Source: a virus
Direction: 5' to 3' (one strand)
Length of the DNA: 55,119 nucleotides
Virus record (IMG/VR): IMGVR_UViG_3300045988_040260
Coordinates: 1 to 55,119 of that record
Part shown: positions 1 through 55,119 of the stretch, piece by piece
Position numbering within the stretch: position 1 is the first letter of the stretch
How the letters are laid out: every line of letters starts with the position of its first letter
Made by a program: the position numbers and the translations under genes
The notes under the pieces: model-generated
What the model was told of the DNA's origin: nothing
Database searches by the model: none
Seen by the model: only the letters and a program-made list of their open reading frames with translations

Positions 1-55
1 CCTAATTTCATTTTTGATTTTACCTATTCAAAAACCCATTGTTTTTGGGATTTTT
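1..55. repeat. Terminal direct repeat, left copy (identical to 55065..55119)
   Basis: cctaatttcatttttgattttacctattcaaaaacccattgtttttgggattttt occurs at both window ends. Confidence 0.95.
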
Positions 56-75
56 GCCTTTCTATTTTTGATTTA

Positions 76-96
76 TGTACCAATTCTGTACCAATT
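76..96 (+). promoter_or_regulatory. Two direct TGTACCAATT repeats, candidate integrase arm-type sites
   Basis: tgtaccaatt at 76-85 and 87-96, just upstream of int. The same heptamer recurs three times at 54901-54932. Confidence 0.45.
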
Positions 97-125
97 TAAT
101 TGGTTATACTATATTTTTGATTATT

Positions 126-1256
126 TTATATTACTTTGAGTGCTTCTGCTACTCTGTCCATTTCTAAGTTCTTTTGCTCGTCTGTCGTGTGAACGTAAAG
201 GTTCATCGTGATACCTATGTTCGAGTGTCCTAGTATCGTCTGCAAGGTTTTAGGTGTCATACCGGCTTCAATACATCTTGTTGCGAATGTGTGTCTTAAT
301 ACGTGCATTGAAAATCTCGGTATTTTTGCCCTGTCACACGCTTTGTAAATTCCGGTATCATATGTGCTGTTTTTCACAGGTGCCCCGGTCTTGCACAAAA
401 ACACTCTGTCTCTCCATTGAATGTCAATAAATTTGAATGAAGCATTTTTGGCTTTCTGCAATTTCAATAGTGATACAGCTTCATCAGTGAGTGGAATTGT
501 CCTATATCCCGATTTGCTCTTGGGCGGTCCCTCTCGCCATTCGCCTGTTGAATGCCTGTACTCTAAACTCCTGACGATTTTGATTGTTTTGGCTTTAAAG
601 TCTACATCTTCCCATTTAAGCCCCACAAGCTCGCCTGTCCTTAGTCCGGTCTGCAATGCAAATCTGTATTGATACTCATATGATGTGCCTTTGATAGCTT
701 CACAGAATTTTTTCTGATTTTCAATCGTCAATGCTTCTTTCTTTGAGGATTCCTTACCGATGTCGGATTTCACCATGCGGTTGCACGGATTTTTGGGGAT
801 AATCTCGCTTTGATATGCATAGTCAAGCATGTTGTATAGCGCTATGCGTGTCTGGTATATCGTTGCCGTCCTGTAATCCTCGTCAGCCATATTAGTCATT
901 ATCTTTTGACAGTGAAGTGTATTAACCTCTCGCAGTATCTTGTTTCCGATAACAGGCTTTATGTTGCGTTTGTATCTCTCGGTGTAGTTCCTTAACGTGT
1001 TCGGTCTTACTGTACGCTTCTTAACACTTATCCAGTAGTCAAACCATGCATCAACCAACATGTCAGACGGAAAGTCAGGGTTGCTATGCTCATCAGTGTA
1101 CTGCTCATCAGCAAGCCACTTTTTACACTCTTGCAGTTTTGCAAATAATTTCTGCACTCGCTTTCCGTTCCTTGTCGTGTATCTGCCAACATAGTACTTG
1201 TCTTTTCTCTGACTAATGCCTCTGCCTAGTTCTTTGCCTTTCAAGTCCTTTCCCAT
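126..1256 (-). CDS. int: Tyrosine integrase (site-specific recombinase)
   Basis: 376-aa ORF. C-terminal catalytic signatures are LRTGELVGLKWEDV, HVLRHTFATR and LGHSNIGITMNLYVH. Lies next to the att-like repeats. Confidence 0.93.
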   Translation of the reverse strand: MGKDLKGKELGRGISQRKDKYYVGRYTTRNGKRVQKLFAKLQECKKWLADEQYTDEHSNPDFPSDMLVDAWFDYWISVKKRTVRPNTLRNYTERYKRNIKPVIGNKILREVNTLHCQKIMTNMADEDYRTATIYQTRIALYNMLDYAYQSEIIPKNPCNRMVKSDIGKESSKKEALTIENQKKFCEAIKGTSYEYQYRFALQTGLRTGELVGLKWEDVDFKAKTIKIVRSLEYRHSTGEWREGPPKSKSGYRTIPLTDEAVSLLKLQKAKNASFKFIDIQWRDRVFLCKTGAPVKNSTYDTGIYKACDRAKIPRFSMHVLRHTFATRCIEAGMTPKTLQTILGHSNIGITMNLYVHTTDEQKNLEMDRVAEALKVI

Positions 1257-1342
1257 ATTAAATTTTCGCTCCTTTCACTTATGGAAAAAGCCTTATGCAA
1301 TTTATTATAATATCACATAAGGCTACATAAGTCCACATTTGA

Positions 1343-1741
1343 TTATATTTCTATCGTCTCTGCGATATACTTTTCAAACTCTTTCCGCTTGATTAATCGT
1401 CTCTTTCCGACATACATAACAAATTGGCACCTTGGGTTGTTTGTTATTTCCCGGAGCTTGTTCACTCCAATGTTACTATATTCCGCAGCCTCATCAATCG
1501 TCAGCGTTACTTTTTCCCATATTGGTACTTTATTAATCATCATCCGACTCCTTTCTATCTTTTCTTTAATGTCTGCCACTCTCCGGGAAGTGGTTGTTTT
1601 TGAAATTAATAATCTCTGCGATACCTCTTCAAGGCTTTTGTCAGCAACTAGCAACTTAAAAACTTCCGCTTCCTCATCGGTGAAATTGGCATTTTTCAAA
1701 ATCTCTTCAAGTTCCGGTCTAGTCAGCTTTGAAAACTTCAT
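1343..1741 (-). CDS. Excisionase/HTH DNA-binding protein
   Basis: 132 aa from the ATG at 1741, with AGGAG 9 nt upstream (the ORF is open to 1804). N-half has a sigma-70 region-4-like HTH (SLEEVSQRLLISKTTTSRRV). C-half has an excisionase/MerR-type HTH (LTIDEAAEYSNIGVNKLREI). Directly upstream of int. Confidence 0.6.
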   Translation of the reverse strand: MKFSKLTRPELEEILKNANFTDEEAEVFKLLVADKSLEEVSQRLLISKTTTSRRVADIKEKIERSRMMINKVPIWEKVTLTIDEAAEYSNIGVNKLREITNNPRCQFVMYVGKRRLIKRKEFEKYIAETIEI

Positions 1742-1876
1742 AGACCTATCTCCTATTCTTCGGTTTTGTTTGCACTGTGTATACAAGTATTTGAGTATCG
1801 ACATGAACTGTTACACGGCTTGTTGTCCTCGTATACGCATTGTCTTTCAATTAGCTCTATATCACTTATAGTTCTG

Positions 1877-2413
1877 CTATTCATCTGCTCTCCCATCTCC
1901 TTGCTTGATATTCAAATTCTTAAACATAGCACACATAACATCACTTGTTACAGTTGTTAGAAATTCTGCCAACTCTTCATCCGACATATTCCTTATCCTG
2001 TCGGCATTAGTCTGTTTATCACTTTCCACAATTTCAAAATATGTATCAATGTAACCTAATACAGTTTTTAAATCGTAAGAACTATATCCGATAGAATAAT
2101 CCTTTTTACCAACCTGTCTGTACTTCAATTCATAATAAGGCTTATCGTCTAACATTCGTGCGATTATTTCTAAGCTATCGACCTTAGCTTTATTCATATT
2201 TGCCGTTCTGCTATCACATCTACAACAAGGCTCATTATCTCTTGAATCGCTGTTATGCTGGCAGTTACAAGAGGCAGAATTAACTAACCCCAAAATTTCA
2301 TCGCAAAGGTCAAATATCTTTTCAGAAGCCTCAATATCTTCACAACCGCCAATCGCTATTTCTTTGATTGCTTGTAATTTATCTCCTATTGCTAAACTAT
2401 TCATTTTCTCCAC
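1877..2413 (-). CDS. Hypothetical protein (Cys-rich central segment)
   Basis: 178-aa ORF in the minus operon, overlapping its upstream neighbour by 17 nt. Confidence 0.65.
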   Translation of the reverse strand: MEKMNSLAIGDKLQAIKEIAIGGCEDIEASEKIFDLCDEILGLVNSASCNCQHNSDSRDNEPCCRCDSRTANMNKAKVDSLEIIARMLDDKPYYELKYRQVGKKDYSIGYSSYDLKTVLGYIDTYFEIVESDKQTNADRIRNMSDEELAEFLTTVTSDVMCAMFKNLNIKQGDGRADE

Positions 2414-2660
2414 CTCTCAATTCTTTTAAACATTTCTTATGCTCCTGTCTAAACTTCTTAGAATACTTAGTTAGAATTTCGTTGATAGCTATTTCATTGA
2501 TTTGCGACTGTCCTATTGGGTCAACAACATACCAATTTTCTGGTAACAAATATTGAATAATAAAATGACGAAACTCTGCATCGCTCATTCCAACACCATA
2601 GATATTTTCTTTATCTTTTCTTACTAAATATTTCTCTTTGAAAAACTCGGTAATTGTCAT
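2397..2660 (-). CDS. Hypothetical protein
   Basis: 87-aa ORF whose ends overlap both neighbours, suggesting translational coupling. Confidence 0.6.
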   Translation of the reverse strand: MTITEFFKEKYLVRKDKENIYGVGMSDAEFRHFIIQYLLPENWYVVDPIGQSQINEIAINEILTKYSKKFRQEHKKCLKELRGGENE

Positions 2661-3160
2661 TCTTCACCTCTCAATTCTTCCAATTTTGCTTCTGCTTCGG
2701 ATTTTGTGAGGAATACGGTTTTGCCAATAGATGATAACGGATATGTAAAATACTTTTCTACTTCAAAATATGCACAATCAGGACCACAATCAGGGTCGAC
2801 CCATTCATGTAACCATTTAGCCTTTACTTTCAACTTGAAGTAATTGCCGTTGCCGTTCTGTCTAAATGAAACAACCTTTGCTTCAAAGAATAACGGAATT
2901 TCCTTAACTTCTTCAAATTCCATATTTTTGGTGGGGATAGTTTCACTGTCTACATACACTATATCTCCCACCTTGCAAGGCAACTTAACAAGTTTGTCCT
3001 GTTCCTCTAAATCCTCATAATCAGCAAGTTTTTTAATCATATCTTCAACAATTCCGCAATCGCAGTCCTCGCTAATGCATCCAATGCAATATGTACTATA
3101 TGGAACTATTCTTCCTGTGCGAGAAATTTCTCCATAGTTTCTATTCGTTAATCTCTCCAT
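2657..3160 (-). CDS. Hypothetical protein
   Basis: 167-aa ORF with a 4-nt overlap to the upstream gene. Confidence 0.65.
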   Translation of the reverse strand: MERLTNRNYGEISRTGRIVPYSTYCIGCISEDCDCGIVEDMIKKLADYEDLEEQDKLVKLPCKVGDIVYVDSETIPTKNMEFEEVKEIPLFFEAKVVSFRQNGNGNYFKLKVKAKWLHEWVDPDCGPDCAYFEVEKYFTYPLSSIGKTVFLTKSEAEAKLEELRGEE

Positions 3161-3552
3161 TACTGCTCCTTATCCGGAAGTTTGGCTAGTTTCCACGGTG
3201 TACACCAATCGCTACTCCACGATGTTGCTCCGTTGCTCCAAGCATAAACGCTCCCATTCTCATATTTTGCAAAATACCTTTTAACCCATCTGTGGTCGTT
3301 GCTATCGTTTACCAGTATCGGTGTATCAACTGCAACTTTTGGCCAGTCAACAGGTGGTTCAACATATTCACTATTCGCCCATTTGTCTGCTTCATTTCCG
3401 CAATAGTCAGAACCATGGGTATTGAATAAACAATCTCCACACGCTAATTTACGGCACGCTGTCGGTTCTAATGTTGCTTTGTTAACTGCTAATCTGTTAC
3501 CATTACAAGCAATATCCAAAATCTGTTCTGCAAATTTCTCTCTATTTGTCAT
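3160..3552 (-). CDS. Hypothetical protein
   Basis: 130-aa ORF. TAATG-type junction with the next gene. Confidence 0.65.
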   Translation of the reverse strand: MTNREKFAEQILDIACNGNRLAVNKATLEPTACRKLACGDCLFNTHGSDYCGNEADKWANSEYVEPPVDWPKVAVDTPILVNDSNDHRWVKRYFAKYENGSVYAWSNGATSWSSDWCTPWKLAKLPDKEQ

Positions 3553-3710
3553 TTATTATTTTGTACTCCTTTCCCATAATCCGGCATATGCTTAAATCTC
3601 TCATATGCCTTATTGTTTCTATGCGTTTCCATGTAGGTTTTCTGCCTACTATCGTTTGAATGCTTTATATGAGCATTCTGTGTACTATCATTTTCCCACA
3701 CATAACTCAT
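3549..3710 (-). CDS. Small hypothetical protein (53 aa, below the ORF-track cutoff)
   Basis: The ATG at 3710 overlaps the upstream stop (TAATG) and the stop overlaps the downstream ATG (ATGA). It fills an otherwise empty 157-nt gap. Confidence 0.5.
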   Translation of the reverse strand: MSYVWENDSTQNAHIKHSNDSRQKTYMETHRNNKAYERFKHMPDYGKGVQNNK

Positions 3711-4321
3711 TAATCAATCACCTTTATGTACCTTTCATCAACGTAATTAACTTCATCAGCAAGGCATTGTGCCACCTTTGGTAATGTCAGACCGAATTGA
3801 TTAAATTTATACAGTGTGTCGATTAAGTCCCTAAATTCTGCGATAAACTCTTCAATTTCTCTAACCGACAATTTAAACATCAGCTTAAGTGCCGTACATG
3901 CTAAAACCATGTAGCTGTATGCCGTATCATTTAAAAGCTGTCGTGTATCGTTTATCGTAAGTGGATTATTCCTTTGGTAAATCCTAATCAACTGCTGCAT
4001 TGGGATTAAATTAATCTCTTTCTGCACATCAATGCCGTATCTGACTTTCAAAAGTTCGGCAAGCGTTTCGGTTTTCATTTCTTTTTCATCCTGTGCCCTT
4101 TCAAGGTACTCATTTATGGTTCGTTCAAGCCTTACAATACGCTTATTGCCAAATCCATGATGTAAATACAGTACATAGTAGCCCAAGTCCATAAAGTCTG
4201 TGAAAGACCGCCTTACGAGCTTTCTGCGGTTATTACTGCTTTTCAGCGTAACTCTCTCTGATTTTGTCCATGTAAAATCCGGCTCTTTGTGCTTTTTCTT
4301 TGGTTTCAGTTTGTTGCTCAT
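3710..4321 (-). CDS. Hypothetical protein
   Basis: 203-aa ORF with no recognised motif. Confidence 0.65.
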   Translation of the reverse strand: MSNKLKPKKKHKEPDFTWTKSERVTLKSSNNRRKLVRRSFTDFMDLGYYVLYLHHGFGNKRIVRLERTINEYLERAQDEKEMKTETLAELLKVRYGIDVQKEINLIPMQQLIRIYQRNNPLTINDTRQLLNDTAYSYMVLACTALKLMFKLSVREIEEFIAEFRDLIDTLYKFNQFGLTLPKVAQCLADEVNYVDERYIKVID

Positions 4322-4523
4322 ATTTCTTCATTCTTTCTTCAAGTTCTCGTTTCGTTCTGCTAAAACAGGCTTCTGTAGTTTCTTCTGTAACTTTTACAAT
4401 CTCTTTACCGCGCTGTCGGATAGTTATTTTTGTTTCTTTGCTATTGGTTTTATAAAACATTCGCAAGTCATATTTCCTTTGCAGTGGTCGGTAAAACTCG
4501 TAAAAATCTTTCAAGGTGTCCAT
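4233..4523 (-). CDS. Hypothetical protein
   Basis: 96-aa ORF. Its 89-nt overlap with 3710..4321 makes one of the two start/stop assignments uncertain. Confidence 0.45.
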   Translation of the reverse strand: MDTLKDFYEFYRPLQRKYDLRMFYKTNSKETKITIRQRGKEIVKVTEETTEACFSRTKRELEERMKKYEQQTETKEKAQRAGFYMDKIRESYAEKQ

Positions 4524-5122
4524 TGTGGACTCCTTTCTTTTATCTTCTGTCGTGCCAAGTTTGCCTTTTCACAAGTTGCATTCTTAACGTTCTGCTGATA
4601 GTGTTTTTCACAGACCTTATATCCGGGCTTTACCGGATTATCACAGAAAAAACATAGTCCTTGTTCATACCTGCCAGTTCTTTCAGGCATTTTAACTCGT
4701 GCTCTTCTCATTGTTTCTCTGCAAAATGTGCAAGTGGTATGTCCTGGGTCTGCTTTCCTTTTACGGCAGCGTGTGCATATGCCATTCTCCTTATCTTTTT
4801 CGTATCGTGCTTTTCGCCATGCTTTTTGTCGCTCATTGTATTTTTCAACATCAGCAGAACGTATCTTTGACATGGTTTCTGCTGATTTCGCCCTACACTC
4901 AACACAACTTTTTTCGTCACCATACAACAAGTTCTTGCCACATCTAGGGCAAACACCAACCGCCTGTAATTTTTTATAAAGCTCTCGTCCATATGCTGTC
5001 TGACTGTTTTTACATGCCGTACAAACCACACCTTCTCTGTCAAGCGGTTTCCCGCAATGCACACAAAGGTTACTGGCTTTCCGCTCCTCATATCTCCGTC
5101 TGGAATACTTATCTTTTATCAT
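4511..5122 (-). CDS. Protein with four tandem zinc-ribbon (CxxC..CxxC) units
   Basis: 203 aa. Units are CVHC..CTAC, CPRC..CVEC, CTRC..CTFC and CFFC..CEKH. No SD, and it is preceded by the conserved leader element at 5121-5177. Confidence 0.7.
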   Translation of the reverse strand: MIKDKYSRRRYEERKASNLCVHCGKPLDREGVVCTACKNSQTAYGRELYKKLQAVGVCPRCGKNLLYGDEKSCVECRAKSAETMSKIRSADVEKYNERQKAWRKARYEKDKENGICTRCRKRKADPGHTTCTFCRETMRRARVKMPERTGRYEQGLCFFCDNPVKPGYKVCEKHYQQNVKNATCEKANLARQKIKERSPQWTP

Positions 5123-5177
5123 TTTTCGCTAGGAGTAAAGCCAGCTTTAATTGTGCGCACAAACCTCTTTACCTCCT
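5121..5177 (-). promoter_or_regulatory. Conserved palindrome-bearing leader element, copy 1
   Basis: About 55 nt, near-identical to 8591-8644. Contains TGTGCGCACA and TAAAGCTGGCTTTA. Fills the gap immediately 5' of the ATG at 5122. Confidence 0.6.
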
Positions 5178-5841
5178 ATCTTTTCATCTGCTCGATACGT
5201 TCCTTAATTTCTTTTGGCATTGGAATACCTTTAATTGGCTTATTTTGGCTTTTATTATCTTCTAACGATAATTTTATCGCCTCACGATTTTTAGTGCCAA
5301 TTTGAGCCGAATACGAGGTCTTATTAACATTCTCAATCAATGTCCGCACGTCTGCCGGCATTTTCTTGATTTCATTCTCACGATTAACAACTGTCCTGTA
5401 GGTCCTCATAAAGTTCGACTGCACTACGTTTTCAATGCTCTTGCTGTCTGTCAGCGCCCAATTCCGCAAGTTATCTGGACTCCCGACAGCCTTTTGCACG
5501 AGTGGTGGTAACTTGTTAAATTCTTCAACTGCACCATAATAGCCATTTCGTATTGCCCTGCTAACAAGGAACCATGCTTCCATCTCGTTTAGTTCCTGTG
5601 GATTCTGAATGGTGTATATTGTATTTATCAACTGCCCTATGCTTGGTGCAAAACCACTTGTATCGGATGTTATGTAGGCTCTCAAACCCATTTGCACAAC
5701 GTTGTAATCCATATCCTTAAGCATCGTATACCACGTATCAACTGCCACTGTTTTATCCGGTGGTTTAAAATTCGGATATGCCGACTGGATAACCATTAAG
5801 AGTTTAATTGTTTCATCTCTTGTCATTAAGCATTTCTCCAT
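5176..5841 (-). CDS. Helicase loader/inhibitor-like protein (SPP1 G39P-like N-terminal domain)
   Basis: N-terminus IKLLMVIQSAYPNFKPP..VDTWYTMLKDMDYNVVQMGLRAYITSDTSGFAPSIGQL matches the remembered G39P pattern. Lies downstream of the replisome organizer. Confidence 0.6.
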   Translation of the reverse strand: MEKCLMTRDETIKLLMVIQSAYPNFKPPDKTVAVDTWYTMLKDMDYNVVQMGLRAYITSDTSGFAPSIGQLINTIYTIQNPQELNEMEAWFLVSRAIRNGYYGAVEEFNKLPPLVQKAVGSPDNLRNWALTDSKSIENVVQSNFMRTYRTVVNRENEIKKMPADVRTLIENVNKTSYSAQIGTKNREAIKLSLEDNKSQNKPIKGIPMPKEIKERIEQMKR

Positions 5842-6515
5842 TCATCAAACACATTTTCTTTATTTTCCTGTTTTCGACTTCTTTCCCAAGTCCGGACTGC
5901 TGCTTTCCAGTCTTTCATTTTGTTTTTGCCAATCATCCAGCCTTTGGATTCATAAAAATCAATAAATGATTGAGCATCAATGTTATTGTTTCTCTCAATG
6001 CAGTACTGCTCGACTTCTTCAACACTTGGGGGAATAAAGCGTCTTGCTTTTTCCCCTCTCACACTCTCCCCTTTACTATCCTTAACTATACTATCCTCTC
6101 CTAACCTAACCTTACCTATACTATCCTTACCTACGGATACATCTTGTATACACTTTGTATACATCTTGCTTTCATCAAGGGTGTATGCTTTATTTTTCTT
6201 AATTCCAAGCATGGATTTTTCGTCTACATAATCAGTAGGTCTGTATCTGTCGGACTGTATGTAATTGTGCATTTTCCAGTGCTTAATAACGATAATTCCG
6301 CTTTCAAATAAGATTACAAACGATTTTGCAATCAACAGTTTAAAATCATCATCACTAGCACCGCACATACGCTGAATTTTCTTAGGATTATTAACAAATC
6401 CGTCATCGTCAGCATTCATGGATAGGTGAAAGTAAAGCATTTGAGTACTGCTTGGCATATCGAGAAAAGCGTCACTTTCAGTTATTTTCTTAGCAAACAT
6501 TCTACGTTCTGCCAT
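5826..6515 (-). CDS. Phage replisome organizer (N-terminal organizer domain plus DnaD-like C-terminus)
   Basis: N-terminus: MFAKKITESDAFLDMPSSTQMLYFHLSMNADDDGFV. C-terminus: FIDFYESKGWMIGKNKMKDWKAAVRTWE. Internal iterons lie in the linker-coding part. Confidence 0.75.
   Translation of the reverse strand: MAERRMFAKKITESDAFLDMPSSTQMLYFHLSMNADDDGFVNNPKKIQRMCGASDDDFKLLIAKSFVILFESGIIVIKHWKMHNYIQSDRYRPTDYVDEKSMLGIKKNKAYTLDESKMYTKCIQDVSVGKDSIGKVRLGEDSIVKDSKGESVRGEKARRFIPPSVEEVEQYCIERNNNIDAQSFIDFYESKGWMIGKNKMKDWKAAVRTWERSRKQENKENVFDEWRNA
6095..6166. repeat. Iteron cluster inside the replisome organizer gene (candidate origin)
   Basis: ccttacctatacta, then GGATACA, TGTATACA and TGTATACA (6135-6164). 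The same block recurs at 47783-47853. Confidence 0.6.
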
Positions 6516-6557
6516 TTAATTAATCTCCTATTTTCTTCAAGTTTCGATTGATGTATT

Positions 6558-6782
6558 TTAATCTTTTCCCTCGTGGTTTATATTGTTATACCTTTTTCTC
6601 AACGTGTTCTGCACCTTATTCATTCCCTTAATGCCACCAACAATAAAAGCTATCCCTGCTCTATTTTCCGTTGCCTTTGTTTCTGCCTCCATGTCGTGCA
6701 GTCCGTATTCAACCTGAATAATTTCATTTGCAGTAATTCTTTTCAGAATTTCTTCACATTTCTTTTTACTCAAAATCTTCAT
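6558..6782 (-). CDS. Hypothetical protein
   Basis: 74-aa ORF with a 4-nt overlap to the upstream gene. Confidence 0.55.
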   Translation of the reverse strand: MKILSKKKCEEILKRITANEIIQVEYGLHDMEAETKATENRAGIAFIVGGIKGMNKVQNTLRKRYNNINHEGKD

Positions 6783-7378
6783 TCTGAATCACCTACTTTC
6801 AATAAATCCATAAACTTCTCATACTGTTTCTGCGATACCTTGTTATGCTCTTTTTCGGGCTTTAAGCAGATTATAAGATGTTTTTCTGCGATAGAGGATA
6901 ATTCCCTTGCTAACACCTTTTTGCCTTGCTGTATGCCTTGCATATAGCCTTTAGGTGCTTTTCTTTCTCCTATTGAACCACTAGCACGATTTTCTCCTTG
7001 ACCGCCTAAACTGACATTCCTAAGCTGATAACCTTTATCGGCATATAGCTTGATGTAATACTTCTCTTTTTCGTCAAGCTGGCTTTCGGGGAAATTCAGA
7101 AATTCAACTCGCCAACCATAAGGATTTTTCTCTTTGTCGTACAGCTTGTGTTTGCGTAAACTAAGGTCTATGTGCTGTTCATAGCCTACAAGGTGGCTTG
7201 CCAATCTGCTAAGTGTATGTACCGCCTGTCCGATATACGCATACTTAAATCCGTTTTCATCTTCTCGGAGTAAGAAATATATTCCGCTTTTGTCATTCAG
7301 CTTTGGGTTCAGCTTCAACAGTCGCTTTTTGTTTTCCTGTTCTATTGCCTTGGCTCTTGCTATGTTTTGATAACTCAA
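6779..7378 (-). CDS. GIY-YIG domain nuclease-like protein
   Basis: GIYFLLREDENGFKYAYIGQA .. YYIKLYADKGYQLRN resembles a GIY-YIG core. Confidence 0.6.
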   Translation of the reverse strand: MSYQNIARAKAIEQENKKRLLKLNPKLNDKSGIYFLLREDENGFKYAYIGQAVHTLSRLASHLVGYEQHIDLSLRKHKLYDKEKNPYGWRVEFLNFPESQLDEKEKYYIKLYADKGYQLRNVSLGGQGENRASGSIGERKAPKGYMQGIQQGKKVLARELSSIAEKHLIICLKPEKEHNKVSQKQYEKFMDLLKVGDSE

Positions 7379-7626
7379 GTGTTACCACCTGCCTTTACTA
7401 TCTCGATTGCCTTGTCAATTTCAATCGCTGCTCTTTCCCCCATCATACTTCCATCCTCTCTGTAGTTCGGATTCTTTTCTTTCTCTAACCGTTCCACAAC
7501 CTTATCCACATCATAAGCGGTCGGTTGTTCATCAATGATAGTTTCAAATATTTCAGATAAAGCCTTACTGATATAATTTCTTTTGTGAATATCCTCAATT
7601 AGTTTATCTGCGTCTACCAATCTCAT
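7375..7626 (-). CDS. Hypothetical protein
   Basis: 83-aa ORF with a 4-nt overlap to its neighbour. Confidence 0.55.
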   Translation of the reverse strand: MRLVDADKLIEDIHKRNYISKALSEIFETIIDEQPTAYDVDKVVERLEKEKNPNYREDGSMMGERAAIEIDKAIEIVKAGGNT

Positions 7627-7646
7627 TCTTCATCACTCCTATTCCT

Positions 7647-7805
7647 TTACAAAATAAAATGTAATGCACAAAATAAAACATCTAAAAATCCAAATAAGAT
7701 TGACAATGCAAGCCGTACAATGTCTTTCTTGATATTAAACTTGTCGCATTTTAACGCAAAAATCCAACTTAAAGCCGCAAATACAAACGCTAGTAATAAA
7801 AACAC
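7647..7805 (-). CDS. Small membrane protein (52 aa, GTG start)
   Basis: VFLLLAFVFAALSWIFAL..LALSILFGFLDVLFCALHFIL has two hydrophobic segments. AAAGGA lies 8 nt upstream. Confidence 0.4.
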   Translation of the reverse strand: MFLLLAFVFAALSWIFALKCDKFNIKKDIVRLALSILFGFLDVLFCALHFIL

Positions 7806-7821
7806 GGTATCATTCCTTTCT

Positions 7822-8592
7822 TTATATGAAATCGGTTATGCTCATCTGGTTATCTTTCTCAAACACAAGCATTTCTTTCTTTGCAATTTCAAAATAATGT
7901 GGGTCTAATTCAATTCCGATAAATTTTCTATCTGCTTTTATACAAGCAATTCCTGTGCTTCCTATCCCCATAAAAGGGTCTAAAACAACTTGCCCTTTAT
8001 CCGAAGAATTTTCAATCAATATTTTCATTAGTTCAACAGGTTTTTCTGTGTCATGTAGATTATTCCCACTTGTATCCTTTTTCTTTTTATTTGGGATAGA
8101 CAATATATCACTTGTTCCGCAGTTGTTTATTTTTACTCCTTTCCCTTTTCGGAAAAACAAAATGTATTCAAATTGTGACATATAATATTGGCCCATTATT
8201 TTGTTTCCCTTATCCCATATCAACGATTTAATAAAATGGAATCCATAAGTTTTAAGCCCTTGCTCTTTTTCCTTATCGGTTCTTAAATCAGTAAAAGCGT
8301 TTAGCATGTGTATAAGATTGACATGATTAGTCATAACATAACAATGGCTACCATCTTTAAGTATTCTGTAAAACTCTGATGCATATTCCGAGCAGTCAAT
8401 GTTATTGTGCGTAAATACTATTCCTTTTTTATTTATTTCCTTTTGCAACATTCCACCACTGTTTCCAGCACTTCCTCTCGATGTTGTTGGATATGGTGGG
8501 TCTGTCGCTATTAAGTCAATGCTTTCGTTTGGAATCTTCTTAATAATGTTTAAGCAATCATCATTGAAAATATTTACATTCCTCTGTTCCAT
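7822..8592 (-). CDS. DNA methyltransferase (DPPY motif, beta-class order; N6-adenine or N4-cytosine)
   Basis: DLIATDPPYP (motif IV) comes before VLDPFMGIGSTGIA (motif I). No adjacent restriction gene. Preceded by the leader element at 8591-8644. Confidence 0.85.
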   Translation of the reverse strand: MEQRNVNIFNDDCLNIIKKIPNESIDLIATDPPYPTTSRGSAGNSGGMLQKEINKKGIVFTHNNIDCSEYASEFYRILKDGSHCYVMTNHVNLIHMLNAFTDLRTDKEKEQGLKTYGFHFIKSLIWDKGNKIMGQYYMSQFEYILFFRKGKGVKINNCGTSDILSIPNKKKKDTSGNNLHDTEKPVELMKILIENSSDKGQVVLDPFMGIGSTGIACIKADRKFIGIELDPHYFEIAKKEMLVFEKDNQMSITDFI

Positions 8593-8644
8593 TTTTCAAT
8601 CGGAGTAAAACCAGTTTTAATGTGCGCACAAACCTCTTACTCCT
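8591..8644 (-). promoter_or_regulatory. Conserved palindrome-bearing leader element, copy 2
   Basis: Near-identical to 5121-5177. Has TGTGCGCACA plus TAAAACTGGTTTTA, a compensated variant of TAAAGCTGGCTTTA. Confidence 0.6.
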
Positions 8645-8680
8645 TTCATAATATTTAATTGTTTTGTTATCTTTAGTGAA

Positions 8681-9091
8681 TTAATTAAATGGTAATTCCT
8701 CGTCAATACCATCAGGAATATTCATAAAACCATCATCGGGTTTTGGCTGTGGTTCTGCACTGCTGCCATTTGAATTTTTACTGTCACAAAATTCCAACTT
8801 AGATATGTTGCAATCGTTGGTGTAGACTGTGTTTCCGTCTTTATTCTTGTAACTGCCTGTAGTCCACTCACCGATAACTGCTATCTTTGAACCTTTGAAT
8901 ACGTGCTTCTCGACTGTTTCAGCAATCTTGCCAAAAGCCACGCAGTTAATGAAATTTGCCTTATCGTCTTTCTTCTTAAAATTCTTGTCAACGGCAAGTG
9001 TAAATCTTGCTATTACCATTGCATTTTCACCCTGTGTGTATCTAATGTCCGGGTCTCTAGTTAATCTGCCAATTAATGCTACAATGTTCAT
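8681..9091 (-). CDS. ssb: Single-stranded DNA-binding protein
   Basis: MNIVALIGRLTRDPDIRYT OB-fold N-terminus and an acidic C-terminal tail ..IDEELPFN. Confidence 0.9.
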   Translation of the reverse strand: MNIVALIGRLTRDPDIRYTQGENAMVIARFTLAVDKNFKKKDDKANFINCVAFGKIAETVEKHVFKGSKIAVIGEWTTGSYKNKDGNTVYTNDCNISKLEFCDSKNSNGSSAEPQPKPDDGFMNIPDGIDEELPFN

Positions 9092-9132
9092 TATTTTTCT
9101 CCTGTCTGTTTAATTTTTAAAAAGGGCACTTG

Positions 9133-9348
9133 CTAATATCCTTTTGCCTCTTTCATAACTCTTTCAAACTCTTCGTCAGAAATACCATATATCTCTATAT
9201 ACTCGTAATGTGGAGCCCATAATACAATGATTTTATCTTCACTATAAATAGGTACTCTGAAATCACCCGCTATAGATGGTGTATCAAACATCTGTATTCC
9301 ATCTTCAAATCTTTCTTTCAAGAATTTAATCAGCTTTTCAATTCTCAA
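9133..9348 (-). CDS. Hypothetical protein
   Basis: 71-aa ORF. Confidence 0.5.
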   Translation of the reverse strand: MRIEKLIKFLKERFEDGIQMFDTPSIAGDFRVPIYSEDKIIVLWAPHYEYIEIYGISDEEFERVMKEAKGY

Positions 9349-9368
9349 AATGGGTATTCATCTCCTTT

Positions 9369-10098
9369 CTAAAAAGGGCACTCATTAGGATTAGCAAGTA
9401 CCCATTCCTTGTTACGCTCCGCAACATCCACATTCGCCCCATAAGCAACTTTCTTCATCTTCTCGATAAAACTATCTCTGTCAGCGTTTTCTGCCGATAG
9501 ATGACACATTATGACGTTCTGCAAGCTATCTGAATAATTTGCTTTAACAAAATCGCAAGCGGTATCAATGGATAAATGGCCTCTAAAAACGTGATTAGCT
9601 TTTGGATTGTCGGTATCAACTAAATCCTTGTCATAGTTCACGCCTAAGAGAATGTGGTTTATATCTTTAAACTTCCACTTGATTAGTTCACAATCGGTTA
9701 TGTAAAGCATTCTTCCCATTTCCTTGTGAGTAATCAAAAAGCCATATATCGGGCAAGGTTCGCCATTTGCGTCCGTGTGTGTCCATCTGCCGTCTATTGT
9801 TGTCAAATCAAAAGGCTTTACTGTAAATTCGCCCATATTCATTGACATATAATCAATCTTCAAATATGGTGCATAAATCGGTATTCCCATTGATTTAAAA
9901 TCGTTCAATGACCTTGAATGGTCGTCAATAATGCTCGTGTGAAATAAGGCAACCTACTATATTTTTTACATTCCAATCACACATCTTTTTTATGTCTTTA
10001 ATTCCCATTCCTACATCAAGAATAAGCGTTTCATTCTCCGACATGAGAGCGTAAGAATTTCCTTTACTTCCAGTTCCGCAGCATTTCAATTTGAGCAT
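9369..10098 (-). pseudogene. Metallo-beta-lactamase-fold hydrolase, split by a frameshift in the HxHxDH motif
   Basis: A 57-aa N-terminal ORF (10098..9925: MLKLKCCGTGSKGNSYAL..GCLISHEHY*) stops at a TGA. The 179-aa ORF 9369..9908 continues in the +1 frame as ..DDHSRSLNDFKSMGIPIY. Confidence 0.7.
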
Positions 10099-10922
10099 TA
10101 CATCACCTCACTTTCTTTTTCAAATTTCCATACATATCCACCAGCTTGTTTTCTCACGCTTCCTTTGCTGTTATAAGGCTCTTTATTTGCAACTTGTAAA
10201 ATATTTCTTCCACAAACACCGGTATTTCTGCTTGCCTCCATTGCATTGCAATACGAATTGATAAATTCTCCGTTTAATGAGTGCTGGATGATTTTTCCTT
10301 TCTTAAACTTCTGCACATTTCTCTTTTCTTTCTTGTTTCTTCCGTGAATAGCTCTGCCTTGGTTATAAGCAATCATTCCGTCTAATATATGAGGATTTTC
10401 CATTAAAGTTAGCCTTTTATGTTCAATTCCACTGAGAATTTGCAAATTACTAGCACAATTATTCTGCTTGTTTCCGTCTCTGTGGTGTACTTCATACCCA
10501 TTTGGAATTTGCCCTATGAAAGCCTTTGCAACTGCAATATGAACTCTAATAGTTTTAACTTCTTTGTTCCTGTCTGTTGCCCTAAAAGATAAATACCAAC
10601 CATTTTTATTGTTTGTTTTAACAAATTGTCCTCTACTATCTTTCCAAAAGCTCTTAATTAAACCACTATCAGAAATTGCATATAATCCCTCGTAGTCCTT
10701 TATCCATTTCCAAATGTTTCCATCATTAATAAAATTAGTAAGTTCGCTTTCTTTAACATCTATTCCTACCCTCTTTACTGGGATTATTCCTTTCTCTAAT
10801 AGCTTGTCATATTCTATGAGCTCATTTAAGTCTCTGGAATAAAAATGTAGTCGTTTTCCGTTGACGTATCTTCTTAGTATATATGATTTTCCAACCTTAG
10901 ATATTCTTGGATAAAAACTCAT
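10098..10922 (-). CDS. HNH homing-type endonuclease (NUMOD4-like N-terminus)
   Basis: WKWIKDYEGLYAISDSGLIKSF, then EVHHRDGNKQNNCASNLQILSGIEHKRL. TAATG junction with the MBL gene. Confidence 0.8.
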   Translation of the reverse strand: MSFYPRISKVGKSYILRRYVNGKRLHFYSRDLNELIEYDKLLEKGIIPVKRVGIDVKESELTNFINDGNIWKWIKDYEGLYAISDSGLIKSFWKDSRGQFVKTNNKNGWYLSFRATDRNKEVKTIRVHIAVAKAFIGQIPNGYEVHHRDGNKQNNCASNLQILSGIEHKRLTLMENPHILDGMIAYNQGRAIHGRNKKEKRNVQKFKKGKIIQHSLNGEFINSYCNAMEASRNTGVCGRNILQVANKEPYNSKGSVRKQAGGYVWKFEKESEVM

Positions 10923-10944
10923 TCAAATCACCGCTCCTTATCCG

Positions 10945-11325
10945 CTACACCTCGATTTCATTATCCTGTGGGAACTGAAAGACAGCATTGTTGATAAAAT
11001 CTACTTTTGACGGCTGATTTTCAGTTCGCACCATAACACCACATTTCTTTAATCTTTCAAATTCCTTTGCCGAATCCTCTGAAATATCAACATTCTGCAT
11101 TATAATCGGCATACCGATATATGCTTCTCTAAGCATTTCCATAGCCTTAATTGCCTTTTCTTCGGTGGAATAAGTTGCAATAAGACTGTTCAGAAACACT
11201 TCCGGTGGCTCTGCGACATTTTTAACTGCGACAATTCCATAATTCCCACCACTACTATTTAATATTGAAAAAACAAAGTTTTCATAAGGAACATCTGTTT
11301 TTCCTGTCTGTGAAATTATTCTCAT
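10945..11325 (-). CDS. Hypothetical protein
   Basis: 126-aa ORF immediately downstream of recT. Confidence 0.6.
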   Translation of the reverse strand: MRIISQTGKTDVPYENFVFSILNSSGGNYGIVAVKNVAEPPEVFLNSLIATYSTEEKAIKAMEMLREAYIGMPIIMQNVDISEDSAKEFERLKKCGVMVRTENQPSKVDFINNAVFQFPQDNEIEV

Positions 11326-11326
11326 A

Positions 11327-12151
11327 TCAGCCCTCCTCGCTCTGCATGAACGGCGGCAGCTCCTCTGACTGCTTGTCGGCTGTGTCGGTCGGCTCTACAT
11401 CAATTATGTTGTCCTCGTCAAAATCTACACTATTTGCGTTCTGCTCAATGTCGTTTTCAGCTAACTTCTGCGGGTCCGTTTCAATCTCCATTCCACTTAA
11501 GAATGTATTCTGTTGTGTCGGATTCTCAAAATCTAACTCAATATGTTTGCAAAGCCTGTGAAGCACAGTTTTCTTATACATTTCACCTGTAAAATTCTTC
11601 CAAGCCGGGCTATTGCTTGCCTTACTTGACTTTCTTGTGTTTTCAAGGTCTGCAAGGCTCATTGTGTCATACTGCATACCACCATCGGCATATAAGCAAA
11701 CGGCAAACGCACCGATTATTTTTCCATCATTGAATGGTAATGGCTTAAAATCAAAAGTCTGCTCTCCACTTACAATCTTTTCCTCAAAGCTGTCTCCCTG
11801 ACGAACCAACTTTGCGTAAATGTCCTTAATCGGTCTGATAGAATACTTCTTTGCCAATTTCTTAGCGCCTCTGTAATCTGTCTGATAGTTAAGCTGATTT
11901 CCATAAGGCACCAAGTAACACTCCTTTGAGTAAAAATCCAAGCCAAGATAAGCGCCTTTTAAAAGTCCGGCTGTAAGCTGTGATTGGCTGTATTTCTGTA
12001 ATGCCGGGTTATCGTTGATAAGTGCTAATGCGTTTTGTACGAACCTAGCCCTGTTAAAGTCCTTTGGTAGTGCTTCTGATACGTTGTTGAGCTTATCCGT
12101 TAGCACCATGCTAAATGTTTTCTTTTCCGCAACTGCCGTATTCTCTGCCAT
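11327..12151 (-). CDS. recT: RecT-family single-strand annealing recombinase
   Basis: ..YLGLDFYSKECYLVPYGNQLNYQTDYRGAKKLA..GAFAVCLYADGG..MYKKTVLHRLCK fits the remembered RecT core. Confidence 0.85.
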   Translation of the reverse strand: MAENTAVAEKKTFSMVLTDKLNNVSEALPKDFNRARFVQNALALINDNPALQKYSQSQLTAGLLKGAYLGLDFYSKECYLVPYGNQLNYQTDYRGAKKLAKKYSIRPIKDIYAKLVRQGDSFEEKIVSGEQTFDFKPLPFNDGKIIGAFAVCLYADGGMQYDTMSLADLENTRKSSKASNSPAWKNFTGEMYKKTVLHRLCKHIELDFENPTQQNTFLSGMEIETDPQKLAENDIEQNANSVDFDEDNIIDVEPTDTADKQSEELPPFMQSEEG

Positions 12152-12162
12152 AATTAATCCTC

Positions 12163-12318
12163 CTAAATCTCATTAAAAACCTGAACCGCAAACAGTTCAT
12201 TAGGTGTCTGCTTGAATAAAACTCCGTCAGATATAACTGTATACATATATCCGTCATACTTAAGCTCTACAGTATGTTTCTTACCGCCCATATAATAGTT
12301 TCTCTTCTTAATAATCAT
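12163..12318 (-). CDS. Small hypothetical protein (51 aa)
   Basis: GGAGGT RBS 7 nt upstream of the ATG at 12318. Fills the gap between neighbours. Confidence 0.45.
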   Translation of the reverse strand: MIIKKRNYYMGGKKHTVELKYDGYMYTVISDGVLFKQTPNELFAVQVFNEI

Positions 12319-12329
12319 TTCTATACCTC

Positions 12330-12560
12330 CTATAATCCAAGTAACTTTTTGAGTTCTTCTTTCATTTTCTCTGTCTCTTCTCTTATTTTCTTGGCTTCGT
12401 CACTCAACTGCTCCTTATCTTTATCAGCAAGTCTAATTACCATTTTGTACTCTTCCTCTGAAACTGTCTCTTTAAGCGCACATAAAACAGTAGTCGCTTC
12501 TGCCAAAACATGGCTTCTGGTTCCTCTAAATTCAACTTCTCCGTCTTTTGCTTTAATCAT
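12330..12560 (-). CDS. Hypothetical protein
   Basis: 76-aa charged ORF. Confidence 0.55.
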   Translation of the reverse strand: MIKAKDGEVEFRGTRSHVLAEATTVLCALKETVSEEEYKMVIRLADKDKEQLSDEAKKIREETEKMKEELKKLLGL

Positions 12561-12562
12561 CT

Positions 12563-12817
12563 CTATGCCTCACTTTCTTCAAAATGCTCTTTTATATCCA
12601 ATCCGTTATCGTCGTACCACTCGCACCATTCCTGCTCTCCCTCATCAAAACACTCAAGTCCGGAAGCATTACAGTAATCCGGCTTTATGTTATTTTCGTA
12701 CTGAAATAAGTCATAATCCCATAATGTATTAAGGATTTTCCAAGCCTGTTCAACGCTTTCAACTTCAACATAAAAGTTTTTAACCGCTCCTACTTGGCAA
12801 TTATGCCAAACTCTCAT
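12563..12817 (-). CDS. Hypothetical protein
   Basis: 84-aa ORF. Confidence 0.55.
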   Translation of the reverse strand: MRVWHNCQVGAVKNFYVEVESVEQAWKILNTLWDYDLFQYENNIKPDYCNASGLECFDEGEQEWCEWYDDNGLDIKEHFEESEA

Positions 12818-12828
12818 TTTACTTATGC

Positions 12829-14754
12829 TTATCCCTCCACAATCTCTAATTTCTCGCTATCATTGACAATCAGCATAATCAACTGGCTATCTACCATTTC
12901 AGCAACTTTCTTCTGATTAGTGCTGTCAAGGCTCTCGCTATCATCAAGAATAATAGGTACCGACATACCGCTAATCTTCTGAATAGAGTTGCAAATATCA
13001 ACTCTACCAAGAATCCTGTTACCCTTATTGCTCATAGTTGTAAGAATTGACTTCCCATTAACTGTAGGTATGCAAACCGACTTGTAACCGCCAGACTTGT
13101 CTAGTTCAAACAGCTTCCACTTAACAAGCGAGAAATGACTGTTAATGCTGTCAGATAATGTTTCGTTCTTCGCCTTGTCCAGTTTATCAAGCAAATCAAG
13201 GATTTTTTCAGCATTGGTCTTATTCTGTTCCTGTGTACGCTGTTCTGCCCTCAATTCTTCAAGTCGCTGTTCGTCTTTCTCTGTGTTGCTTTCAGCTATC
13301 TTTCGCTCACACTCTGACAACTGCTGCCTTAAATCATTTTCCTGTGCCTTTAATTCAACCTTAACACTTGATATGTCATTAGCCTTGTGCATAGCCTGTT
13401 CCTTTTCGGCAATCTTCTGTTCAAGTGCCCTGTATTCCTCTGTGACTGTCACATCAATTTCCTGTGGAAGTTCTGATAACTGCTTTTCAAGGTCTGCTAA
13501 ATCAACTAAACGCTTTTCTAACCTCTGCTTCCTGTCGGTCAATTCCTGTTCAGCTTCAACTAACAATCCTTTGACTTCATCAAGCATATTCTTAGCTGTG
13601 TTGCCCTTGCCAGTAATCCTATTAAGTTCAGCTTCTTTATGTGTCTTAAAATCTGCCCTTAATTCCTCTTTCTTTTCCTCTGGGTATTCCTGCTTACAAT
13701 AAGGGCAAATAAGGCTGTTCTCGTCAAATACACGTTCTTTTTCAGCTTTCCATTTTGCCCTACTATCTTCAAGTGCTTTCTGATATTCCGCTATTTTATC
13801 TTTGTCAAATTCAACAACTTTTTCTGCATTGTCGATTGATTTTTTAGCGTCATCAATCACATAATTAAGGTTACTAATCTGCGATTCAAGACCTCTCCTA
13901 GCCTTAATATTGTCCTCATTAGCCTTGCGTGATAAATCTCCCTGTTTGAATTTCAAATCAAGAATATCGGCACTAGCCTTGTTATATTCAGCCAACAGCT
14001 TGTCATTATCAGTCTGCTTTGCAATGCAATCGGCAATCTGTTCTTTAAGGCTGTTTTTAAGCAGTTCAAGGTCAGATACATCAATATCGCTCTTAATCTG
14101 AATATCTCTTTCCTTTTCCTTAATCTGTCCGTCAAGAATAGGCAAATCCTTTGTAATCTTGGCCTTGGTAGCCTTATTCATAGCAGATAATTCTTCTGTT
14201 GTATACTTCTCTAATAAAGGAACTAACTCGGCTAATTCAGCTTTCTGTGAAGCTATATCAATGTCTGTAACATTCTCAACAAGGCTAAATAAGTATTCTC
14301 TCATTTCGGCAGGCTTCTGATTAAGAAATGCGTTGATGTTACTGCACATCTTGAATGCACTCATATCAATGTCAAGATATGCGTTGAAGTCCTTTAATGT
14401 CTTAGGCACATCATTGACAAAATACTTGTTATCATCCTTGTAACTGCTGCCATCCTTGCTGTAAGTACGCTTCTGTACTTTCTTCATGGTGATTTCTTTT
14501 CCGTCAACATCAAGTGTAAGTTCAACTGATACATCCATATCATCAACTGATACTCCGTCAACTTCTCTTCTGACAACTGGGTTATCTTTTAACTCATAAT
14601 CGCAGTTAAACAAGCACCACAGATATGCTGTGGCTATTGTTGACTTGCCTATGCCATTCTTGGCAATAATCTTTGTTATGTCGCAAAAATCAAATGTTCT
14701 GCTTGCGTAACACATGAAGTTCTCTACCGACAGTGATATTAATTTTATTTTCAT
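12829..14754 (-). CDS. SMC/Rad50(SbcC)-like AAA ATPase with long coiled coil
   Basis: Walker A KNGIGKSTIATAY at the N-terminus, about 400 aa of heptad-rich E/K/L sequence with a central CPYC hook-like motif, then VPIILDDSESLD near the C-terminus. Confidence 0.8.
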   Translation of the reverse strand: MKIKLISLSVENFMCYASRTFDFCDITKIIAKNGIGKSTIATAYLWCLFNCDYELKDNPVVRREVDGVSVDDMDVSVELTLDVDGKEITMKKVQKRTYSKDGSSYKDDNKYFVNDVPKTLKDFNAYLDIDMSAFKMCSNINAFLNQKPAEMREYLFSLVENVTDIDIASQKAELAELVPLLEKYTTEELSAMNKATKAKITKDLPILDGQIKEKERDIQIKSDIDVSDLELLKNSLKEQIADCIAKQTDNDKLLAEYNKASADILDLKFKQGDLSRKANEDNIKARRGLESQISNLNYVIDDAKKSIDNAEKVVEFDKDKIAEYQKALEDSRAKWKAEKERVFDENSLICPYCKQEYPEEKKEELRADFKTHKEAELNRITGKGNTAKNMLDEVKGLLVEAEQELTDRKQRLEKRLVDLADLEKQLSELPQEIDVTVTEEYRALEQKIAEKEQAMHKANDISSVKVELKAQENDLRQQLSECERKIAESNTEKDEQRLEELRAEQRTQEQNKTNAEKILDLLDKLDKAKNETLSDSINSHFSLVKWKLFELDKSGGYKSVCIPTVNGKSILTTMSNKGNRILGRVDICNSIQKISGMSVPIILDDSESLDSTNQKKVAEMVDSQLIMLIVNDSEKLEIVEG

Positions 14755-14770
14755 TGCGTTTCCTCTCTTT

Positions 14771-14974
14771 CTATTTGTTTATGGTTTTTAAAATCAAATT
14801 TCCATGTAGGCTTGATTTTTTAACTACTCTTAGATACGAGTCTGACTCCGATACGAAAAGCCACTCACTTGCCACGCAATGAGTCTTGTCAAGCAATAGC
14901 TTCTGCTCTCTAGTCAGTGGTTTGAGTTTGTATCTCGTATCACCTAACTTAATTCGTCTTACATTGTCGCTCAT
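14771..14974 (-). CDS. Hypothetical protein
   Basis: 67-aa ORF. Confidence 0.45.
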   Translation of the reverse strand: MSDNVRRIKLGDTRYKLKPLTREQKLLLDKTHCVASEWLFVSESDSYLRVVKKSSLHGNLILKTINK

Positions 14975-15122
14975 TTAGTTTCTCCGTTTCTTTGTCTAGT
15001 AACGCTTGAAAGTCAAATGATTTGTCTTTGTGCCGTTTAGCTCGATATAGTTCTTGTAGGTAATCGTTAGCACTCTGACGCTTCAATTGGCTACCAATCG
15101 CAGTAGATGTCAAGATTTCCAT
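14949..15122 (-). CDS. Small hypothetical protein (57 aa from internal ATG)
   Basis: The ATG at 15122 is preceded by AGGGAG. The longer track ORF would overlap the upstream gene by 116 nt. Confidence 0.35.
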   Translation of the reverse strand: MEILTSTAIGSQLKRQSANDYLQELYRAKRHKDKSFDFQALLDKETEKLNERQCKTN

Positions 15123-15597
15123 TTCCGCTCCCTTCGTCATATACAATTCCTTGTATGCCAACAGGAGTATCAACCACACTTCCATGTGGTAAATCATCAC
15201 TTGCAATTACTACATACTCGTTTTCATCAACAACAAGTCCATATTTGTTTAGATGTCTACCCGGTATATTAAGTCCACCTCCAGGTAATACTCTCTGTGA
15301 GTACCACGTATAAGTGTAATCGCCGTATCGGACTCGCCCTAGTTTCTTAAACCGGCTACAACTGTATTTCTTACTGCAAGTTGGAACTGTTGGCTCCTTA
15401 TAGGTCTGCTCAACTACAACCGGCTCATTCTGAACTACTGTTGGCTCAATCTTTCCTAGCATTACTCCATTTAAATAGGAAGTAACACCGGCTGTCAGCT
15501 CAACTTTGCTATCTGCTCTTGCTACCATTATTGGCTTTAAGGTCATAATTCCAATTATTAAAGTCGATAACATCAACATCAGCTTTCTTTTTCTCAT
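15091..15597 (-). CDS. Secreted 3D-domain (RlpA/MltA-like) cell-wall-active protein
   Basis: Signal-like N-terminus MRKRKLMLMLSTLIIGIMTLKPIMVARA. C-terminus YTYTWYSQRVLPGG..VIASDDLPHGSVVD..GIVYDEGSGNGNLDIY shows the three-aspartate pattern. Confidence 0.65.
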   Translation of the reverse strand: MRKRKLMLMLSTLIIGIMTLKPIMVARADSKVELTAGVTSYLNGVMLGKIEPTVVQNEPVVVEQTYKEPTVPTCSKKYSCSRFKKLGRVRYGDYTYTWYSQRVLPGGGLNIPGRHLNKYGLVVDENEYVVIASDDLPHGSVVDTPVGIQGIVYDEGSGNGNLDIYCDW

Positions 15598-15817
15598 GCG
15601 GTTCGCCCTCCTCTATGAGACATATCGCAATCAGTATCAGCCAAAATACTGTTACGATTGCTCCAACGATAATACTTGCTGTCTTAATTCCGTATGCCAC
15701 CGATAATCCAAGGAAAAATGCAAATGCCATAGCCCCTAAAATCGAATAGCCACAGCCTGTATAGAATTTCTCTTTTAAAGTTCTTTTTCTCATACAATCA
15801 CTCTCCGTTCTGCGCAA
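15509..15817 (-). CDS. Membrane protein (two TM segments)
   Basis: GYSILGAMAFAFFLGLSVAYGI and IIVGAIVTVFWLILIAICLI. The 3' end overlaps the 15091..15597 ORF by 89 nt, so one boundary is uncertain. Confidence 0.5.
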   Translation of the reverse strand: MRRTESDCMRKRTLKEKFYTGCGYSILGAMAFAFFLGLSVAYGIKTASIIVGAIVTVFWLILIAICLIEEGEPHEKKKADVDVIDFNNWNYDLKANNGSKSR

Positions 15818-16520
15818 GGAATTTATTTACAAAATAAACTTGCCCTTTGCCTGTAACTTTTGTGGTCTTTGCTTCAAGTGGTAGCCTGTCACCTCTTTCA
15901 ACAGTTCGTATAACAACCTCAAACAATCCCATTTCCATTGCTTTTTGAGTCGGAGCCGTCGAGCCTTGACAAACATATCCATTTTCACGTAGCCACTTAT
16001 AAAGTCGCTTCTCTCCGATTTTTACCCCATTCTGTCTTATCAATTTTGCAACATCTCTTACTAGCAATGATGTTTCACTAGCTGATACTGCGTCAGCAAA
16101 AATCTCTTTAGGCTTCATTCGAGCATTATCTTCGATTAGCTTAGTGTTATCGGACTTAAGGCTATCAATAGTCTTATTGGCTATCTTCAATGCCCTAGCC
16201 ATTACCTGTTCGGGTGTGTTCCATGCTTTCTCTAAGTCAATGAGATATTGTCGGCACTGTTTACCTTTTTCAGTTCTGCTCATAAGACAGATATGCTTTG
16301 CCATATCAACTGTCATGTTGTAGTCCTGTAACTCTTTCTCACCGCCATATTGATTGCTCTGTACCTTAAGGTACGCACCTTTGTAATCCTCACCCTCAAT
16401 AAAGGTATTTGAGTAAGTTTCAAACCATGCGGAAAATCTCTTGCTGACCTCGAGTGCATTATGTAGTTCTCTTGCCGATACCATTTGAGTATCAACATCA
16501 ACTTTTAAAATCTCATTCAT
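15798..16520 (-). CDS. Phage antirepressor (AntA-like N-terminus, KilAC-like C-terminus)
   Basis: VSARELHNALEVSKRFSAWFETYSNTFIEGEDY and LVRDVAKLIRQNGVKIGEKRLYKWLRENGYV. Confidence 0.75.
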   Translation of the reverse strand: MNEILKVDVDTQMVSARELHNALEVSKRFSAWFETYSNTFIEGEDYKGAYLKVQSNQYGGEKELQDYNMTVDMAKHICLMSRTEKGKQCRQYLIDLEKAWNTPEQVMARALKIANKTIDSLKSDNTKLIEDNARMKPKEIFADAVSASETSLLVRDVAKLIRQNGVKIGEKRLYKWLRENGYVCQGSTAPTQKAMEMGLFEVVIRTVERGDRLPLEAKTTKVTGKGQVYFVNKFLAQNGE

Positions 16521-16690
16521 GCTTCTACCTCGCTTTCCTCTGCGTCAGACTCAAACAAGGATTCTGCAATATCGCAATCATCAGTTCCATATTTGTTGCA
16601 TATTTCGTCTAGGAATATCGACTCTGCTATGTCATATTCAATTTGATTTTCTGACATGATTTCTGCGATTCGTTGTTCTCTTGCGTTCAT
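16517..16690 (-). CDS. Small acidic protein (57 aa)
   Basis: AAGGAG RBS. ATGA overlap with the antirepressor start. Confidence 0.45.
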   Translation of the reverse strand: MNAREQRIAEIMSENQIEYDIAESIFLDEICNKYGTDDCDIAESLFESDAEESEVEA

Positions 16691-16745
16691 GTTTTCTCCT
16701 TTCTGTGTTATAATCTCCTCATTAGATAATAAGGAGGTGAAACAA

Positions 16746-16919
16746 ATGTCTCATGATGAAATTCATGATTTGGCAATCGTATATGCAAATTCAAAGTTAG
16801 CCGAATACCAAATAGACAGCCGTAGTGCCGTAATGTGTGGCAATACTGAAATGTCTGTTGAGGAAATTCAGTATCTTAAATCTGCTTATCAGTTTGCACT
16901 AAATCATCTGACTGAATAG
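16746..16919 (+). CDS. Small plus-strand protein (57 aa)
   Basis: AAGGAGGTG RBS 7 nt upstream. Extended -10 (TGTTATAAT, 16706-16714) lies upstream. Confidence 0.5.
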   Translation: MSHDEIHDLAIVYANSKLAEYQIDSRSAVMCGNTEMSVEEIQYLKSAYQFALNHLTE

Positions 16920-17073
16920 GTGTATATCTTTCGCCTTTCAGCGCATGAGAAACAGCATTGCAAATATTAAGGTGATGTTTCTCATCATTGTTTATGGACT
17001 TCTCAATCTTTTTTAAAGTACCATCAATGCTTTTTAAAGTTTTGAGAAGTTCTTTTTCGTACTGTGATTGCAT
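16876..17073 (-). CDS. Hypothetical protein
   Basis: 65-aa ORF with an AAGGAG RBS. The 3' end overlaps the convergent gene 16746..16919 by 44 nt. Confidence 0.5.
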   Translation of the reverse strand: MQSQYEKELLKTLKSIDGTLKKIEKSINNDEKHHLNICNAVSHALKGERYTPIQSDDLVQTDKQI

Positions 17074-17091
17074 TTTTTATCTCCTTTCTCT

Positions 17092-17304
17092 CTAATCCAC
17101 GAAACTCTCAACCGGTTCGCCAAGATAGCTTGCAATTTTAATCATGGTGTCTAATTTGGGCTTGCTTTTATCTCTCTTCCAGTCTGAAAGCAACATGGGT
17201 GAAAAGTTCAAGTCTGTTGCTACCCGGTATGATGTGATACCCTTTTTCTTCAAAATTTGCTCAAATCTTGAATATGATTGAGCATATTTCTTAGAATTAT
17301 TCAT
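17092..17304 (-). CDS. Cro-like XRE-family HTH regulator
   Basis: 70 aa from the ATG at 17304, with AAAGGAG upstream. HTH: KKGITSYRVATDLNFSPMLLSDWKRDKSKP. Confidence 0.75.
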   Translation of the reverse strand: MNNSKKYAQSYSRFEQILKKKGITSYRVATDLNFSPMLLSDWKRDKSKPKLDTMIKIASYLGEPVESFVD

Positions 17305-17332
17305 TTTTTGCGCTCCTTTCCTTAAAAATATA

Positions 17333-17361
17333 TTGATTTTATTAAGGAAATCCGTTATAAT
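17333..17361 (+). promoter_or_regulatory. Candidate rightward promoter (TTGATT-17-TATAAT) for the repressor gene
   Basis: ttgatt at 17333-17338, a 17-nt spacer, then tataat at 17356-17361. Confidence 0.5.
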
Positions 17362-17393
17362 GAAACTTACCAAGACAACAAAATAACAAAATT

Positions 17394-17428
17394 AAAACCT
17401 AGGTTTTAAGGATTCCCTTAATCTAGGT
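17394..17428. promoter_or_regulatory. Candidate operator palindromes between the two switch promoters
   Basis: aaaacctaggtttt is a perfect 14-bp palindrome (17394-17407). ttaagg-attc-ccttaa lies at 17406-17421. TTAAGG/CCTTAA half-sites also occur at 17320-17325 and 17342-17347. CTAGGT is repeated. Confidence 0.45.
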
Positions 17429-17430
17429 CT

Positions 17431-17459
17431 AGTATATTATGGTTTTCTTTAATTGTCAA
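17431..17459 (-). promoter_or_regulatory. Candidate leftward promoter (TTGACA-17-TATACT) for cro-like operon
   Basis: Minus-strand TTGACA at 17459-17454, a 17-nt spacer, then TATACT at 17436-17431. Confidence 0.5.
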
Positions 17460-17503
17460 GCATTATTTTAAAGTTTTCCATAATAATTTATGAGGGATTT
17501 TTT

Positions 17504-17854
17504 ATGTACGAATACTATCAGAAATTACTAGACGAAAAAGGCTTGAAAAATGCCGATGTTTCAAGAGCTACAGGCATTTCAAACATGACTCTATCTGATT
17601 GGAAAAGAGGAAAGAGTGAGCCGAAAACTAAAAATATGCAGAAAATTGCTGATTTTTTGGGAACTACCTTGTCGTATCTAGTTACAGGTGAAGAAAGTAA
17701 TCCTATATTTGAACAAGCAAATATAGATTATGAACTTTCAAATATAGACAGCAAGCTCAAAGATTACGTATTTAAGTTATCTAAATTGTCGGATAAAGAG
17801 CAAGAAAATATTATGAATTTAATAGATATGATGTATGAAAAATACTCAAAATAA
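17504..17854 (+). CDS. CI-like XRE-family repressor
   Basis: 116 aa from the ATG at 17504. HTH: EKGLKNADVSRATGISNMTLSDWKRGKSEP. Divergent from the cro-like gene. Confidence 0.8.
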   Translation: MYEYYQKLLDEKGLKNADVSRATGISNMTLSDWKRGKSEPKTKNMQKIADFLGTTLSYLVTGEESNPIFEQANIDYELSNIDSKLKDYVFKLSKLSDKEQENIMNLIDMMYEKYSK

Positions 17855-17885
17855 ATTAAATTAATAAGAAAGGTGGTATTTTATT

Positions 17886-18113
17886 ATGAGTAAAACTGTT
17901 AAATGTCCTAAATGGGGTTGTGATGGCGTTGGCATACCTGTTGATACCAAGAAAAAATTTTCATTCGGCAAAGCACTTGTTGGTAACACAGTAGGTGGTC
18001 TCTTCGGACCTGTCGGTGCCGTTGTTGGTACTGCTACCGGAATTAAAGGCAAGAGCGGCAAAACAAAATTTGTGTGTTCAAAGTGCGGTAACGTTTGGGA
18101 AAAGAAAATATAA
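17886..18113 (+). CDS. Split zinc-ribbon protein with glycine-zipper core, co-transcribed with repressor
   Basis: CPKWGC ... CSKCG flank GNTVGGLFGPVGAVVGTATG. Has an RBS and is followed by a terminator. Confidence 0.6.
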   Translation: MSKTVKCPKWGCDGVGIPVDTKKKFSFGKALVGNTVGGLFGPVGAVVGTATGIKGKSGKTKFVCSKCGNVWEKKI

Positions 18114-18118
18114 CCACA

Positions 18119-18148
18119 AGGCAGAGTTTTTACTCTGCCTCTATTTTT
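18119..18148 (+). terminator. Rho-independent terminator of the lysogeny operon
   Basis: aggcagag / ctctgcct stem followed by ctattttt. Confidence 0.7.
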
Positions 18149-18396
18149 CCTTTAATAAATATGTACAAGTACAGTAACAGGTCTTTATCTTCCACATTCT
18201 CAATCATTTTAATTATTTCATCCTTATATTCCATACAATGCCACCTCCGATACATCAATTATAGAACATTTGTTCTTAAACGTCAATAAGGACGGCAGAA
18301 AAATCCACCGCCCTACCGAAACTTGAAGAGTTCTCTTGTTTGAGAACATCATTACTGTAGCACTTTAAAGTGTTTTATTTTGTCGAAACATGCCGA

Positions 18397-18534
18397 CTAT
18401 ACAGCTTTTTGTGAAGTAATGTACTCATATTCCTCTTGCGATATTTTACCGCTTGCTACCCTGTCGAGTAGCTCCTCTTTTGTGACTCTGCCACTCTCAT
18501 ATAGCCTTTTAAGGCTCTCAACTAATATTCTCAT
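18397..18534 (-). CDS. XkdX-family small phage protein (45 aa)
   Basis: MRILVESLKRLYESGRVTKEELLDRVASGKISQEEYEYITSQKAV fits the XkdX pattern (..LYE.G.vT.e.l...V..GkIt.eEY..IT). Below the track cutoff. Confidence 0.65.
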   Translation of the reverse strand: MRILVESLKRLYESGRVTKEELLDRVASGKISQEEYEYITSQKAV

Positions 18535-18536
18535 AT

Positions 18537-18842
18537 TTAAAGTACCCCCTCGTCCATTAACTGCCTTGTATAGTTGTCTATCGCTTCCTCGTCAGAGTGC
18601 TCGTTAATCTCTTTTGCCTGTTCCATAGCAATAAGATACTGCGAGTATTCTTCCTGTGTCAGCTCGCGCTCCTCGTACTCCCAGTGCTTAGGCTTGTAAG
18701 TAAAATCATCCTCACTCCCTGTTGCTTCAACCGATTTAATGCTTTTTCGTTGATAAACGATATTCGGAGAAGATGTTGTGTCAATGTCAAGCGGTTTGTC
18801 CGGTTGCATACTTTCTACGAGTTTGTATTCTGTCATATTCAA
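18537..18842 (-). CDS. Hypothetical acidic protein (XkdW-position)
   Basis: 101-aa ORF. The 5' end overlaps the RT 3' end by 56 nt and it lies immediately upstream of the XkdX-like gene. Confidence 0.55.
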   Translation of the reverse strand: MNMTEYKLVESMQPDKPLDIDTTSSPNIVYQRKSIKSVEATGSEDDFTYKPKHWEYEERELTQEEYSQYLIAMEQAKEINEHSDEEAIDNYTRQLMDEGVL

Positions 18843-19932
18843 TACACCTTGCCTTTCTGTCTACTGTTGAAATTTTGTGTTTCATTTTGCCAAAATCTAT
18901 AAATGGTTTGATATGCTCCCTATAATAATCGTACATATCACAATTTTTAATCCACGCAAGAGCGGAAACCATTTGTTTTGCGTCATATATTGTAACCTTT
19001 GATTTTTGCCATATTCTGACCGCTTTTGTTCTTATTTTCTTAAGGATTGTTTTTCTTAAGGTGGTTCTGCTTCTGTAAAATTTATATCCCATAAAATCAA
19101 GTGGTCTGCCATATGTTGCTGGCTTTCCATTCTTGCCGACATATGGATTTCGGGGCAAATAGTGAAAACGAAATATCTGCCAGTTTGCCTTGACTGTCAA
19201 GCCTAATTCTGCAAGGCTGTTATCAATCACGGCTTTTACCTGGTGCAATTTCTTTTTGCTTGCACAAAATATAGCCATATCGTCAACATAACGTGCATAT
19301 TTCAGCTCAATGCCAAGCGATTTAATTTCATGGTCAAGCTCGCCTAAATACCAGTTAGCAAGCCATACAGATGTATAAAAACCAAGCGGTAAGCCGTTCG
19401 GCACACAATGTATGACATTTTCAACAATCTGCATAAATTTAAAATCTTTGATTTTGGATTTAAGCTTTTCGATTAATTTATCCTGTGGAATACTAGCGTA
19501 AAATTGCTTCACATCAAGCTTATAACAGTATTTAATGGCCTTACCGCCTTGCCTTATCCACTTGCATATACATTTCTTGCCATATGCACCGCCACGCTTA
19601 GGAACCGAGCCGTAACTGTGTTCATACATTCCTTTGTTAAACATGGGTTTAAGTACATTAACTATCATGTGATGTACTATTGACTCCATAACTGTTGGTA
19701 TTACTATCTTGCGTTTCTTTCGTGATATTCCGTCATATATTTCTTTGGGCTTATGTTCAAAAGGTGTGAAGTTAATCGCATATTCTCTAATTTTAGGTAT
19801 GTATGTATCAAGGTCTGCTAAAATTTTCCTAACCTTATTTCTTCTCTTTTTACCCTTAGAGAAGTTTTGAATTGCAAGTTTTATATTTTCGTCTGAAATA
19901 AATTCAGCATATAGATTTCTGTATGTTTTCAT
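18787..19932 (-). CDS. Reverse transcriptase (DGR-type)
   Basis: 381 aa from the ATG at 19932. RT motifs ..NGLPLGFYTSVWLANWYL.. and ARYVDDMAIF (YxDD). Lies 134 nt downstream of the template repeat. Confidence 0.88.
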   Translation of the reverse strand: MKTYRNLYAEFISDENIKLAIQNFSKGKKRRNKVRKILADLDTYIPKIREYAINFTPFEHKPKEIYDGISRKKRKIVIPTVMESIVHHMIVNVLKPMFNKGMYEHSYGSVPKRGGAYGKKCICKWIRQGGKAIKYCYKLDVKQFYASIPQDKLIEKLKSKIKDFKFMQIVENVIHCVPNGLPLGFYTSVWLANWYLGELDHEIKSLGIELKYARYVDDMAIFCASKKKLHQVKAVIDNSLAELGLTVKANWQIFRFHYLPRNPYVGKNGKPATYGRPLDFMGYKFYRSRTTLRKTILKKIRTKAVRIWQKSKVTIYDAKQMVSALAWIKNCDMYDYYREHIKPFIDFGKMKHKISTVDRKARCIEYDRIQTRRKYATGQTA

Positions 19933-20065
19933 ACGTATTCTCTTCCTATCCTCTCTACCACGTTCGACCATTTCCTACTACTAGCAGTAGCTTGCATCGA
20001 GTTAATTTTTACCAAGGGGTACGGAATTTAGTCTGCATTCATTTTATCCCATGAATGATAGGTAC

Positions 20066-20173
20066 AGAAGCCCCGATGTTCCACCTCGCGTTACCAGCCT
20101 CGTTGTTCAAGTTCACGTAGAACGCGCCACAATGACGGCCGTTGTTCAGGTGGCCACCGAAAAGAGCAAAGGC
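20066..20173 (-). repeat. DGR template repeat (TR)
   Basis: Non-coding 108-nt copy of 20307-20414. On the minus strand it carries A at 12 of the 13 mismatch positions. In the VR frame it reads 7 AAC codons. Confidence 0.88.
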
Positions 20174-20232
20174 GCAAACTAAATCCCTTATATAAAATTA
20201 ACTACACACGTTTATAGTTACAAATTTTCTTA

Positions 20233-20268
20233 GGAGAAACGCGGTTTCTCCCTTTCTGCTTAGGCAGA
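20233..20268 (-). promoter_or_regulatory. Two hairpins just 3' of the VR (candidate DGR target-recognition structures)
   Basis: ggagaaac-gcg-gtttctcc (20233-20251) and tctgc-ttag-gcaga (20255-20268). Confidence 0.45.
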
Positions 20269-20291
20269 AATTCCCTCTTCCCTGTTGCAAG

Positions 20292-21560
20292 TTATTTGTA
20301 GGAAAGAGAAGCCCCGAAGTCCCACCTCGCGTAACCAGCCCCGCTGTACAAGCTCACGCCGAACGCGCCACAAGGACGGCCGCGGTTCAGGGGGCCACCG
20401 AAAAGAGCAAAGGCTATAATTGCAATATTAAACCAACAACCATCAGGATAATAGGTCGATGATGAGCCTGTAATTGATGTTGGAAACATGCCTAATGCCG
20501 TGTATAACATATCTTTGATATATCCGCCACTTGTACCACTAGGAGTTGAATTAGGTATCTCGATATACCCTGTTCCATCAGTGTTATAGTTGGTTGCTTT
20601 GCTCCCATCCTTTGTTGACGGAGATAGCTTGACTTTTGCTATACCATTAGCTAGGATAAGTCCGGCTGTTCGTCTCCACTGATTGCCGTAGTAATTCTCC
20701 ATTCCAAATATTTTAACTCCGGCTTTTCCAGTATTTTCGCCCCAAAATAAGCCTTTGCCATTCATTGTGCCGGTCTTAAGCAATAAGTTTTCATCACTGA
20801 CATTTTCGCTCATACCTCGCCCGAATACATCTTGTGTATCGGTAGATTTTCCCATGATGATAAGCAAAATATTAATCAAGAGTCTGTCGACATACTGCTC
20901 AATTTCATAGCCTGTACCATTAGCTCTTGCATATGTCATTTCTTGGCTGGCTGTTTTCGATTTAATAACTGTTTGTCCGCTTATTGAACGCAGCTTATTG
21001 TTGCCGTCAAGTGAGCCATTATAAATTGGTGTATAAAAATGAGATTTTTCATTGCCGTTAATATCAATAAAATTCAGATTTTTAAAATCTTTATCAGCTT
21101 GGTAGTTGGCAACATAAAGGCTTGCACTGTTTGGATTGCCCTTGTCGGGTGCAATTTTCCACCATATAATGTCTGTGCCATTGCCCCATTCCATCATAGC
21201 ATTTCCATCGTAATCAACGTTTGCTATATCTGACGCACTGCCATCTATTTTTTTAGTCAAGTCGTTTTCATTGAGGTAATAGTCAACCTGTCCATTTGTT
21301 TTAAGCATACATGGTCTTGGCATGAAAAAGACATTTGCCCATGAGCCATAATCAAAAGTTCCACTCGTGAAATTCATGGCCGCTGGAGTCATGCCTACTG
21401 CGTCTGCTAAATATCTGACTCTTGTTTTCGGGTTACTATCCGCCCCATTAATGTGAACACCATAAATAACTCTTCCCTCACTTAATTTTGTACCAAGGGC
21501 TTTAATACTCTCAACAATTGCTTGCCCTGTTGTATCTGATATAATGTCTATTCCGCTCAT
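20292..21560 (-). CDS. DGR target protein: tail fibre/receptor-binding-like protein with variable C-terminus
   Basis: 422-aa ORF at the end of the tail module. The last ~40 codons contain the VR (..FGGPLNRGRPCGAFGVSLYSGAGYARWDFGASLSYK). Confidence 0.85.
   Translation of the reverse strand: MSGIDIISDTTGQAIVESIKALGTKLSEGRVIYGVHINGADSNPKTRVRYLADAVGMTPAAMNFTSGTFDYGSWANVFFMPRPCMLKTNGQVDYYLNENDLTKKIDGSASDIANVDYDGNAMMEWGNGTDIIWWKIAPDKGNPNSASLYVANYQADKDFKNLNFIDINGNEKSHFYTPIYNGSLDGNNKLRSISGQTVIKSKTASQEMTYARANGTGYEIEQYVDRLLINILLIIMGKSTDTQDVFGRGMSENVSDENLLLKTGTMNGKGLFWGENTGKAGVKIFGMENYYGNQWRRTAGLILANGIAKVKLSPSTKDGSKATNYNTDGTGYIEIPNSTPSGTSGGYIKDMLYTALGMFPTSITGSSSTYYPDGCWFNIAIIAFALFGGPLNRGRPCGAFGVSLYSGAGYARWDFGASLSYK
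20307..20414 (-). repeat. DGR variable repeat (VR)
   Basis: 95 of 108 nt identical to the TR. All but one difference lie at TR adenines. Confidence 0.88.
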
Positions 21561-21562
21561 AT

Positions 21563-22078
21563 TTAATCCTCCTTACTTACATTAAGCAATCCAGCGCTTG
21601 TCACGGAAAAAGTAATGCCTCTTCCGTTTGCTTTCTGCTCGACAAGTCCGGCTTGCTGTTCTGCTCTTTGTGCGGCTTCATTCGCGGCCTTTGTAGCTGC
21701 GTTTGCTTGACTTACCGCCGTATCAATCTTTCCTGAAATCTGTGTGACCTCGTTTGCTTTTTGCGAAGCAGTCTGCGCAGATTTTTGAGCCTGTGAAGCA
21801 GAGTCGCTTGCCGAGGCAGCTTTTTCTGTCGCAGTCTGCGCTGATTTTTGAGCCTGTGATACGGATTGAGCCATGCCGTCAAGGTAACTCTGAATAAGTC
21901 TTTGAATTTCAACGTCAAAATCCTCAACAGTTCCCATTCGCTTAACTATTCCGGGTGCGAAACACATCCATATCTGCTGTTTTTTCGTGTCGGAGTCGGT
22001 CGATACCGCCCATTCTCCGGCTTTCATTTTTGAGGGGTCAAACTGTGCGTATGCCCCTCGTCTCATTTGAATAGCCAT
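21563..22078 (-). CDS. Tail fibre-associated protein with Mtd-N/hyaluronidase-like N-terminus and internal 21-aa repeat
   Basis: MAIQMRRGAYAQFDPSKMKAGEWAVSTDSD.. The motif SQAQKSAQTA is repeated through a 63-nt DNA period (21768 / 21831). Confidence 0.6.
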   Translation of the reverse strand: MAIQMRRGAYAQFDPSKMKAGEWAVSTDSDTKKQQIWMCFAPGIVKRMGTVEDFDVEIQRLIQSYLDGMAQSVSQAQKSAQTATEKAASASDSASQAQKSAQTASQKANEVTQISGKIDTAVSQANAATKAANEAAQRAEQQAGLVEQKANGRGITFSVTSAGLLNVSKED

Positions 22079-22081
22079 AAG

Positions 22082-24475
22082 TTACACCTCGCTTTCATCA
22101 ATGCCTAATTTCTGACACAATTTTGAAAACTTATCTTCCAATTCATCTATGTGTTTTTGCATTTTATCAATCTTCTGCTCATCTCCGGCAAGTCTTAAGA
22201 TTAAGAATTGCTCATAATTCATGCCGTAGTACAGTGTATCATCATCCGATGTTGCTTTGTTTTGGAAAATCATATTAAGGTTTTCATCGGCATGTCCTTT
22301 ATCTTTAAGGCTTTCGATTACATCCTGTGCCATTGCTCCAAAATATAACGGCTTGTCTGAATATCCTTGTCTGTTAAGATTGTATTGGAATAAATCAACC
22401 GAGCCTACTGCGTCAATATAATCTTGATTAATTGCTTTAATATTCTTTTTTAAGCGTTTATCTGACGAACTCCATACCCAAGTAACATCAACTTGGAAAC
22501 TTAAGGCACTACCATCCCAGTTGCAGTGATATGTATGTCCTGTTGCATTGCCACACATAGCATACCCTCTATCAGTCTCTCTGAATTTATCAGATTGTAC
22601 TTCTTGAGCACTCATTGTCTGTTGCGCACTTATTGTCTGTGCGCTCATTATCTGCGCGCCTATAGCGCCTACGGCTCCGTAGAGTGTAATCATGTTCTCG
22701 CCATTTTTGTTAATTCGCAAGACTGCGCCATTCATCCAAAGTTCATAATTGTTTCCTGAATTGTCAGTAGCTTTTAAATCAATCTTTGAATTACTTAAAT
22801 TTCCGTTCAGTGAAATACTTACCGCATCATCAAGTGTAATACCTTTGTTATCCAGCGTTACAAGTGTCTTTCCGTTTGCGTCTTTGACATACTGCTTGCC
22901 GTTTACGTTATTCTCACCACCTAAAGTGAGCGTACCACCATGTGCCCAATCAAAATTAATGCCGATAACCGACATAATATTGAAAATAGCATTTCCATCT
23001 TTATCAATTCCGGCTTTCCATGTCTTGCCGTAATCATTTGATACAGCCATGCCATTAGCTGTCATTTTCCACTGTATGTTACTCGAATTAAGGTCGGCTT
23101 TATTATGCATAATGTAAATAATTGAGCCATCCTCTTGCACCTGTTCAGTCTTAAAAAGTCCGAGCGATTGAGACATTAGCTGTGTCAGCAATTGCATTTG
23201 CTTGTCATATACACTTAGTTGTGCCTGTGCAACTTTCCTAGCTTGTACGACAGCCTTTGTCTCATTACTGAATTTATCAGCGCTATTTCTTGAAGCATTT
23301 TCAGCGTCACATGAAATTTTTGTACCGCTTCCAACTGTAAATGTTCGGTTAGAAATAAAGCAGCTATAGGTATTCTGCTTGCGGTCTGTCACAAGTGCCG
23401 CGTCTCCGCTCTCAATCAGTGGATTTGATAAAAGCGTAGCTTGAAGCGGTCTGAACCTCATGCCACCGATTTTCTTGAAGATATAATTTGCAACTTCCTG
23501 TGCTTTGTCTGCCGAAATAAACGGATTATCAGAAATTGAGATTACATATCCCTCTTTTCCGGCAAGAGCGTTAACATCTTTTGTCTTATCCTCTTTCGAT
23601 GTCACAATAACTTTAACACCTGTAATAACAACATCATCGGTCGCAACATTCAAGTCTTTTTGTGTGTAAACATTGTGGTAATTTCTCGCTTCTGTAAATG
23701 TTCCACCATCAACACTATCTCCGTCAGAATAATTAAATGTTCCACCATCAACACTATCTCCGTCAGAGTATGGTGTAGTTTTTGTGCTAAAAGTTCCACC
23801 ATCGTAGCTCTGACTGTCAAACTGACTCATATCGTACCAACTGATAAGCAATTCACCATCGTGACCGCACTTACCCCATAATCCGCTTAACTGCAGGATA
23901 TAGGCTATCACCTGTCCATATGTGAGTTTTTGATTATCACTTGGTATCTCGTTAATCACGTAATCAGAGTTATCAAATCTCGCCATAGTAAAAGGTACAT
24001 CACACTTAATACAAGCGTCTCTGACTACCTCATACGCTGTCGTGGGGTAGCTTAAATTGCTATCATACTCACGATTGAAATTATTAATATTGTCAAGGCA
24101 AGTAAGCGTTATGAGCGAGCCGTCATAGCTTGTCTCGCTGACTCTATACTCACCAATTTTTAATTTTTCGGTTGTGCCGTCGGAAAAACTTTTTGAAACA
24201 TATGCTGTTACGCTTGCCTTGTCAAAATCGTACTTGCTGTAATCTTCATAAATGTTATTCAGCTTAATTTTCAGTTTTCCGGCAATCAAAGCCCCGATTG
24301 TGAAAGTACCATTGCTTGATGTTGAATCATTAACCTCGAAGCCATTTGCCCACAGCTCACCATCACTAATAGGGATTTTTTCACCGCTTGCCGTAACTAT
24401 GTCAGCAAAGCAATTTACGTTTATATCATTGTCGAGCATTACTGCTCTTTGCCATTTAGCCGATACTTTAAGCAT
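22082..24475 (-). CDS. Tail-tip/tail-spike protein with C-terminal S74-type intramolecular chaperone domain
   Basis: 797 aa. The C-terminus ..SSSDKRLKKNIKAI..LYFGAMAQDVIESL is typical of autoproteolytic chaperone domains. Has an internal 13-aa tandem YSDGDSVDGGTF. Confidence 0.7.
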   Translation of the reverse strand: MLKVSAKWQRAVMLDNDINVNCFADIVTASGEKIPISDGELWANGFEVNDSTSSNGTFTIGALIAGKLKIKLNNIYEDYSKYDFDKASVTAYVSKSFSDGTTEKLKIGEYRVSETSYDGSLITLTCLDNINNFNREYDSNLSYPTTAYEVVRDACIKCDVPFTMARFDNSDYVINEIPSDNQKLTYGQVIAYILQLSGLWGKCGHDGELLISWYDMSQFDSQSYDGGTFSTKTTPYSDGDSVDGGTFNYSDGDSVDGGTFTEARNYHNVYTQKDLNVATDDVVITGVKVIVTSKEDKTKDVNALAGKEGYVISISDNPFISADKAQEVANYIFKKIGGMRFRPLQATLLSNPLIESGDAALVTDRKQNTYSCFISNRTFTVGSGTKISCDAENASRNSADKFSNETKAVVQARKVAQAQLSVYDKQMQLLTQLMSQSLGLFKTEQVQEDGSIIYIMHNKADLNSSNIQWKMTANGMAVSNDYGKTWKAGIDKDGNAIFNIMSVIGINFDWAHGGTLTLGGENNVNGKQYVKDANGKTLVTLDNKGITLDDAVSISLNGNLSNSKIDLKATDNSGNNYELWMNGAVLRINKNGENMITLYGAVGAIGAQIMSAQTISAQQTMSAQEVQSDKFRETDRGYAMCGNATGHTYHCNWDGSALSFQVDVTWVWSSSDKRLKKNIKAINQDYIDAVGSVDLFQYNLNRQGYSDKPLYFGAMAQDVIESLKDKGHADENLNMIFQNKATSDDDTLYYGMNYEQFLILRLAGDEQKIDKMQKHIDELEDKFSKLCQKLGIDESEV

Positions 24476-24487
24476 TAAATCACCGCC

Positions 24488-24844
24488 TTATACTTCTATG
24501 AGGTCAAAGCTCAATGTCTCATACCTCTTATTGTTGATAGTCCATATCTTGATAGGTGCGCTTCTATCACCCACATAGAATGTACGTGTTTCATCAGTGC
24601 CACTCATAGCGTCAGGATATGTCACTCTGATATATTCAGGGTTCACCATTTGAAGTATCTTTGCCGTCCTAGCCTTGTCTGTACCATTCCACGACAATTT
24701 GAGCTGTCGCTTTTGGGCTATTCTATTCTTGTGCATTTTAGCGTCCTGTGTACGTCCGCTATCGCTTGCAGACACATCAATCATGCCCCATTCAAAGCTT
24801 GACGGAGTAGGTAATGCCACTCCGTCTACTAACATCATTGCCAT
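24488..24844 (-). CDS. Distal tail protein candidate (small)
   Basis: 118 aa from the ATG at 24844, with GAGGT 7 nt upstream. Lies immediately after the tape measure gene. Confidence 0.55.
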   Translation of the reverse strand: MAMMLVDGVALPTPSSFEWGMIDVSASDSGRTQDAKMHKNRIAQKRQLKLSWNGTDKARTAKILQMVNPEYIRVTYPDAMSGTDETRTFYVGDRSAPIKIWTINNKRYETLSFDLIEV

Positions 24845-24855
24845 ATTGTTACCTC

Positions 24856-24888
24856 GTAAAAAGACACCCACGCAAGGGCGAGTGTCTT
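24856..24888 (-). terminator. Hairpin plus T-run overlapping the tape-measure stop codon
   Basis: Minus strand reads AAGACAC-N15-GTGTCTT-TTTT. Confidence 0.45.
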
Positions 24889-27800
24889 AACCAAATTCAT
24901 TTGCTACGATATATCGTTGTCCGTGCTTTGCCTTGCCTACCTGCGTCATGCGATAGAGTGTTTCGCTGTCGCACTTAAACACATTTTCAATGATAGGCGC
25001 AGAGTTTCCACCAGTGTTAGAGTTCATCATTACTTGTGCCATGCCTTCCATGACAGCCTGTTTAATTCCCTCTGTAATTTGTTGGTTATTTGCTACCACG
25101 TTTTTGCCGTTTGAGAACTTGCCGACTAATTCGTTGTGATTAATAAAAGCCATGCCGTCCTCTCCTCTTGGGAAAATTCCACCACTAGCAAGCCTTGGAA
25201 TATGCACTCTTGGGACTAACGATACTCCGCCCCAATTTGCGCCAGCCACCTTAGCAGCCATAGAAACAACTTTGTTAAATCCTCTTAATAAAGAGTTAAT
25301 TCCACTGACAACAAAATTAACCCCATTCTCTATTTTTGAAATAACGTAATTCATAGCTCCTGTAACGCCACCTCTTATTGAACTCCACACATAATTAAAC
25401 GCGTTTGTAATTCCGTTTTTCATAATATTAAAGCAGTTTGTGATAGGCGAAATAACATTGCCATTAAACCAACCCGCCACGCTTTGCCAAGTAGATATAA
25501 CAAAGTTCTTTGCTACGCTAAGTGCCGATGTTATGCCAGCTTTCAACATATTAAAGAAGTTTGAAATCGGTTGTATTACTGTACCGCTAAACCAACTTGC
25601 CACCCCTTGCCATGTTGAAAATACAAAATCTTTTGCTGTCTGTATCGTTGTCTGTATAAGTGTTTTTAAAAAGTTAAACAGATTTGAAATTGGAGTAATT
25701 ACATTATTATTGAACCACCCCGAAGCTACTATCCAAATTGCTTGAATTATTATCCAAATACCTTGAAAAATCTGTTGTGCTCGTGTGGCAAAACCTTTGA
25801 AAAATCCGACTATCGGCTCAATTACTGTGGAGCTAAACCATTTCGAAGCTCCTTGCCACACAGTTACTATGTCTTTCCATAGAGAACCGAAAAAGCCACT
25901 TATGGTTTTCCACATATCTTTAAAAAACGAAACTACAGGCTCAATGACATTTCCATTGAACCATTCGCCAACTGTTGAAAATAGTTCACAAACTGCATTC
26001 CAATTATCTTTTATCACAACAACAATCGTTGCGACTGCTGCCACTATTGCTCCAACAATTACCGCTGGCAATGCTGCCACACCAGCTAATATTGCTCCGA
26101 TTGTAGTTAATGCGACACCTATTACCATTAAAATCTCATTCACCCAGCTAAATCCGTCTTTTAGCATTTTGACAAAATTTACAATAGATAAAATTGTTCC
26201 GGCTATTGCCGAAAAAGCAGAGCCGATTGTTGCTAATAGGTCTGCTGCCCCTGTTCCGAATGCAGCCGTTATTGCATCGCCCAAACTTAAACCACTGAAT
26301 AGTCCTTCTATAAGTAGCCCGAGGTTTGTTGACAATGAAGCAAAAATCGTTTTAAATGCTTGCATTATTGCTGTTCCAATACCAGCTCCTTCTACAAGCT
26401 CAAATCCAATTTTTGAAGCTATTGCCTGTGCTATCGCTTTTGATAATGATTTTCCAATAAAAGCGAGTGCCACTGAACCCAATTTTAACGAAATTATCTT
26501 TTTTATCAGCAATGTGCCAACTATTATCTCAACAGTTTTAATGTCTAAATTGCTTAAAAAGTCCGTAATTCCTTTGAGTATGTCTTTCCACGACACATTT
26601 TTAATTGCTGTGGTTAGCATGGTGTATATTCCTTGTACCCACGCGTTAATAGTTTTTGCCAATAATGCAAAATCAAAATTCTCAAAAAATCCATTAATGC
26701 CGTTAGCAATCGACAAGCCAAAATTAGACCAGTCAAATGTTGTACCGAATGAATTAAGGAAATGCAAAGCTGTGTTCAGTGAACCGGCTATTGTTGCGCC
26801 CAAATCGTAAAAGAGTCTTGGGCTGATTAAGCCATTAAGGAAGTCTGCAAGTCCTTTTCCGAAATTGTCAGCTTTCTGATAAATCTTCTTCCAATCAATG
26901 CTCTCCATAGCACTCGCAAGAGCGTCACCGATGTACTTTCCGAGTGAGTAAAGGTCTTTGATTGATGATTTGTATTTTTCAATCAATCCATCGGTCTTTT
27001 TCAGTGAGCTATCAACACCACCGCCAGCTCCACCGCCGCCTGAACCGCCACTGCCCGAACCTCCGCCACTGCCACTATCGCTGTTATCGTCAAGTGCGTG
27101 TATCTCGTCTATGCTAAGCAATGTCTTTTTAAGTTTTTGAGCTTTCTTATTAGAACTATCAGCGCTATCGCCAATATCGCCTACTCCGCCAGCTATGTCC
27201 TCCATGCCGTCAACAGTAGCACCGCCACCGCTTATCTCGATAGTCCAGCCGAAGATTGCTCCGAGTGCGTCAGCTACAGTTTTTGTAAAGCTGATAACCT
27301 TAAGCATTACCTTGCTTAAGGCTTGAACAAATGGCTTTAAAGCATTGATTATTACGCTACCTATGATACTGCCCCATGCTTGGAACTCTTGCTTAAGGAC
27401 TCTTATACTGTTGGCCCACGTATTAGCGGTCTTAGAGAAGTCCTGCTGTGCAGCTTGCGTATTTGCCATGACATAATTATATCTTAGCAATACCTTTTCA
27501 GCTTGCGTCATTGACTTGATATTTGCGTCAAGTCCGTTTTTCATAGCCCACTCTGAAAGTGTGGCCTGTGTTAAATCAAGTCCATATCTCCTTAATGGTG
27601 CGATTGTGCCTGTAAAAATGGATTGTAGGCTTTTTGCAACATCAGCTTGGTCTACATCATAGAATGAAGCCATATCGCCAGCCAACTTTGTGAGATTAAG
27701 TGACATATCAGCCATACTGTCTGTAGTCTTGTATAGCGTGTTATTTTGGCTCATAAGAGCTTTATTTGCCACTGCCGTACCATTTGCCACTTGCTGTGAT

Positions 27801-28660
27801 GTAATACCTACAGAAGTGCCTAACGCTTGGAAACGGCTTGATATTTGCTTAACTGTCAGCTCTGACATTCCGAAGTCTTGAATTGATGTTTTTGTAAAAT
27901 CATCAACCTTGCTTGCCATATCGCCAAACGTGGTATCTACTACGTTCTGAACCTCGGTTAATTGGCTCGCTAAATCAACTGCACTGCCTAGCTTTCCGAC
28001 AGCTCGCATAACTAACCAATATGTTGCATAAAACTTACCAATGGTTGAAGCTAAGCCACTAAAGCCACTCCTTGTACGCTTAATCGACTTGCTTGTGTTT
28101 GAAAAGCCTGTTACAAGTGACCTACTAGCCGAGCCGACTTTTGAGCCTTGCTGCGACAGATTAGCAAGTGCGTTAGTCATTTGAATAATGTTGTTGCTAA
28201 CTCTCGGTGCGTTAGATAATGTTGTCATTACCTCTTTCAGGGCGCTGCCAAGGCTTTTGATATTATCCGCAGCATAACCGGCTGATTTTGAACCGAGCTT
28301 TGAGATTGAAGCTGTTAGCTGTGTAATCTCTGCTGATTGCTTTGAAATATTTGCAAAGCCCGACAGTTCTGTTGCCATGCTCTTTAAAGCACTTGCCGAG
28401 CTGACAAGTCTTGCAGTATCAAGGTTGCCGAGCTTTTCCATGTTAGTTGCAATCTTGCTAAAGGTACGTGTGTCAATACTGCTCACACTTCTAAGTGATG
28501 TCGCAAGTTGTGACATTCCGCTTGCAAAATTACTTATGCTTGCACCATTGAGGGAATTGAGAGTACTTCCAAGTCCTTGCAACTTACTTTGTAAATTGCC
28601 TATGGCTTTAATCGCTTGTTGTGCGTCCGACTCGATTTGAAGCTCAATGCTCTCTGCCAT
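24887..28660 (-). CDS. Tape measure protein
   Basis: 1257 aa with a helical N-half, a G/S-rich linker (SGSGGGSGSGGSGGGGAGGG), TM-like segments and five W(F)xGxVIxP repeats. Position follows the tail chaperones. Confidence 0.9.
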   Translation of the reverse strand: MAESIELQIESDAQQAIKAIGNLQSKLQGLGSTLNSLNGASISNFASGMSQLATSLRSVSSIDTRTFSKIATNMEKLGNLDTARLVSSASALKSMATELSGFANISKQSAEITQLTASISKLGSKSAGYAADNIKSLGSALKEVMTTLSNAPRVSNNIIQMTNALANLSQQGSKVGSASRSLVTGFSNTSKSIKRTRSGFSGLASTIGKFYATYWLVMRAVGKLGSAVDLASQLTEVQNVVDTTFGDMASKVDDFTKTSIQDFGMSELTVKQISSRFQALGTSVGITSQQVANGTAVANKALMSQNNTLYKTTDSMADMSLNLTKLAGDMASFYDVDQADVAKSLQSIFTGTIAPLRRYGLDLTQATLSEWAMKNGLDANIKSMTQAEKVLLRYNYVMANTQAAQQDFSKTANTWANSIRVLKQEFQAWGSIIGSVIINALKPFVQALSKVMLKVISFTKTVADALGAIFGWTIEISGGGATVDGMEDIAGGVGDIGDSADSSNKKAQKLKKTLLSIDEIHALDDNSDSGSGGGSGSGGSGGGGAGGGVDSSLKKTDGLIEKYKSSIKDLYSLGKYIGDALASAMESIDWKKIYQKADNFGKGLADFLNGLISPRLFYDLGATIAGSLNTALHFLNSFGTTFDWSNFGLSIANGINGFFENFDFALLAKTINAWVQGIYTMLTTAIKNVSWKDILKGITDFLSNLDIKTVEIIVGTLLIKKIISLKLGSVALAFIGKSLSKAIAQAIASKIGFELVEGAGIGTAIMQAFKTIFASLSTNLGLLIEGLFSGLSLGDAITAAFGTGAADLLATIGSAFSAIAGTILSIVNFVKMLKDGFSWVNEILMVIGVALTTIGAILAGVAALPAVIVGAIVAAVATIVVVIKDNWNAVCELFSTVGEWFNGNVIEPVVSFFKDMWKTISGFFGSLWKDIVTVWQGASKWFSSTVIEPIVGFFKGFATRAQQIFQGIWIIIQAIWIVASGWFNNNVITPISNLFNFLKTLIQTTIQTAKDFVFSTWQGVASWFSGTVIQPISNFFNMLKAGITSALSVAKNFVISTWQSVAGWFNGNVISPITNCFNIMKNGITNAFNYVWSSIRGGVTGAMNYVISKIENGVNFVVSGINSLLRGFNKVVSMAAKVAGANWGGVSLVPRVHIPRLASGGIFPRGEDGMAFINHNELVGKFSNGKNVVANNQQITEGIKQAVMEGMAQVMMNSNTGGNSAPIIENVFKCDSETLYRMTQVGKAKHGQRYIVANEFG

Positions 28661-28677
28661 TTTCTCACCTCCCTGTA

Positions 28678-28706
28678 ATAAAAAAGAGCTACCCTAAAGT
28701 AGCTCT
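28678..28706 (-). terminator. Rho-independent terminator between the GH25 gene and the tape measure gene
   Basis: Minus strand reads AGAGCTAC-TTTAGG-GTAGCTCT-TTTTTTATT. Confidence 0.7.
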
Positions 28707-28845
28707 CATGTATTTAGTCTTTGAGCAGATAGTATGTTGTAATCAATCCAACATATCCATCTTGTTTAAGACCCCTATTCTTTTGAAATACCATGACACA
28801 TTTAGTGAGATAATCGCTCCACTCCTTATAATCGGTATCAAGTTT

Positions 28846-29763
28846 TTAAAAATGAAACTTGTCATGCAGAGTTTTTCTCAGCCACTTAATGGCTGTCGGG
28901 CAATCATGAATCTGTCCGCTCCACAAATTGTGATTTTTAGCAAATCTCTGTGAATTAGCTCCAAACTTGCCATCTTCCTTAAGTTCGTCTGTGTCAAATC
29001 CGATGTTCATAGCATGTTGCCATTTTCTTACATCATCATTATCGAGGTAATATTCCTCATTGCCTTTCCAAGCGTTATTTTTTACCGGAGTTGCCGTTGG
29101 TGTCGGAGTTGCTATTGGTGCCGGATTATTCTCTATTCCGTCACCCTTATCAAGCTCAATATAGAGTAAGTTAGCGTCAGTGCTGTTATTCAGACCGCTA
29201 CAGGTAAATGCACTTGAATACTGCCAGCCATACAGAGGATGTTGAATAACAGGCTTCTTTGCACTATTAGGCTCATCACCGATAGACATTCCTTTAGTTG
29301 ATGGATAGCGTGCAATCCAAAATGGACAGTTAATCTGATTTGCGTATGGCACAATATACTGATTGTAAAAGCTAAGTCCTGTGTATACACCAAAGTTAAG
29401 CCCGGCACTTTTGATAACACTCTGATATGTGTTGATAATATCAATAAGTGTCTGTCCGAGTCCTTGCTGACATTTATCTTCAACATCTAACCAAACAAAA
29501 GTTTTTCTTCCGGCAAGTGTCTGAATGACCTTATTTGCGTCTGTCTTTGCTTTTTCTACTGTTGTAGCGTATGAGTAGTTGTAAACACCTTGTATTGGCA
29601 TTCCTACATCAGTACAGCCTTTCCAATTTCGCTCAAAGGTTTTATCCGGATTAAGGTCTTTACGGATTATTTTCAGAATTGCAAATTGCACCCCAGCCCA
29701 CTTAACCTTACTCCAATCAATATTTCCTTGATATGACGATACGTCAATTCCTTTATATGCCAT
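28846..29763 (-). CDS. GH25 muramidase (endolysin-type) with C-terminal peptidoglycan-binding-like domain
   Basis: MAYKGIDVSSYQGNIDWSKVKWAGVQFAILK.. is a GH25 N-terminus. The C-terminus WQHAMNIGFDTDELKEDGKFGANSQRF is PG_binding_1-like. Confidence 0.85.
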   Translation of the reverse strand: MAYKGIDVSSYQGNIDWSKVKWAGVQFAILKIIRKDLNPDKTFERNWKGCTDVGMPIQGVYNYSYATTVEKAKTDANKVIQTLAGRKTFVWLDVEDKCQQGLGQTLIDIINTYQSVIKSAGLNFGVYTGLSFYNQYIVPYANQINCPFWIARYPSTKGMSIGDEPNSAKKPVIQHPLYGWQYSSAFTCSGLNNSTDANLLYIELDKGDGIENNPAPIATPTPTATPVKNNAWKGNEEYYLDNDDVRKWQHAMNIGFDTDELKEDGKFGANSQRFAKNHNLWSGQIHDCPTAIKWLRKTLHDKFHF

Positions 29764-29775
29764 TTTCTCACCTCA

Positions 29776-30261
29776 TTAATCAGGACTTTCAGGTAATCCT
29801 GACTGTCTTAATGCGTTAATTCGTTGCTTCATTTCATAAACGGCAATTTCCTCATTAGACTCCTTGTATTTAGGCTCGTTATCTTTTGAGTATTGCTCAT
29901 TTAATGATTTTTCAATGTATTTTGCTCTTGCTTTATTGCCATTCAAGGCTCTGTCGATAGCTGTAAGAGTTGCGCTTAATCCGTATGTGCCCCACCAAGC
30001 CCACATGTTGGAGTCGGATTCTTTTTGCTCGAGCATATAAGCCTTTGAATAAGGCTCTAAATCAGCCGGACAAGACATATCTATGTCCTCAACGCTAAAT
30101 CCATAGCCTTTAGTTGCTAACAGCCAATATGGGCGGATTTCGTTGCAATATACTTCCCATGTAAGCTCTTTTACTTCTTGGTCGGTTTCCTCTTGACTGT
30201 CTGCGCCTCTTTCGCCAACATTTTGGATAAAAAACTGTTTTTCTCCATTTCTGCTGACAAA
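29776..30261 (-). CDS. -1 frame extension (T part) of the tail assembly chaperone G/GT pair
   Basis: The -1 frame is open from 30261 across the G stop (30171) down to 29776. The predicted fusion is about 266 aa. Confidence 0.7.
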   Translation of the reverse strand, partial: FVSRNGEKQFFIQNVGERGADSQEETDQEVKELTWEVYCNEIRPYWLLATKGYGFSVEDIDMSCPADLEPYSKAYMLEQKESDSNMWAWWGTYGLSATLTAIDRALNGNKARAKYIEKSLNEQYSKDNEPKYKESNEEIAVYEMKQRINALRQSGLPESPD

Positions 30262-30575
30262 TCATTGTAAAGTGACTGTAAATCTCCACCCTCTTCATTC
30301 TCCGGGTCAAGGTAATCGTCAAGTAAATCGTATACCTTTACAAGCTGTTTCTCTTTTGCTTCTTTATCGTCAAAATCAAAGCCAAATTCGTCAGCGTGGA
30401 ATTTCTGCAAACCTACGAGTAAAAACTCCGGTAAAAATTCAAGCATGTTGTCAATGACTTCAAGCCCCTCACCCTGTTGCTCCATTCCTACGAGCCTTGG
30501 GATAATTTTATTCTTAACTACCGGTGCGTATCCGAATTTAACTGTATATTCTTTTCCATTTAATTTAATTTTCAT
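30171..30575 (-). CDS. Tail assembly chaperone (gpG-like)
   Basis: 134-aa ORF between the major tail protein and the tape measure region. Contains the slippery heptamer near its 3' end. Confidence 0.75.
   Translation of the reverse strand: MKIKLNGKEYTVKFGYAPVVKNKIIPRLVGMEQQGEGLEVIDNMLEFLPEFLLVGLQKFHADEFGFDFDDKEAKEKQLVKVYDLLDDYLDPENEEGGDLQSLYNDLSAEMEKNSFLSKMLAKEAQTVKRKPTKK
30228..30234 (-). promoter_or_regulatory. Slippery heptamer T_TTT_TTA for programmed -1 frameshift
   Basis: The minus strand reads AGT TTT TTA TCC in the zero frame. The X_XXY_YYZ pattern is satisfied. Confidence 0.65.
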
Positions 30576-30718
30576 TTTATCTTTCCCTTTCTCCCTAATT
30601 TATATAGGGAAAGAGGCAGTATTAAAACTGCCTCAATTACCTTACTATATTGTTTCTTCAAGTTCGCTGTTAGCCGTGCTATCATCATAGCCAACCGCTA
30701 CGGCTTTTTCCGATTGGC

Positions 30719-31219
30719 TCATGATTTTTTTGTGAGTGTGATTGTTGTTGGATAGCCTTGGTCGTCCTCTGTTACCGCAACATCGTAGTTATCCTCAATC
30801 CACTTAGGCACTGTCTGTACTGATACAGTCGCAGTTCCTGTTAAGTGGTCATCGGAAGCCTCACCCGGGGCGAATGACTCCTGACCGATAAAAGCGCAGA
30901 TACCTTCTGAACCTTTTCCGTCTGTACCATAAAGAATGATGAAATCGAGCTTCTTACCCTCGTTAGTTACCATCTCATCTTTGTACTTCTTCTCAAAAGC
31001 TCCCTCAACTTCCATTGAACCGGCTGAACGTCTGCCCATTTCCTGTGTCTCTACTAAATCTTCAAGAGTTGAAGTATCTACCATGTTCTGTGAACCGAAT
31101 GGTGAGGGAATTGTTTTTGCTCTAAGTAAGAGCTTGTAAGTTCCAGCCCAATAATCGCCACTTGTGGCAGAACCGGTTGGCGTCTTGTAAGCAATTCTAC
31201 TTTTTAATCCTGTTGCCAT
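30719..31219 (-). CDS. Major tail protein
   Basis: 166-aa ORF directly upstream of the chaperone pair, flanked by hairpins. Assigned by position. Confidence 0.65.
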   Translation of the reverse strand: MATGLKSRIAYKTPTGSATSGDYWAGTYKLLLRAKTIPSPFGSQNMVDTSTLEDLVETQEMGRRSAGSMEVEGAFEKKYKDEMVTNEGKKLDFIILYGTDGKGSEGICAFIGQESFAPGEASDDHLTGTATVSVQTVPKWIEDNYDVAVTEDDQGYPTTITLTKKS

Positions 31220-31267
31220 TTTTATTACCTCCTAATTTTTCATAAAAAAATAAGAGCCAAAAAGCTC

Positions 31268-31684
31268 TTATAATCTATCATTCCAGTCGAATGACCGCCT
31301 AGCACGTAATGTTGCAGTCCATAATTTGCCGTTTTTCCTAGCGAACGGGGCTGTTGTCAGCTTGAATGACATAGCTTTGTATTCATTAGCCACTGTCTGC
31401 GCCACATTCAAGGCTTCTGAACGGCTTTTATTCGTTGTAACAATTACTTGTGCCGTAAATAACACTGTATTTATTCTTTCACACTCTAAATCCTCATTCT
31501 GTTCAATAGGTTCGAGTGCTTGAATCAGCACTGTTGGGAAACTAGCCGCTGCACTGTCCGACTGTTCCTCTTGTGTGAATTTTAGCTTGGGATATTTAGT
31601 TTTCAATTTTTTCTCGCATCGGGTTTTTACAATCGCATATGTGAGATTTTCAAGGTCATAAACCCATTGATTTTGACTCGCCAC
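31268..31684 (-). CDS. Tail completion/terminator-position protein
   Basis: 138-aa ORF upstream of the major tail gene. Assigned by position only. Confidence 0.45.
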   Translation of the reverse strand: MASQNQWVYDLENLTYAIVKTRCEKKLKTKYPKLKFTQEEQSDSAAASFPTVLIQALEPIEQNEDLECERINTVLFTAQVIVTTNKSRSEALNVAQTVANEYKAMSFKLTTAPFARKNGKLWTATLRARRSFDWNDRL

Positions 31685-31697
31685 TCTATCACCTCAA

Positions 31698-32228
31698 CTA
31701 AAAAATTTTCCGTGCCGTTCTCATAATGTCATTTTCCATTTCTACAAATGCGTGATACATCGGCATTGTAGGTGTAATGCCGTATGAATGATGTAATTCT
31801 CCACTTTCGTCTCTCCAATACCAACCCTCACTGTCAAATGCGTGTGTCTGCCCCGGAAAAGTTCCTTGACCGCCTCTTGCATCATTGAAATGTGGTTTAG
31901 CTTTCCAACCTGAGCCGTATTCAGCCATAAGCAAAGGTGATACATCAACTGTCTTAAGTCCATCGGCTGTCTGCCATGTGCTTTGTATCTGCCCTGTTTC
32001 GGTAGCAAGTACAATAGCCGTACAGCCGTCTGTTGTATCTTTAATTTCATAACTAAATGTAATATAGCGTCCGAAATTGCCTGTATTTGCTCGTGCTACG
32101 TCTATGCCGTTACTAGCAAGCTCCTCAACAAACGCTATGCACTTGTCTTGCAAGCGGTCTTTGTATCTTTCAAGCTTGTCTATCGCATCTTGTATAGATT
32201 TTTCTGTCAGAGAAATGTCAATCTTCAT
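31698..32228 (-). CDS. Head-tail joining protein (position-based)
   Basis: 176-aa ORF in the connector cluster. Confidence 0.45.
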   Translation of the reverse strand: MKIDISLTEKSIQDAIDKLERYKDRLQDKCIAFVEELASNGIDVARANTGNFGRYITFSYEIKDTTDGCTAIVLATETGQIQSTWQTADGLKTVDVSPLLMAEYGSGWKAKPHFNDARGGQGTFPGQTHAFDSEGWYWRDESGELHHSYGITPTMPMYHAFVEMENDIMRTARKIF

Positions 32229-32230
32229 AA

Positions 32231-32656
32231 TTACACTTCTTTCACAACTGCTTTGAGCATGTATTTAACTGAATAGAGAGAGGGCTTCACTCCCACTATT
32301 GTAAAGTCTGCGGAAGTTGAATCAACTAATCCGTTTTCGTCCTTCGTAGGCTCGCTATCAAGCCAAATAACGTCACCTTTTTTAAAAAGGTATTCTCCTC
32401 TGTCTGTCAGCAAAACAGCATCAAAATCAGCCGTATTAAAGCCATATTCCTTGTTCTGCGCTTCTCCTCCGTCAAACGATATATTTGCCCGAAAATCAAC
32501 CGGCTCCGAAAAGCCTGTTTCTTCGTGTGTGTAGTATATCTTCTCTCCGTCCTCTGTTTCGTAAAACTTTAGATTTCCGTCCTCGTCTTTTTCATAGACT
32601 GTGACAGTTTGACCTTGAAGCGCGTATTTCATGGCTTGCTTATTGATGTCAAGCAT
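32231..32656 (-). CDS. Head-tail joining protein (position-based)
   Basis: 141-aa ORF in the connector cluster. Confidence 0.45.
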   Translation of the reverse strand: MLDINKQAMKYALQGQTVTVYEKDEDGNLKFYETEDGEKIYYTHEETGFSEPVDFRANISFDGGEAQNKEYGFNTADFDAVLLTDRGEYLFKKGDVIWLDSEPTKDENGLVDSTSADFTIVGVKPSLYSVKYMLKAVVKEV

Positions 32657-32918
32657 TTTTCTTTATCTGCTTGTAAATCTGATTAACACCGGTACTTGCC
32701 ATGCCTGACACAATGCCAACTGCTATTGCGTCAAGAATGTTGTTTGCCGGATAACCGGGAATTACAAACATTCCAACAATGCCGAGTACTCCACCGGCTA
32801 CACCTACGATAATAGGAATAACATTATCTTTAACCTGTGGTATCTGCTTTGAAGCATATCCGATTAAATAAGTAATTACCATAATGGCAACTACTGTAGG
32901 TACTTGTGTAAAGTCCAT
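32649..32918 (-). CDS. Holin (Hol44/phage_holin_4-like)
   Basis: 89 aa with TM segments VVAIMVITYLIGYA, IPIIVGVAGGVLGIVGMFVI and AVGIVSGMASTGVNQIYKQIKK. Matches the remembered clostridial-phage holin pattern. Confidence 0.7.
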   Translation of the reverse strand: MDFTQVPTVVAIMVITYLIGYASKQIPQVKDNVIPIIVGVAGGVLGIVGMFVIPGYPANNILDAIAVGIVSGMASTGVNQIYKQIKKNA

Positions 32919-33322
32919 CAGTTTTTCCCTCCTTTACCTAAATGGATTTCCTCAATCTCATTTTTCATTTTTGTTACCATGCCATTACCACCAAGTGCGT
33001 GGTATGCGTCATACATCTCGCAAAAATTCTGATACGCATATGAGGGTATTTCGCCAAGCTTCATGTACTTATCATGGTATTCGATAAGCTGTACTCGTAA
33101 AAGTAACATTGTACCTTTTCCGTTTGCTTGTCGTAGCTTCTTTTCCTCTTCAATGCGCTCGTTTCTTTCTTTTGTGTCTATCGCTTTTTGCTTTTTCTGC
33201 TCTTGTAAAAGCCAAACAATATAGCCCAAAAGTGCTGTCAGAACAATTGGCAAGGCAATAATATATGTCTGATAGATTAAATTATTCATCTTACAGCCTT
33301 TCGTCTTTGGTAATTGGCACAC
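32918..33322 (-). CDS. Single-pass membrane protein (possible holin partner)
   Basis: N-terminal TM segment YIIALPIVLTALLGYIVWLL followed by a charged coil. ATGA-type junction with the holin. Confidence 0.5.
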   Translation of the reverse strand: MCQLPKTKGCKMNNLIYQTYIIALPIVLTALLGYIVWLLQEQKKQKAIDTKERNERIEEEKKLRQANGKGTMLLLRVQLIEYHDKYMKLGEIPSYAYQNFCEMYDAYHALGGNGMVTKMKNEIEEIHLGKGGKN

Positions 33323-33384
33323 CGCCCACCACCACTTAATGTGTACCGCCTGCTACCATATTGGTAACGCACAATCTTCTTTTG

Positions 33385-33762
33385 CTATAGCACTTTGACA
33401 AAAGGGAACACCCCAATAAACAGCTTGTCTCTGTCTTTCCATGTACGGCTCACTCCACCCTCACTTAATGCGCTCATGTAATTCTCACCGGCTTGTGAAT
33501 GGTCGTAAACCGCAAGATTGATAACAACGTTTTCAAACTGCTTTAAGTCGGCAGTTATATCATCATCAGTGAAAGTGTCCGGATAACACCTTTTTGCTTT
33601 CACATCTTCCGTGGCTTGCTTAATGAGCTGTTCAATGAGTGGATTATCTTCCTTTTTATCGAATACAACCACATCAGATGTTGTATCATCATCGTTTGTG
33701 ACAGTTTCGATATGAAATTGTTTAAGTCTGATTTTAACTTGCTCTAATGTGGTATATTCCAT
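33385..33762 (-). CDS. Head-tail connector (gp6-like) candidate
   Basis: 125-aa acidic ORF after the capsid genes. N-terminus LEQVKIRLKQ.. is typical of such adaptors. Confidence 0.5.
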   Translation of the reverse strand: MEYTTLEQVKIRLKQFHIETVTNDDDTTSDVVVFDKKEDNPLIEQLIKQATEDVKAKRCYPDTFTDDDITADLKQFENVVINLAVYDHSQAGENYMSALSEGGVSRTWKDRDKLFIGVFPFVKVL

Positions 33763-33772
33763 AATTCAGCTC

Positions 33773-34000
33773 CTATAATCCTAACTTCTCAATTAACAGC
33801 TTCTTTAATTCTGCTCCTGTAAGTCCTTCTGCGTTGTCTATACCTTGTTCTGTGGCAAAAGCCTGTAAATCAGATGTAGACATACGATTAATGGCTGTCT
33901 TGCTATAATCAAAAGAAGCTTTAGAATTGCTATTTTCTGGAACTTCTTCGCCTGCGTTATACCATTTTCCATTATGAATTACTATATATGGATATATCAT
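33773..34000 (-). CDS. Small protein with C-terminal HeH/SAP (Rho-N-like) motif
   Basis: ..DLQAFATEQGIDNAEGLTGAELKKLLIEKLGL. Confidence 0.5.
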   Translation of the reverse strand: MIYPYIVIHNGKWYNAGEEVPENSNSKASFDYSKTAINRMSTSDLQAFATEQGIDNAEGLTGAELKKLLIEKLGL

Positions 34001-34011
34001 AATTGCACCCC

Positions 34012-35085
34012 CTACTCTTCGCTATGAACCTCATATACGAATGTGCTATCCATATTCTCATATGACGGAAGAACAACCTCGGAAGCAAATGTTGACATCT
34101 TCATAGGTGGTCCGTACTCTGTCTTTGTAGCGACTGTAATACCTACACCATATACTGTTACATCTACATCGGCTACCTGTCTTGCTGTTCTTTCTTCCGG
34201 TGTAGTGCCAAACCAAGTGCTGCCAAGGCTGCCTTCCGGAAGGAGTGTAACCTTGTTATCCGGGTAGAAGTACTGCTCCTTGCCATCATCATCAATGTAC
34301 ATCTTATCGTAAAGTACGATAGTGAGCTTTGTTCTCTTCTGCACTACTGAAATAACAGTATCATCGTCAACATCAATAGTTGCTGTAAGGTTCTGTGCAA
34401 GGATTGAGTTTCTTATCTGCGCATTATCAAGCAAATACTGGAATGTATTGCTGTTCATAAGCGCATATCTAGCAATCTTGCCTTGCTTCTGTAACTTCTT
34501 TCTTGCATTGTTAAGGTCTGTAAGTGGCTTTGAATTAGCTGTATCGCTCCACATACTTGTGCCTGATAACTTTGCGTAATGGTCTTTTGTATATGAGCCA
34601 TCCTTATCATAATCGTAAGCATACTGAACACCATCGCTCACAATGGCAATTACTGGGTGGCCCGCGCTTGTGGCAAGAAGTGACATTCTCATACGTTCCG
34701 GAACAACTTCTGCGCCGCTTACAAGGTTATTTGTATCGTCATACACACTCGATAAAGCACTTGCAAGGTAAGGGTCATCTTCTGATTGAATACGCTCGAT
34801 TTCAAGCATTTCCTCTTCACCGACTGTCATTCCCTCACGGAAGAATGCCATCTGTGTTTTTTCCTTGCTTAATCCCTCTCTAGCTCTAATTGTTGGGATT
34901 GTGTCAAAGTTGGATGGTGCAAGTGATACCGGTAGTCCTTTATGTGTCTTAATCCAGCTTAAATCAAGCCCCTGTTTCTTTCTTTCCGGAAACCACTGTA
35001 AACCAAGATAAGGTATCTGGTTACTAGCGTTTTCTGTTGCTGATAATGCGATAGACTTGCTGTCTAATACTTCATTAATTAACAT
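34012..35085 (-). CDS. Major capsid protein
   Basis: 357-aa ORF following the scaffold and decoration genes. Size and position are typical. Confidence 0.75.
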   Translation of the reverse strand: MLINEVLDSKSIALSATENASNQIPYLGLQWFPERKKQGLDLSWIKTHKGLPVSLAPSNFDTIPTIRAREGLSKEKTQMAFFREGMTVGEEEMLEIERIQSEDDPYLASALSSVYDDTNNLVSGAEVVPERMRMSLLATSAGHPVIAIVSDGVQYAYDYDKDGSYTKDHYAKLSGTSMWSDTANSKPLTDLNNARKKLQKQGKIARYALMNSNTFQYLLDNAQIRNSILAQNLTATIDVDDDTVISVVQKRTKLTIVLYDKMYIDDDGKEQYFYPDNKVTLLPEGSLGSTWFGTTPEERTARQVADVDVTVYGVGITVATKTEYGPPMKMSTFASEVVLPSYENMDSTFVYEVHSEE

Positions 35086-35102
35086 CTGTTTACCTCCTGT
35101 TA

Positions 35103-35456
35103 TTATTCAAATACAATCATTGGAAGAGCTGTCTTAACTGCTGCGTCATATGTAACGCCTGAGTGCGCTTCTGCTACCTTTGTGTTAAGATATGCTTTCT
35201 TAAGCAGTACTCCCTGTGGTCTGTCCTCTGTTACATCAAACCTTAAAATACCTACTACTGTGGCTGTATTGTCAGCCTTGCCGGTTGTTCCGATTGGTGT
35301 ACCCGCTTTGACAATCTTCTTGCCCTGTGCGTTTGTAGTTGTTACACCATCAAAATCAAGTGTCAGTGGGATTGCTTCATTAGGCTCTCTCTTTAAAATC
35401 TGAACATCTCCCGCGTATGAAGTCTTTTCATACTGCATATTCATTTCCTTTGCCAT
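35103..35456 (-). CDS. Head decoration-position protein
   Basis: 117-aa beta-rich ORF between the scaffold and capsid genes. Confidence 0.5.
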   Translation of the reverse strand: MAKEMNMQYEKTSYAGDVQILKREPNEAIPLTLDFDGVTTTNAQGKKIVKAGTPIGTTGKADNTATVVGILRFDVTEDRPQGVLLKKAYLNTKVAEAHSGVTYDAAVKTALPMIVFE

Positions 35457-35472
35457 TTTTTACCTCCTGTTA

Positions 35473-36033
35473 TTACTGAATGTAATGTGATAAAATGTTG
35501 TTGCTTTTAGGTGCATCAGATATAAGACTTTCTGCTATCTTTTCAGCATTTGTCTTATTTCCTGTATCACCATCGTTATTGTTACCGCCATTGCTTGGAT
35601 TAGGAGTATTGTTGAGTGCATTTTTCTCATACTCTGCTATCGCATTGGCTTTCATGTCGGAAATAATCTTGCCAAGTGATGTTGTATCAAAAGAGCCATC
35701 CTCTTTTACTACTGTCTTTGCCTGTTCTGCTGTGATTTTGAAATCAGTCATAGCTTTCTCACGCAAATCTCTGACAGCTTTATCTTTCTGTAGCATGGCT
35801 ATCTGCTGATTAGCTGTTTCTAAGGCTTTATTTGCCTTTTCCAGCTCGGTCATGTTGCCAGCCTGTAAATCATCAAGCTGTGTCTGTAGCTCGTCAGCTT
35901 TGTCGGCTTTAGCCTTATACTGATTGGCTTTCTCTTTCTCTCTTGCCATTTCCTCACCGCTCTTGTTAAGCAGATTTGTTATCTGCTCATCCGTTGCATC
36001 CGGGAAAAGCTTCAAAACATCATTTCTTGTCAT
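35473..36033 (-). CDS. Scaffolding protein
   Basis: 186 aa, highly helical and charged (E/K/A/Q). Upstream of the capsid gene. Confidence 0.7.
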   Translation of the reverse strand: MTRNDVLKLFPDATDEQITNLLNKSGEEMAREKEKANQYKAKADKADELQTQLDDLQAGNMTELEKANKALETANQQIAMLQKDKAVRDLREKAMTDFKITAEQAKTVVKEDGSFDTTSLGKIISDMKANAIAEYEKNALNNTPNPSNGGNNNDGDTGNKTNAEKIAESLISDAPKSNNILSHYIQ

Positions 36034-36163
36034 TTCAATTACCTCCGTAACTCACGCTTTTGTTATCGCTGGTTGCACCAGCCGAGTTTTTCTGTTGTTT
36101 GACGCACAACTGCAAATTTTGTATAATAAAAAGCAACCTATAAGTTTCCTTACAAGTTGCTCA

Positions 36164-36790
36164 TTATTTGTAATATTTAACACTGCACCGGCAGTTAGAA
36201 ATCTCTTTTACCTCTGCGCCAAGTGAATGGTCTTTTGGAAACATCATAAGTGAGTTTCCAACCTCAAATGGCTCAAAAATATCAATTCTCTTTCTGTCAA
36301 CTTCTGCATGTGTAGGTCTGACATGTGAATCTTCTTTTGAGCGCCACTCTTTTGTTTTGTAGCCCTGTTTTACCATTTCAGTTTGCAATCTGTAATTGCC
36401 GACCGCATTGGCTTCATTCGCAGCTACATTTTTTGCTCGCTTCTGTGATGTAAAATACTCTACTTCAGTATTTTGTGTGGTAGCGTCAACCACCTCATTC
36501 ACAATGTACCGGGCATAATCCGTAATATATGAAGGTGTTTTCTTTGCTTTGCAATACTGCGTAGCAATGCTCTCATATCTGATAATAAATTCTTTGGTGA
36601 TAGTGGTTATCTCTGTTTCTTCCTTGCCGGATAGCAAGGCAAATAACATAGCAAAGATTTTTTCAAACTTTTCAGCAAGCTTTTTTCTATCTTCCTTTTC
36701 CTCGTCAGATAAATCCATCTCACCAAAATATGTTTCGTAGTCAATATCTTTGATTTCGTCTTTATTCAGCGCGTGGATTTCATCTGCCAT
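36164..36790 (-). CDS. Head morphogenesis protein (Mu F / SPP1 gp7 family)
   Basis: C-terminal motif WRSKEDSHVRPTHAEVD..FEPFEVG..FPKD..NCRCS. Confidence 0.8.
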   Translation of the reverse strand: MADEIHALNKDEIKDIDYETYFGEMDLSDEEKEDRKKLAEKFEKIFAMLFALLSGKEETEITTITKEFIIRYESIATQYCKAKKTPSYITDYARYIVNEVVDATTQNTEVEYFTSQKRAKNVAANEANAVGNYRLQTEMVKQGYKTKEWRSKEDSHVRPTHAEVDRKRIDIFEPFEVGNSLMMFPKDHSLGAEVKEISNCRCSVKYYK

Positions 36791-36823
36791 CTTTTATTAC
36801 CTCAAATCAAAAAAGACAGCCAG

Positions 36824-38257
36824 TTATTCACTAGCTGTCGTGATGTTATTATTATCGTCATTGCTATCTTCGACTTTATCTGGATATAGACTCTCCATTC
36901 TAGCCTTACTCTCAAGTGCAACTTGTTCTGGGTCGCTAAACATATCAATGGTCTTAATTGCTCTCTTGTAGTGGACGCCACTTCTAAGCAGTATTTCAAG
37001 TACTTCTGCCTTAACAAGCATATTGTCAAGCTTATTGTGATTGATATGTATTTCAATATCGCTAGGCATAAGAGTGTAGCCTTTATTTATTCTAAGCCTA
37101 TTAAGAATAATCTTAAGTGACATTCTCTCCGACTTCTTAAGAATAGGCTCATTAATGGCGGTTCTAAGTTCTGCGTCATAATGTCCGTTTCTAAGTTCTA
37201 CAGCTCCTTGGGTATCACCACCAGTGTTGCCTTGGCGATTTGCAAGTCCTTGTATGCTTAAGAATTTTTCAAACAAATCATTGAAAACTACTTGCCCCTC
37301 GGTCTGATTAAGCTCGCTTGACATAATATCAACATCAGCTTTATTGTCAGTGCCGTTGTTGGACTTAACAACTAACGCTCCCTCTTGGCGCATTTTTCTG
37401 AATTGCTCTAAGTCAATCTCACAGTTGACAAACTTAATCCATGCCGATACGAACTGTTCTATGCCATTTACTCTGTCGGACTGCAAAGTGTTTATTGCGT
37501 CCGTAATAGGTATTGTGATTTCTATATCTGACAACCGCCTAGCATTGTTTGGGTATTCAATAACCGGGATTGCTCTGTTGCCATTTACTCCACTATCGAC
37601 TATCTTTCCGTTTCTAATGTCAAACCACTCGTTATTAGTAAAGCAAAAATAAACATCAGCTCCGTTTTCATCTTCTCCTATCTGGCAGGAAAAAGCCGGT
37701 CTGTTGTTTGAATAGTACACAACAAAGGTGTACATAGGATTTTCTGATGATAAGTAAAAATCACTCTCGTCAAGTAGCTCTCCCTTGCTCTCGTCATTTC
37801 CGATAAAGCGATAAGCAGTACCGCAAATACTTCTCCAACGGCAAATATCTATGTCAACCTCTTGCTTGCTTTCAGAATCCATTGTCACATTAAGATTTGT
37901 AATTTCCTCTGATTTCTTATCATCTGTGCCACGTAACACATATTGGATAGGTTCAGCGCATATATCCGCTGTTTTTCTCTCAACAAGCTCATACGCAAGG
38001 TTGACCGGTATCTTGTTGTTTATTTCTGGTCTGTTTACCTTTTGACGATACAGAATCGGTTGGTCTCCACGATAGTACCTATCAAGATATTCAATCTCAA
38101 TTGCGTTTAACTCATGGATTACAAGAGCTTTATTCAATTCATCAACGATATTGTTAGCTGTGATAACTCTTTTTCTCGTGTAAATTATCTGTCTACCAAA
38201 ATTGTTATGGCATACAGCAGAAAAAGGTCTCACATTTTTATGAGCATATCTATACAT
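36824..38257 (-). CDS. Portal protein (SPP1 gp6-like)
   Basis: 477 aa from the ATG at 38257 (TGATG junction with the upstream gene). N-terminus ITANNIVDELNKALVIHELNAIEIEYLDRYYRGDQPILYRQK. Confidence 0.85.
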   Translation of the reverse strand: MYRYAHKNVRPFSAVCHNNFGRQIIYTRKRVITANNIVDELNKALVIHELNAIEIEYLDRYYRGDQPILYRQKVNRPEINNKIPVNLAYELVERKTADICAEPIQYVLRGTDDKKSEEITNLNVTMDSESKQEVDIDICRWRSICGTAYRFIGNDESKGELLDESDFYLSSENPMYTFVVYYSNNRPAFSCQIGEDENGADVYFCFTNNEWFDIRNGKIVDSGVNGNRAIPVIEYPNNARRLSDIEITIPITDAINTLQSDRVNGIEQFVSAWIKFVNCEIDLEQFRKMRQEGALVVKSNNGTDNKADVDIMSSELNQTEGQVVFNDLFEKFLSIQGLANRQGNTGGDTQGAVELRNGHYDAELRTAINEPILKKSERMSLKIILNRLRINKGYTLMPSDIEIHINHNKLDNMLVKAEVLEILLRSGVHYKRAIKTIDMFSDPEQVALESKARMESLYPDKVEDSNDDNNNITTASE

Positions 38258-38478
38258 CAATAAAACCTCATGCCACTTGTAGAAGTTCTCTGTGGAACCT
38301 CTTTTATCTGAAATTCTTGTGTGCCAGCCCAAAACCATATCCATTTACGGCAGTGCGTACACATTACCTTGTGGTGTTTCTTATCGTTTTCATCTACCCA
38401 CGTTAATAGCTTTCCGCAACGAGGGCACATTACACTTCGTTTTCCTGTTGGTACAATATTAATATTCTGATTATTCAT
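38257..38478 (-). CDS. Zinc-ribbon protein (Mu Com-like)
   Basis: 73 aa with MCPRCGKLL..VMCTHCRKWIWF. Confidence 0.55.
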   Translation of the reverse strand: MNNQNINIVPTGKRSVMCPRCGKLLTWVDENDKKHHKVMCTHCRKWIWFWAGTQEFQIKEVPQRTSTSGMRFY

Positions 38479-38611
38479 GTCACCCTCGATTCACTAAAAA
38501 TGGCACCCACAATCTGTGAGCGCCATTTCTAAAAGAGATTTTCGCAATGAACGAATTACATTTTTTTCATCTTACACATTATCACATTCTAAGCGAACCG
38601 AACGAACAAAC

Positions 38612-39046
38612 TTACATTTTCTTAAAAAATCTTTCAAACTCCATTCTTACGCTATCTGCCGTGGCTTTACCACCAAGCGCATATGCCGTCTGCAACCATG
38701 ATTTATTTTCCAAAAATCTAAAATTAATTATTCTTCTCATTCTGCTATCATCAAGGCTTGCTATAAATTCTTCTACATCGTTTGTCTTTTCGAGCAAATC
38801 ATCTTGTAAAAGCTGTAGCGTAGTCATTCTTGAGTACAATAATGTGCGCTTGCGTCCGTATTCAGGGTATGGTACACCCTCGATTTTGAAGTGCTGTGTG
38901 CCACCCATACCGCCCGATACAGCGTCAATCACACTTTCTCCGTTTTCTATCTTTTCAAGGTCATCTTGCAATTTAGCAATTTTCTTTCTAACCTCTTTGA
39001 TTTCCTCTTGTAAGTCTGAATACTGTGATAAAACTTCCTTTGTCAT
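38612..39046 (-). CDS. Hypothetical protein with coiled-coil N-terminus and sigma-70 region-4-like C-terminus
   Basis: 144 aa with ..RMRRIINFRFLENKSWLQTAYALG..SVRMEFERF. ATGA-type junction with terL. Confidence 0.55.
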   Translation of the reverse strand: MTKEVLSQYSDLQEEIKEVRKKIAKLQDDLEKIENGESVIDAVSGGMGGTQHFKIEGVPYPEYGRKRTLLYSRMTTLQLLQDDLLEKTNDVEEFIASLDDSRMRRIINFRFLENKSWLQTAYALGGKATADSVRMEFERFFKKM

Positions 39047-40800
39047 TAATAAAGTCCTCCTCTAAACGGATTGTGTGTTGCTTCTACTCTTGCTACAGTT
39101 CCAGTTCTCATTTCATTTTCAAACAATGCAATGCTGTCTGGTGCATCGTCATGCTTTACTTTTCCGCTTCTTGTCATGGTTGTAAGCTCTTTCATAAACT
39201 TGTAATATTGGCTCTGCCTGTCCATTTTCTTAAAATCACGGAAATAATAATCTCGAATGATATTATCTCTTGCGTTTTCCATTCGGGTTATTTTGTTTGA
39301 ACAATTAAATTTAAACCTTGCGCTACACCTACCGCCCTGTGACTTTACAATGTCCATTACATCGCGCCCAAAATATTCTCCTGCGCTGTTGCTTTCAAAT
39401 GTGACTGTCTTGACATTATGTTTAATAAGCATATTGGCACATTCTGGTTTGGTGAACTGTGTTCCGGCATTATCAAATACTACATCAACTATGTATACCT
39501 CATTTCCGTAAACATAGCCAATCGGCATTGAGCAACTATCCTCTCCCTTATCTGCGCTATCGCAAGCTGCCATAATAGCGTCTGGCTCTCTGTCAACTGG
39601 TAGTTCCTCAAAGTAATTAAGTTCTTTTTCTGCAAACATACGACCTTTTGCTTCAAATGGTTCTTGTTGAAACTCTGCTGCCCAGGTTTCTTCTGATACA
39701 AGTTTGCGCTCTTTGCGGTAGTAGTCTGTTGTAAATATCTTTCGCAAGCCCTTTTTATCCTTGCGGTATATTTCCCAGTTACTTTCATCTGTCACAGGGT
39801 CAAGTGCTGGTACGGCTACTTCTCGCCACCGCCACCCCAGTTCGTCTGCCTTGTTTTGTAATGCTGTAATAGGGTCATATAGGCTGTATTTAGTTCCTTG
39901 TATAATAATGGGTGTTCCCTCTAATCGTCTGCCGAGTACATCATCTGTAACCTTTTCGCAAAGGAACTCTAGTCTTTCTCTGTTTCGTGCTTCTTCATGA
40001 TTTTTTACGCAGTCATCAATGTATACAAGCACATTTGCTTCGGTACATCCTACGATTGCACCATCAATAGGTCTACAGGTAAATGTCGGGAAAATATTTT
40101 TACTTTTAAGGTCAATTGACAAGTTCTCGGCACTTTTGTAATCTTTTTCGCCTATCTTTGTTGCTTCTGGAAAAACGCTCAAAAACCGTTGATATGTGCT
40201 TTCTGTCTCAAATCCTTGTAACAAACCACCATAAAAACGCTTAACAAGCCCTTCGCCTTTTCCGACAGCGAATATACTTCCGTCTGGGTCTCTTCCGCCC
40301 ATCATCTGTGCCAATTTTAAGCCACCTGTGGTTTTTCCTGTTCTTTTTGGTTGTGATACGGACAGAAAATCTAATTTTCCGTCATAAATTTCTTGGTAGG
40401 CTTTAACTACAGGCTGTAGTACTTTATATCTTGGAAAATAAAACCTCTTATATGGGTCTTTTTCATCAATTTCAATGTAATAAAAAAAGCTGTCCACAAG
40501 ATAGGCTGACTCGTACATTAAAACATCGTAGAATTGTTGAAGCACTTTGTATGTCGTATCGTGCTCCCCGGCATACACCTCTAGGTCTGCAACTCTGCCG
40601 CCTGTATGTTGTTTGACATAAATTGCTATAAGTTGCTTTACCCTTGCCGATATTTTCAATCCATAATCAACATCATGTTCTGTCCTTAAGGCAACCGCTA
40701 CGGCTTGTATGTATGCATCTATTACCTGTTCATCTATTCCATTTCTTTCTATGTAATTTTCGTAGCTATCAACTGTGGAAATAAGGCTCTGACTAGCCAT
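39046..40800 (-). CDS. terL: Terminase large subunit
   Basis: 584 aa from the ATG at 40800, with GAGGTG upstream. Walker A SQPKRTGKTTGG and a nuclease-half acidic motif. Confidence 0.88.
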   Translation of the reverse strand: MASQSLISTVDSYENYIERNGIDEQVIDAYIQAVAVALRTEHDVDYGLKISARVKQLIAIYVKQHTGGRVADLEVYAGEHDTTYKVLQQFYDVLMYESAYLVDSFFYYIEIDEKDPYKRFYFPRYKVLQPVVKAYQEIYDGKLDFLSVSQPKRTGKTTGGLKLAQMMGGRDPDGSIFAVGKGEGLVKRFYGGLLQGFETESTYQRFLSVFPEATKIGEKDYKSAENLSIDLKSKNIFPTFTCRPIDGAIVGCTEANVLVYIDDCVKNHEEARNRERLEFLCEKVTDDVLGRRLEGTPIIIQGTKYSLYDPITALQNKADELGWRWREVAVPALDPVTDESNWEIYRKDKKGLRKIFTTDYYRKERKLVSEETWAAEFQQEPFEAKGRMFAEKELNYFEELPVDREPDAIMAACDSADKGEDSCSMPIGYVYGNEVYIVDVVFDNAGTQFTKPECANMLIKHNVKTVTFESNSAGEYFGRDVMDIVKSQGGRCSARFKFNCSNKITRMENARDNIIRDYYFRDFKKMDRQSQYYKFMKELTTMTRSGKVKHDDAPDSIALFENEMRTGTVARVEATHNPFRGGLY

Positions 40801-40905
40801 AAAGAAAAGCACCTCGCTTTCTAGCAAAGGTGCTTATAGACCTCTGCCTATAATTTTTCTAGGTTAGCAACTAACTCCGTTTGTTAGCCGGTAATGTTTT
40901 TATTT

Positions 40906-41505
40906 TTAATATTCTTTGATTTTTCCGTCTATATCCCTTATTTTCAACTCATCAGCTTCAAATACAACAACTAATTGTTTTTTGTCTCCAACTTCTGCCG
41001 CTGATATTATATCGCGAACATTAGGTATCTCGTGTCCATTTAAAAACAATGTAATTCGTGCGTTATATTTGTGGCATATATCTAATAATATTTCGCTTTT
41101 TGCTTTTGATGATTGGTATGATAATTTATCATATTTTTCAGCCTTTTCAAGCACAAGCATTAAATCCTTAAATGTCAAACCGTATCTTTTGTCTTTTGTC
41201 CATCCACCTAATTTTTCATCAATTATATGCTTTAATTCTCTTATCTCATCGTCTTTGCTTTGTAATATTTTTTTAATATCTTTTTCACTTGAGCATCCAT
41301 TGACAATACATTTTGCAATATCAATAAATTGTTGCGGATGTTCAACTCTGTTTAATGCCTCTTCAAAGGTGTAATTTCCTTTGTAATCCATAATAATTCC
41401 GACAGCTTCATACTTTCCAAGATTAACTCCTAAAAATCGGTCTGTAACTGTATTCCATATGGCGTACAGATTGTCTACATCATCTTGCAATGCAACTATT
41501 AACAT
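40906..41505 (-). CDS. Hypothetical protein (occupies the small-terminase position)
   Basis: 199-aa ORF immediately upstream of terL. No TerS motif recognised. Confidence 0.55.
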   Translation of the reverse strand: MLIVALQDDVDNLYAIWNTVTDRFLGVNLGKYEAVGIIMDYKGNYTFEEALNRVEHPQQFIDIAKCIVNGCSSEKDIKKILQSKDDEIRELKHIIDEKLGGWTKDKRYGLTFKDLMLVLEKAEKYDKLSYQSSKAKSEILLDICHKYNARITLFLNGHEIPNVRDIISAAEVGDKKQLVVVFEADELKIRDIDGKIKEY

Positions 41506-41509
41506 AATC

Positions 41510-41704
41510 TCACTCCTTGTTCAGTTCATCCGCACGCCTTGTCATTTCAATCTGTGTTCCGTTTTCATCCCTTGTGCAGACAGATACATATCTGTCACAG
41601 CCACCACTTGGTATATTGTCAAGTCTTATTTCCGTTTTATTATCATTAAACTTGTAACATTTACGCATTTCTTCAATGCAGTTATTCATTTCTGCTATTT
41701 TCAT
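41510..41704 (-). CDS. Hypothetical protein
   Basis: 64-aa ORF. Confidence 0.5.
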   Translation of the reverse strand: MKIAEMNNCIEEMRKCYKFNDNKTEIRLDNIPSGGCDRYVSVCTRDENGTQIEMTRRADELNKE

Positions 41705-41708
41705 AATC

Positions 41709-41888
41709 TCACCCCTTAAAGTAATCTCTCAACGCTTGCCTGTCTGCTTCATTATCTGCCTCAATAACAGGTTCATCTTCTAAAGTGAAACAATCTATAG
41801 GCTCACCATTTCTACCGCCTATTTCGCGCGATTGTGCTTCTCTAAGTGCTTCACGCTCTATTGATTTAATTACTTCTGCCATGCTCAT
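41709..41888 (-). CDS. Small acidic protein (59 aa)
   Basis: GAGGTGA RBS upstream of the ATG at 41888. Below the track cutoff. Confidence 0.45.
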   Translation of the reverse strand: MSMAEVIKSIEREALREAQSREIGGRNGEPIDCFTLEDEPVIEADNEADRQALRDYFKG

Positions 41889-41897
41889 TGCGTCACC

Positions 41898-42152
41898 TCA
41901 AATTCTTGTTTCTATGTGTTCTTTTACAAATTCTTCTTTTTCTTCGTCATAAATAGCAGCGCCGTGTTTATCTGTTTTGATTTTATCAAATTCGCACTTG
42001 ATTTTAATAAAGGGTACTCTTAAAGGGGCACAATCAGCATGAAAATCAATATTTACCACACCTTTTTGCCATTTCCCATTAGCATAGACCTTTGTATATC
42101 CGCCTTTGCGAGTTTTAATGATTATCCTATTCCTTGTTTTCTTCATTTTCAC
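41898..42152 (-). CDS. Hypothetical protein
   Basis: 84-aa basic ORF. Confidence 0.5.
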   Translation of the reverse strand: MKMKKTRNRIIIKTRKGGYTKVYANGKWQKGVVNIDFHADCAPLRVPFIKIKCEFDKIKTDKHGAAIYDEEKEEFVKEHIETRI

Positions 42153-42336
42153 CCTCCTGTATTTGCTTAATTATATCCCTTAAGATAAAAACAAAACCCA
42201 TTCCAGACAATATGCTAAGTGTTCTTGCAGCAATATCTACAAAAATTATGTTCAACGCAAACACAGTTATCAGCCAAGTTGAAGCAAAAGCTATTGAAAT
42301 TGTAATTATTTTAATTGCCTTTTCCAGTTTTTGCAT
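42127..42336 (-). CDS. Small membrane protein
   Basis: 69 aa with two hydrophobic segments. Confidence 0.5.
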   Translation of the reverse strand: MQKLEKAIKIITISIAFASTWLITVFALNIIFVDIAARTLSILSGMGFVFILRDIIKQIQEGENEENKE

Positions 42337-42547
42337 TGTAATACACCTTAAATCCTTTATCCTTAAATTTTGCTATATCCTTATCAAGCTCGTTTTTGCT
42401 CTCATACTTGTTATTCAGCATGATTGCGATACCATCTTTTTTTACTGCGTATATGCCAAACGGCATATACTTGCTCGCTGTCGCTAACAGAATTGCAAAT
42501 TGAGCTATGTTCATTTCATAAATGTTGCCACCCATGTTAACTGTCAT
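42311..42547 (-). CDS. Hypothetical protein
   Basis: 78 aa from the ATG at 42547. The longer track ORF would overlap upstream by 59 nt. Confidence 0.5.
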   Translation of the reverse strand: MTVNMGGNIYEMNIAQFAILLATASKYMPFGIYAVKKDGIAIMLNNKYESKNELDKDIAKFKDKGFKVYYNAKTGKGN

Positions 42548-42830
42548 TTTCCATAAACCTCTCAAAATCTTCCCTGCACTTAGGGCATAAGTCAATTTGC
42601 TTTGTCTTTGTACAATAGTATTCTTCTAATACAATATTTTCTATGCCGTCTCTACTTATAACCGGTTCTATTTTCCCTTGTTTAATTTCCGTAAATATTT
42701 CTTTGAAAGACATAGCCCTTTTTAAATTCACGGTTCTTAGACAAGGGAATATTCGGTCATACCATATTTTAGGCTTTTCTATTTCCGTCCCACACCTATC
42801 GCAAGTGCACCATTCTTTTTGATGTTTCAT
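42537..42830 (-). CDS. Zinc-ribbon protein
   Basis: CTCDRCG ... CPKC. Confidence 0.55.
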   Translation of the reverse strand: MKHQKEWCTCDRCGTEIEKPKIWYDRIFPCLRTVNLKRAMSFKEIFTEIKQGKIEPVISRDGIENIVLEEYYCTKTKQIDLCPKCREDFERFMENDS

Positions 42831-42842
42831 AAAATTCCTCGC

Positions 42843-43043
42843 TTACAAATCAAGTTTATTCAAATAATCCGTTCCGCTATTTTTAAGTGCCTTGCTAATG
42901 CCGTTAATCGTATTAGCCATTGTCTGTTCGACTTCCTTTATCTTCTCAACTCTTCCACCACATTGCAACGATAAGTAGCTTTTCTGCCAATCGCTTGCGT
43001 TTACAACTATACTATTGTGAATATCTTTCTGTGTAACCATCAT
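42843..43043 (-). CDS. Hypothetical protein
   Basis: 66 aa from the ATG at 43043 with an RBS-like GGCGGTGGA upstream. Confidence 0.45.
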   Translation of the reverse strand: MMVTQKDIHNSIVVNASDWQKSYLSLQCGGRVEKIKEVEQTMANTINGISKALKNSGTDYLNKLDL

Positions 43044-43054
43044 TCCACCGCCTT

Positions 43055-43402
43055 TTAAGCCAACCCTAGCATACATAAAATATCAAATACTGATATTTCC
43101 TCTGTGTCCTCTCTTGTGTGCATAAGAATTTCTTTAAGCTTTTCATTTTCTCTGTTGCTGTATTTATTTCTATCACACATTCTCGAAAAACAATAATATT
43201 TGCAATATCCATAACCTGTACCAAGCATATTTCCATGAATACTCTTCCCGACAATATCGTAATATTTTGGTACTTTTAAAATATTGTGTTCTTCATCTAG
43301 GGTACATTCCTTTTGTTCTGCTTCTAGCTTTGATTGAAGATATTTCAGAAAACTTCGTATATCCTGTTCTGATTTTGAAATATATAAAATAGTTTCTTTC
43401 AT
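43055..43402 (-). CDS. Hypothetical protein
   Basis: 115-aa ORF. Confidence 0.55.
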   Translation of the reverse strand: MKETILYISKSEQDIRSFLKYLQSKLEAEQKECTLDEEHNILKVPKYYDIVGKSIHGNMLGTGYGYCKYYCFSRMCDRNKYSNRENEKLKEILMHTREDTEEISVFDILCMLGLA

Positions 43403-43417
43403 TCTTTCACCAACTTT

Positions 43418-43687
43418 CTAAGCACCACTCATAAACATATTTCCAAAATGCAAATCATTTAGTGCTTTTTCTAATTCGTCTTTGTACCTAAATGGACTTA
43501 AAGGACTTTTTATTTCTTCCCTCAATATAGGCGACATATTGTCTATCAAAATACCTTGTGTAGCACTTGCAAGGTTTTGTTGTGGCAAATCCGCTAAAGC
43601 GCATAACTCCATTCTTTTATGGTCACATTTTTTAGATTTAGGGCAACTTTTACATTTTTCTGCTAATTTGCTTAAAGGTTCCGCCAT
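43418..43687 (-). CDS. Hypothetical protein
   Basis: 89-aa ORF. Confidence 0.5.
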   Translation of the reverse strand: MAEPLSKLAEKCKSCPKSKKCDHKRMELCALADLPQQNLASATQGILIDNMSPILREEIKSPLSPFRYKDELEKALNDLHFGNMFMSGA

Positions 43688-43689
43688 TA

Positions 43690-43872
43690 CTACACCAACT
43701 TTCTACCGCAGATATGGCAAAAATTGATTGCTATTTGATTTTTATGTTTTTTGCCTGTGTCTCTATCAATAGCAATGACTGTATTTGCTGTAAGGCATAT
43801 AATGCTGCCATCATCATTTAGTATTATGTCTCGTTTTCCGTTTTTGCAAAATTCGCACATATTACACCTCAA
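43690..43872 (-). CDS. Zinc-ribbon protein
   Basis: CNMCEFC ... CHICG. Confidence 0.5.
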   Translation of the reverse strand: MRCNMCEFCKNGKRDIILNDDGSIICLTANTVIAIDRDTGKKHKNQIAINFCHICGRKLV

Positions 43873-44137
43873 TCAAAGTAAATTTTCGTTTTTTAACAAT
43901 TTTGTCTCCATGAAGCATTCCGTCTATGTCTCTGCCACACCCCATATTGATTGTGTCTACATCATATTTGCCTAAATACACTTGATATTCTTTTCCGGCA
44001 ATAGAGATAGTTCCAAGTGGATTTTTGTTTTCAAAACTTGCATTAAAGTCACTGTAGTCATAAGGCGTACCACAATAAGGGCATTTATTAAGCTTTCTGT
44101 TAATCGGTGCGCCACAGTTCACACAATTTGTATTCAT
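43862..44137 (-). CDS. Zinc-ribbon protein
   Basis: CVNCGAP..CPYCG at the N-terminus. Confidence 0.55.
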   Translation of the reverse strand: MNTNCVNCGAPINRKLNKCPYCGTPYDYSDFNASFENKNPLGTISIAGKEYQVYLGKYDVDTINMGCGRDIDGMLHGDKIVKKRKFTLIEV

Positions 44138-44140
44138 TGG

Positions 44141-44341
44141 TTATTCTTCCTTTGCCTTAAACAGTGTATCAGGAAATGGAATACCTAAAAAATGCATATT
44201 TGCGTACTTCCTAAATGTCGGTCTGCTCATGCCAGCCATTTTTGCAGCTTTCGATTGTGAACATCTGCCGTATGCGTATTCCGTCAATGCTTCTTGGAAT
44301 AGTTTGGCATTTCGTGTCTTAACTCCCTTTGCCATAGACAC
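44141..44341 (-). CDS. Small HTH protein
   Basis: 66 aa with CSQSKAAKMAGMSRPTFRKY (HTH). First gene after the tRNA island. Confidence 0.55.
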   Translation of the reverse strand: MSMAKGVKTRNAKLFQEALTEYAYGRCSQSKAAKMAGMSRPTFRKYANMHFLGIPFPDTLFKAKEE

Positions 44342-44361
44342 ATCTCCTTATTTTTTGATAA

Positions 44362-44442
44362 TCGGATAGACAGGAATCGAACCTGTGACTCCCTCAATTA
44401 CTGCTATTGCAGTGGTTATTCTTCCAACTGAACTACTATCCG
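44362..44442 (-). tRNA. tRNA-like gene with non-canonical anticodon arm (isotype undetermined; possible pseudo-tRNA)
   Basis: Acceptor CGGATAG/CTATCCG, D arm GTTC..GAAT and T arm ACAGG-TTCGATT-CCTGT are canonical. The anticodon arm folds as ACTGC-AATA-GCAGT, a 4-nt loop. Confidence 0.45.
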
Positions 44443-44693
44443 AAAAAGGAAATATTCACTCCATCAAAAGGTTTGTCAAAACGCATAAAGGCTTTGCTTT
44501 GAAGTGTATTTCCGATTACTTTCAGCGCGCGTCTTACTCATAACCTTGTTTTTGTGCGTTTTCATTTTACTTTGCCTTACTGTATCGCGCCAACACGTAC
44601 AGACCGCCCTACTCTAACTTTTTAAGTAAAGCATGTCAGCATTACGCAACCGCTATTCAAGATATAACAGCTCGCACTAAGCCGACATATGAT

Positions 44694-44820
44694 TGATGTG
44701 GTGTGGATTTGAACCACACATGAAAGACTTACTTTCTCATAATGTCCCCCGAGAAGTGCTTTCTCTGTATTACGTTTTGCAATAGACATTTCATAGCGTT
44801 TACTCATTCCGCCACACATC
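44694..44820 (-). ncRNA. 127-nt tRNA-like element (Leu-type D arm, long variable arm, canonical T arm, about 40 nt extra in the anticodon region)
   Basis: Acceptor GATGTGT/CCACATC (6 bp plus 1 mismatch), TGGCGGAATGAGTAAACGC, variable hairpin GAAAG-TAAGT-CTTTC and T arm TGTGG-TTCAAAT-CCACA. No clean 7-nt anticodon loop. Confidence 0.4.
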
Positions 44821-44843
44821 AACAGTCAGCATGCACCGACTAG

Positions 44844-44930
44844 CGCAGATACAAGGACTCGAACCTTGATAACGATTTTACTCGTTAGAGAGATTAGCAA
44901 TCTCCTGTGATACCATTACACCATATCTGC
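44844..44930 (-). tRNA. tRNA-Ser (anticodon GCU)
   Basis: Acceptor GCAGATA/TATCTGC, anticodon stem GGAGA/TCTCT with loop TTGCTAA, long variable arm AACGA-GTAAAA-TCGTT and T arm CAAGG-TTCGAGT-CCTTG. Confidence 0.85.
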
Positions 44931-45232
44931 AATTTTATTCGCCATACCTATGATTCTTTAAGTTTTGTGGTTTCTGGTTCATCAAATATTATTCTCATAG
45001 ATATGGCTTAATCGAGACTTCATGCCTAGCTGATATTGCACAGTATGGAAACCTTAGCATACTTCCGCAATACTTTCTTTTCACCGCTTCACTGGATTTT
45101 GGAAATACAATAATACGCTCAGCAAGTTGAAAAACAATTATTCTTTTAATCCCCATAAGGGCATCCCATACAATAATCATCAAAACTCCCTCGCTTCGCA
45201 TAATTATTTGTTCTAGGTATTTCAACCTATAG

Positions 45233-45304
45233 CTGGCAAGGTGGGAATCGAACCCGCGACAAGTCGGTTAACAGCCGACTGCTCTACCATTGAGCTACAA
45301 GCCA
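45233..45304 (-). tRNA. tRNA-Asn (anticodon GUU), imperfect acceptor stem
   Basis: D arm GCTC-AATGGTA-GAGC and anticodon arm GTCGG-CTGTTAA-CCGAC are canonical. The acceptor TGGCTTG/CTTGCCA has two T:T mismatches and the T stem has one C:A mismatch. Confidence 0.65.
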
Positions 45305-45650
45305 GTAATGAGGGTGAAGTCTAAGGAGTGGCAACACCCTCCGGAGATATAATTTGTATGTGCTGTAGGAAAAGAACTAACGAAACCTACAGCAAAGGGC
45401 ATGTGAGGGATTGTACCTCACCTAAGACTCACTGATTTGAGTTGCCCTAGTTTAACAATTAAAGGGGGGTATATATGTCTACTCTGCCTATTACAGATGT
45501 CTTTACGACAGGTTGGTTTTCACGCTCGTGTATTGTGGGATTATACACGATTAAACCCTCACGAGCCTTGTGACGGCTCTTAACAGCTTTCCACTATGAG
45601 GGCGAAAGGAACTACTAAGTCCAATGTCGGGGAACCAAGTAAACCCCGAA

Positions 45651-45722
45651 CAGGGCATGTTGGATTTGAACCAACGAATACAGGAATCAAAATCCTGTGC
45701 CTTACCGCTTGGCGAATGCCCT
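45651..45722 (-). tRNA. tRNA-Gln (anticodon UUG)
   Basis: Acceptor AGGGCAT/ATGCCCT, D arm GCC-AAGCGGTAA-GGC, anticodon arm CAGGA-TTTTGAT-TCCTG and T arm GTTGG-TTCAAAT-CCAAC. Confidence 0.9.
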
Positions 45723-45726
45723 ATAT

Positions 45727-45885
45727 TTACTGCCACATGAAAGCTATGGCAAGTATCTGACCGAGCATTACCGCAGCACCGAGAAGTCTCGAGCTAACTG
45801 TCTCTTTTTCGTCTAACATGGTACTTGATGTTCCAAATGCGGTTAATACCAGCCATACTGTTGTTGCAATTTTTAATACAAACAT
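45727..45885 (-). CDS. Small membrane protein (52 aa)
   Basis: MFVLKIATTVWLVLTAFG.. and LLGAAVMLGQILAIAFMW. GAGGTG RBS. Below the track cutoff. Confidence 0.45.
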   Translation of the reverse strand: MFVLKIATTVWLVLTAFGTSSTMLDEKETVSSRLLGAAVMLGQILAIAFMWQ

Positions 45886-45902
45886 GTTTTACACCTCAAA
45901 AT

Positions 45903-46352
45903 CTAATTATCCTTAAAGCCCTCTATCAGCGACTCGGTTATGGTAGCCAAGACTAGAAACACTACCGAGATAAGCAATCCGTGTTCGTCAGATAAGAGTA
46001 CTGCACGAATTGTGCAAAGCATCATCAGCCACAGGAAAACATTTTTAATCAACACCGGAAGTTCCTTATCCACGAATTTTCCAAACACTTTCCATCTGCG
46101 CCTAGATTTAAGCTCATGAGCCTTAATTGTGTACCATATAGCTTTTTGTACATCCTGTGTGAGACTGTCTTTATGACCGGCACGATATTTATACTTGTAT
46201 GCAGTAATCTCACACCATTTAGCCACATCCTTAAGTCCGTAAATGTCAATCATTTCATCAATGCACTCTTTACGATTGGGCAGATTGTAGTGACTAGGGT
46301 GATTTACCATATCAGAATTAATTTTGCTAGACTCAAATCCTGTTAATTTCAT
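45903..46352 (-). CDS. DUF3310-like phage protein with C-terminal TM segments
   Basis: VNHPSHYN..ECIDEM..AYKYKYRAGHKDS..DVQKAIWY fits the DUF3310 pattern. The C-terminus is hydrophobic. Confidence 0.65.
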   Translation of the reverse strand: MKLTGFESSKINSDMVNHPSHYNLPNRKECIDEMIDIYGLKDVAKWCEITAYKYKYRAGHKDSLTQDVQKAIWYTIKAHELKSRRRWKVFGKFVDKELPVLIKNVFLWLMMLCTIRAVLLSDEHGLLISVVFLVLATITESLIEGFKDN

Positions 46353-46621
46353 CGCTCTTAGCTCCTTTGCTGTTATATATTATATATAACTATTATTTTA
46401 CCGTAGTTGTATGTATATATATTATTATTGTGTATGTTGTTTAATTAATATATAACTTATGTTATAATAATAAATACTGCTTGGTACGATTGAGGTATGG
46501 GTAAAGGCCTTTTTGTTTTGGCGGATATTTTGGGAGCTAAGTGGGGCGGTTTGTCGCTTTTCATATACACCCCCAGGGCACCCAATACGCGCACTGCTCG
46601 GCTCTCAAACATCAAGCATTT

Positions 46622-46765
46622 AATTGTATCTATTGCATATACAATTCACTTCTATGCTTTCAACTCTTCGCTAAACAACTGTTTTGTGAATAGTTGCAAT
46701 AATTCGATAGCTCGCAAAGCCTTGTAAATCAAGGGATTAGAATTGTATTTGTTGTATATACAATT
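46622..46765. repeat. Two copies of the inverted repeat AATTGTAT-N9-ATACAATT
   Basis: Copies at 46622-46646 and 46741-46765, with 8-bp perfect arms in each. Confidence 0.6.
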
Positions 46766-47426
46766 ACTTGGCATTATCAACCATGTTATCACTCGATAAT
46801 GCTTTAATATTCTGACTATTTGCCCCGCCTAACTGTGGTAATTCATTGGCCGTTAACGCTCTCGCTTGTGTAGCCTCATAGCCAATTCCCGGCTGATTCA
46901 TACCAAATTCATTATTACCAACGAACATAGCACCGACAGGGGATTTATTGTCGTATGCTCTATCCTTGATACAATCTTTACGGATTCCCTGCAATTTTTC
47001 CCAAATCTCATAACTTTTAGGACTTGACTCTTTATTCAATCTCCAATTATCTATAACACCACAATCAATATTACACCAATTACTAAATGCAACAGTACTA
47101 CACAGCTTATTATATACATCACTAATATATATATATTCGTCACATATATTATTTAATATATTATAATTATATCTGTTATAGTTGGTTAACATACATGTAT
47201 TGTTATATAATTGCTTATCTTTTAATATACTGTTATCATTAAATATAATTTCCCCTACTCTTTTACAAACAGCTTTCCAAGGCCTTTGGCCCTCGCTTTT
47301 TAAATCGTCAATTTGTAGTTCCTGGCAAGCCTGATTTATAGCCCTTTCAAAGTCCTCTCGATAAAGCTGGAAGGTGCCAAAATCGGCAACTAAATGTTTA
47401 GTTATATTTCCTTTGATTTTTTCCAT
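46764..47426 (-). CDS. Hypothetical protein (Asn/Tyr/Cys-rich centre)
   Basis: 220-aa ORF flanked by AT-rich non-coding DNA. No motif recognised. Confidence 0.6.
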   Translation of the reverse strand: MEKIKGNITKHLVADFGTFQLYREDFERAINQACQELQIDDLKSEGQRPWKAVCKRVGEIIFNDNSILKDKQLYNNTCMLTNYNRYNYNILNNICDEYIYISDVYNKLCSTVAFSNWCNIDCGVIDNWRLNKESSPKSYEIWEKLQGIRKDCIKDRAYDNKSPVGAMFVGNNEFGMNQPGIGYEATQARALTANELPQLGGANSQNIKALSSDNMVDNAK

Positions 47427-47559
47427 CTCAGCACCTCAAAATCATAAAATAAAAAAGCCCGCACAACCTAGAATTTAAAAACTCTAAGCTGTACAGGCTA
47501 ACCGGCATCCGCATATACACTCGTGCTTGACAATAACACGTTCTGTGCTTAAATTGTTG

Positions 47560-47720
47560 ATGTAAATATACACCCTTAACATATATTTGTCAAATAGATT
47601 TTAAAATACTATTGCTGTATATATTAAACTAAATATATTTAACCAAGTATTATATATATTTATATATTATATATATAATATTATATCTTCTTGTTTAATA
47701 TTAAATAAATAAAAAAAAAG
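47560..47720. repeat. Extremely AT-rich (TA)n-like tract, candidate DNA-unwinding element
   Basis: tatatattaaactaaatatatt..tattatatatatttatatattatatatataatattatat..aaataaataaaaaaaaa. Confidence 0.5.
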
Positions 47721-47782
47721 GGGTTTAATAATAATACACTCTTCTATAAAGCCGTTAGGCTTTATTGATATATATACTATAC

Positions 47783-47853
47783 TTACCTTACCTATACTAC
47801 GGATACAGATTGTATACAGACCTGTATACATCATGTATACATTTTGGATACAA
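47783..47853. repeat. Iteron cluster 2 (candidate second origin)
   Basis: ccttacctatacta, then GGATACA, TGTATACA x3 and GGATACA. Shares the block seen at 6095-6166. Confidence 0.6.
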
Positions 47854-47904
47854 TTATCAATTCCCCTTTGTTTATTTTTCCGCTTTATAAGTTTTAAAGT
47901 TGCA

Positions 47905-47935
47905 AAAACAAGTCGGTCATAAAACCGACTTTTTG
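47905..47935. terminator. Bidirectional rho-independent terminator
   Basis: aagtcggt-cataaa-accgactt flanked by an A-run and a T-run. Lies 3' of the minus-strand gene 47954..48178. Confidence 0.7.
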
Positions 47936-47953
47936 AAAAAGCAATATTTAATT

Positions 47954-48178
47954 TTAATCATCAATCGCGCGGAGCAAATAGCCGTACACGTTGCATTGCT
48001 CAAACTCCAAGACATCCCCAGAGTAAATCGCACCTATTTCCTTTTTAACCTTGATATTCTCGTCTTTTTCGCTGTCGTAAAATGTAACATAACAATTCGT
48101 GCTACTAACGCACTTTAATGGCTCAATGCTTGGCACTGTGGCTGGTGTGTAATATTTATTAACTTCAAATTTTCTCAT
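47954..48178 (-). CDS. Hypothetical protein
   Basis: 74-aa ORF. Confidence 0.55.
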   Translation of the reverse strand: MRKFEVNKYYTPATVPSIEPLKCVSSTNCYVTFYDSEKDENIKVKKEIGAIYSGDVLEFEQCNVYGYLLRAIDD

Positions 48179-48197
48179 ACTCTTTATACCTCCAATT

Positions 48198-48371
48198 CTA
48201 AAAATTTACTTGACTACCTTCTAAAATTTCATCGTTGATTAGATCCCACTTTGCAAAGTAGCCGGTTTTTCCTTGACTTGTTAGCTCTTTAACTCTTTTA
48301 TTTACTTCTTTTTTGGTGCTATAAATTTCTTCATTGTTACCGGAGATAACAATATAATCATAACTTTTCAT
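48198..48371 (-). CDS. Small hypothetical protein (57 aa)
   Basis: GAGGTGAGG RBS upstream of the ATG at 48371. Below the track cutoff. Confidence 0.45.
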   Translation of the reverse strand: MKSYDYIVISGNNEEIYSTKKEVNKRVKELTSQGKTGYFAKWDLINDEILEGSQVNF

Positions 48372-48424
48372 TTTTCCTCACCTCATTTGTTAAACTGTTT
48401 CTTTGCTACGACATAACTATAACA

Positions 48425-48837
48425 TTTTGTGCCTTGTATGTCAATTGTTTTTTGTGCCTTATTTTAATATTTTTTCTTCACGTTCTAATTTTTCTGCCAC
48501 TGCTAGTTTTATAAAATCATTTGCACTATATTTCAATGCTTTTATGCGGTCTTTTGTGCCTTTAGCAAAGCGACAGTTTACACGTTCAAATTTATCATCA
48601 TATTTATAGTTGGCTTTTCTGCGCGCTTCTGTGGTCTTATATTCCATATATTTTGCACCTCTTTCCTTTATATAGTTACATTCATTATATATTTTTGTGC
48701 CTTGTAAGTCAAGTAATAATAATTGCTTCTATATAATAGCGTTTTAAATAATTTTGTGCCTTGTATATATTGTATAATAGTTTTATTGTTTTGTGCCTTA
48801 CATTTTGTGTATTTTGTCAATTGTTTTGTGCCTTACA
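48425..48837 (+). repeat. Six direct copies of TTTTGTGCCTT(G/A)(T/C/T)A
   Basis: Copies start at 48425, 48450, 48693, 48752, 48789 and 48824, all in the same orientation. They flank the gene 48459..48647 and overlap the rightward promoter. Confidence 0.8.
48459..48647 (-). CDS. Small basic protein, ribbon-helix-helix-like
   Basis: 62 aa. ..FERVNCRFAKGTKDRIKALKYSANDFIKLAVAEKLEREE has a beta-alpha-alpha pattern. Confidence 0.5.
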   Translation of the reverse strand: MEYKTTEARRKANYKYDDKFERVNCRFAKGTKDRIKALKYSANDFIKLAVAEKLEREEKILK

Positions 48838-48849
48838 TTTTGATATACT
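48821..48849 (+). promoter_or_regulatory. Candidate rightward promoter with extended -10 (TTGTTT-17-TGaTATACT)
   Basis: ttgttt at 48821-48826 and tgatatact at 48841-48849. Lies 62 nt upstream of the first plus-strand gene. Confidence 0.5.
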
Positions 48850-48910
48850 TTAGTCAAGCCGAAAGGCAAGGAACAAAATAACATTTTATTAAATATGGAG
48901 GTGCTTTTAT

Positions 48911-49051
48911 ATGGAAAGAATCAAAGAGTTAGAAAATGAATTAACAAAAGTTTGCGGCACTCACGAAAATGATTGTTCCAAGTGCCCAAAACAAAAAGAA
49001 TGTGAAGAATATTGTAAATTGGCGCAGATTTACGAAATAGTAAACAGATAA
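48911..49051 (+). CDS. Small Cys-rich protein (46 aa)
   Basis: GGAGGTG RBS. Sequence MERIKELENELTKVCGTHENDCSKCPKQKECEEYC.. Confidence 0.5.
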   Translation: MERIKELENELTKVCGTHENDCSKCPKQKECEEYCKLAQIYEIVNR

Positions 49052-49067
49052 GAAAGAGGGTCTAAAT

Positions 49068-49337
49068 ATGAAAACAAACGATACAATCAAAGTACATTTA
49101 TACGATTTGCACAATAAGGAGATACAAACCAGAAACTATGGCAAGGTTTTTCGTGTGTACGAAAAAGCCGGAAAACTTGGAATCGATTGGAACACAGAAA
49201 AAAGCCCATACACCTGCAAGGGTGATGTGTTTGCACCATTTGAAACATTTGCGCCATCTGTAATATTTGAAAATATTGAAACCGGGGAACTTTTCCACTT
49301 CTCAAATATTGAAAATGCAGTTGTTAGAATAGCATAG
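49068..49337 (+). CDS. Hypothetical protein
   Basis: 89-aa ORF with an AGAGGG RBS. Confidence 0.6.
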   Translation: MKTNDTIKVHLYDLHNKEIQTRNYGKVFRVYEKAGKLGIDWNTEKSPYTCKGDVFAPFETFAPSVIFENIETGELFHFSNIENAVVRIA

Positions 49338-49422
49338 TCGAAACCGCCGCCCCGGCGGTCTGTAGGAATTGCCCCACTTGCACTGATGAGACAGGGCACG
49401 CAATGAAAGGATGGTTGATTAT

Positions 49423-49698
49423 ATGACAAAAGCGGAACTACTGAAAGAATTTGACAAACTGCAAAAAGAAAAAGAAATACGTATTGAGGGCATACACTGC
49501 AATAGTAATAAAAGCACAATAGAAAACGCTATTGAGTGCCTAAAATGCCCGGATGAGCTGCTAGAGAAATACTTAACGGTTGTAAGTCTCAAATATGAAA
49601 ATATCGGGCGCACAATTGCAGAAAATGGAGACTTCAAGCGCCACCCCTTCAACCGGCTTTACGTATTTAATACAGCTAGACAGATTTTAGCAAATTAG
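49423..49698 (+). CDS. Hypothetical protein
   Basis: 91 aa from the ATG at 49423. Confidence 0.55.
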   Translation: MTKAELLKEFDKLQKEKEIRIEGIHCNSNKSTIENAIECLKCPDELLEKYLTVVSLKYENIGRTIAENGDFKRHPFNRLYVFNTARQILAN

Positions 49699-49722
49699 CA
49701 TATCGGGGGGGGAGGACACAGC

Positions 49723-49818
49723 ATGAGAGATTTTATCGAGCTTTTAAAGGCTTTAAGCCTTTTTATATCGTGCCTTGTAATTGGGTATGGTGGTTTGTTT
49801 TTATTTTTTATTAAATAG
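49723..49818 (+). CDS. Possible 31-aa hydrophobic peptide
   Basis: GGGGGGAGG RBS. Sequence MRDFIELLKALSLFISCLVIGYGGLFLFFIK. Confidence 0.3.
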   Translation: MRDFIELLKALSLFISCLVIGYGGLFLFFIK

Positions 49819-49863
49819 CTAATATCGAGGGATTTTTTAGCCGGTTCGATTCCGGCTATTAGT
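49818..49863 (+). ncRNA. tRNA-like minihelix (acceptor stem plus T arm only)
   Basis: GCTAATA ..15 nt.. GCCGG-TTCGATT-CCGGC TATTAGT. D and anticodon arms are missing. Confidence 0.4.
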
Positions 49864-49900
49864 TTTATATATAAGGCTTTTAATGTCTTATATAATCTGT

Positions 49901-49994
49901 TGAGGGCTACCAATTAAAGGCGGTTATAAGTGCATATATTAACGTTTTGAGCGTTTGAGGGCTACCGGCTTTTGTGGTCATAAGTGCATATATA
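49901..49994 (+). repeat. Two 39-nt direct repeats with conserved flanks and a variable core
   Basis: TGAGGGCTACC-N12-(T/C)ATAAGTGCATATAT at 49901-49939 and 49956-49994. Confidence 0.75.
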
Positions 49995-50268
49995 CAGACA
50001 TTCGCGGATAATGTAAAGCCGTATCGGCGTGGTATTTGAACTTGCGACAAGTGGAGCGATTAATAAACGTGGGGAATAGCAAGCGCAGAGCAACGAGCGT
50101 TAGACATGCTAAAGTGTGTAAGATATACAGCGCACTATAAACATTTTGTATGCATACATAGGTGCTTTGCGTTACCACCTAATAAAAACAGATTAACGCA
50201 CGACAGACCGCGAAAAGGTCAAAAACAACTTATAAACCATGTACTAAAACGGAAAAGAGGGTTAATGA

Positions 50269-50538
50269 ATGGACAACGAACTAAAAAACCTTGACGCTGT
50301 AGAGCATGAAATAAAAGCACGCTACAACGGTAAATATACGGATGTATTAGGCTATCAGGCAAGCGAGCGAGAAACACGTAAAGCAATAACAGACATTTTT
50401 AGAGCTGTCGCAGAGTCGGGCACGTGTGACGATGTTACTGCGCTTATTAGTGACAAAGAGTATCGCCGGGCGGCCTTTAATAACTATCTAAACCATAAAA
50501 ACTATATAAGCCCAATAATTAAGGCTTGTTATAATTAA
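50269..50538 (+). CDS. Hypothetical protein
   Basis: 89-aa ORF. Confidence 0.55.
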   Translation: MDNELKNLDAVEHEIKARYNGKYTDVLGYQASERETRKAITDIFRAVAESGTCDDVTALISDKEYRRAAFNNYLNHKNYISPIIKACYN

Positions 50539-50549
50539 GGGGGTGTACT

Positions 50550-50804
50550 ATGTCTAATTATGAGTATCTAGGAAAAAAGGAAATATATAAGCGTGTCAAG
50601 GCGCTAGGCTATGAGATGCCAAAAATAAAAGAATTTTACTATACCAAATACGATTGCATCGAGTGGATGGAGTCGCACGAGTTAAAAATTACAGTTCAGA
50701 GGTGCGGAGAATGGTTGCAAGTTGTCGAAAAGTGCGCACACGCTCGCCCAGTCACGTTGTTTTGTGACTATCAAGGCGGAAAATATATAACGCGTTATTA
50801 CTAG
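50550..50804 (+). CDS. Hypothetical protein
   Basis: 84-aa ORF with a GGGGGTG RBS, followed by a terminator. Confidence 0.6.
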   Translation: MSNYEYLGKKEIYKRVKALGYEMPKIKEFYYTKYDCIEWMESHELKITVQRCGEWLQVVEKCAHARPVTLFCDYQGGKYITRYY

Positions 50805-50825
50805 GGATATTCTATATCCCTTTTT
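50803..50825 (+). terminator. Rho-independent terminator of the plus-strand island
   Basis: agggatat-tct-atatccct followed by ttttt. Confidence 0.75.
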
Positions 50826-50902
50826 GTTGTGCCTAAAATCGAGTGTACAGCCGTTGGAGCTGTCGCAAGTTATCCGGCTATAAGTCCGGGTACTATCGTA
50901 CA

Positions 50903-50931
50903 TTGACAAATTAACAAAATCAATATATGAT
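50903..50931 (+). promoter_or_regulatory. Orphan consensus-like promoter (TTGACA-17-TATGAT)
   Basis: ttgaca at 50903-50908 and tatgat at 50926-50931. No convincing ORF follows for about 340 nt. Confidence 0.45.
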
Positions 50932-51272
50932 ATTATGATATACACATTTAAAGCCGTGTATTTGATGTTTTAAGGGCTTTTATACGTGTTAGCGCGGATT
51001 TTATCAAGCGTGTTAAAACAAGTCGTAAAACAAGCCGTTTACAACGCTTTGCGATATAGCTGTAGAGCTTCAAGCTGTGCCGGGTGTGAGTTGTTGCAAG
51101 TCAGGCGCACCAACTCATTGAAAATGTTTGAATTTTCAGAAAACTTTACTCAATTAAAGCGTGGTGCGAGTTCTTTGCAAGTTCTCGACAAGTTTTTGTA
51201 AAATTTTGCGAACGGATTTTTGAAATCGAAAAAGCCAAAAGGTACGGGGGTATCAAAATTTTTTAGGATTTT

Positions 51273-51416
51273 TTAGGATTTTGAATTTTGAATTGCTAAA
51301 AAATAAATGCTCTTGGCACTATAGTCGCTCTCTCTTAGTTTCTCAATCAATTTCTGCCGTGTCATTTCCGGATTAGTCCGGTGTATGTATTCTAATAATC
51401 TGTCTATTTTATCCAT
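51273..51416 (-). CDS. Small hypothetical protein (47 aa)
   Basis: The ATG overlaps the upstream stop (ATGGATAA). Last gene of the operon. Confidence 0.35.
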   Translation of the reverse strand: MDKIDRLLEYIHRTNPEMTRQKLIEKLRESDYSAKSIYFLAIQNSKS

Positions 51417-51738
51417 AGTATCCATCACTCCTAGCTGCTCCAAGTATCATGTCAACAATATCAAATACTTCATCCCCATATGTTGCTACAAAGTCACACA
51501 ATATCTCTTCCTGTTCGATAGGCAAATACACATCATAGGACATACAGATTGCGTGACATACTTCGTGTATCAGCACTTTGCGTTGCATAAATCCACGCAA
51601 GGCATTTGACAGATAAATTGTGTGTGTATTTCTATCTGTTACACCTAGCACAGAAACATTGTCTGACCGCTTTAATTCGCCCGAATTTGAATTTTTATAT
51701 TGTACCTGCCACATTGTACCATTAATGCTAAAAATCAT
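51409..51738 (-). CDS. HExxH zinc-metallopeptidase-like protein (ImmA/IrrE-like size)
   Basis: 109 aa from the ATG at 51738, with AAGGAG upstream. Motif VLIHEVCHAICMSY. Confidence 0.55.
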   Translation of the reverse strand: MIFSINGTMWQVQYKNSNSGELKRSDNVSVLGVTDRNTHTIYLSNALRGFMQRKVLIHEVCHAICMSYDVYLPIEQEEILCDFVATYGDEVFDIVDMILGAARSDGYYG

Positions 51739-51797
51739 CTGTATGCTCCTTTCCGAATGAAATAGGCTATGAATATTGCTATCCATAGCCTTTAAAT

Positions 51798-52472
51798 TTA
51801 CAGCTTAGAAACAAGTGTACTAAGTTTGGTACGCATAAGATTACGTTCTTCTGCTGTCATATCGCCAATAAGCTGTGTAATATCGCCACCAAGCTCTTTG
51901 ATGTAGCCGTCAAGGGCTTTCATCTTATGTTCCTTATCCTCTGGCGTGTTGTTTTTATGCATTTCCTTAGTCTCTGTATAGTTTCTCTTTGCCCTGTCAT
52001 AGCCGCTTTCAATCGTATGTGATGAGTTATTGTCTGATACAACAGGCTCGGTATAATACATTCGCCCCATGCCTTTGTCCATGTCGCGCATATACTCCAT
52101 GTCGTTGTAATTTACCGGCATGTGATAGTATGGTGGTTCAGTATATCCTCTGCGGATTCCCCTGCCTTTTGGCGCAAATCTGCCGTTTGCATAACGGTAT
52201 TCGTCATAGTATCTTCTGCCGCCCTCTTCGCCATATTCTGCCTTAAGACTTCTTAAGAGTTCTTTGTCGTACTCTTCTTCCTCTTCATCAGCCTTTTTCA
52301 TAGCCTTGGAAATTATTGAGCGGTACTCGGCTTCTGCAAGGTCTTTAATCATATCCACGACCTTACCCATTTCGGAAGTCTCAACATTCTCAATGCCCTT
52401 TTCAAACTCATTTACAGCTTTCTCTGTAAGGCACTCCTGCATTTTGTGCATTCTTTCAATGTGCATACTCAC
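51798..52472 (-). CDS. Hypothetical Tyr/Glu/Arg/Met-rich protein
   Basis: 224-aa ORF with EEGGRRYYDEYRYANGRFAPKGRGIRRGYTEPPYYHMP. Confidence 0.6.
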   Translation of the reverse strand: MSMHIERMHKMQECLTEKAVNEFEKGIENVETSEMGKVVDMIKDLAEAEYRSIISKAMKKADEEEEEYDKELLRSLKAEYGEEGGRRYYDEYRYANGRFAPKGRGIRRGYTEPPYYHMPVNYNDMEYMRDMDKGMGRMYYTEPVVSDNNSSHTIESGYDRAKRNYTETKEMHKNNTPEDKEHKMKALDGYIKELGGDITQLIGDMTAEERNLMRTKLSTLVSKL

Positions 52473-52478
52473 ACCTCC

Positions 52479-52898
52479 TTACGCTTCACGGACAGCAATT
52501 AAGTTGCTATTCTGCACCTGTATAGCCTGTGTAGATGTATTCTGCACCGCTACTGTACTGCAACAGCCACAAGGTACATCAACGTAGGCTTGCGCCGAAA
52601 CGTTAAATAAATTTTCGACTGCTGCCGGAGTAACTATCATCTTTGTAGACTGTAAAGGCTCTCCGTCTACTGCAATGGCAAGTGAAATAGCCTCTACTGT
52701 GCCACCTGTAGGTATCTGAATGTTGCCGGAATACGATACTAAAAATCTAGCCTTGCACTGATTTGTGATACCTCTTAGCTTGATAATTCCACTTCCAGTC
52801 CTGTGAACGATACATTTTGTTCCGTTTACGGCTGTCTCTGTAAATGCCACATCTTCTCCGGCTGAAACAGTCTGTAATGCGATTCCTGTTATTTCCAT
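52479..52898 (-). CDS. Beta-rich protein resembling a BclA-C/C1q-TNF-like knob
   Basis: 139 aa. The alternating beta pattern ..ISLAIAVDGEPL..VAVQNTSTQAIQVQNSNLIAV resembles the BclA C-terminal domain. Weak, by eye. Confidence 0.45.
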   Translation of the reverse strand: MEITGIALQTVSAGEDVAFTETAVNGTKCIVHRTGSGIIKLRGITNQCKARFLVSYSGNIQIPTGGTVEAISLAIAVDGEPLQSTKMIVTPAAVENLFNVSAQAYVDVPCGCCSTVAVQNTSTQAIQVQNSNLIAVREA

Positions 52899-52916
52899 TA
52901 TTTTTACCTCTCTTTC

Positions 52917-52950
52917 ATAAAAATAAGGGCAAACATTATAGCCTGCCCTT
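52917..52950 (-). terminator. Rho-independent terminator
   Basis: Minus strand reads AAGGGCA-N12-TGCCCTT-ATTTTTAT, downstream of the gene 53112..53885. Confidence 0.6.
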
Positions 52951-53007
52951 TATCTTCCCAACATTTGTGTCGGTAACATCAAGTAATACTGTTTAGCAGA
53001 CATAATC

Positions 53008-53048
53008 TCGACTAACTCTCGACTAAACTTGGACTAATCCTCGACTAA
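53008..53048. repeat. Four (T/G)CGACTAA-type octamers at exact 11-bp phasing
   Basis: tcgactaa at 53008, 53019 and 53041, and tggactaa at 53030. Confidence 0.8.
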
Positions 53049-53111
53049 AAATGGTTTTTAATCGGTTTAGATTGAGTTAAACTCAATTAAGATACTCAAT
53101 TATTTAGTTGC

Positions 53112-53885
53112 TTAGCATCCGCAACCTGTATTGCATCCGCATCCGTAAGCATATCCGTAAAGGTTGCTTGCCGGGAACGATGGTACTGGTGTAGGTCTTA
53201 CTGCGTCAATTATCTGATTTGTCTGCGCTGCCATTGTGGTAGTCAAAAGTGCATTCTGTCTATCCTGCGAAGCAGCTCTGCGTAAATCATTGTTCTCTGC
53301 CTGTAATGTAGCTATCTTGTCATTAGTCAGGAAATCAAGGATAGCTCTCGTTCCTGCCTGCTGGCTGTCAATAATATCTCTTGTATTATTGTTCATTGTG
53401 TTCTGCAAAGCGCAGGTGTTGGTTGCCATATTGTAGTTTACGCCCTGAATGGCTTCTCTTGTCTCACAGCAACAGTTAGCAAGCTGTGACTGTAAAGCGT
53501 TTGTATTCTGCATATTAGCGACTGTATCAGCGTTGATAGCCTGTTGGATGCCAAAGCCTGTCTGCATGATATTTGTGTTAATACCGTTAAAGCCTGTGAG
53601 CATACTGTTGTTCATGGCATAAAAGCCATCGCATAAGCCATTTGAGATACCATCAAGTTTTGAGATAACCGCCTGGTTGTCAAACCCTCTCTGAATTTCA
53701 CTGCCGACACCGCCATTCATTCCGTTTCCTCCGAATCCGTTACCGAATCCACCCCATCCGAAGATAGCAAAGATAACGATAATAAACCATAACCATGAGC
53801 CTTCTGCGCCCCATCCGTTGTTATTTCCATTTCCGTCAATGTTCGCAACGAGTGGAACGGATGCACAATTACCTGTGTTAAACAT
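53112..53885 (-). CDS. Gly/Asn-rich membrane protein with Cys-rich C-terminal tail
   Basis: 257 aa from the ATG at 53885, with GGAGGT 8 nt upstream. TM segment WLWFIIVIFAIFGWGGFG, an N/Q/T-rich helical body with CCC, and the ending YGYAYGCGCNTGCGC. Confidence 0.65.
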   Translation of the reverse strand: MFNTGNCASVPLVANIDGNGNNNGWGAEGSWLWFIIVIFAIFGWGGFGNGFGGNGMNGGVGSEIQRGFDNQAVISKLDGISNGLCDGFYAMNNSMLTGFNGINTNIMQTGFGIQQAINADTVANMQNTNALQSQLANCCCETREAIQGVNYNMATNTCALQNTMNNNTRDIIDSQQAGTRAILDFLTNDKIATLQAENNDLRRAASQDRQNALLTTTMAAQTNQIIDAVRPTPVPSFPASNLYGYAYGCGCNTGCGC

Positions 53886-53938
53886 AGAATTTACCTCCAT
53901 AATTCATTTTTATATACATAATCTTGCAAGAATTAGTA

Positions 53939-54166
53939 TCACATTCCTAATTGGCTTTTAAACGACTCAAAAGCCTTATCTGCGTCAATCCCCTTTTCTT
54001 TGCACAAATTCCTAGCCATCTGTTCGATGCCCTTGGAATCTCCCTTTTGAGCCATCTGCATAGCATTTCTAGCCATTGGATTGCTCATTACACTGTTATT
54101 CCCCACTATTTGTTGTAAAAACTGCTGTGGGTTTCTCATGCCTTGTAACATCTGCATAGGATTCAT
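53939..54166 (-). CDS. Small Met/Gln/Asn-rich protein
   Basis: 75-aa ORF, MNPMQMLQGMRNPQQFLQQ.. Confidence 0.55.
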   Translation of the reverse strand: MNPMQMLQGMRNPQQFLQQIVGNNSVMSNPMARNAMQMAQKGDSKGIEQMARNLCKEKGIDADKAFESFKSQLGM

Positions 54167-54687
54167 TAAGACTCACTCTCCTTTTGCGTTCTTGAAGCTC
54201 TTCTCTGTGTTCCTAAAGATTTATCAAATCTATCTTCTAACTGCCCTATCTTCTCTGATAACTCTTCAAACTTATTCAGAAATAGCTGTGTACTTTCGTC
54301 TGATAGGGTAAATTTGGTATTTTCTGTATTAACCATAGAATTTACTGTCTGATTATCTTTAGGGGCTGTATAAGGCTTATACACAATCGTGTTGATAGTT
54401 CCGTCAGCATTCCAACCCTTAACATATATCTCCGACATATCCTGCTTCGGGAAAAATGCCATTGAGCCATCCATAGGAACCTCGTTAGCGTTGATATTTT
54501 CAACTGCCTGTACCACCCTACCATTAATGCCTGCTATCTGCTGTGGCATAGGCTGCTGATTCATCTGCATAGGCTGCTGTTGTAAGCTCTGCTGATAATT
54601 TTGTAAGAAGTTCATTCTATCCATATATGGATTTTGAGATTGTATATAAGGATTATTCATCATAGGTGCCTGATAAGGATTGTTCAT
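54166..54687 (-). CDS. Protein with Q/N/P/M-rich N-terminal low-complexity region
   Basis: 173 aa. The first ~50 residues are MNNPYQAPMMNNPYIQSQNPYMDRMNFLQNYQQSLQQQPMQMNQQPMPQQ. Confidence 0.6.
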   Translation of the reverse strand: MNNPYQAPMMNNPYIQSQNPYMDRMNFLQNYQQSLQQQPMQMNQQPMPQQIAGINGRVVQAVENINANEVPMDGSMAFFPKQDMSEIYVKGWNADGTINTIVYKPYTAPKDNQTVNSMVNTENTKFTLSDESTQLFLNKFEELSEKIGQLEDRFDKSLGTQRRASRTQKESES

Positions 54688-54805
54688 TGTCTGCCTCCTC
54701 TAAAACTTCCTCTATTGCTTTAATGACAAGAGATAATGTCATTAGGTCGATTTTTTGTAACTCACTTTTAGCAAATATTTGTTCTCTCACTTCATCGTCA
54801 AACAT
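54653..54805 (-). CDS. Small acidic protein (50 aa)
   Basis: AAGGAG 8 nt upstream of the ATG at 54805. Overlaps the next gene by 35 nt. Confidence 0.4.
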   Translation of the reverse strand: MFDDEVREQIFAKSELQKIDLMTLSLVIKAIEEVLEEADNEQSLSGTYDE

Positions 54806-54837
54806 AACATCATCTCCTTATGCCTAAATTGTGGCAT

Positions 54838-54870
54838 AAAAAAAGAGAAGAGCATTTCCATGTTCTTCTC
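54838..54870 (-). terminator. Strong rho-independent terminator facing the att-proximal end
   Basis: Minus strand reads GAGAAGA-N12-TCTTCTC-TTTTTTT, followed by a second hairpin TTATGCC-N8-GGCATAA. Confidence 0.65.
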
Positions 54871-54900
54871 TAATTATTGTCATGCATAAGGTTTTTTCCA

Positions 54901-54932
54901 TGTACCATTCATGTACCAATAGTGTACCATTT
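54901..54932 (+). promoter_or_regulatory. Three direct TGTACCA(A/T)T repeats, candidate integrase arm-type sites
   Basis: tgtaccatt at 54901, tgtaccaat at 54912 and tgtaccatt at 54924. Same orientation and core as 76-96. Confidence 0.45.
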
Positions 54933-55064
54933 TTTGTTTATTTATGTGAATATATAACGAATTATATAAAATTAAGATTTCATGTGAAACATCGTAAAAT
55001 TGAGGTATGTTGCGGTTTATGAGGATATAATGAACTATGTTAAATACCCCTCGTAGCAACGATT

Positions 55065-55119
55065 CCTAATTTCATTTTTGATTTTACCTATTCAAAAACC
55101 CATTGTTTTTGGGATTTTT
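55065..55119. repeat. Terminal direct repeat, right copy (identical to 1..55)
   Basis: Exact 55-nt match to positions 1-55. Confidence 0.95.

Follow-up and report, generated by a model that had tools for sequence, protein, structure and literature searches.

The tail module of the phage genome analysed here (a stretch of 55,119 nucleotides, positions 1 to 55,119 of IMG/VR virus record IMGVR_UViG_3300045988_040260; hereafter the window) ends on the minus strand with a target gene that carries a variable repeat (VR) at its 3′ end, a template repeat (TR), a reverse transcriptase (RT) gene, a small acidic protein gene and an XkdX-family gene (Table 1). The original prediction was that this locus is a diversity-generating retroelement (DGR), with the VR at the 3′ end of ORF 20292..21560 and a non-coding TR between that ORF and a YVDD RT gene, and this arrangement was confirmed. 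Its description of the target as a tail-fibre-like protein and as the tail module's last structural gene is reasonable in view of the phrog_5302 and BFVD matches, only the RT, small acidic and XkdX genes being found after the target. The phage is temperate, siphovirus-like and from the human gut, and its host is probably Agathobacter (Eubacterium) rectalis. Among the known means by which phages alter their receptor-binding proteins, DGRs are the main one, and gut phages carry them very frequently. A further example adds little by itself, and the advances described here are increments for specialists.

Table 1. Features of the DGR locus and its neighbours, with positions in the window
Feature	Position	Strand	Description and basis
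Target gene	20292..21560	minus	422-aa tail-fibre-tip protein with predicted C-type-lectin-fold C-terminal domain; phrog_5302, AF2 model, Foldseek, BFVD
Variable repeat (VR)	20307..20414	minus	codons 383-418 of the 422-codon target; stop codon 15 nt past VR end
Inverted repeat 1	20300-20308/20275-20283	minus	9-bp stem; spans target stop codon; candidate DGR target-site hairpin/cruciform
Inverted repeat 2	20253-20270	minus	7 bp, loop CTAA; candidate DGR target-site hairpin/cruciform
Inverted repeat 3	20233-20251	minus	8 bp, GC-richer; candidate DGR target-site hairpin/cruciform
5′ arm of long-range TR-clamping RNA duplex	20174..20187	minus	GGGAUUUAGUUUGC; 14-bp pairing with spacer nt 30-43
Template repeat (TR)	20066..20173	minus	non-coding; has 20 adenines, all at first or second codon positions in the VR frame
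TR-RT spacer, 3′ part of DGR RNA	19933..20065	minus	133 nt, nearly invariant in 30 relatives
Spacer hairpin	20036..20057	minus	CAUUCAU-GGGAUAAA-AUGAAUG, 7 bp; directly abuts duplex arm
3′ arm of TR-clamping duplex	20023..20036	minus	GCAGACUAAAUUCC; RNA pairing and covariation
Short hairpin, then AAAA	20006..20021	minus	UACC-CCUU-GGUA; layout like Bordetella 'cPRT Stop'
Rfam RT-18 (RF03021) match	19942..20021	minus	44.0 bits against gathering score 41.3, E 1.2e-5
RT gene	18787..19932	minus	381 aa from ATG 19932; ORF open back to 19971
RT motif 4	19363-19395	minus	GLPLGFYTSVW; motif survey and DGR RT alignment
RT YVDD	19279-19290	minus	motif survey
Small acidic protein gene	18537..18836	minus	99 aa, pI 4.3; neighbour, outside the DGR; phrog_20201; overlaps RT gene end
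XkdX-family gene	18397..18534	minus	end marker of tail-fibre module; Pfam Phage_XkdX 1.2e-8

A repeat search detected one 108-nt direct repeat pair, formed by the TR and the VR, with 88% identity. On the minus (coding) strand the copies differ at 13 positions, 12 of which have A in the TR and C, G or T in the VR; the sole non-adenine mismatch is a T>G at 20119 (VR 20360). The TR contains exactly 20 adenines, 12 of which are changed in the VR, and the hypergeometric probability of at least 12 of 13 mismatches falling on 20 adenines among 108 positions is 5.4e-10. Seven template codons read AAC in the frame of the target ORF, and six of them are altered in the VR (to CGC, AGC, TAC, AGC, TAC and GAC). 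The mismatch and codon counts given by the original prediction were all reproduced exactly. When every adenine of the TR was replaced by N, the resulting pattern matched only the two repeat copies in the window, with 0 matches expected in shuffles. The gap between VR and TR is 133 nt long and contains no ORF, and the spacer from the TR to the likely RT start is likewise 133 nt. The TR/VR mismatches are adenine-restricted, as in a DGR, both in the window and in its lineage.

In 29 distinct cassettes of the close lineage, 369 of 377 TR/VR mismatches were located at TR adenines, the substitutions by template base being 369/586 for A, 1/779 for C, 2/965 for G and 5/802 for T. The corresponding number for 59 cassettes of distant relatives was 882 of 912, and non-adenine changes accounted for 2-3% of the mismatches across relatives. 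Substitutions are concentrated at TR adenines rather than spread evenly over the bases, which was the behaviour expected by the original prediction. The 30 close relatives have 30 unique VRs against 19 TR variants, and their non-adenine TR changes appear also in the cognate VRs. Moreover, differences in 2,650 flanking nt numbered 0 between loci L016 and L017, 2 between L011 and L066, and 4 between L006 and L070, whereas the 108-nt VRs of the same pairs differed at 11, 9 and 18 positions, respectively. The non-coding VR-TR and TR-RT stretches are almost invariant in 30 relatives, while the proteins differ by up to 8%. The RT protein of L002 is identical to that of the window; its TR differs at two positions (A>G, positions 40 and 60), the VR of L002 follows its own TR at both, and adenines account for all nine of its TR/VR mismatches. 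The combination of a stable TR and a hypervariable VR points to one-way transfer from TR to VR. These comparisons indicate genuine recent activity of the DGR in the lineage, and the relatives suggest that the element is probably active in this particular genome as well. The natural evidence at this locus is unusually clean, since the differences among dozens of nearly identical prophages, carried by different people, are confined to the template-adenine positions of a single stretch of 108 nt. The lineage is a convenient natural system for host-range diversification in the abundant gut commensal A. rectalis.

The RT protein contains an RVT_1 domain (Pfam, 2.7e-21) and matches phrog_1423 at 6.9e-88. 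Its start was assigned to the second Met (MKTYRNL...), where the homologues and the bRT alignment begin, and not to the listed ORF start at 19971. The closest solved structure is the Bordetella DGR enzyme bRT (8ub7, E 3.7e-14, residues 15-314 aligned). All homologues examined in phages and metagenomes (34-100% identity) are located just downstream of their own TR/VR pair, with adenine-specific mismatches. If the locus were instead an ordinary duplication or gene-conversion tract next to a group II intron, retron or defence RT, the weak NCBIfam matches of the RT to such models would find an explanation. However, these matches were far under the curated cut-offs: 109 bits against 300 for the group II intron maturase model TIGR04416, 62 against 235 for retron St85, 92 against 200 for Drt3a, 49 against 390 for Drt2 and 38 against 250 for AbiA. 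No intron or retron RNA was matched by Rfam in 18300-21700 (for the intron, even at E up to 1), the only matches being RT-18, RT-17 and RT-4. A group II intron RT was rejected on the basis of the maturase score and the lack of intron RNA domains, and a retron or defence RT (Drt, Abi) on the basis of the scores, the lack of retron RNA and the tail genes in the neighbourhood. The adenine bias, with P = 5e-10 in the window, was furthermore repeated in 88 independent cassettes, and a non-DGR origin of the locus can be set aside with near certainty. Judged by the best PDB match and by the TR/VR cassette context of the homologues, the RT appears to group with DGR RTs; the placement that had been proposed as a check gave bRT as the best relative, not a group II intron or retron RT.

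Motif 4 of the RT departs from the diagnostic DGR signature [LIV]GxxxSQ. It reads LGFYTSV, in which L, G and S are retained and Q is replaced by V. SV takes the place of SQ in 33/33 loci of the lineage, one of which is 70% identical, whereas SQ was read in 19/19 more distant loci in which the motif was found and in four phage records (Arawn, FP_Epona, LBR48 and BPP-1). The Q of this signature is Q187 of bRT, which touches the incoming nucleotide. We read SV as a variant inside the DGR RT family because the lineage still has clean adenine mutagenesis, and we regard [LIV]GxxxSQ as a diagnostic signature, not as a functional definition. A lineage-wide SQ-to-SV change at a nucleotide-contacting residue thus seems compatible with adenine mutagenesis. 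An RT without the canonical Q, the lack of a detected Avd, and a single assembly in which within-population variation is not visible would also be consistent with a fossil DGR, which was active in ancestors and lost homing in this genome. Yet SV is common to all 33 lineage loci, which show VR-only differences between otherwise identical loci, and the clade is as a rule without Avd. In addition, the window retains an intact RT ORF, TR, spacer and set of flanking hairpins, and L002, which encodes the identical RT protein and has a TR that differs at two positions, has a VR that tracks its own TR. Loss of homing in this genome is accordingly very improbable in our judgement. We conclude with high confidence that the locus is a functional DGR of the compact target-TR-RT type without Avd, situated where the tail module of this temperate phage ends.

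The target protein matched phrog_5302 'tail protein' at 1.2e-92, and its AF2 model had a pLDDT of 94.4. Foldseek searches with the model placed TaqVP of Thermus aquaticus (PDB 5vf4) first among the structural matches to the target as a whole (E 1.3e-11, probability 1.00) and also gave Mtd (1yu0-1yu4, E 3.5e-4 to 1e-2); the model also matched FGE folds, and in BFVD it matched 'tail collar fiber proteins' with E down to 4e-49. A sequence profile match to TaqVP (E 0.0055) is collinear and takes in the C-terminal VR segment. On the other hand, TaqVP has 16% identity to the target with a TM-score of only 0.43-0.47, and it is cellular, not a phage tail component. Mtd, at 12% identity, resembles the target at the fold level only; locally, 35 residues of the VR match at 40%. 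As its TaqVP and Mtd matches show, the predicted structure has the C-type-lectin/FGE-like fold of DGR variable proteins, as the original prediction had expected; the VR is thus carried by a fold of the variation-tolerant kind (C-type lectin or Ig-like). Tentaclins, a group of DGR targets in which the C-type lectin domain is N-terminal and Ig-like domains come after it, were also considered; this assignment was rejected, the lectin-fold domain and VR of the target being C-terminal as in Mtd and TaqVP. The top protein-column entropy among 112 target homologues was at the codons with a template adenine. By analogy with Bordetella phage BPP-1, changes in the VR may alter the receptor specificity of the phage.

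The sequence 5′ of the TR and the spacer can form a 14-bp RNA duplex that would clamp the TR, the distance from the TR to the duplex arm in the spacer being 29 nt. L053 carries two compensatory double changes in this duplex, and different yet complementary arm pairs are present in L071, L130, L105, L131, L085, L136 and L075. The duplex was statistically clear in 33 of 63 relatives (z below -2) and was recognised by eye from covariation in the rest. The hairpin plus A-run was found in 58 of 63 non-redundant relatives, with nine different stem pairs, compared with 9% of shuffled spacers. Twelve of 20 relatives likewise had RT-18 directly upstream of their RT, whereas the spacer of phage FP_Epona matched RT-4 (124 bits, Rfam) and that of BPP-1 was placed in RT-10 by Weinberg 2017. 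The RT-18 match, the 14-bp flank:spacer duplex, the hairpin and the A-run, with their covariation, point to a conserved structured template RNA such as is expected of a DGR, and the orphan Rfam motif RT-18 can be linked to a function as DGR spacer RNA. The duplex, hairpin and A-run resemble the stop element in the DGR RNA of Bordetella, where the 'cPRT Stop' was described by cryo-EM as a stem-loop with A-minor adenosines, and this architecture extends to Avd-less DGRs. The template:primer duplex of the Bordetella DGR RNP adjoins the stop duplex. Because its position matches, the spacer hairpin is a candidate template:primer hairpin for cis-primed cDNA synthesis.

The avd gene is present in about 74% of DGRs and is essential in BPP-1. 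Among 58 small ORFs of the window, searches of Pfam and NCBIfam gave no match to Avd or four-helix-bundle families, and Avd-less cassettes are the rule across the whole clade. Lack of Avd does not disqualify a DGR, since it is not a defining component and architecture A of Wu 2018 has no accessory genes; the window cassette is of the same type as their architecture A1 (target-TR-RT, no accessory gene). According to Wu et al. 2018, 29% of catalogued DGRs have no accessory gene, and Avd-independent homing was proposed by these authors. It seems unlikely to us that reverse transcription needs a protein cofactor that escaped recognition, whether the small acidic protein whose gene follows that of the RT, a divergent Avd encoded elsewhere or some factor of the host. 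Such a factor would accord with the need of bRT for Avd, with the small acidic ORF of one family that, in most of 69 distinct relatives, overlaps the RT end or comes after it, with the acidic accessory protein (CH1) reported by Wu 2018 in other Avd-less DGRs, and with the suggestion of Cornuault 2018 that another small protein may serve. However, the small acidic family also follows tail-fibre genes in phages without any RT, and we therefore assign the gene to the tail-fibre/XkdX module. Besides the absence of Avd-family matches among the small ORFs, the 29 nt between the TR and the duplex arm are too short for a primer hairpin together with an Avd-binding stem-loop like Sp 3-33. We tentatively propose, with slightly more doubt than belief, that in this clade of Firmicutes-phage DGRs (>60 distinct cassettes fetched) adenine-mutagenic reverse transcription is performed by RT and RNA alone, that the part played by Avd in positioning in Bordetella falls here to the RT-18/RT-4 spacer RNA and the TR-clamping duplex, and that the Agathobacter-phage lineage is a natural Q187-to-V variant. 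If RT and RNA do suffice, the cassette would provide a minimal DGR of two components (one protein, one RNA), suited to studies of mechanism and to directed evolution in Gram-positive hosts.

Downstream of the VR, within 75 nt, there are three inverted repeats (20233..20308; DNA fold z = -2.8). This region is nearly invariant in 30 relatives, and L053 and distant relatives retain the hairpins with stems of other sequence. No T-run follows the inverted repeats on the coding strand. The TR and VR both end 3′ in the identical GC-rich sequence CGGGGCTTCT, after which the copies diverge, and there is no (GC)14-type IMH. A required hairpin 4-34 bp past phage VRs and a GRNA loop consensus were described by Guo 2011, where the phage-related DGR of E. 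rectale DSM 17629 serves to illustrate hairpins close to the VR (Guo et al. 2011, Fig. 5). That prophage, compared here by description, likely shares its host species with the window phage, whereas the loops in the window (CTAA and CGC) are outside the GRNA consensus.

In the proposed mechanism, an RNA would be transcribed that begins a little upstream of the TR and extends as far as the RT start. The 14 nt 5′ of the TR would pair with spacer nt 30-43, with the short hairpin, the A-run and the RT-18 stem-loops adjoining. The RT would bind this scaffold, prime cDNA synthesis from the spacer, copy the TR and misincorporate opposite adenines only. The mutagenised cDNA would then replace the VR, guided by the identical GC-rich 3′ end of the repeats and by the hairpins downstream of the VR. 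As a result, 12 codons (seven AAC plus CAC, CAT, TAC, GAG and ATC) could be recoded on the C-type-lectin tip, and hence receptor binding could be changed. Cis-priming, the role of the duplex as a stop, the route of homing and any influence on host range are presumed here by analogy with Bordetella.

The prototype DGR of BPP-1 (mtd-avd-TR-brt) has target, TR and RT in the same order, again where the tail genes end. Its VR likewise occupies the very 3′ end of the gene for a tail-fibre protein with a C-type-lectin fold, its template codons are AAC-rich and mutated at adenines only, and inverted repeats are present downstream of the VR. The window RT aligns with bRT over nearly the full length (22% identity), with SV in place of the SQ (Q187) of bRT. 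In the RNA of BPP-1, too, an upstream:spacer duplex clamps the template and is followed by a short hairpin and adenosines, with stem-loops before the RT start. In contrast to BPP-1, the window has no avd, its VR-TR gap is only 133 nt, its spacer start has no room for the Avd-binding stem-loop Sp 3-33 of Bordetella, and the host of the phage is Gram-positive.

The anatomy, VR-confined adenine-specific variation, target fold, RT kinship and covarying RNA elements of the cassette are shown by the data above, and the cassette is a good instance of an already catalogued kind of element. The DGRs of two cultured phages, Faecalibacterium phage FP_Epona (Cornuault et al. 2018) and Butyrivibrio phage Arawn, and that of Butyrivibrio phage Idris are in other phage backbones and hosts and have no detectable DNA similarity to the window, and their RTs retain the canonical SQ. 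Their RTs and targets show 37-39% and 28-36% identity, respectively, to those of the window, they are without Avd (as stated for Epona in Cornuault et al. 2018), and their TR/VR mismatches are all at adenines. The three share their gene order with the window: the fibre gene precedes an Mtd-like target that carries the VR, and after a gap of about 130-150 nt come the TR, the spacer, the RT gene, a small acidic ORF and XkdX; among them, the last gene is annotated as XkdX in FP_Epona only.

The cassette, read on the minus strand, carries a single long direct repeat of 108 nt (88% identity in a repeat search), one copy being the non-coding template repeat (TR) and the other the variable repeat (VR) at the 3′ end of the 422-aa target gene. 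Compared on the coding strand, the two copies show 13 mismatches. In 12 of them, an A in the TR is replaced by C, G, or T in the VR, and the thirteenth is a T>G change at 20119 (VR position 20360). The 20 adenines of the TR occupy only codon positions 1 and 2 of the VR frame, in seven AAC codons and in the codons CAC, CAT, TAC, GAG, AGG, and ATC, and the VR has a different codon at six of the seven AAC sites. The probability that at least 12 of 13 mismatches fall on 20 of 108 positions is 5.4e-10. When the template adenines were replaced by N, the resulting pattern matched the 55-kb window twice, at the TR and the VR (chance expectation, none); by this search, no second VR or extra target was found in the window. 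The repeat pair, its 13 differences, and its 20 adenines were thus reproduced exactly as the original prediction had described them, and the list of altered AAC codons was the same. Promoter and terminator scans yielded no more sites than shuffled sequence.

Features of the cassette, its relatives, and the rest of the window
Feature	Position	Strand	Remark
Small acidic protein gene	18537-18836	-	99 aa, pI 4.3; just after the RT gene
Reverse transcriptase (RT) ORF	18787-19971	-	394 aa
RT motif 4	19363-19395	-
Spacer	19933-20065	-	between TR and RT
Rfam RT-18 match	19942-20021	-	44.0 bits (gathering score, 41.3)
RT-motif positions in relatives	L036, L040, L042, L072, L075, L080, L081, L085, L099, L105, L130, L132; L056:3361-3477
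4-bp hairpin, YNYU-type loop, and A-run	20006-20021	-	directly after the duplex
Clamping duplex, 14 bp	20174-20187 with 20023-20036	-	predicted RNA pairing; directly 5′ of TR with spacer nt 30-43
7-bp hairpin	20036-20057	-	directly before the duplex
TR	20066-20173	-	non-coding
Three inverted repeats	20233-20308	-	downstream of VR; fold better than shuffles, z -2.8
VR	20307-20414	-	3′ end of target ORF
Target ORF	20292-21560	-	422 aa
41-nt direct repeat	21756-21796 and 21819-21859		88% identity, 63-nt spacing
Glycoside hydrolase family 25 muramidase	28846-29763	-	just upstream of 1,257-aa tape-measure-sized ORF (24887-28660)
tRNA cluster	44361-45723	-	Leu-CAA, Ser-GCT, Asn-GTT, Gln-TTG
tRNA-Lys	49772-49865	+

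At the DNA level, 18300-22100 had no match among 50,697 phage records, and relatives were found by protein-level searches alone. Scans of metagenome and viral contigs yielded about 45 loci whose RT was 91-100% identical and about 70 more at 34-53%; identical RT proteins occurred on other contigs besides the window itself (locus L001). In one of these, L002, the TR carries two A>G changes, and the VR differs from this TR at nine positions, all nine at adenines. Both TR-specific G residues of L002 recur in its VR, direct evidence for a flow of information from TR to VR. Among 29 distinct TR/VR pairs of the close lineage, 369 of 377 mismatches lay at template adenines (368 of 377 in an earlier count of 30 close pairs), and the share of positions substituted was 63% for A, 0.1% for C, 0.2% for G, and 0.6% for T. 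The same held for 59 more distant cassettes (882/912 mismatches). All VRs of the close set were unique, and its TRs comprised 19 variants. Furthermore, flanks comprising 1,150 nt before and 1,500 nt after the VR were compared between loci from different human gut samples. L016 and L017 showed no differences in 2,650 flanking nt and 11 in the 108-nt VR; the corresponding flanking and VR differences were 2 and 9 for L011/L066, and 4 and 18 for L006/L070. These loci are ready-made pairs for the study of recent DGR (diversity-generating retroelement) activity. Variation spread evenly over all bases, which would have spoken against a DGR, is excluded by the concentration of substitutions at template A in the relatives, and DGR activity in the lineage has been recent. 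Differences between TR and VR away from template adenines, such as that at 20119/20360, were rare (2-3% of mismatches); those of the close lineage were mostly T>G, about half of them adjoining a template adenine, and T>G also occurred in relatives with the canonical SQ signature in RT motif 4.

The RT ORF encodes an RVT_1 domain with YVDD and matched the phage RT family phrog_1423 (6.9e-88). The second Met (ATG 19932) is the most likely translation start; all homologues and the alignment with bRT, the DGR enzyme of Bordetella phage BPP-1, begin there. The best solved-structure match was 8ub7 (328 aa), with an alignment over residues 15-314; 8ub7 is identified as bRT by its sequence, which is identical to BPP-1 Brt. 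The cryo-EM study of bRT is the preprint of Handa et al. The RT scored far below the NCBI cut-offs for group II intron maturases, retron RTs, and Drt and Abi defence RTs. With bRT as its best solved relative, it appears not to be of the group II intron or retron type, either of which would have contradicted the original prediction. Among cultured phages, its closest relatives were the RTs of Butyrivibrio phages Arawn and Idris (39%), Faecalibacterium phage FP_Epona (37%), and Lactobacillus phage LBR48 (35%).

RT motif 4 reads GLPLGFYTSVW in 33 of 33 loci of the lineage, including one that is 70% identical. The signature [LIV]GxxxSQ is thus changed to TSV at the same site in L002-L035 and L053 and in the close viral-contig loci among L059-L070 and L115. 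In contrast, SQ was kept in 19 of 19 more distant loci in which the motif was found and in four phage records including BPP-1. In the bRT structure, Q187 touches the base of the incoming nucleotide. Because the lineage carrying SV shows clean adenine mutagenesis, the Q of the signature is evidently not required. The proportions of A>G, A>C, and A>T were 36, 33, and 31% in the SV lineage versus 47, 23, and 31% in the SQ relatives. An altered mutation spectrum in the SV lineage was considered and set aside; the comparison is confounded by selection and shared ancestry, and no real change was demonstrated.

A member of phrog_5302 ('tail protein'), the target ORF also has a very large family around it: 2,701 cluster representatives were found at E values up to 1e-3. 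It gave no Pfam match and, by single-sequence or shallow-profile search, no PDB match. A deeper profile gave a weak match to TaqVP, which was collinear and included the C-terminal variable segment. A first structure model built from 37 close homologues had a pLDDT of 55.7 (about 37 at the C-terminus), and its fold search was not significant. An AlphaFold model from a diverse 54-sequence alignment reached a pLDDT of 94.4, and its best PDB fold matches were TaqVP (E 1.3e-11), the BPP-1 variable protein Mtd (E 3.5e-4 to 1e-2), and then formylglycine-generating enzymes. The predicted structure thus bears out the suggestion of a C-type-lectin/FGE-like fold for the C-terminus. Among predicted viral structures, the model matched 'tail collar fiber proteins', some of them tail fibres of crAss-like phages that also carry homologues of the RT. 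In addition, column entropy across 112 protein homologues was highest exactly at the codons containing a template adenine.

The non-coding DNA from VR to RT was almost invariant in 30 relatives whose proteins differed by up to 8%. The spacer matched the Rfam motif RT-18, which was found immediately upstream of the RT gene in 12 of 20 relatives, and FP_Epona carries RT-4 (124 bits). Weinberg et al. found the RT motifs beside RT genes, linking only RT-10 to a DGR and offering speculation on the others; in this element, RT-18 clearly is the spacer of the DGR. The RNA is predicted to form a 14-bp duplex clamping the TR. This pairing was kept in L053 through two compensatory double changes, and the arms were wholly different yet complementary in L071, L130, L105, L131, L085, L136, and L075. 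In RNAduplex runs with shorter flanks, the duplex reached significance in no more than about half of the relatives; for the remainder covariation was judged by eye; 50-nt 5′ flanks gave messy, over-extended pairings with weak z-scores. The hairpin and A-run following the duplex were present in 58 of 63 non-redundant relatives versus 9% of shuffled spacers, with nine different stem pairs. This layout resembles the cryo-EM structure of the Bordetella DGR RNP, in which the template:primer duplex abuts an upstream (avd):spacer duplex that runs into a short stem-loop and A-minor adenosines, the 'cPRT Stop', followed by further RT-binding stem-loops. The steps of priming, termination, and homing are presumed here by analogy. 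On the other hand, spacer nt 3-33 of Bordetella form a stem-loop that binds the helper protein Avd, for which there is no space here; this spacing would fit the absence of avd.

The inverted repeats downstream of the VR were kept in relatives with changed sequences, and no T-run follows them on the coding strand. They are candidates for the equivalent of the target-site hairpin/cruciform described by Guo et al., but their loops depart from the GRNA consensus of those authors.

The element therefore shows what defines a DGR: a TR and a VR with adenine-specific differences, a DGR-type RT beside them, variability placed on a C-terminus of lectin fold, transfer in one direction from TR to VR, and a structured spacer RNA. 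Two DGR features are missing, Avd and the Q of the SQ signature, neither of which is defining. The element is a member of the DGR family and works like one. The closest known counterparts are the cassettes of Epona and Arawn and architecture A1 of Wu et al.; a phage-related DGR of E. rectale DSM 17629 was already illustrated by Guo et al. (2011).

The 133-nt gap between VR and TR contains no ORF, and no Avd or four-helix-bundle family was detected with Pfam and NCBIfam among 58 small ORFs of the window. The gap is 80-250 nt in most relatives, and FP_Epona and Arawn have the same layout. It measures 290-400 nt in L038-L048 (e.g., L040:2347-2747 and L042:2171-2529), L132, L135, and L136, and about 100-170 nt in others. 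Cornuault et al. reported no Avd in Epona, and according to Wu et al. 29% of DGRs have architecture A without accessory genes, for which Avd-independent homing was proposed; the Avd-less layout is thus already known. We consider it possible, and nearly as likely as the converse, that in this clade the RT and the RNA suffice for adenine mutagenesis.

The small acidic protein encoded after the RT was considered as a DGR-specific substitute for Avd. Most of 69 distinct relatives have a gene of its family, which usually overlaps the RT end. However, the same family occurs directly after tail-fibre genes, usually ahead of XkdX, in phages without any RT, and a DGR-specific role was therefore rejected. 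This occurrence makes the protein part of the tail-fibre/XkdX module; the TR-RT unit looks like an insertion between the fibre gene and the acidic gene. The protein did not match Pfam XkdW. Family members have 72-180 aa, a pI of 4.1-4.8, the motif W..ES..P.E.DTxSS..VYxRKNI...W.Y.EA.LT..EY, and no Pfam family; others are found at L139-L141:3501-3845 and L145:2948-3229.

The window represents a temperate siphovirus-like phage with an integrase, an excisionase, an antirepressor, an SPP1-type portal, a capsid protein, and a tape-measure-sized ORF. The target is preceded by a coiled-coil fibre protein and by a 797-aa tail protein bearing an endosialidase-chaperone domain, and the RT is followed by the small acidic ORF and XkdX. 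The 41-nt direct repeat sits in the 171-aa alanine-zipper/coiled-coil fibre gene upstream of the target and encodes a repeated SASQAQKSAQTA segment. The host is probably Agathobacter, as judged only from source names on homologous proteins. The only genome-collection relative, L053 (CAVKBM010000179.1), has a 70% identical RT, the SV motif, and a full DGR; its contig is binned as 'Bacteroidaceae bacterium' whereas all other host hints are Agathobacter, and it may be a mis-binned phage contig.

The muramidase is not placed in a lysis cassette after the tail fibres, and a holin family match was found among the small ORFs beyond 29.7 kb. Pfam matches of the small ORFs at 1346-24871 included Tad8, a type II Thoeris inhibitor (4.5e-26), GP17 superinfection exclusion (5.5e-23), the G39P helicase-loader inhibitor, SSB, and a Tn916-type excisionase at 1346-1804. 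Within the tRNA cluster, Asn-GTT reads AAC, the main DGR template codon, which may be a coincidence.

Follow-up and report, generated by a model that had tools for sequence, protein, structure and literature searches.

Structured RNA elements and a tRNA-like scaffold between the tRNA genes of a gut-phage tRNA island

The window analyzed here is the complete 55,119-nt stretch of IMG/VR record IMGVR_UViG_3300045988_040260. Its profiled large ORFs encode an integrase, a portal protein, a terminase, a capsid protein, an AAA protein and a reverse transcriptase. A tRNA island occupies positions 44361-45723 of the minus strand, on which every feature of Table 1 is located, and the gaps between its tRNA calls measure 345, 301 and 399 nt. 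An original prediction, made from the sequence alone, had described this region as an ORF-poor tRNA island, whose long, helix-rich spacers could be either a graveyard of decayed tRNAs or the site of large structured noncoding RNAs. The island itself was confirmed, and the presence of structured, selected noncoding RNAs and tRNA-derived elements in its spacers was supported by conservation and covariation. The term ORF-poor proved to be overstated, given the two micro-genes, ORF52 and ORF61.

Table 1. Features of the tRNA island and its immediate surroundings, in window positions and listed from high to low coordinates.
Feature	Position	Strand	Remarks
ORF52	45727..45885	-	52-aa hydrophobic protein gene; RBS GAGGTG; ends 4 nt before tRNA-Gln
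tRNA-Gln (UUG)	45650..45723	-	ARAGORN; Infernal 64.2 bits; 88-100% identical, 103 islands; sound cloverleaf
spB	45305..45649	-	Conserved structured RNA, 345 nt; fills the entire tRNA-Gln to tRNA-Asn gap
UCCUUUC upstream of core	45604-45610	-	
spB core	45555..45603	-	49-nt three-helix motif; recurs in >15 distant gut-phage lineages
Core P1	45597-45603 with 45555-45561	-	
Core P1a mini-hairpin	45584-45596	-	
Core P2	45563-45579	-	Loop GUCACAA, 45568-45574
H3 hairpin	45527..45549	-	Conserved C-rich loop AAUCCCACA; adjoins core
C-rich stretch ACCCCCCU	45463..45470	-	Predicted single-stranded; in predicted loop
tRNA-Asn (GUU), "class 2"	45232..45304	-	ARAGORN; Infernal 60.1 bits, non-standard pairs marked
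ORF61	44995..45180	-	61-aa gene, hydrophobic N terminus; RBS GAGGGAG; inside the 301-nt Asn-Ser spacer
13-bp hairpin, 1 mismatch	44941..45007	-	Third helix of the original prediction; spans the ORF61 stop codon; in MFE fold
tRNA-Ser (GCU), class II	44843..44930	-	ARAGORN; Infernal 58.3 bits; sound cloverleaf
Short hairpin, tRNA-Ser/tL1 gap	44824..44841	-	MFE -8.5 kcal/mol, z -2.8
tL1	44694..44821	-	tRNA-like scaffold RNA, 128 nt; acceptor, D and T arms; anticodon arm replaced
56-nt helix-closed element	44633..44688	-	Second helix of the original prediction
66-nt helix-closed element	44448..44513	-	First helix of the original prediction; directly 5' of tL2
tL2, called "tRNA-Leu CAA"	44361..44443	-	ARAGORN; Infernal 43.7 bits with 22-nt insert

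The three cloverleaves initially regarded as convincing, Gln-UUG, Asn-GUU and Ser-GCU, are all sound according to both ARAGORN and Infernal. The stems of tRNA-Asn contain two U-U mismatches (acceptor) and one C-A mismatch (T stem), and the Asn slot carries the anticodons AUU, AAU, AGU, AAC or GCU in relatives. In the fourth call, tL2, the centre is not the 5-bp stem and 7-nt loop of an anticodon arm; in the MFE fold it forms a 5-bp stem with the 4-nt loop AAUA, and the rest of the tRNA frame is intact. tL2 has kept a tRNA frame but not the anticodon loop, and the doubt raised earlier about a fourth tRNA was therefore justified. Its centre occurs in four versions among relatives, one of which is a normal 72-nt tRNA with the anticodon UUA, UCA or UUG. 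The anticodon changes at the Asn slot and the scrambled tL2 centre represent decay-like variation within the island.

All 4227 Rfam models were scanned with Infernal against the whole window at gathering score and against the island (43800-46400, a 2.6-kb query) at E<=10 with permissive filters. Neither scan identified a family other than tRNA. Weak matches to Plastid-ycf2, mir-703, Tombus, L31 leader and U6 were discarded as antisense tRNA matches or chance. Likewise, ARAGORN searches for tmRNA and intron-containing tRNAs returned nothing besides the four tRNA calls. The proposed membership in the ROOL, GOLLD, HEARO or tmRNA families was thus not supported, with no Rfam match at E<=10 and no ARAGORN tmRNA. 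A blastn comparison to GenBank phages gave tRNA matches only, plus a single 58-nt match in Dulem virus 39, which served as the starting point for finding the spB core motif. The non-tRNA RNAs of the island are outside Rfam; overlap with the 8,495 unnamed DNAVirus_X models of candidate structured RNAs from IMG/VR (Fremin et al. 2023, PMC10690425) is possible. When folding energies were compared to those of shuffled sequences, MFE z scores of -3.3 were obtained for each of spB, tL1 and tL2, and -2.7 for spacer C.

spB is present in all 103 related islands at 93 to 98% identity (median, 96%) and with a length of 343 to 358 nt. This places it at the top of the island, above tRNA-Gln (88-100%), tRNA-Asn (81-97%) and ORF52 (72-97%), while the flanking DUF3310 protein shows 63 to 100% amino acid identity among relatives. 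spB is an RNA-level element on the tRNA strand that is constrained more than the neighboring tRNAs, although recent horizontal spread of the module could be a partial source of this high conservation. Covariation counts over full-length spB within the family were not above those of shuffles, because the sequences are 94 to 98% identical. Among 217 minority cells in predicted spB pairs, 191 are paired on the minus strand versus 91 on the other strand, a comparison biased by the use of the sense strand for structure prediction. Beyond the core and the H3 hairpin, the spB fold is a prediction only. A 32-aa antisense ORF in spB with a strong-looking RBS was rejected, as it contains stops in 6 of 44 variants and shows 6 synonymous versus 18 nonsynonymous changes.

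The spB core is a covarying three-helix element common to distant gut phages. Across 39 unique instances (alignment A1), 97.6% of the cells are paired and eight pairs have changed on both sides, amounting to 54 doubly changed cells. The covariation score equals 0.357, in contrast to 0.163 for shuffled alignments (0/500 as high) and at most 0.068 for slid controls, and the G-U pairs of the core function only on the tRNA strand. Further core variants were recovered from metagenomes. In a 17-mer genome scan, 45 of the 48 matches were chance or unrelated, leaving three true motif copies. A candidate pseudoknot upstream of the core (CUUUC/GAAAG) has sides that are invariant or misaligned in distant lineages, and its 5' element is absent in L296. 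The adjoining H3 stem is compensatory across lineages, reading CGUGUAU/AUACACG here, CGCAUAU/AUAUGCG in L207 and UCGGGU/ACCCGA in L340. CCCAC is common to the H3 loops of all three, extended to AUCCCAC in L340. Within the family, H3 pair 107-121 is UG in 48, UA in 39 and CG in 6 sequences. In the intermediate relative L340/L358, the order Gln-X-Asn-Ser, the core and H3 are all retained, and the ACCCCCCU stretch is kept as ACCCCC between different flanks. Outside its own phage family, only ~50 to 100 nt of spB, the core and H3, are shared.

In tL1, the anticodon arm of an otherwise tRNA-like frame has been replaced, and the replacement is swapped among no fewer than 10 unrelated cassettes with internal structure. 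The frame comprises an acceptor stem (UGAUGUG/CACAUCA) followed by U8 and a D arm, and a T arm (GUGUGG-UUCAAAU-CCACAC). Compared to canonical tRNA (RF00005), it thus has the acceptor stem, the D arm and a T arm with a UUCAAAU-type loop and lacks the 5-bp stem and 7-nt loop of an anticodon arm. Neither ARAGORN, with or without introns allowed, nor Infernal/Rfam calls it. The window's copy carries a 73-nt structured insert, or cargo, of type A at the position of the anticodon arm. The frame is found in 98 of 104 islands and at 167 loci, as whole elements of 110 to 250 nt, and extends to the distant lineages L163, L178 and L244. The cargo ranges from 0 to 190 nt and is fully different between related phages. 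Alignment of the frame (A3; 16 pairs) showed 99.5% pairing and three compensatory pairs, with none of 500 shuffles reaching its score. The cargo hairpins also change in a compensatory manner (UAUUGC/GUAAUA to UAUCAUA/UAUGAUA; CAGU/ACUG to CAGG/CCUG). The short hairpin between tRNA-Ser and tL1 has a counterpart in relatives, AGUCAG/CUGACU, in the same place.

The remaining gaps of the island hold covarying helix-closed elements. All three helices quoted in the original prediction are present where it had placed them. In the first (44507-44513/44448-44454), six of seven pairs are kept and one covaries (GC 39, GU 6, UA 5). The second (44681-44688/44633-44640) is present in all 50 homologues; seven of its eight pairs occur in 49 to 50 of them and one covaries (UA 22, CG 20, UG 8). 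The third (44941-44953/44995-45007) is essentially invariant in its seven sequences, the window's included. Positions 44644-44693 are 96 to 100% conserved, while the entire region 44444-44693 is not more stable than its shuffles (z, -0.4) and has a variable middle part. A 29-aa ORF in this region (44476-44565) is not conserved among relatives and was not retained.

Three ORFs overlapping the RNA genes had been considered spurious. This holds for 44622..44822 and for 45551..45736, which is gapped in 44 of 93 cases, but 44995..45225 is real in its shorter form, ORF61. ORF52 occurs in 103 of 103 islands; its 73 ungapped variants have no internal stops and all keep the start, and their variable columns are distributed as 24/17/34 over the three codon positions. 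The Asn-Ser spacer carrying ORF61 is accessory and found in only 7 of the 103 islands. A homologue of ORF61 at the distant locus L296 has the RBS and start codon in place, with synonymous changes at third codon positions. The two proteins are 47% identical over 49 aa (BLASTP, E 1e-9), while the DNA is only 70% identical. No Pfam or PHROG match was obtained for either micro-protein. When these were searched together with the flanking genes, the DUF3310 protein was the sole match (its PHROGs annotation reads "nucleotide kinase").

The island itself contains neither a terminator nor a promoter above background. Approximately 1.7 kb upstream, ahead of the packaging genes, lie a strong promoter (47565-47593) and a 20-bp terminator hairpin (47456-47499), so the array is probably part of a late transcript. 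Taken together, we hold with moderate confidence that the island is transcribed as an array of selected structured noncoding RNAs and two micro-genes, interspersed with tRNAs and tRNA-shaped frames, and that processed RNAs are released from it. The late transcript would likely be cleaved at its tRNAs and tRNA-like frames by the RNase P and RNase Z of the host, or by other enzymes of 3' processing. The products of such processing would be an individual spB RNA of ~345 nt and a stable, tRNA-shaped tL1 that displays its cargo. We would guess that the freed RNAs act in trans during late infection, most readily by base-pairing or decoy activity against host or defense components; the acting parts might be the C-rich spB loops, which are conserved and predicted to be single-stranded, and the exchangeable cargo of tL1. 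More speculatively, and with little expectation that all of it holds, phages of the gut Clostridia type could possess a natural "tRNA scaffold" system. Its nearly invariant tL1 frame would serve to express, process and stabilize cargo that is shuffled from one phage lineage to another in the manner of diversifying anti-defense or host-takeover effectors. The three-helix core of a new 345-nt RNA beside it would dock on tRNA-Gln(UUG) via a displayed CAA codon, and the two together would define a new class of tRNA-coupled phage RNA effectors.

Other explanations have to be weighed against this array of processed RNAs. spB or its core could be a cis-acting, tRNA-linked element, either a signal for processing or stabilizing the tRNA upstream of it or a T-box-like structure in which the P2-loop CAA is read by the anticodon of tRNA-Gln(UUG). 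The core indeed lies shortly 3' of a tRNA, at a spacing that varies rather little (27 to 78 nt in 12 of 15 non-family lineages). This tRNA is Gln-UUG in the whole family and 9 of the 15 other lineages, two further lineages have tRNA-Gln within 1.3 kb, and in the loop GUC[A/G]CAA the CAA is invariant while the preceding base varies between A and G. However, L330, L278, L166/L176 and L271 have the motif and no tRNA-Gln in the DNA examined around it, shared descent may account for the linkage, and a 3-base match in a 7-nt loop is expected by chance in ~8% of cases. In addition, spB is followed by a tRNA instead of a gene, and no T-box or other leader family matches it in Rfam, making a cis-acting role rather unlikely. 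Alternatively, spB could owe its conservation to a DNA-level site just upstream of the packaging genes, such as a cos/pac site, origin, attachment site or regulator-binding array. The island has the late promoter on one side and the terminase and portal genes on the other, spB is conserved above the level of adjacent genes, and several related contigs end 0 to 1.4 kb upstream of the island. Yet these contig ends are scattered, with none inside spB, the integrase is 44 kb away, and spB is always on the tRNA strand with tRNAs as its exact bounds. Moreover, the core helices are held by compensatory and G-U changes in lineages of diverged primary sequence, as expected for an RNA and not for a protein-binding DNA site. 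We regard a DNA-level site as improbable. Next to no weight is left for the possibility that spB belongs to one of the known large phage RNA families (ROOL, GOLLD, raiA, HEARO or OLE) and was missed by the models because of its divergence. It would fit the phage tRNA-island niche of ROOL and GOLLD, and the ROOL lead holds for the distant phage L330, where a bona fide ROOL lies one tRNA upstream of the core motif. The same scan that detected this ROOL at 357 bits, indicating that the models are sensitive in this phage group, matched none of the 4227 Rfam models to spB at E<=10, and at 345 nt spB is shorter than ROOL (~580 nt) or GOLLD (>800 nt). 

The graveyard view, with decaying tRNA genes separated by neutral DNA, draws on the missing anticodon loop of tL2, the anticodon drift at the Asn slot, the three stem mismatches of the window's Asn gene, and the poor folding and variable middle of 44444-44693. 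It is largely refuted by conservation and covariation, and we consider it highly improbable. spB and the tL1 and tL2 frames are near-invariant across phages with 30 to 37% protein difference, and compensatory changes are seen in both the spB core and the tL1 frame as well as in cargo hairpins and two spacer helices. Such near-invariant frames with compensatory changes point to function and not to decay. The spacers do not behave as neutral DNA, since spB is conserved above the tRNAs and its core covaries across distant phages. Nor did Infernal detect degenerate tRNAs in the spacers at E<=10. Near-clonal related contigs would revive the graveyard reading, but the protein divergence argues against this. 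Finally, tL1 could be a true tRNA relative that is interrupted or specialized, i.e., a tRNA with an intron, a small RNA of the tmRNA type or a Y RNA like YrlA. It resembles a tRNA in its acceptor stem, U8, D arm and T arm, its topology of tRNA-like ends with a large insert for the anticodon arm is that of tmRNA, and RtcB is encoded near the island of the distant relative Dulem virus 39. Against an intron, the constant frame has no anticodon stem, so cargo removal leaves no tRNA, ARAGORN makes no call with introns allowed, and 0 to 190 nt of cargo is too small for group I introns, with no intron match in Rfam. A tmRNA is contradicted by the lack of an ARAGORN call and by position 3-70, which is A-U instead of G-U and thus provides no alanine identity element. 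As for YrlA, no Rfam match was found at the island, no Ro60 (Rsr) was found among the profiled large ORFs and no Ro60-sized gene was noticed in the window, and YrlA has its ends on the other side of the tRNA-like domain. A true tRNA relative is accordingly of low probability.

The island contributes two Rfam-negative RNA classes, spB and tL1, from a phage group that is common in human-gut data, where 166 and 151 related IMG/VR stretches were retrieved with nothing but the flanking genes. Standard annotation overlooks these RNAs and labels the pseudo-tRNA tL2 as tRNA-Leu. tL1 is a tractable system because many natural cargo variants are displayed on one constant frame, and these variants open a way to study the role of RNAs from phage tRNA islands.

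Phage tRNA islands are already known for enigmatic giant RNAs, namely, ROOL and GOLLD (RF03087 and RF01998), which have multi-pseudoknot architectures. Similar to these, spB is a structured noncoding RNA of a phage or prophage located in or beside a tRNA island and probably cotranscribed with tRNAs. It thus occupies their niche, in a phage and next to tRNA genes, although the niche alone is insufficient for membership. spB differs in its shorter length and in having no sequence or structure match, as neither covariance model matched in 43800-46400 at E<=10 or in the window at gathering score. Curated small structured RNAs are found in the islands of related phages as well, where int-alpA (RF02996), Hammerhead_II and RAGATH-27 occur in addition to ROOL, int-alpA directly after tL2 in many relatives. 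These three are absent from the window at gathering score and from the island at E<=10. T-box leaders are characterized by Stem I with a specifier loop and distal platform, together with an antiterminator or sequestrator to which the tRNA 3' end binds; no Rfam T-box matched spB. Its sole specifier resemblance is the CAA triplet in the P2 loop beside tRNA-Gln(UUG).

The tRNA cluster of phage T4 produces stable non-tRNA RNAs of ~120 to 140 nt, "species 1 and 2" (rnaC and rnaD), which are cut from tRNA precursors by host tRNA-processing enzymes. Like the island RNAs, these are small non-tRNA RNAs within a phage tRNA cluster, but they have no detectable sequence relation to them and belong to another phage and host group. 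In engineered "tRNA scaffolds," a cargo RNA takes the place of the anticodon arm, a design that leads to correct processing and high stability. The tL1 class is a natural counterpart of these. As in such scaffolds and the tRNA-like domain of tmRNA, the tL1 ends form an acceptor stem stacked on the T arm, with a structured insert in place of the anticodon arm. Unlike tmRNA, which combines a tRNA-Ala-like domain carrying G3-U70 with a tag-peptide reading frame and resume codon, tL1 keeps a full D arm and has neither a G3-U70 pair nor a recognizable tag reading frame; neither ARAGORN nor Rfam reported a tmRNA. It differs from both in its cargo, which varies from 0 to 190 nt and is wholly different between related phages. 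The 73-nt cargo also falls short of a group I intron, with its length of at least ~200 nt, P3-P8, G-binding site and intact anticodon loop. A natural parallel in shape concerns the YrlA Y RNAs, some of them phage encoded, which have a domain mimicking the T arm, D arm and acceptor stem of tRNA and are substrates of RNase P and tRNA-modifying enzymes (PMC4201824). Their hallmark is a Ro60-binding stem, GNCGAAN0-1G, formed from the 5' and 3' ends, together with an adjacent Ro60 gene (PMC4201824). tL1, too, has a tRNA-like T arm, D arm and acceptor stem, but its ends form the acceptor stem itself and not a Ro60-binding stem.

Table. Features of the tRNA island and of the surrounding phage genome
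Feature	Position	Strand	Support	Identity across 103 islands
tRNA-Gln (UUG)	45650-45723	minus	ARAGORN and Infernal, 64 bits	88-100%
tRNA-Asn (GUU)	45232-45304	minus	ARAGORN and Infernal, 60 bits	81-97%
tRNA-Ser (GCU)	44843-44930	minus	ARAGORN and Infernal, 58 bits	
"Leu-CAA" call (tL2)	44361-44443	minus	ARAGORN and Infernal, 44 bits	
spB, Gln-Asn spacer RNA	45305-45649			93-98%, median 96% (present in 103/103)
Core, three-helix motif	45555-45603			
H3 hairpin	45527-45549			
tL1, tRNA-like frame	44694-44821			
ORF52, 52 aa	45727-45885			72-97%
ORF61, 61 aa	44995-45180			
DUF3310 protein	45903-46352			
HTH protein, 66 aa	44141-44341			
Tyrosine integrase	126-1256		Pfam	
Reverse transcriptase	18787-19971		Pfam	
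Promoter, sigma-70 type	47565-47593	minus	TTGACA-17-TATATT, 11/12	
Terminator hairpin	47456-47499		20 bp, U-run	
"tRNA-Lys (UUU)" call, 94 nt	49772-49865	plus	ARAGORN	

The window holds the genome of a tailed phage, almost all of whose genes run on the minus strand. Besides the integrase and reverse transcriptase, Pfam identified a major capsid protein, an SPP1-type portal, and a large terminase. The nearest named relatives are uncultured human-faecal phages and distant phages of Clostridia-type hosts. The original prediction of an ORF-poor island, with three convincing tRNAs and long structured spacers, stands with three corrections. This verdict is based on the tRNA calls, the inter-tRNA gaps of 345, 301, and 399 nt, the lack of matches to any Rfam family besides tRNA (even at E ≤ 10), and the presence of all three quoted helices in the sequence. 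All three tRNAs were called, but a fourth call, tL2, exists and is dubious. "ORF-poor" overstates the case, as a real gene occupies the first 160 nt of the region. Among the ORFs dismissed as spurious, ORF61 is real, whereas the sense ORF 45551..45736 is indeed broken, its frame being lost to indels in 44 of 93 homologues.

Using the two island-flanking genes as bait, 166 (DUF3310) and 151 (HTH) related IMG/VR stretches were found. The 160 loci kept yielded 103 distinct islands of 904 to 3,377 nt, and amino acid identity of the DUF3310 protein falls to 63% among related loci. Each island segment was compared to these islands by BLASTn (see the table). The length of spB is steady (343 to 358 nt), and it folds better than its shuffles (z of -3.3). 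It is not coding: besides the broken sense ORF 45551..45736, an antisense 32-aa ORF with a good RBS was rejected, since 6 of 44 variants contain stops and codon positions show no bias. RNAalifold yields 82 pairs for full spB, which beyond the core and H3 are prediction only. Within the family, wobble-compatible single changes are many and breaks few, in counts not above those of shuffles. Of 217 minority cells, 191 are paired in sense versus 91 in antisense, a comparison biased toward sense because the structure was predicted on that strand.

A 58-nt stretch matching Dulem virus 39 was the entry point to the core, which pattern scans of IMG/VR, GTDB genomes, and metagenomes then recovered in many lineages. 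Its consensus is (U)CCUUUC - P1 - UAGYGGAAAGCUG (mini-hairpin P1a) - UUAA - P2 (GRNCC-GUC[A/G]CAA-GGNYC) - G - P1'. In alignment A1, which comprises 39 unique instances, 97.6% of cells are paired, and 8 of 16 pairs show double-sided change (54 doubly changed cells). Covariation equals 0.357, compared to 0.163 for shuffled alignments (none of 500 as high) and no more than 0.068 when the controls are slid, and the G-U pairs are compatible with the tRNA strand only. In 12 of 15 non-family lineages, the core lies 27 to 78 nt 3' of a tRNA, which is Gln-UUG in nine. Pairing of the invariant CAA of the P2 loop with the Gln anticodon remains speculative, since four core lineages have no tRNA-Gln nearby. 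The intermediate relative L340/L358 preserves the order Gln-X-Asn-Ser, its spacer being 256 nt long, and retains the core (P1, CCACAC/GUGUGG), the C-rich ACCCCC stretch, and an H3 with a different stem and the same AUCCCAC loop as the window. In lineage L207, the H3 stem changes are compensatory. Among the 17-mer hits due to chance, two sets are themselves conserved across species and look non-coding, one from Thermodesulfobacteriota and Dadabacteria MAGs (L284, L297, L306, and L319) and one from Clostridium and Lutispora (L287, L301, L318, and L322). Their sequences are GGC-UAGYGGAAAGCUGUUAAG-RAURGUGAG... and ACCCUUAGCGGAGUGAAAUAUGACAGUUCUUAGCGGAAAGCUGUUAAU... 5' of an ORF; known riboswitches or leaders may account for them.

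The second conserved element, tL1, has the T arm of a tRNA (GUGUGG-UUCAAAU-CCACAC), a 7-bp acceptor stem, U8, and a D arm, with a 73-nt structured insert at the anticodon-arm position. Among relatives, both frame halves are almost invariant, and the centre carries at least 10 unrelated cassettes, ranging from nothing (L062, acceptor strand directly joined to the T arm) to about 190 nt. These cargo classes recur across lineages and have undergone compensatory changes themselves. The frame was found in 98 of 104 islands and at 167 loci, and it reaches the distant lineages L163/L188, L178, and L244, where C-G replaces the acceptor pair U6-A67 and changes in the D stem are compensatory. In the frame alignment (A3), 99.5% of cells are paired, with three compensatory pairs and covariation reached by 0/500 shuffles. 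Neither ARAGORN, with or without introns allowed, nor Rfam calls tL1. It also fails the membership tests for an intron-containing tRNA, a tmRNA, and YrlA.

The suggested tRNA decay is supported solely at the tL2 centre and the Asn slot. The tL2 frame is conserved among relatives, and its centre occurs in four versions. Three of them, one being that of the window, have no 7-nt anticodon loop. Relatives with the fourth version (L034, L103, and L014) have an ordinary tRNA of 72 nt whose anticodon is UUA, UCA, or UUG, which could make it an ochre or opal suppressor or a tRNA-Gln; the window itself showed no indication of stop-codon recoding. The tRNA-Asn of the window is one of class 2, a type marked by acceptor mismatches, whose anticodons among relatives are AUU (commonest), AAU, AGU, AAC, and GCU. 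Examples (L011, L075, L112, L134, and L018) have a weakened anticodon stem, and in many related islands a perfect Asn-GUU gene is retained in addition. The variation could mean that selection on a duplicate has relaxed or that altered anticodon loops are selected for. The "tRNA-Lys" call lies on the strand opposite to that of the island, in a low-GC, ORF-poor stretch (about 47.4 to 50.2 kb). The Rfam tRNA model does not support it at gathering score, and the call is probably either false or a sign of one more unusual tRNA-like element.

Spacer C (44931-45231), present in only seven islands, encodes ORF61, which in L296 keeps its RBS, start codon, and sequence, with synonymous changes (47% amino acid identity; E, 1e-9). 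In 44444-44693, two helix-closed elements covary around a variable middle part; a candidate 29-aa ORF there lacks conservation.

No Rfam 15 family matched spB, the core, or tL1, and full-text literature searches found no description of them, although they may be among the 8,495 candidate RNAs of an automated IMG/VR catalogue. We file all three with the structured ncRNAs of phage tRNA islands. Related loci carry ROOL (357 bits; L330, 9677-10423), directly 5' of a tRNA-Met and core motif, as well as RAGATH-27, Hammerhead type II, and int-alpA. Further loci with such RNAs are L001 (3556-3639), L163 (6874-6943), and L323 (3653-3721). In many family loci, int-alpA directly follows tL2 (e.g., L043, 7831-7898). 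None of these four RNAs was found in the window. The distant, core-bearing relative L001 (Dulem virus 39, PP511791) encodes an RtcB RNA ligase (7-1212) a few kilobases from its tRNA island; the window has no similarly sized ORF from 40.9 to 55 kb.

Elsewhere, an RT-18 RNA match (19942-20021, 44 bits) overlaps the gene of the 394-aa reverse transcriptase (RVT_1). In PADLOC this protein scores best against RT_UG17 and Drt3a (E, about 1e-31 to 1e-29); a DGR label is not warranted. The adjacent 2.2 kb (16521-18786) has few ORFs and one weak 20-nt repeat only. Prophage UG27 reverse transcriptases with ncRNA arrays have been reported (2026 preprint, 10.64898/2026.09.22.753630).

No terminators were found within the island. 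The promoter, followed within about 65 nt by the terminator hairpin, lies 5' of the 220-aa gene heading the island's block, which continues into the packaging genes. This minus-strand layout resembles a late promoter and terminator under antitermination control. The island would be co-transcribed late, after which host RNase P and RNase Z would excise the inter-tRNA RNAs. With low confidence, we favour released RNAs that act in trans, by pairing or as decoys, because of the conserved C-rich spB loops, the cassette-like diversity of tL1 cargo, and the fact that homologous islands contain ROOL, int-alpA, Hammerhead_II, and RAGATH-27. The proposed excision of RNAs between tRNAs follows the same logic as in the T4 tRNA cluster and in tRNA punctuation in mitochondria.
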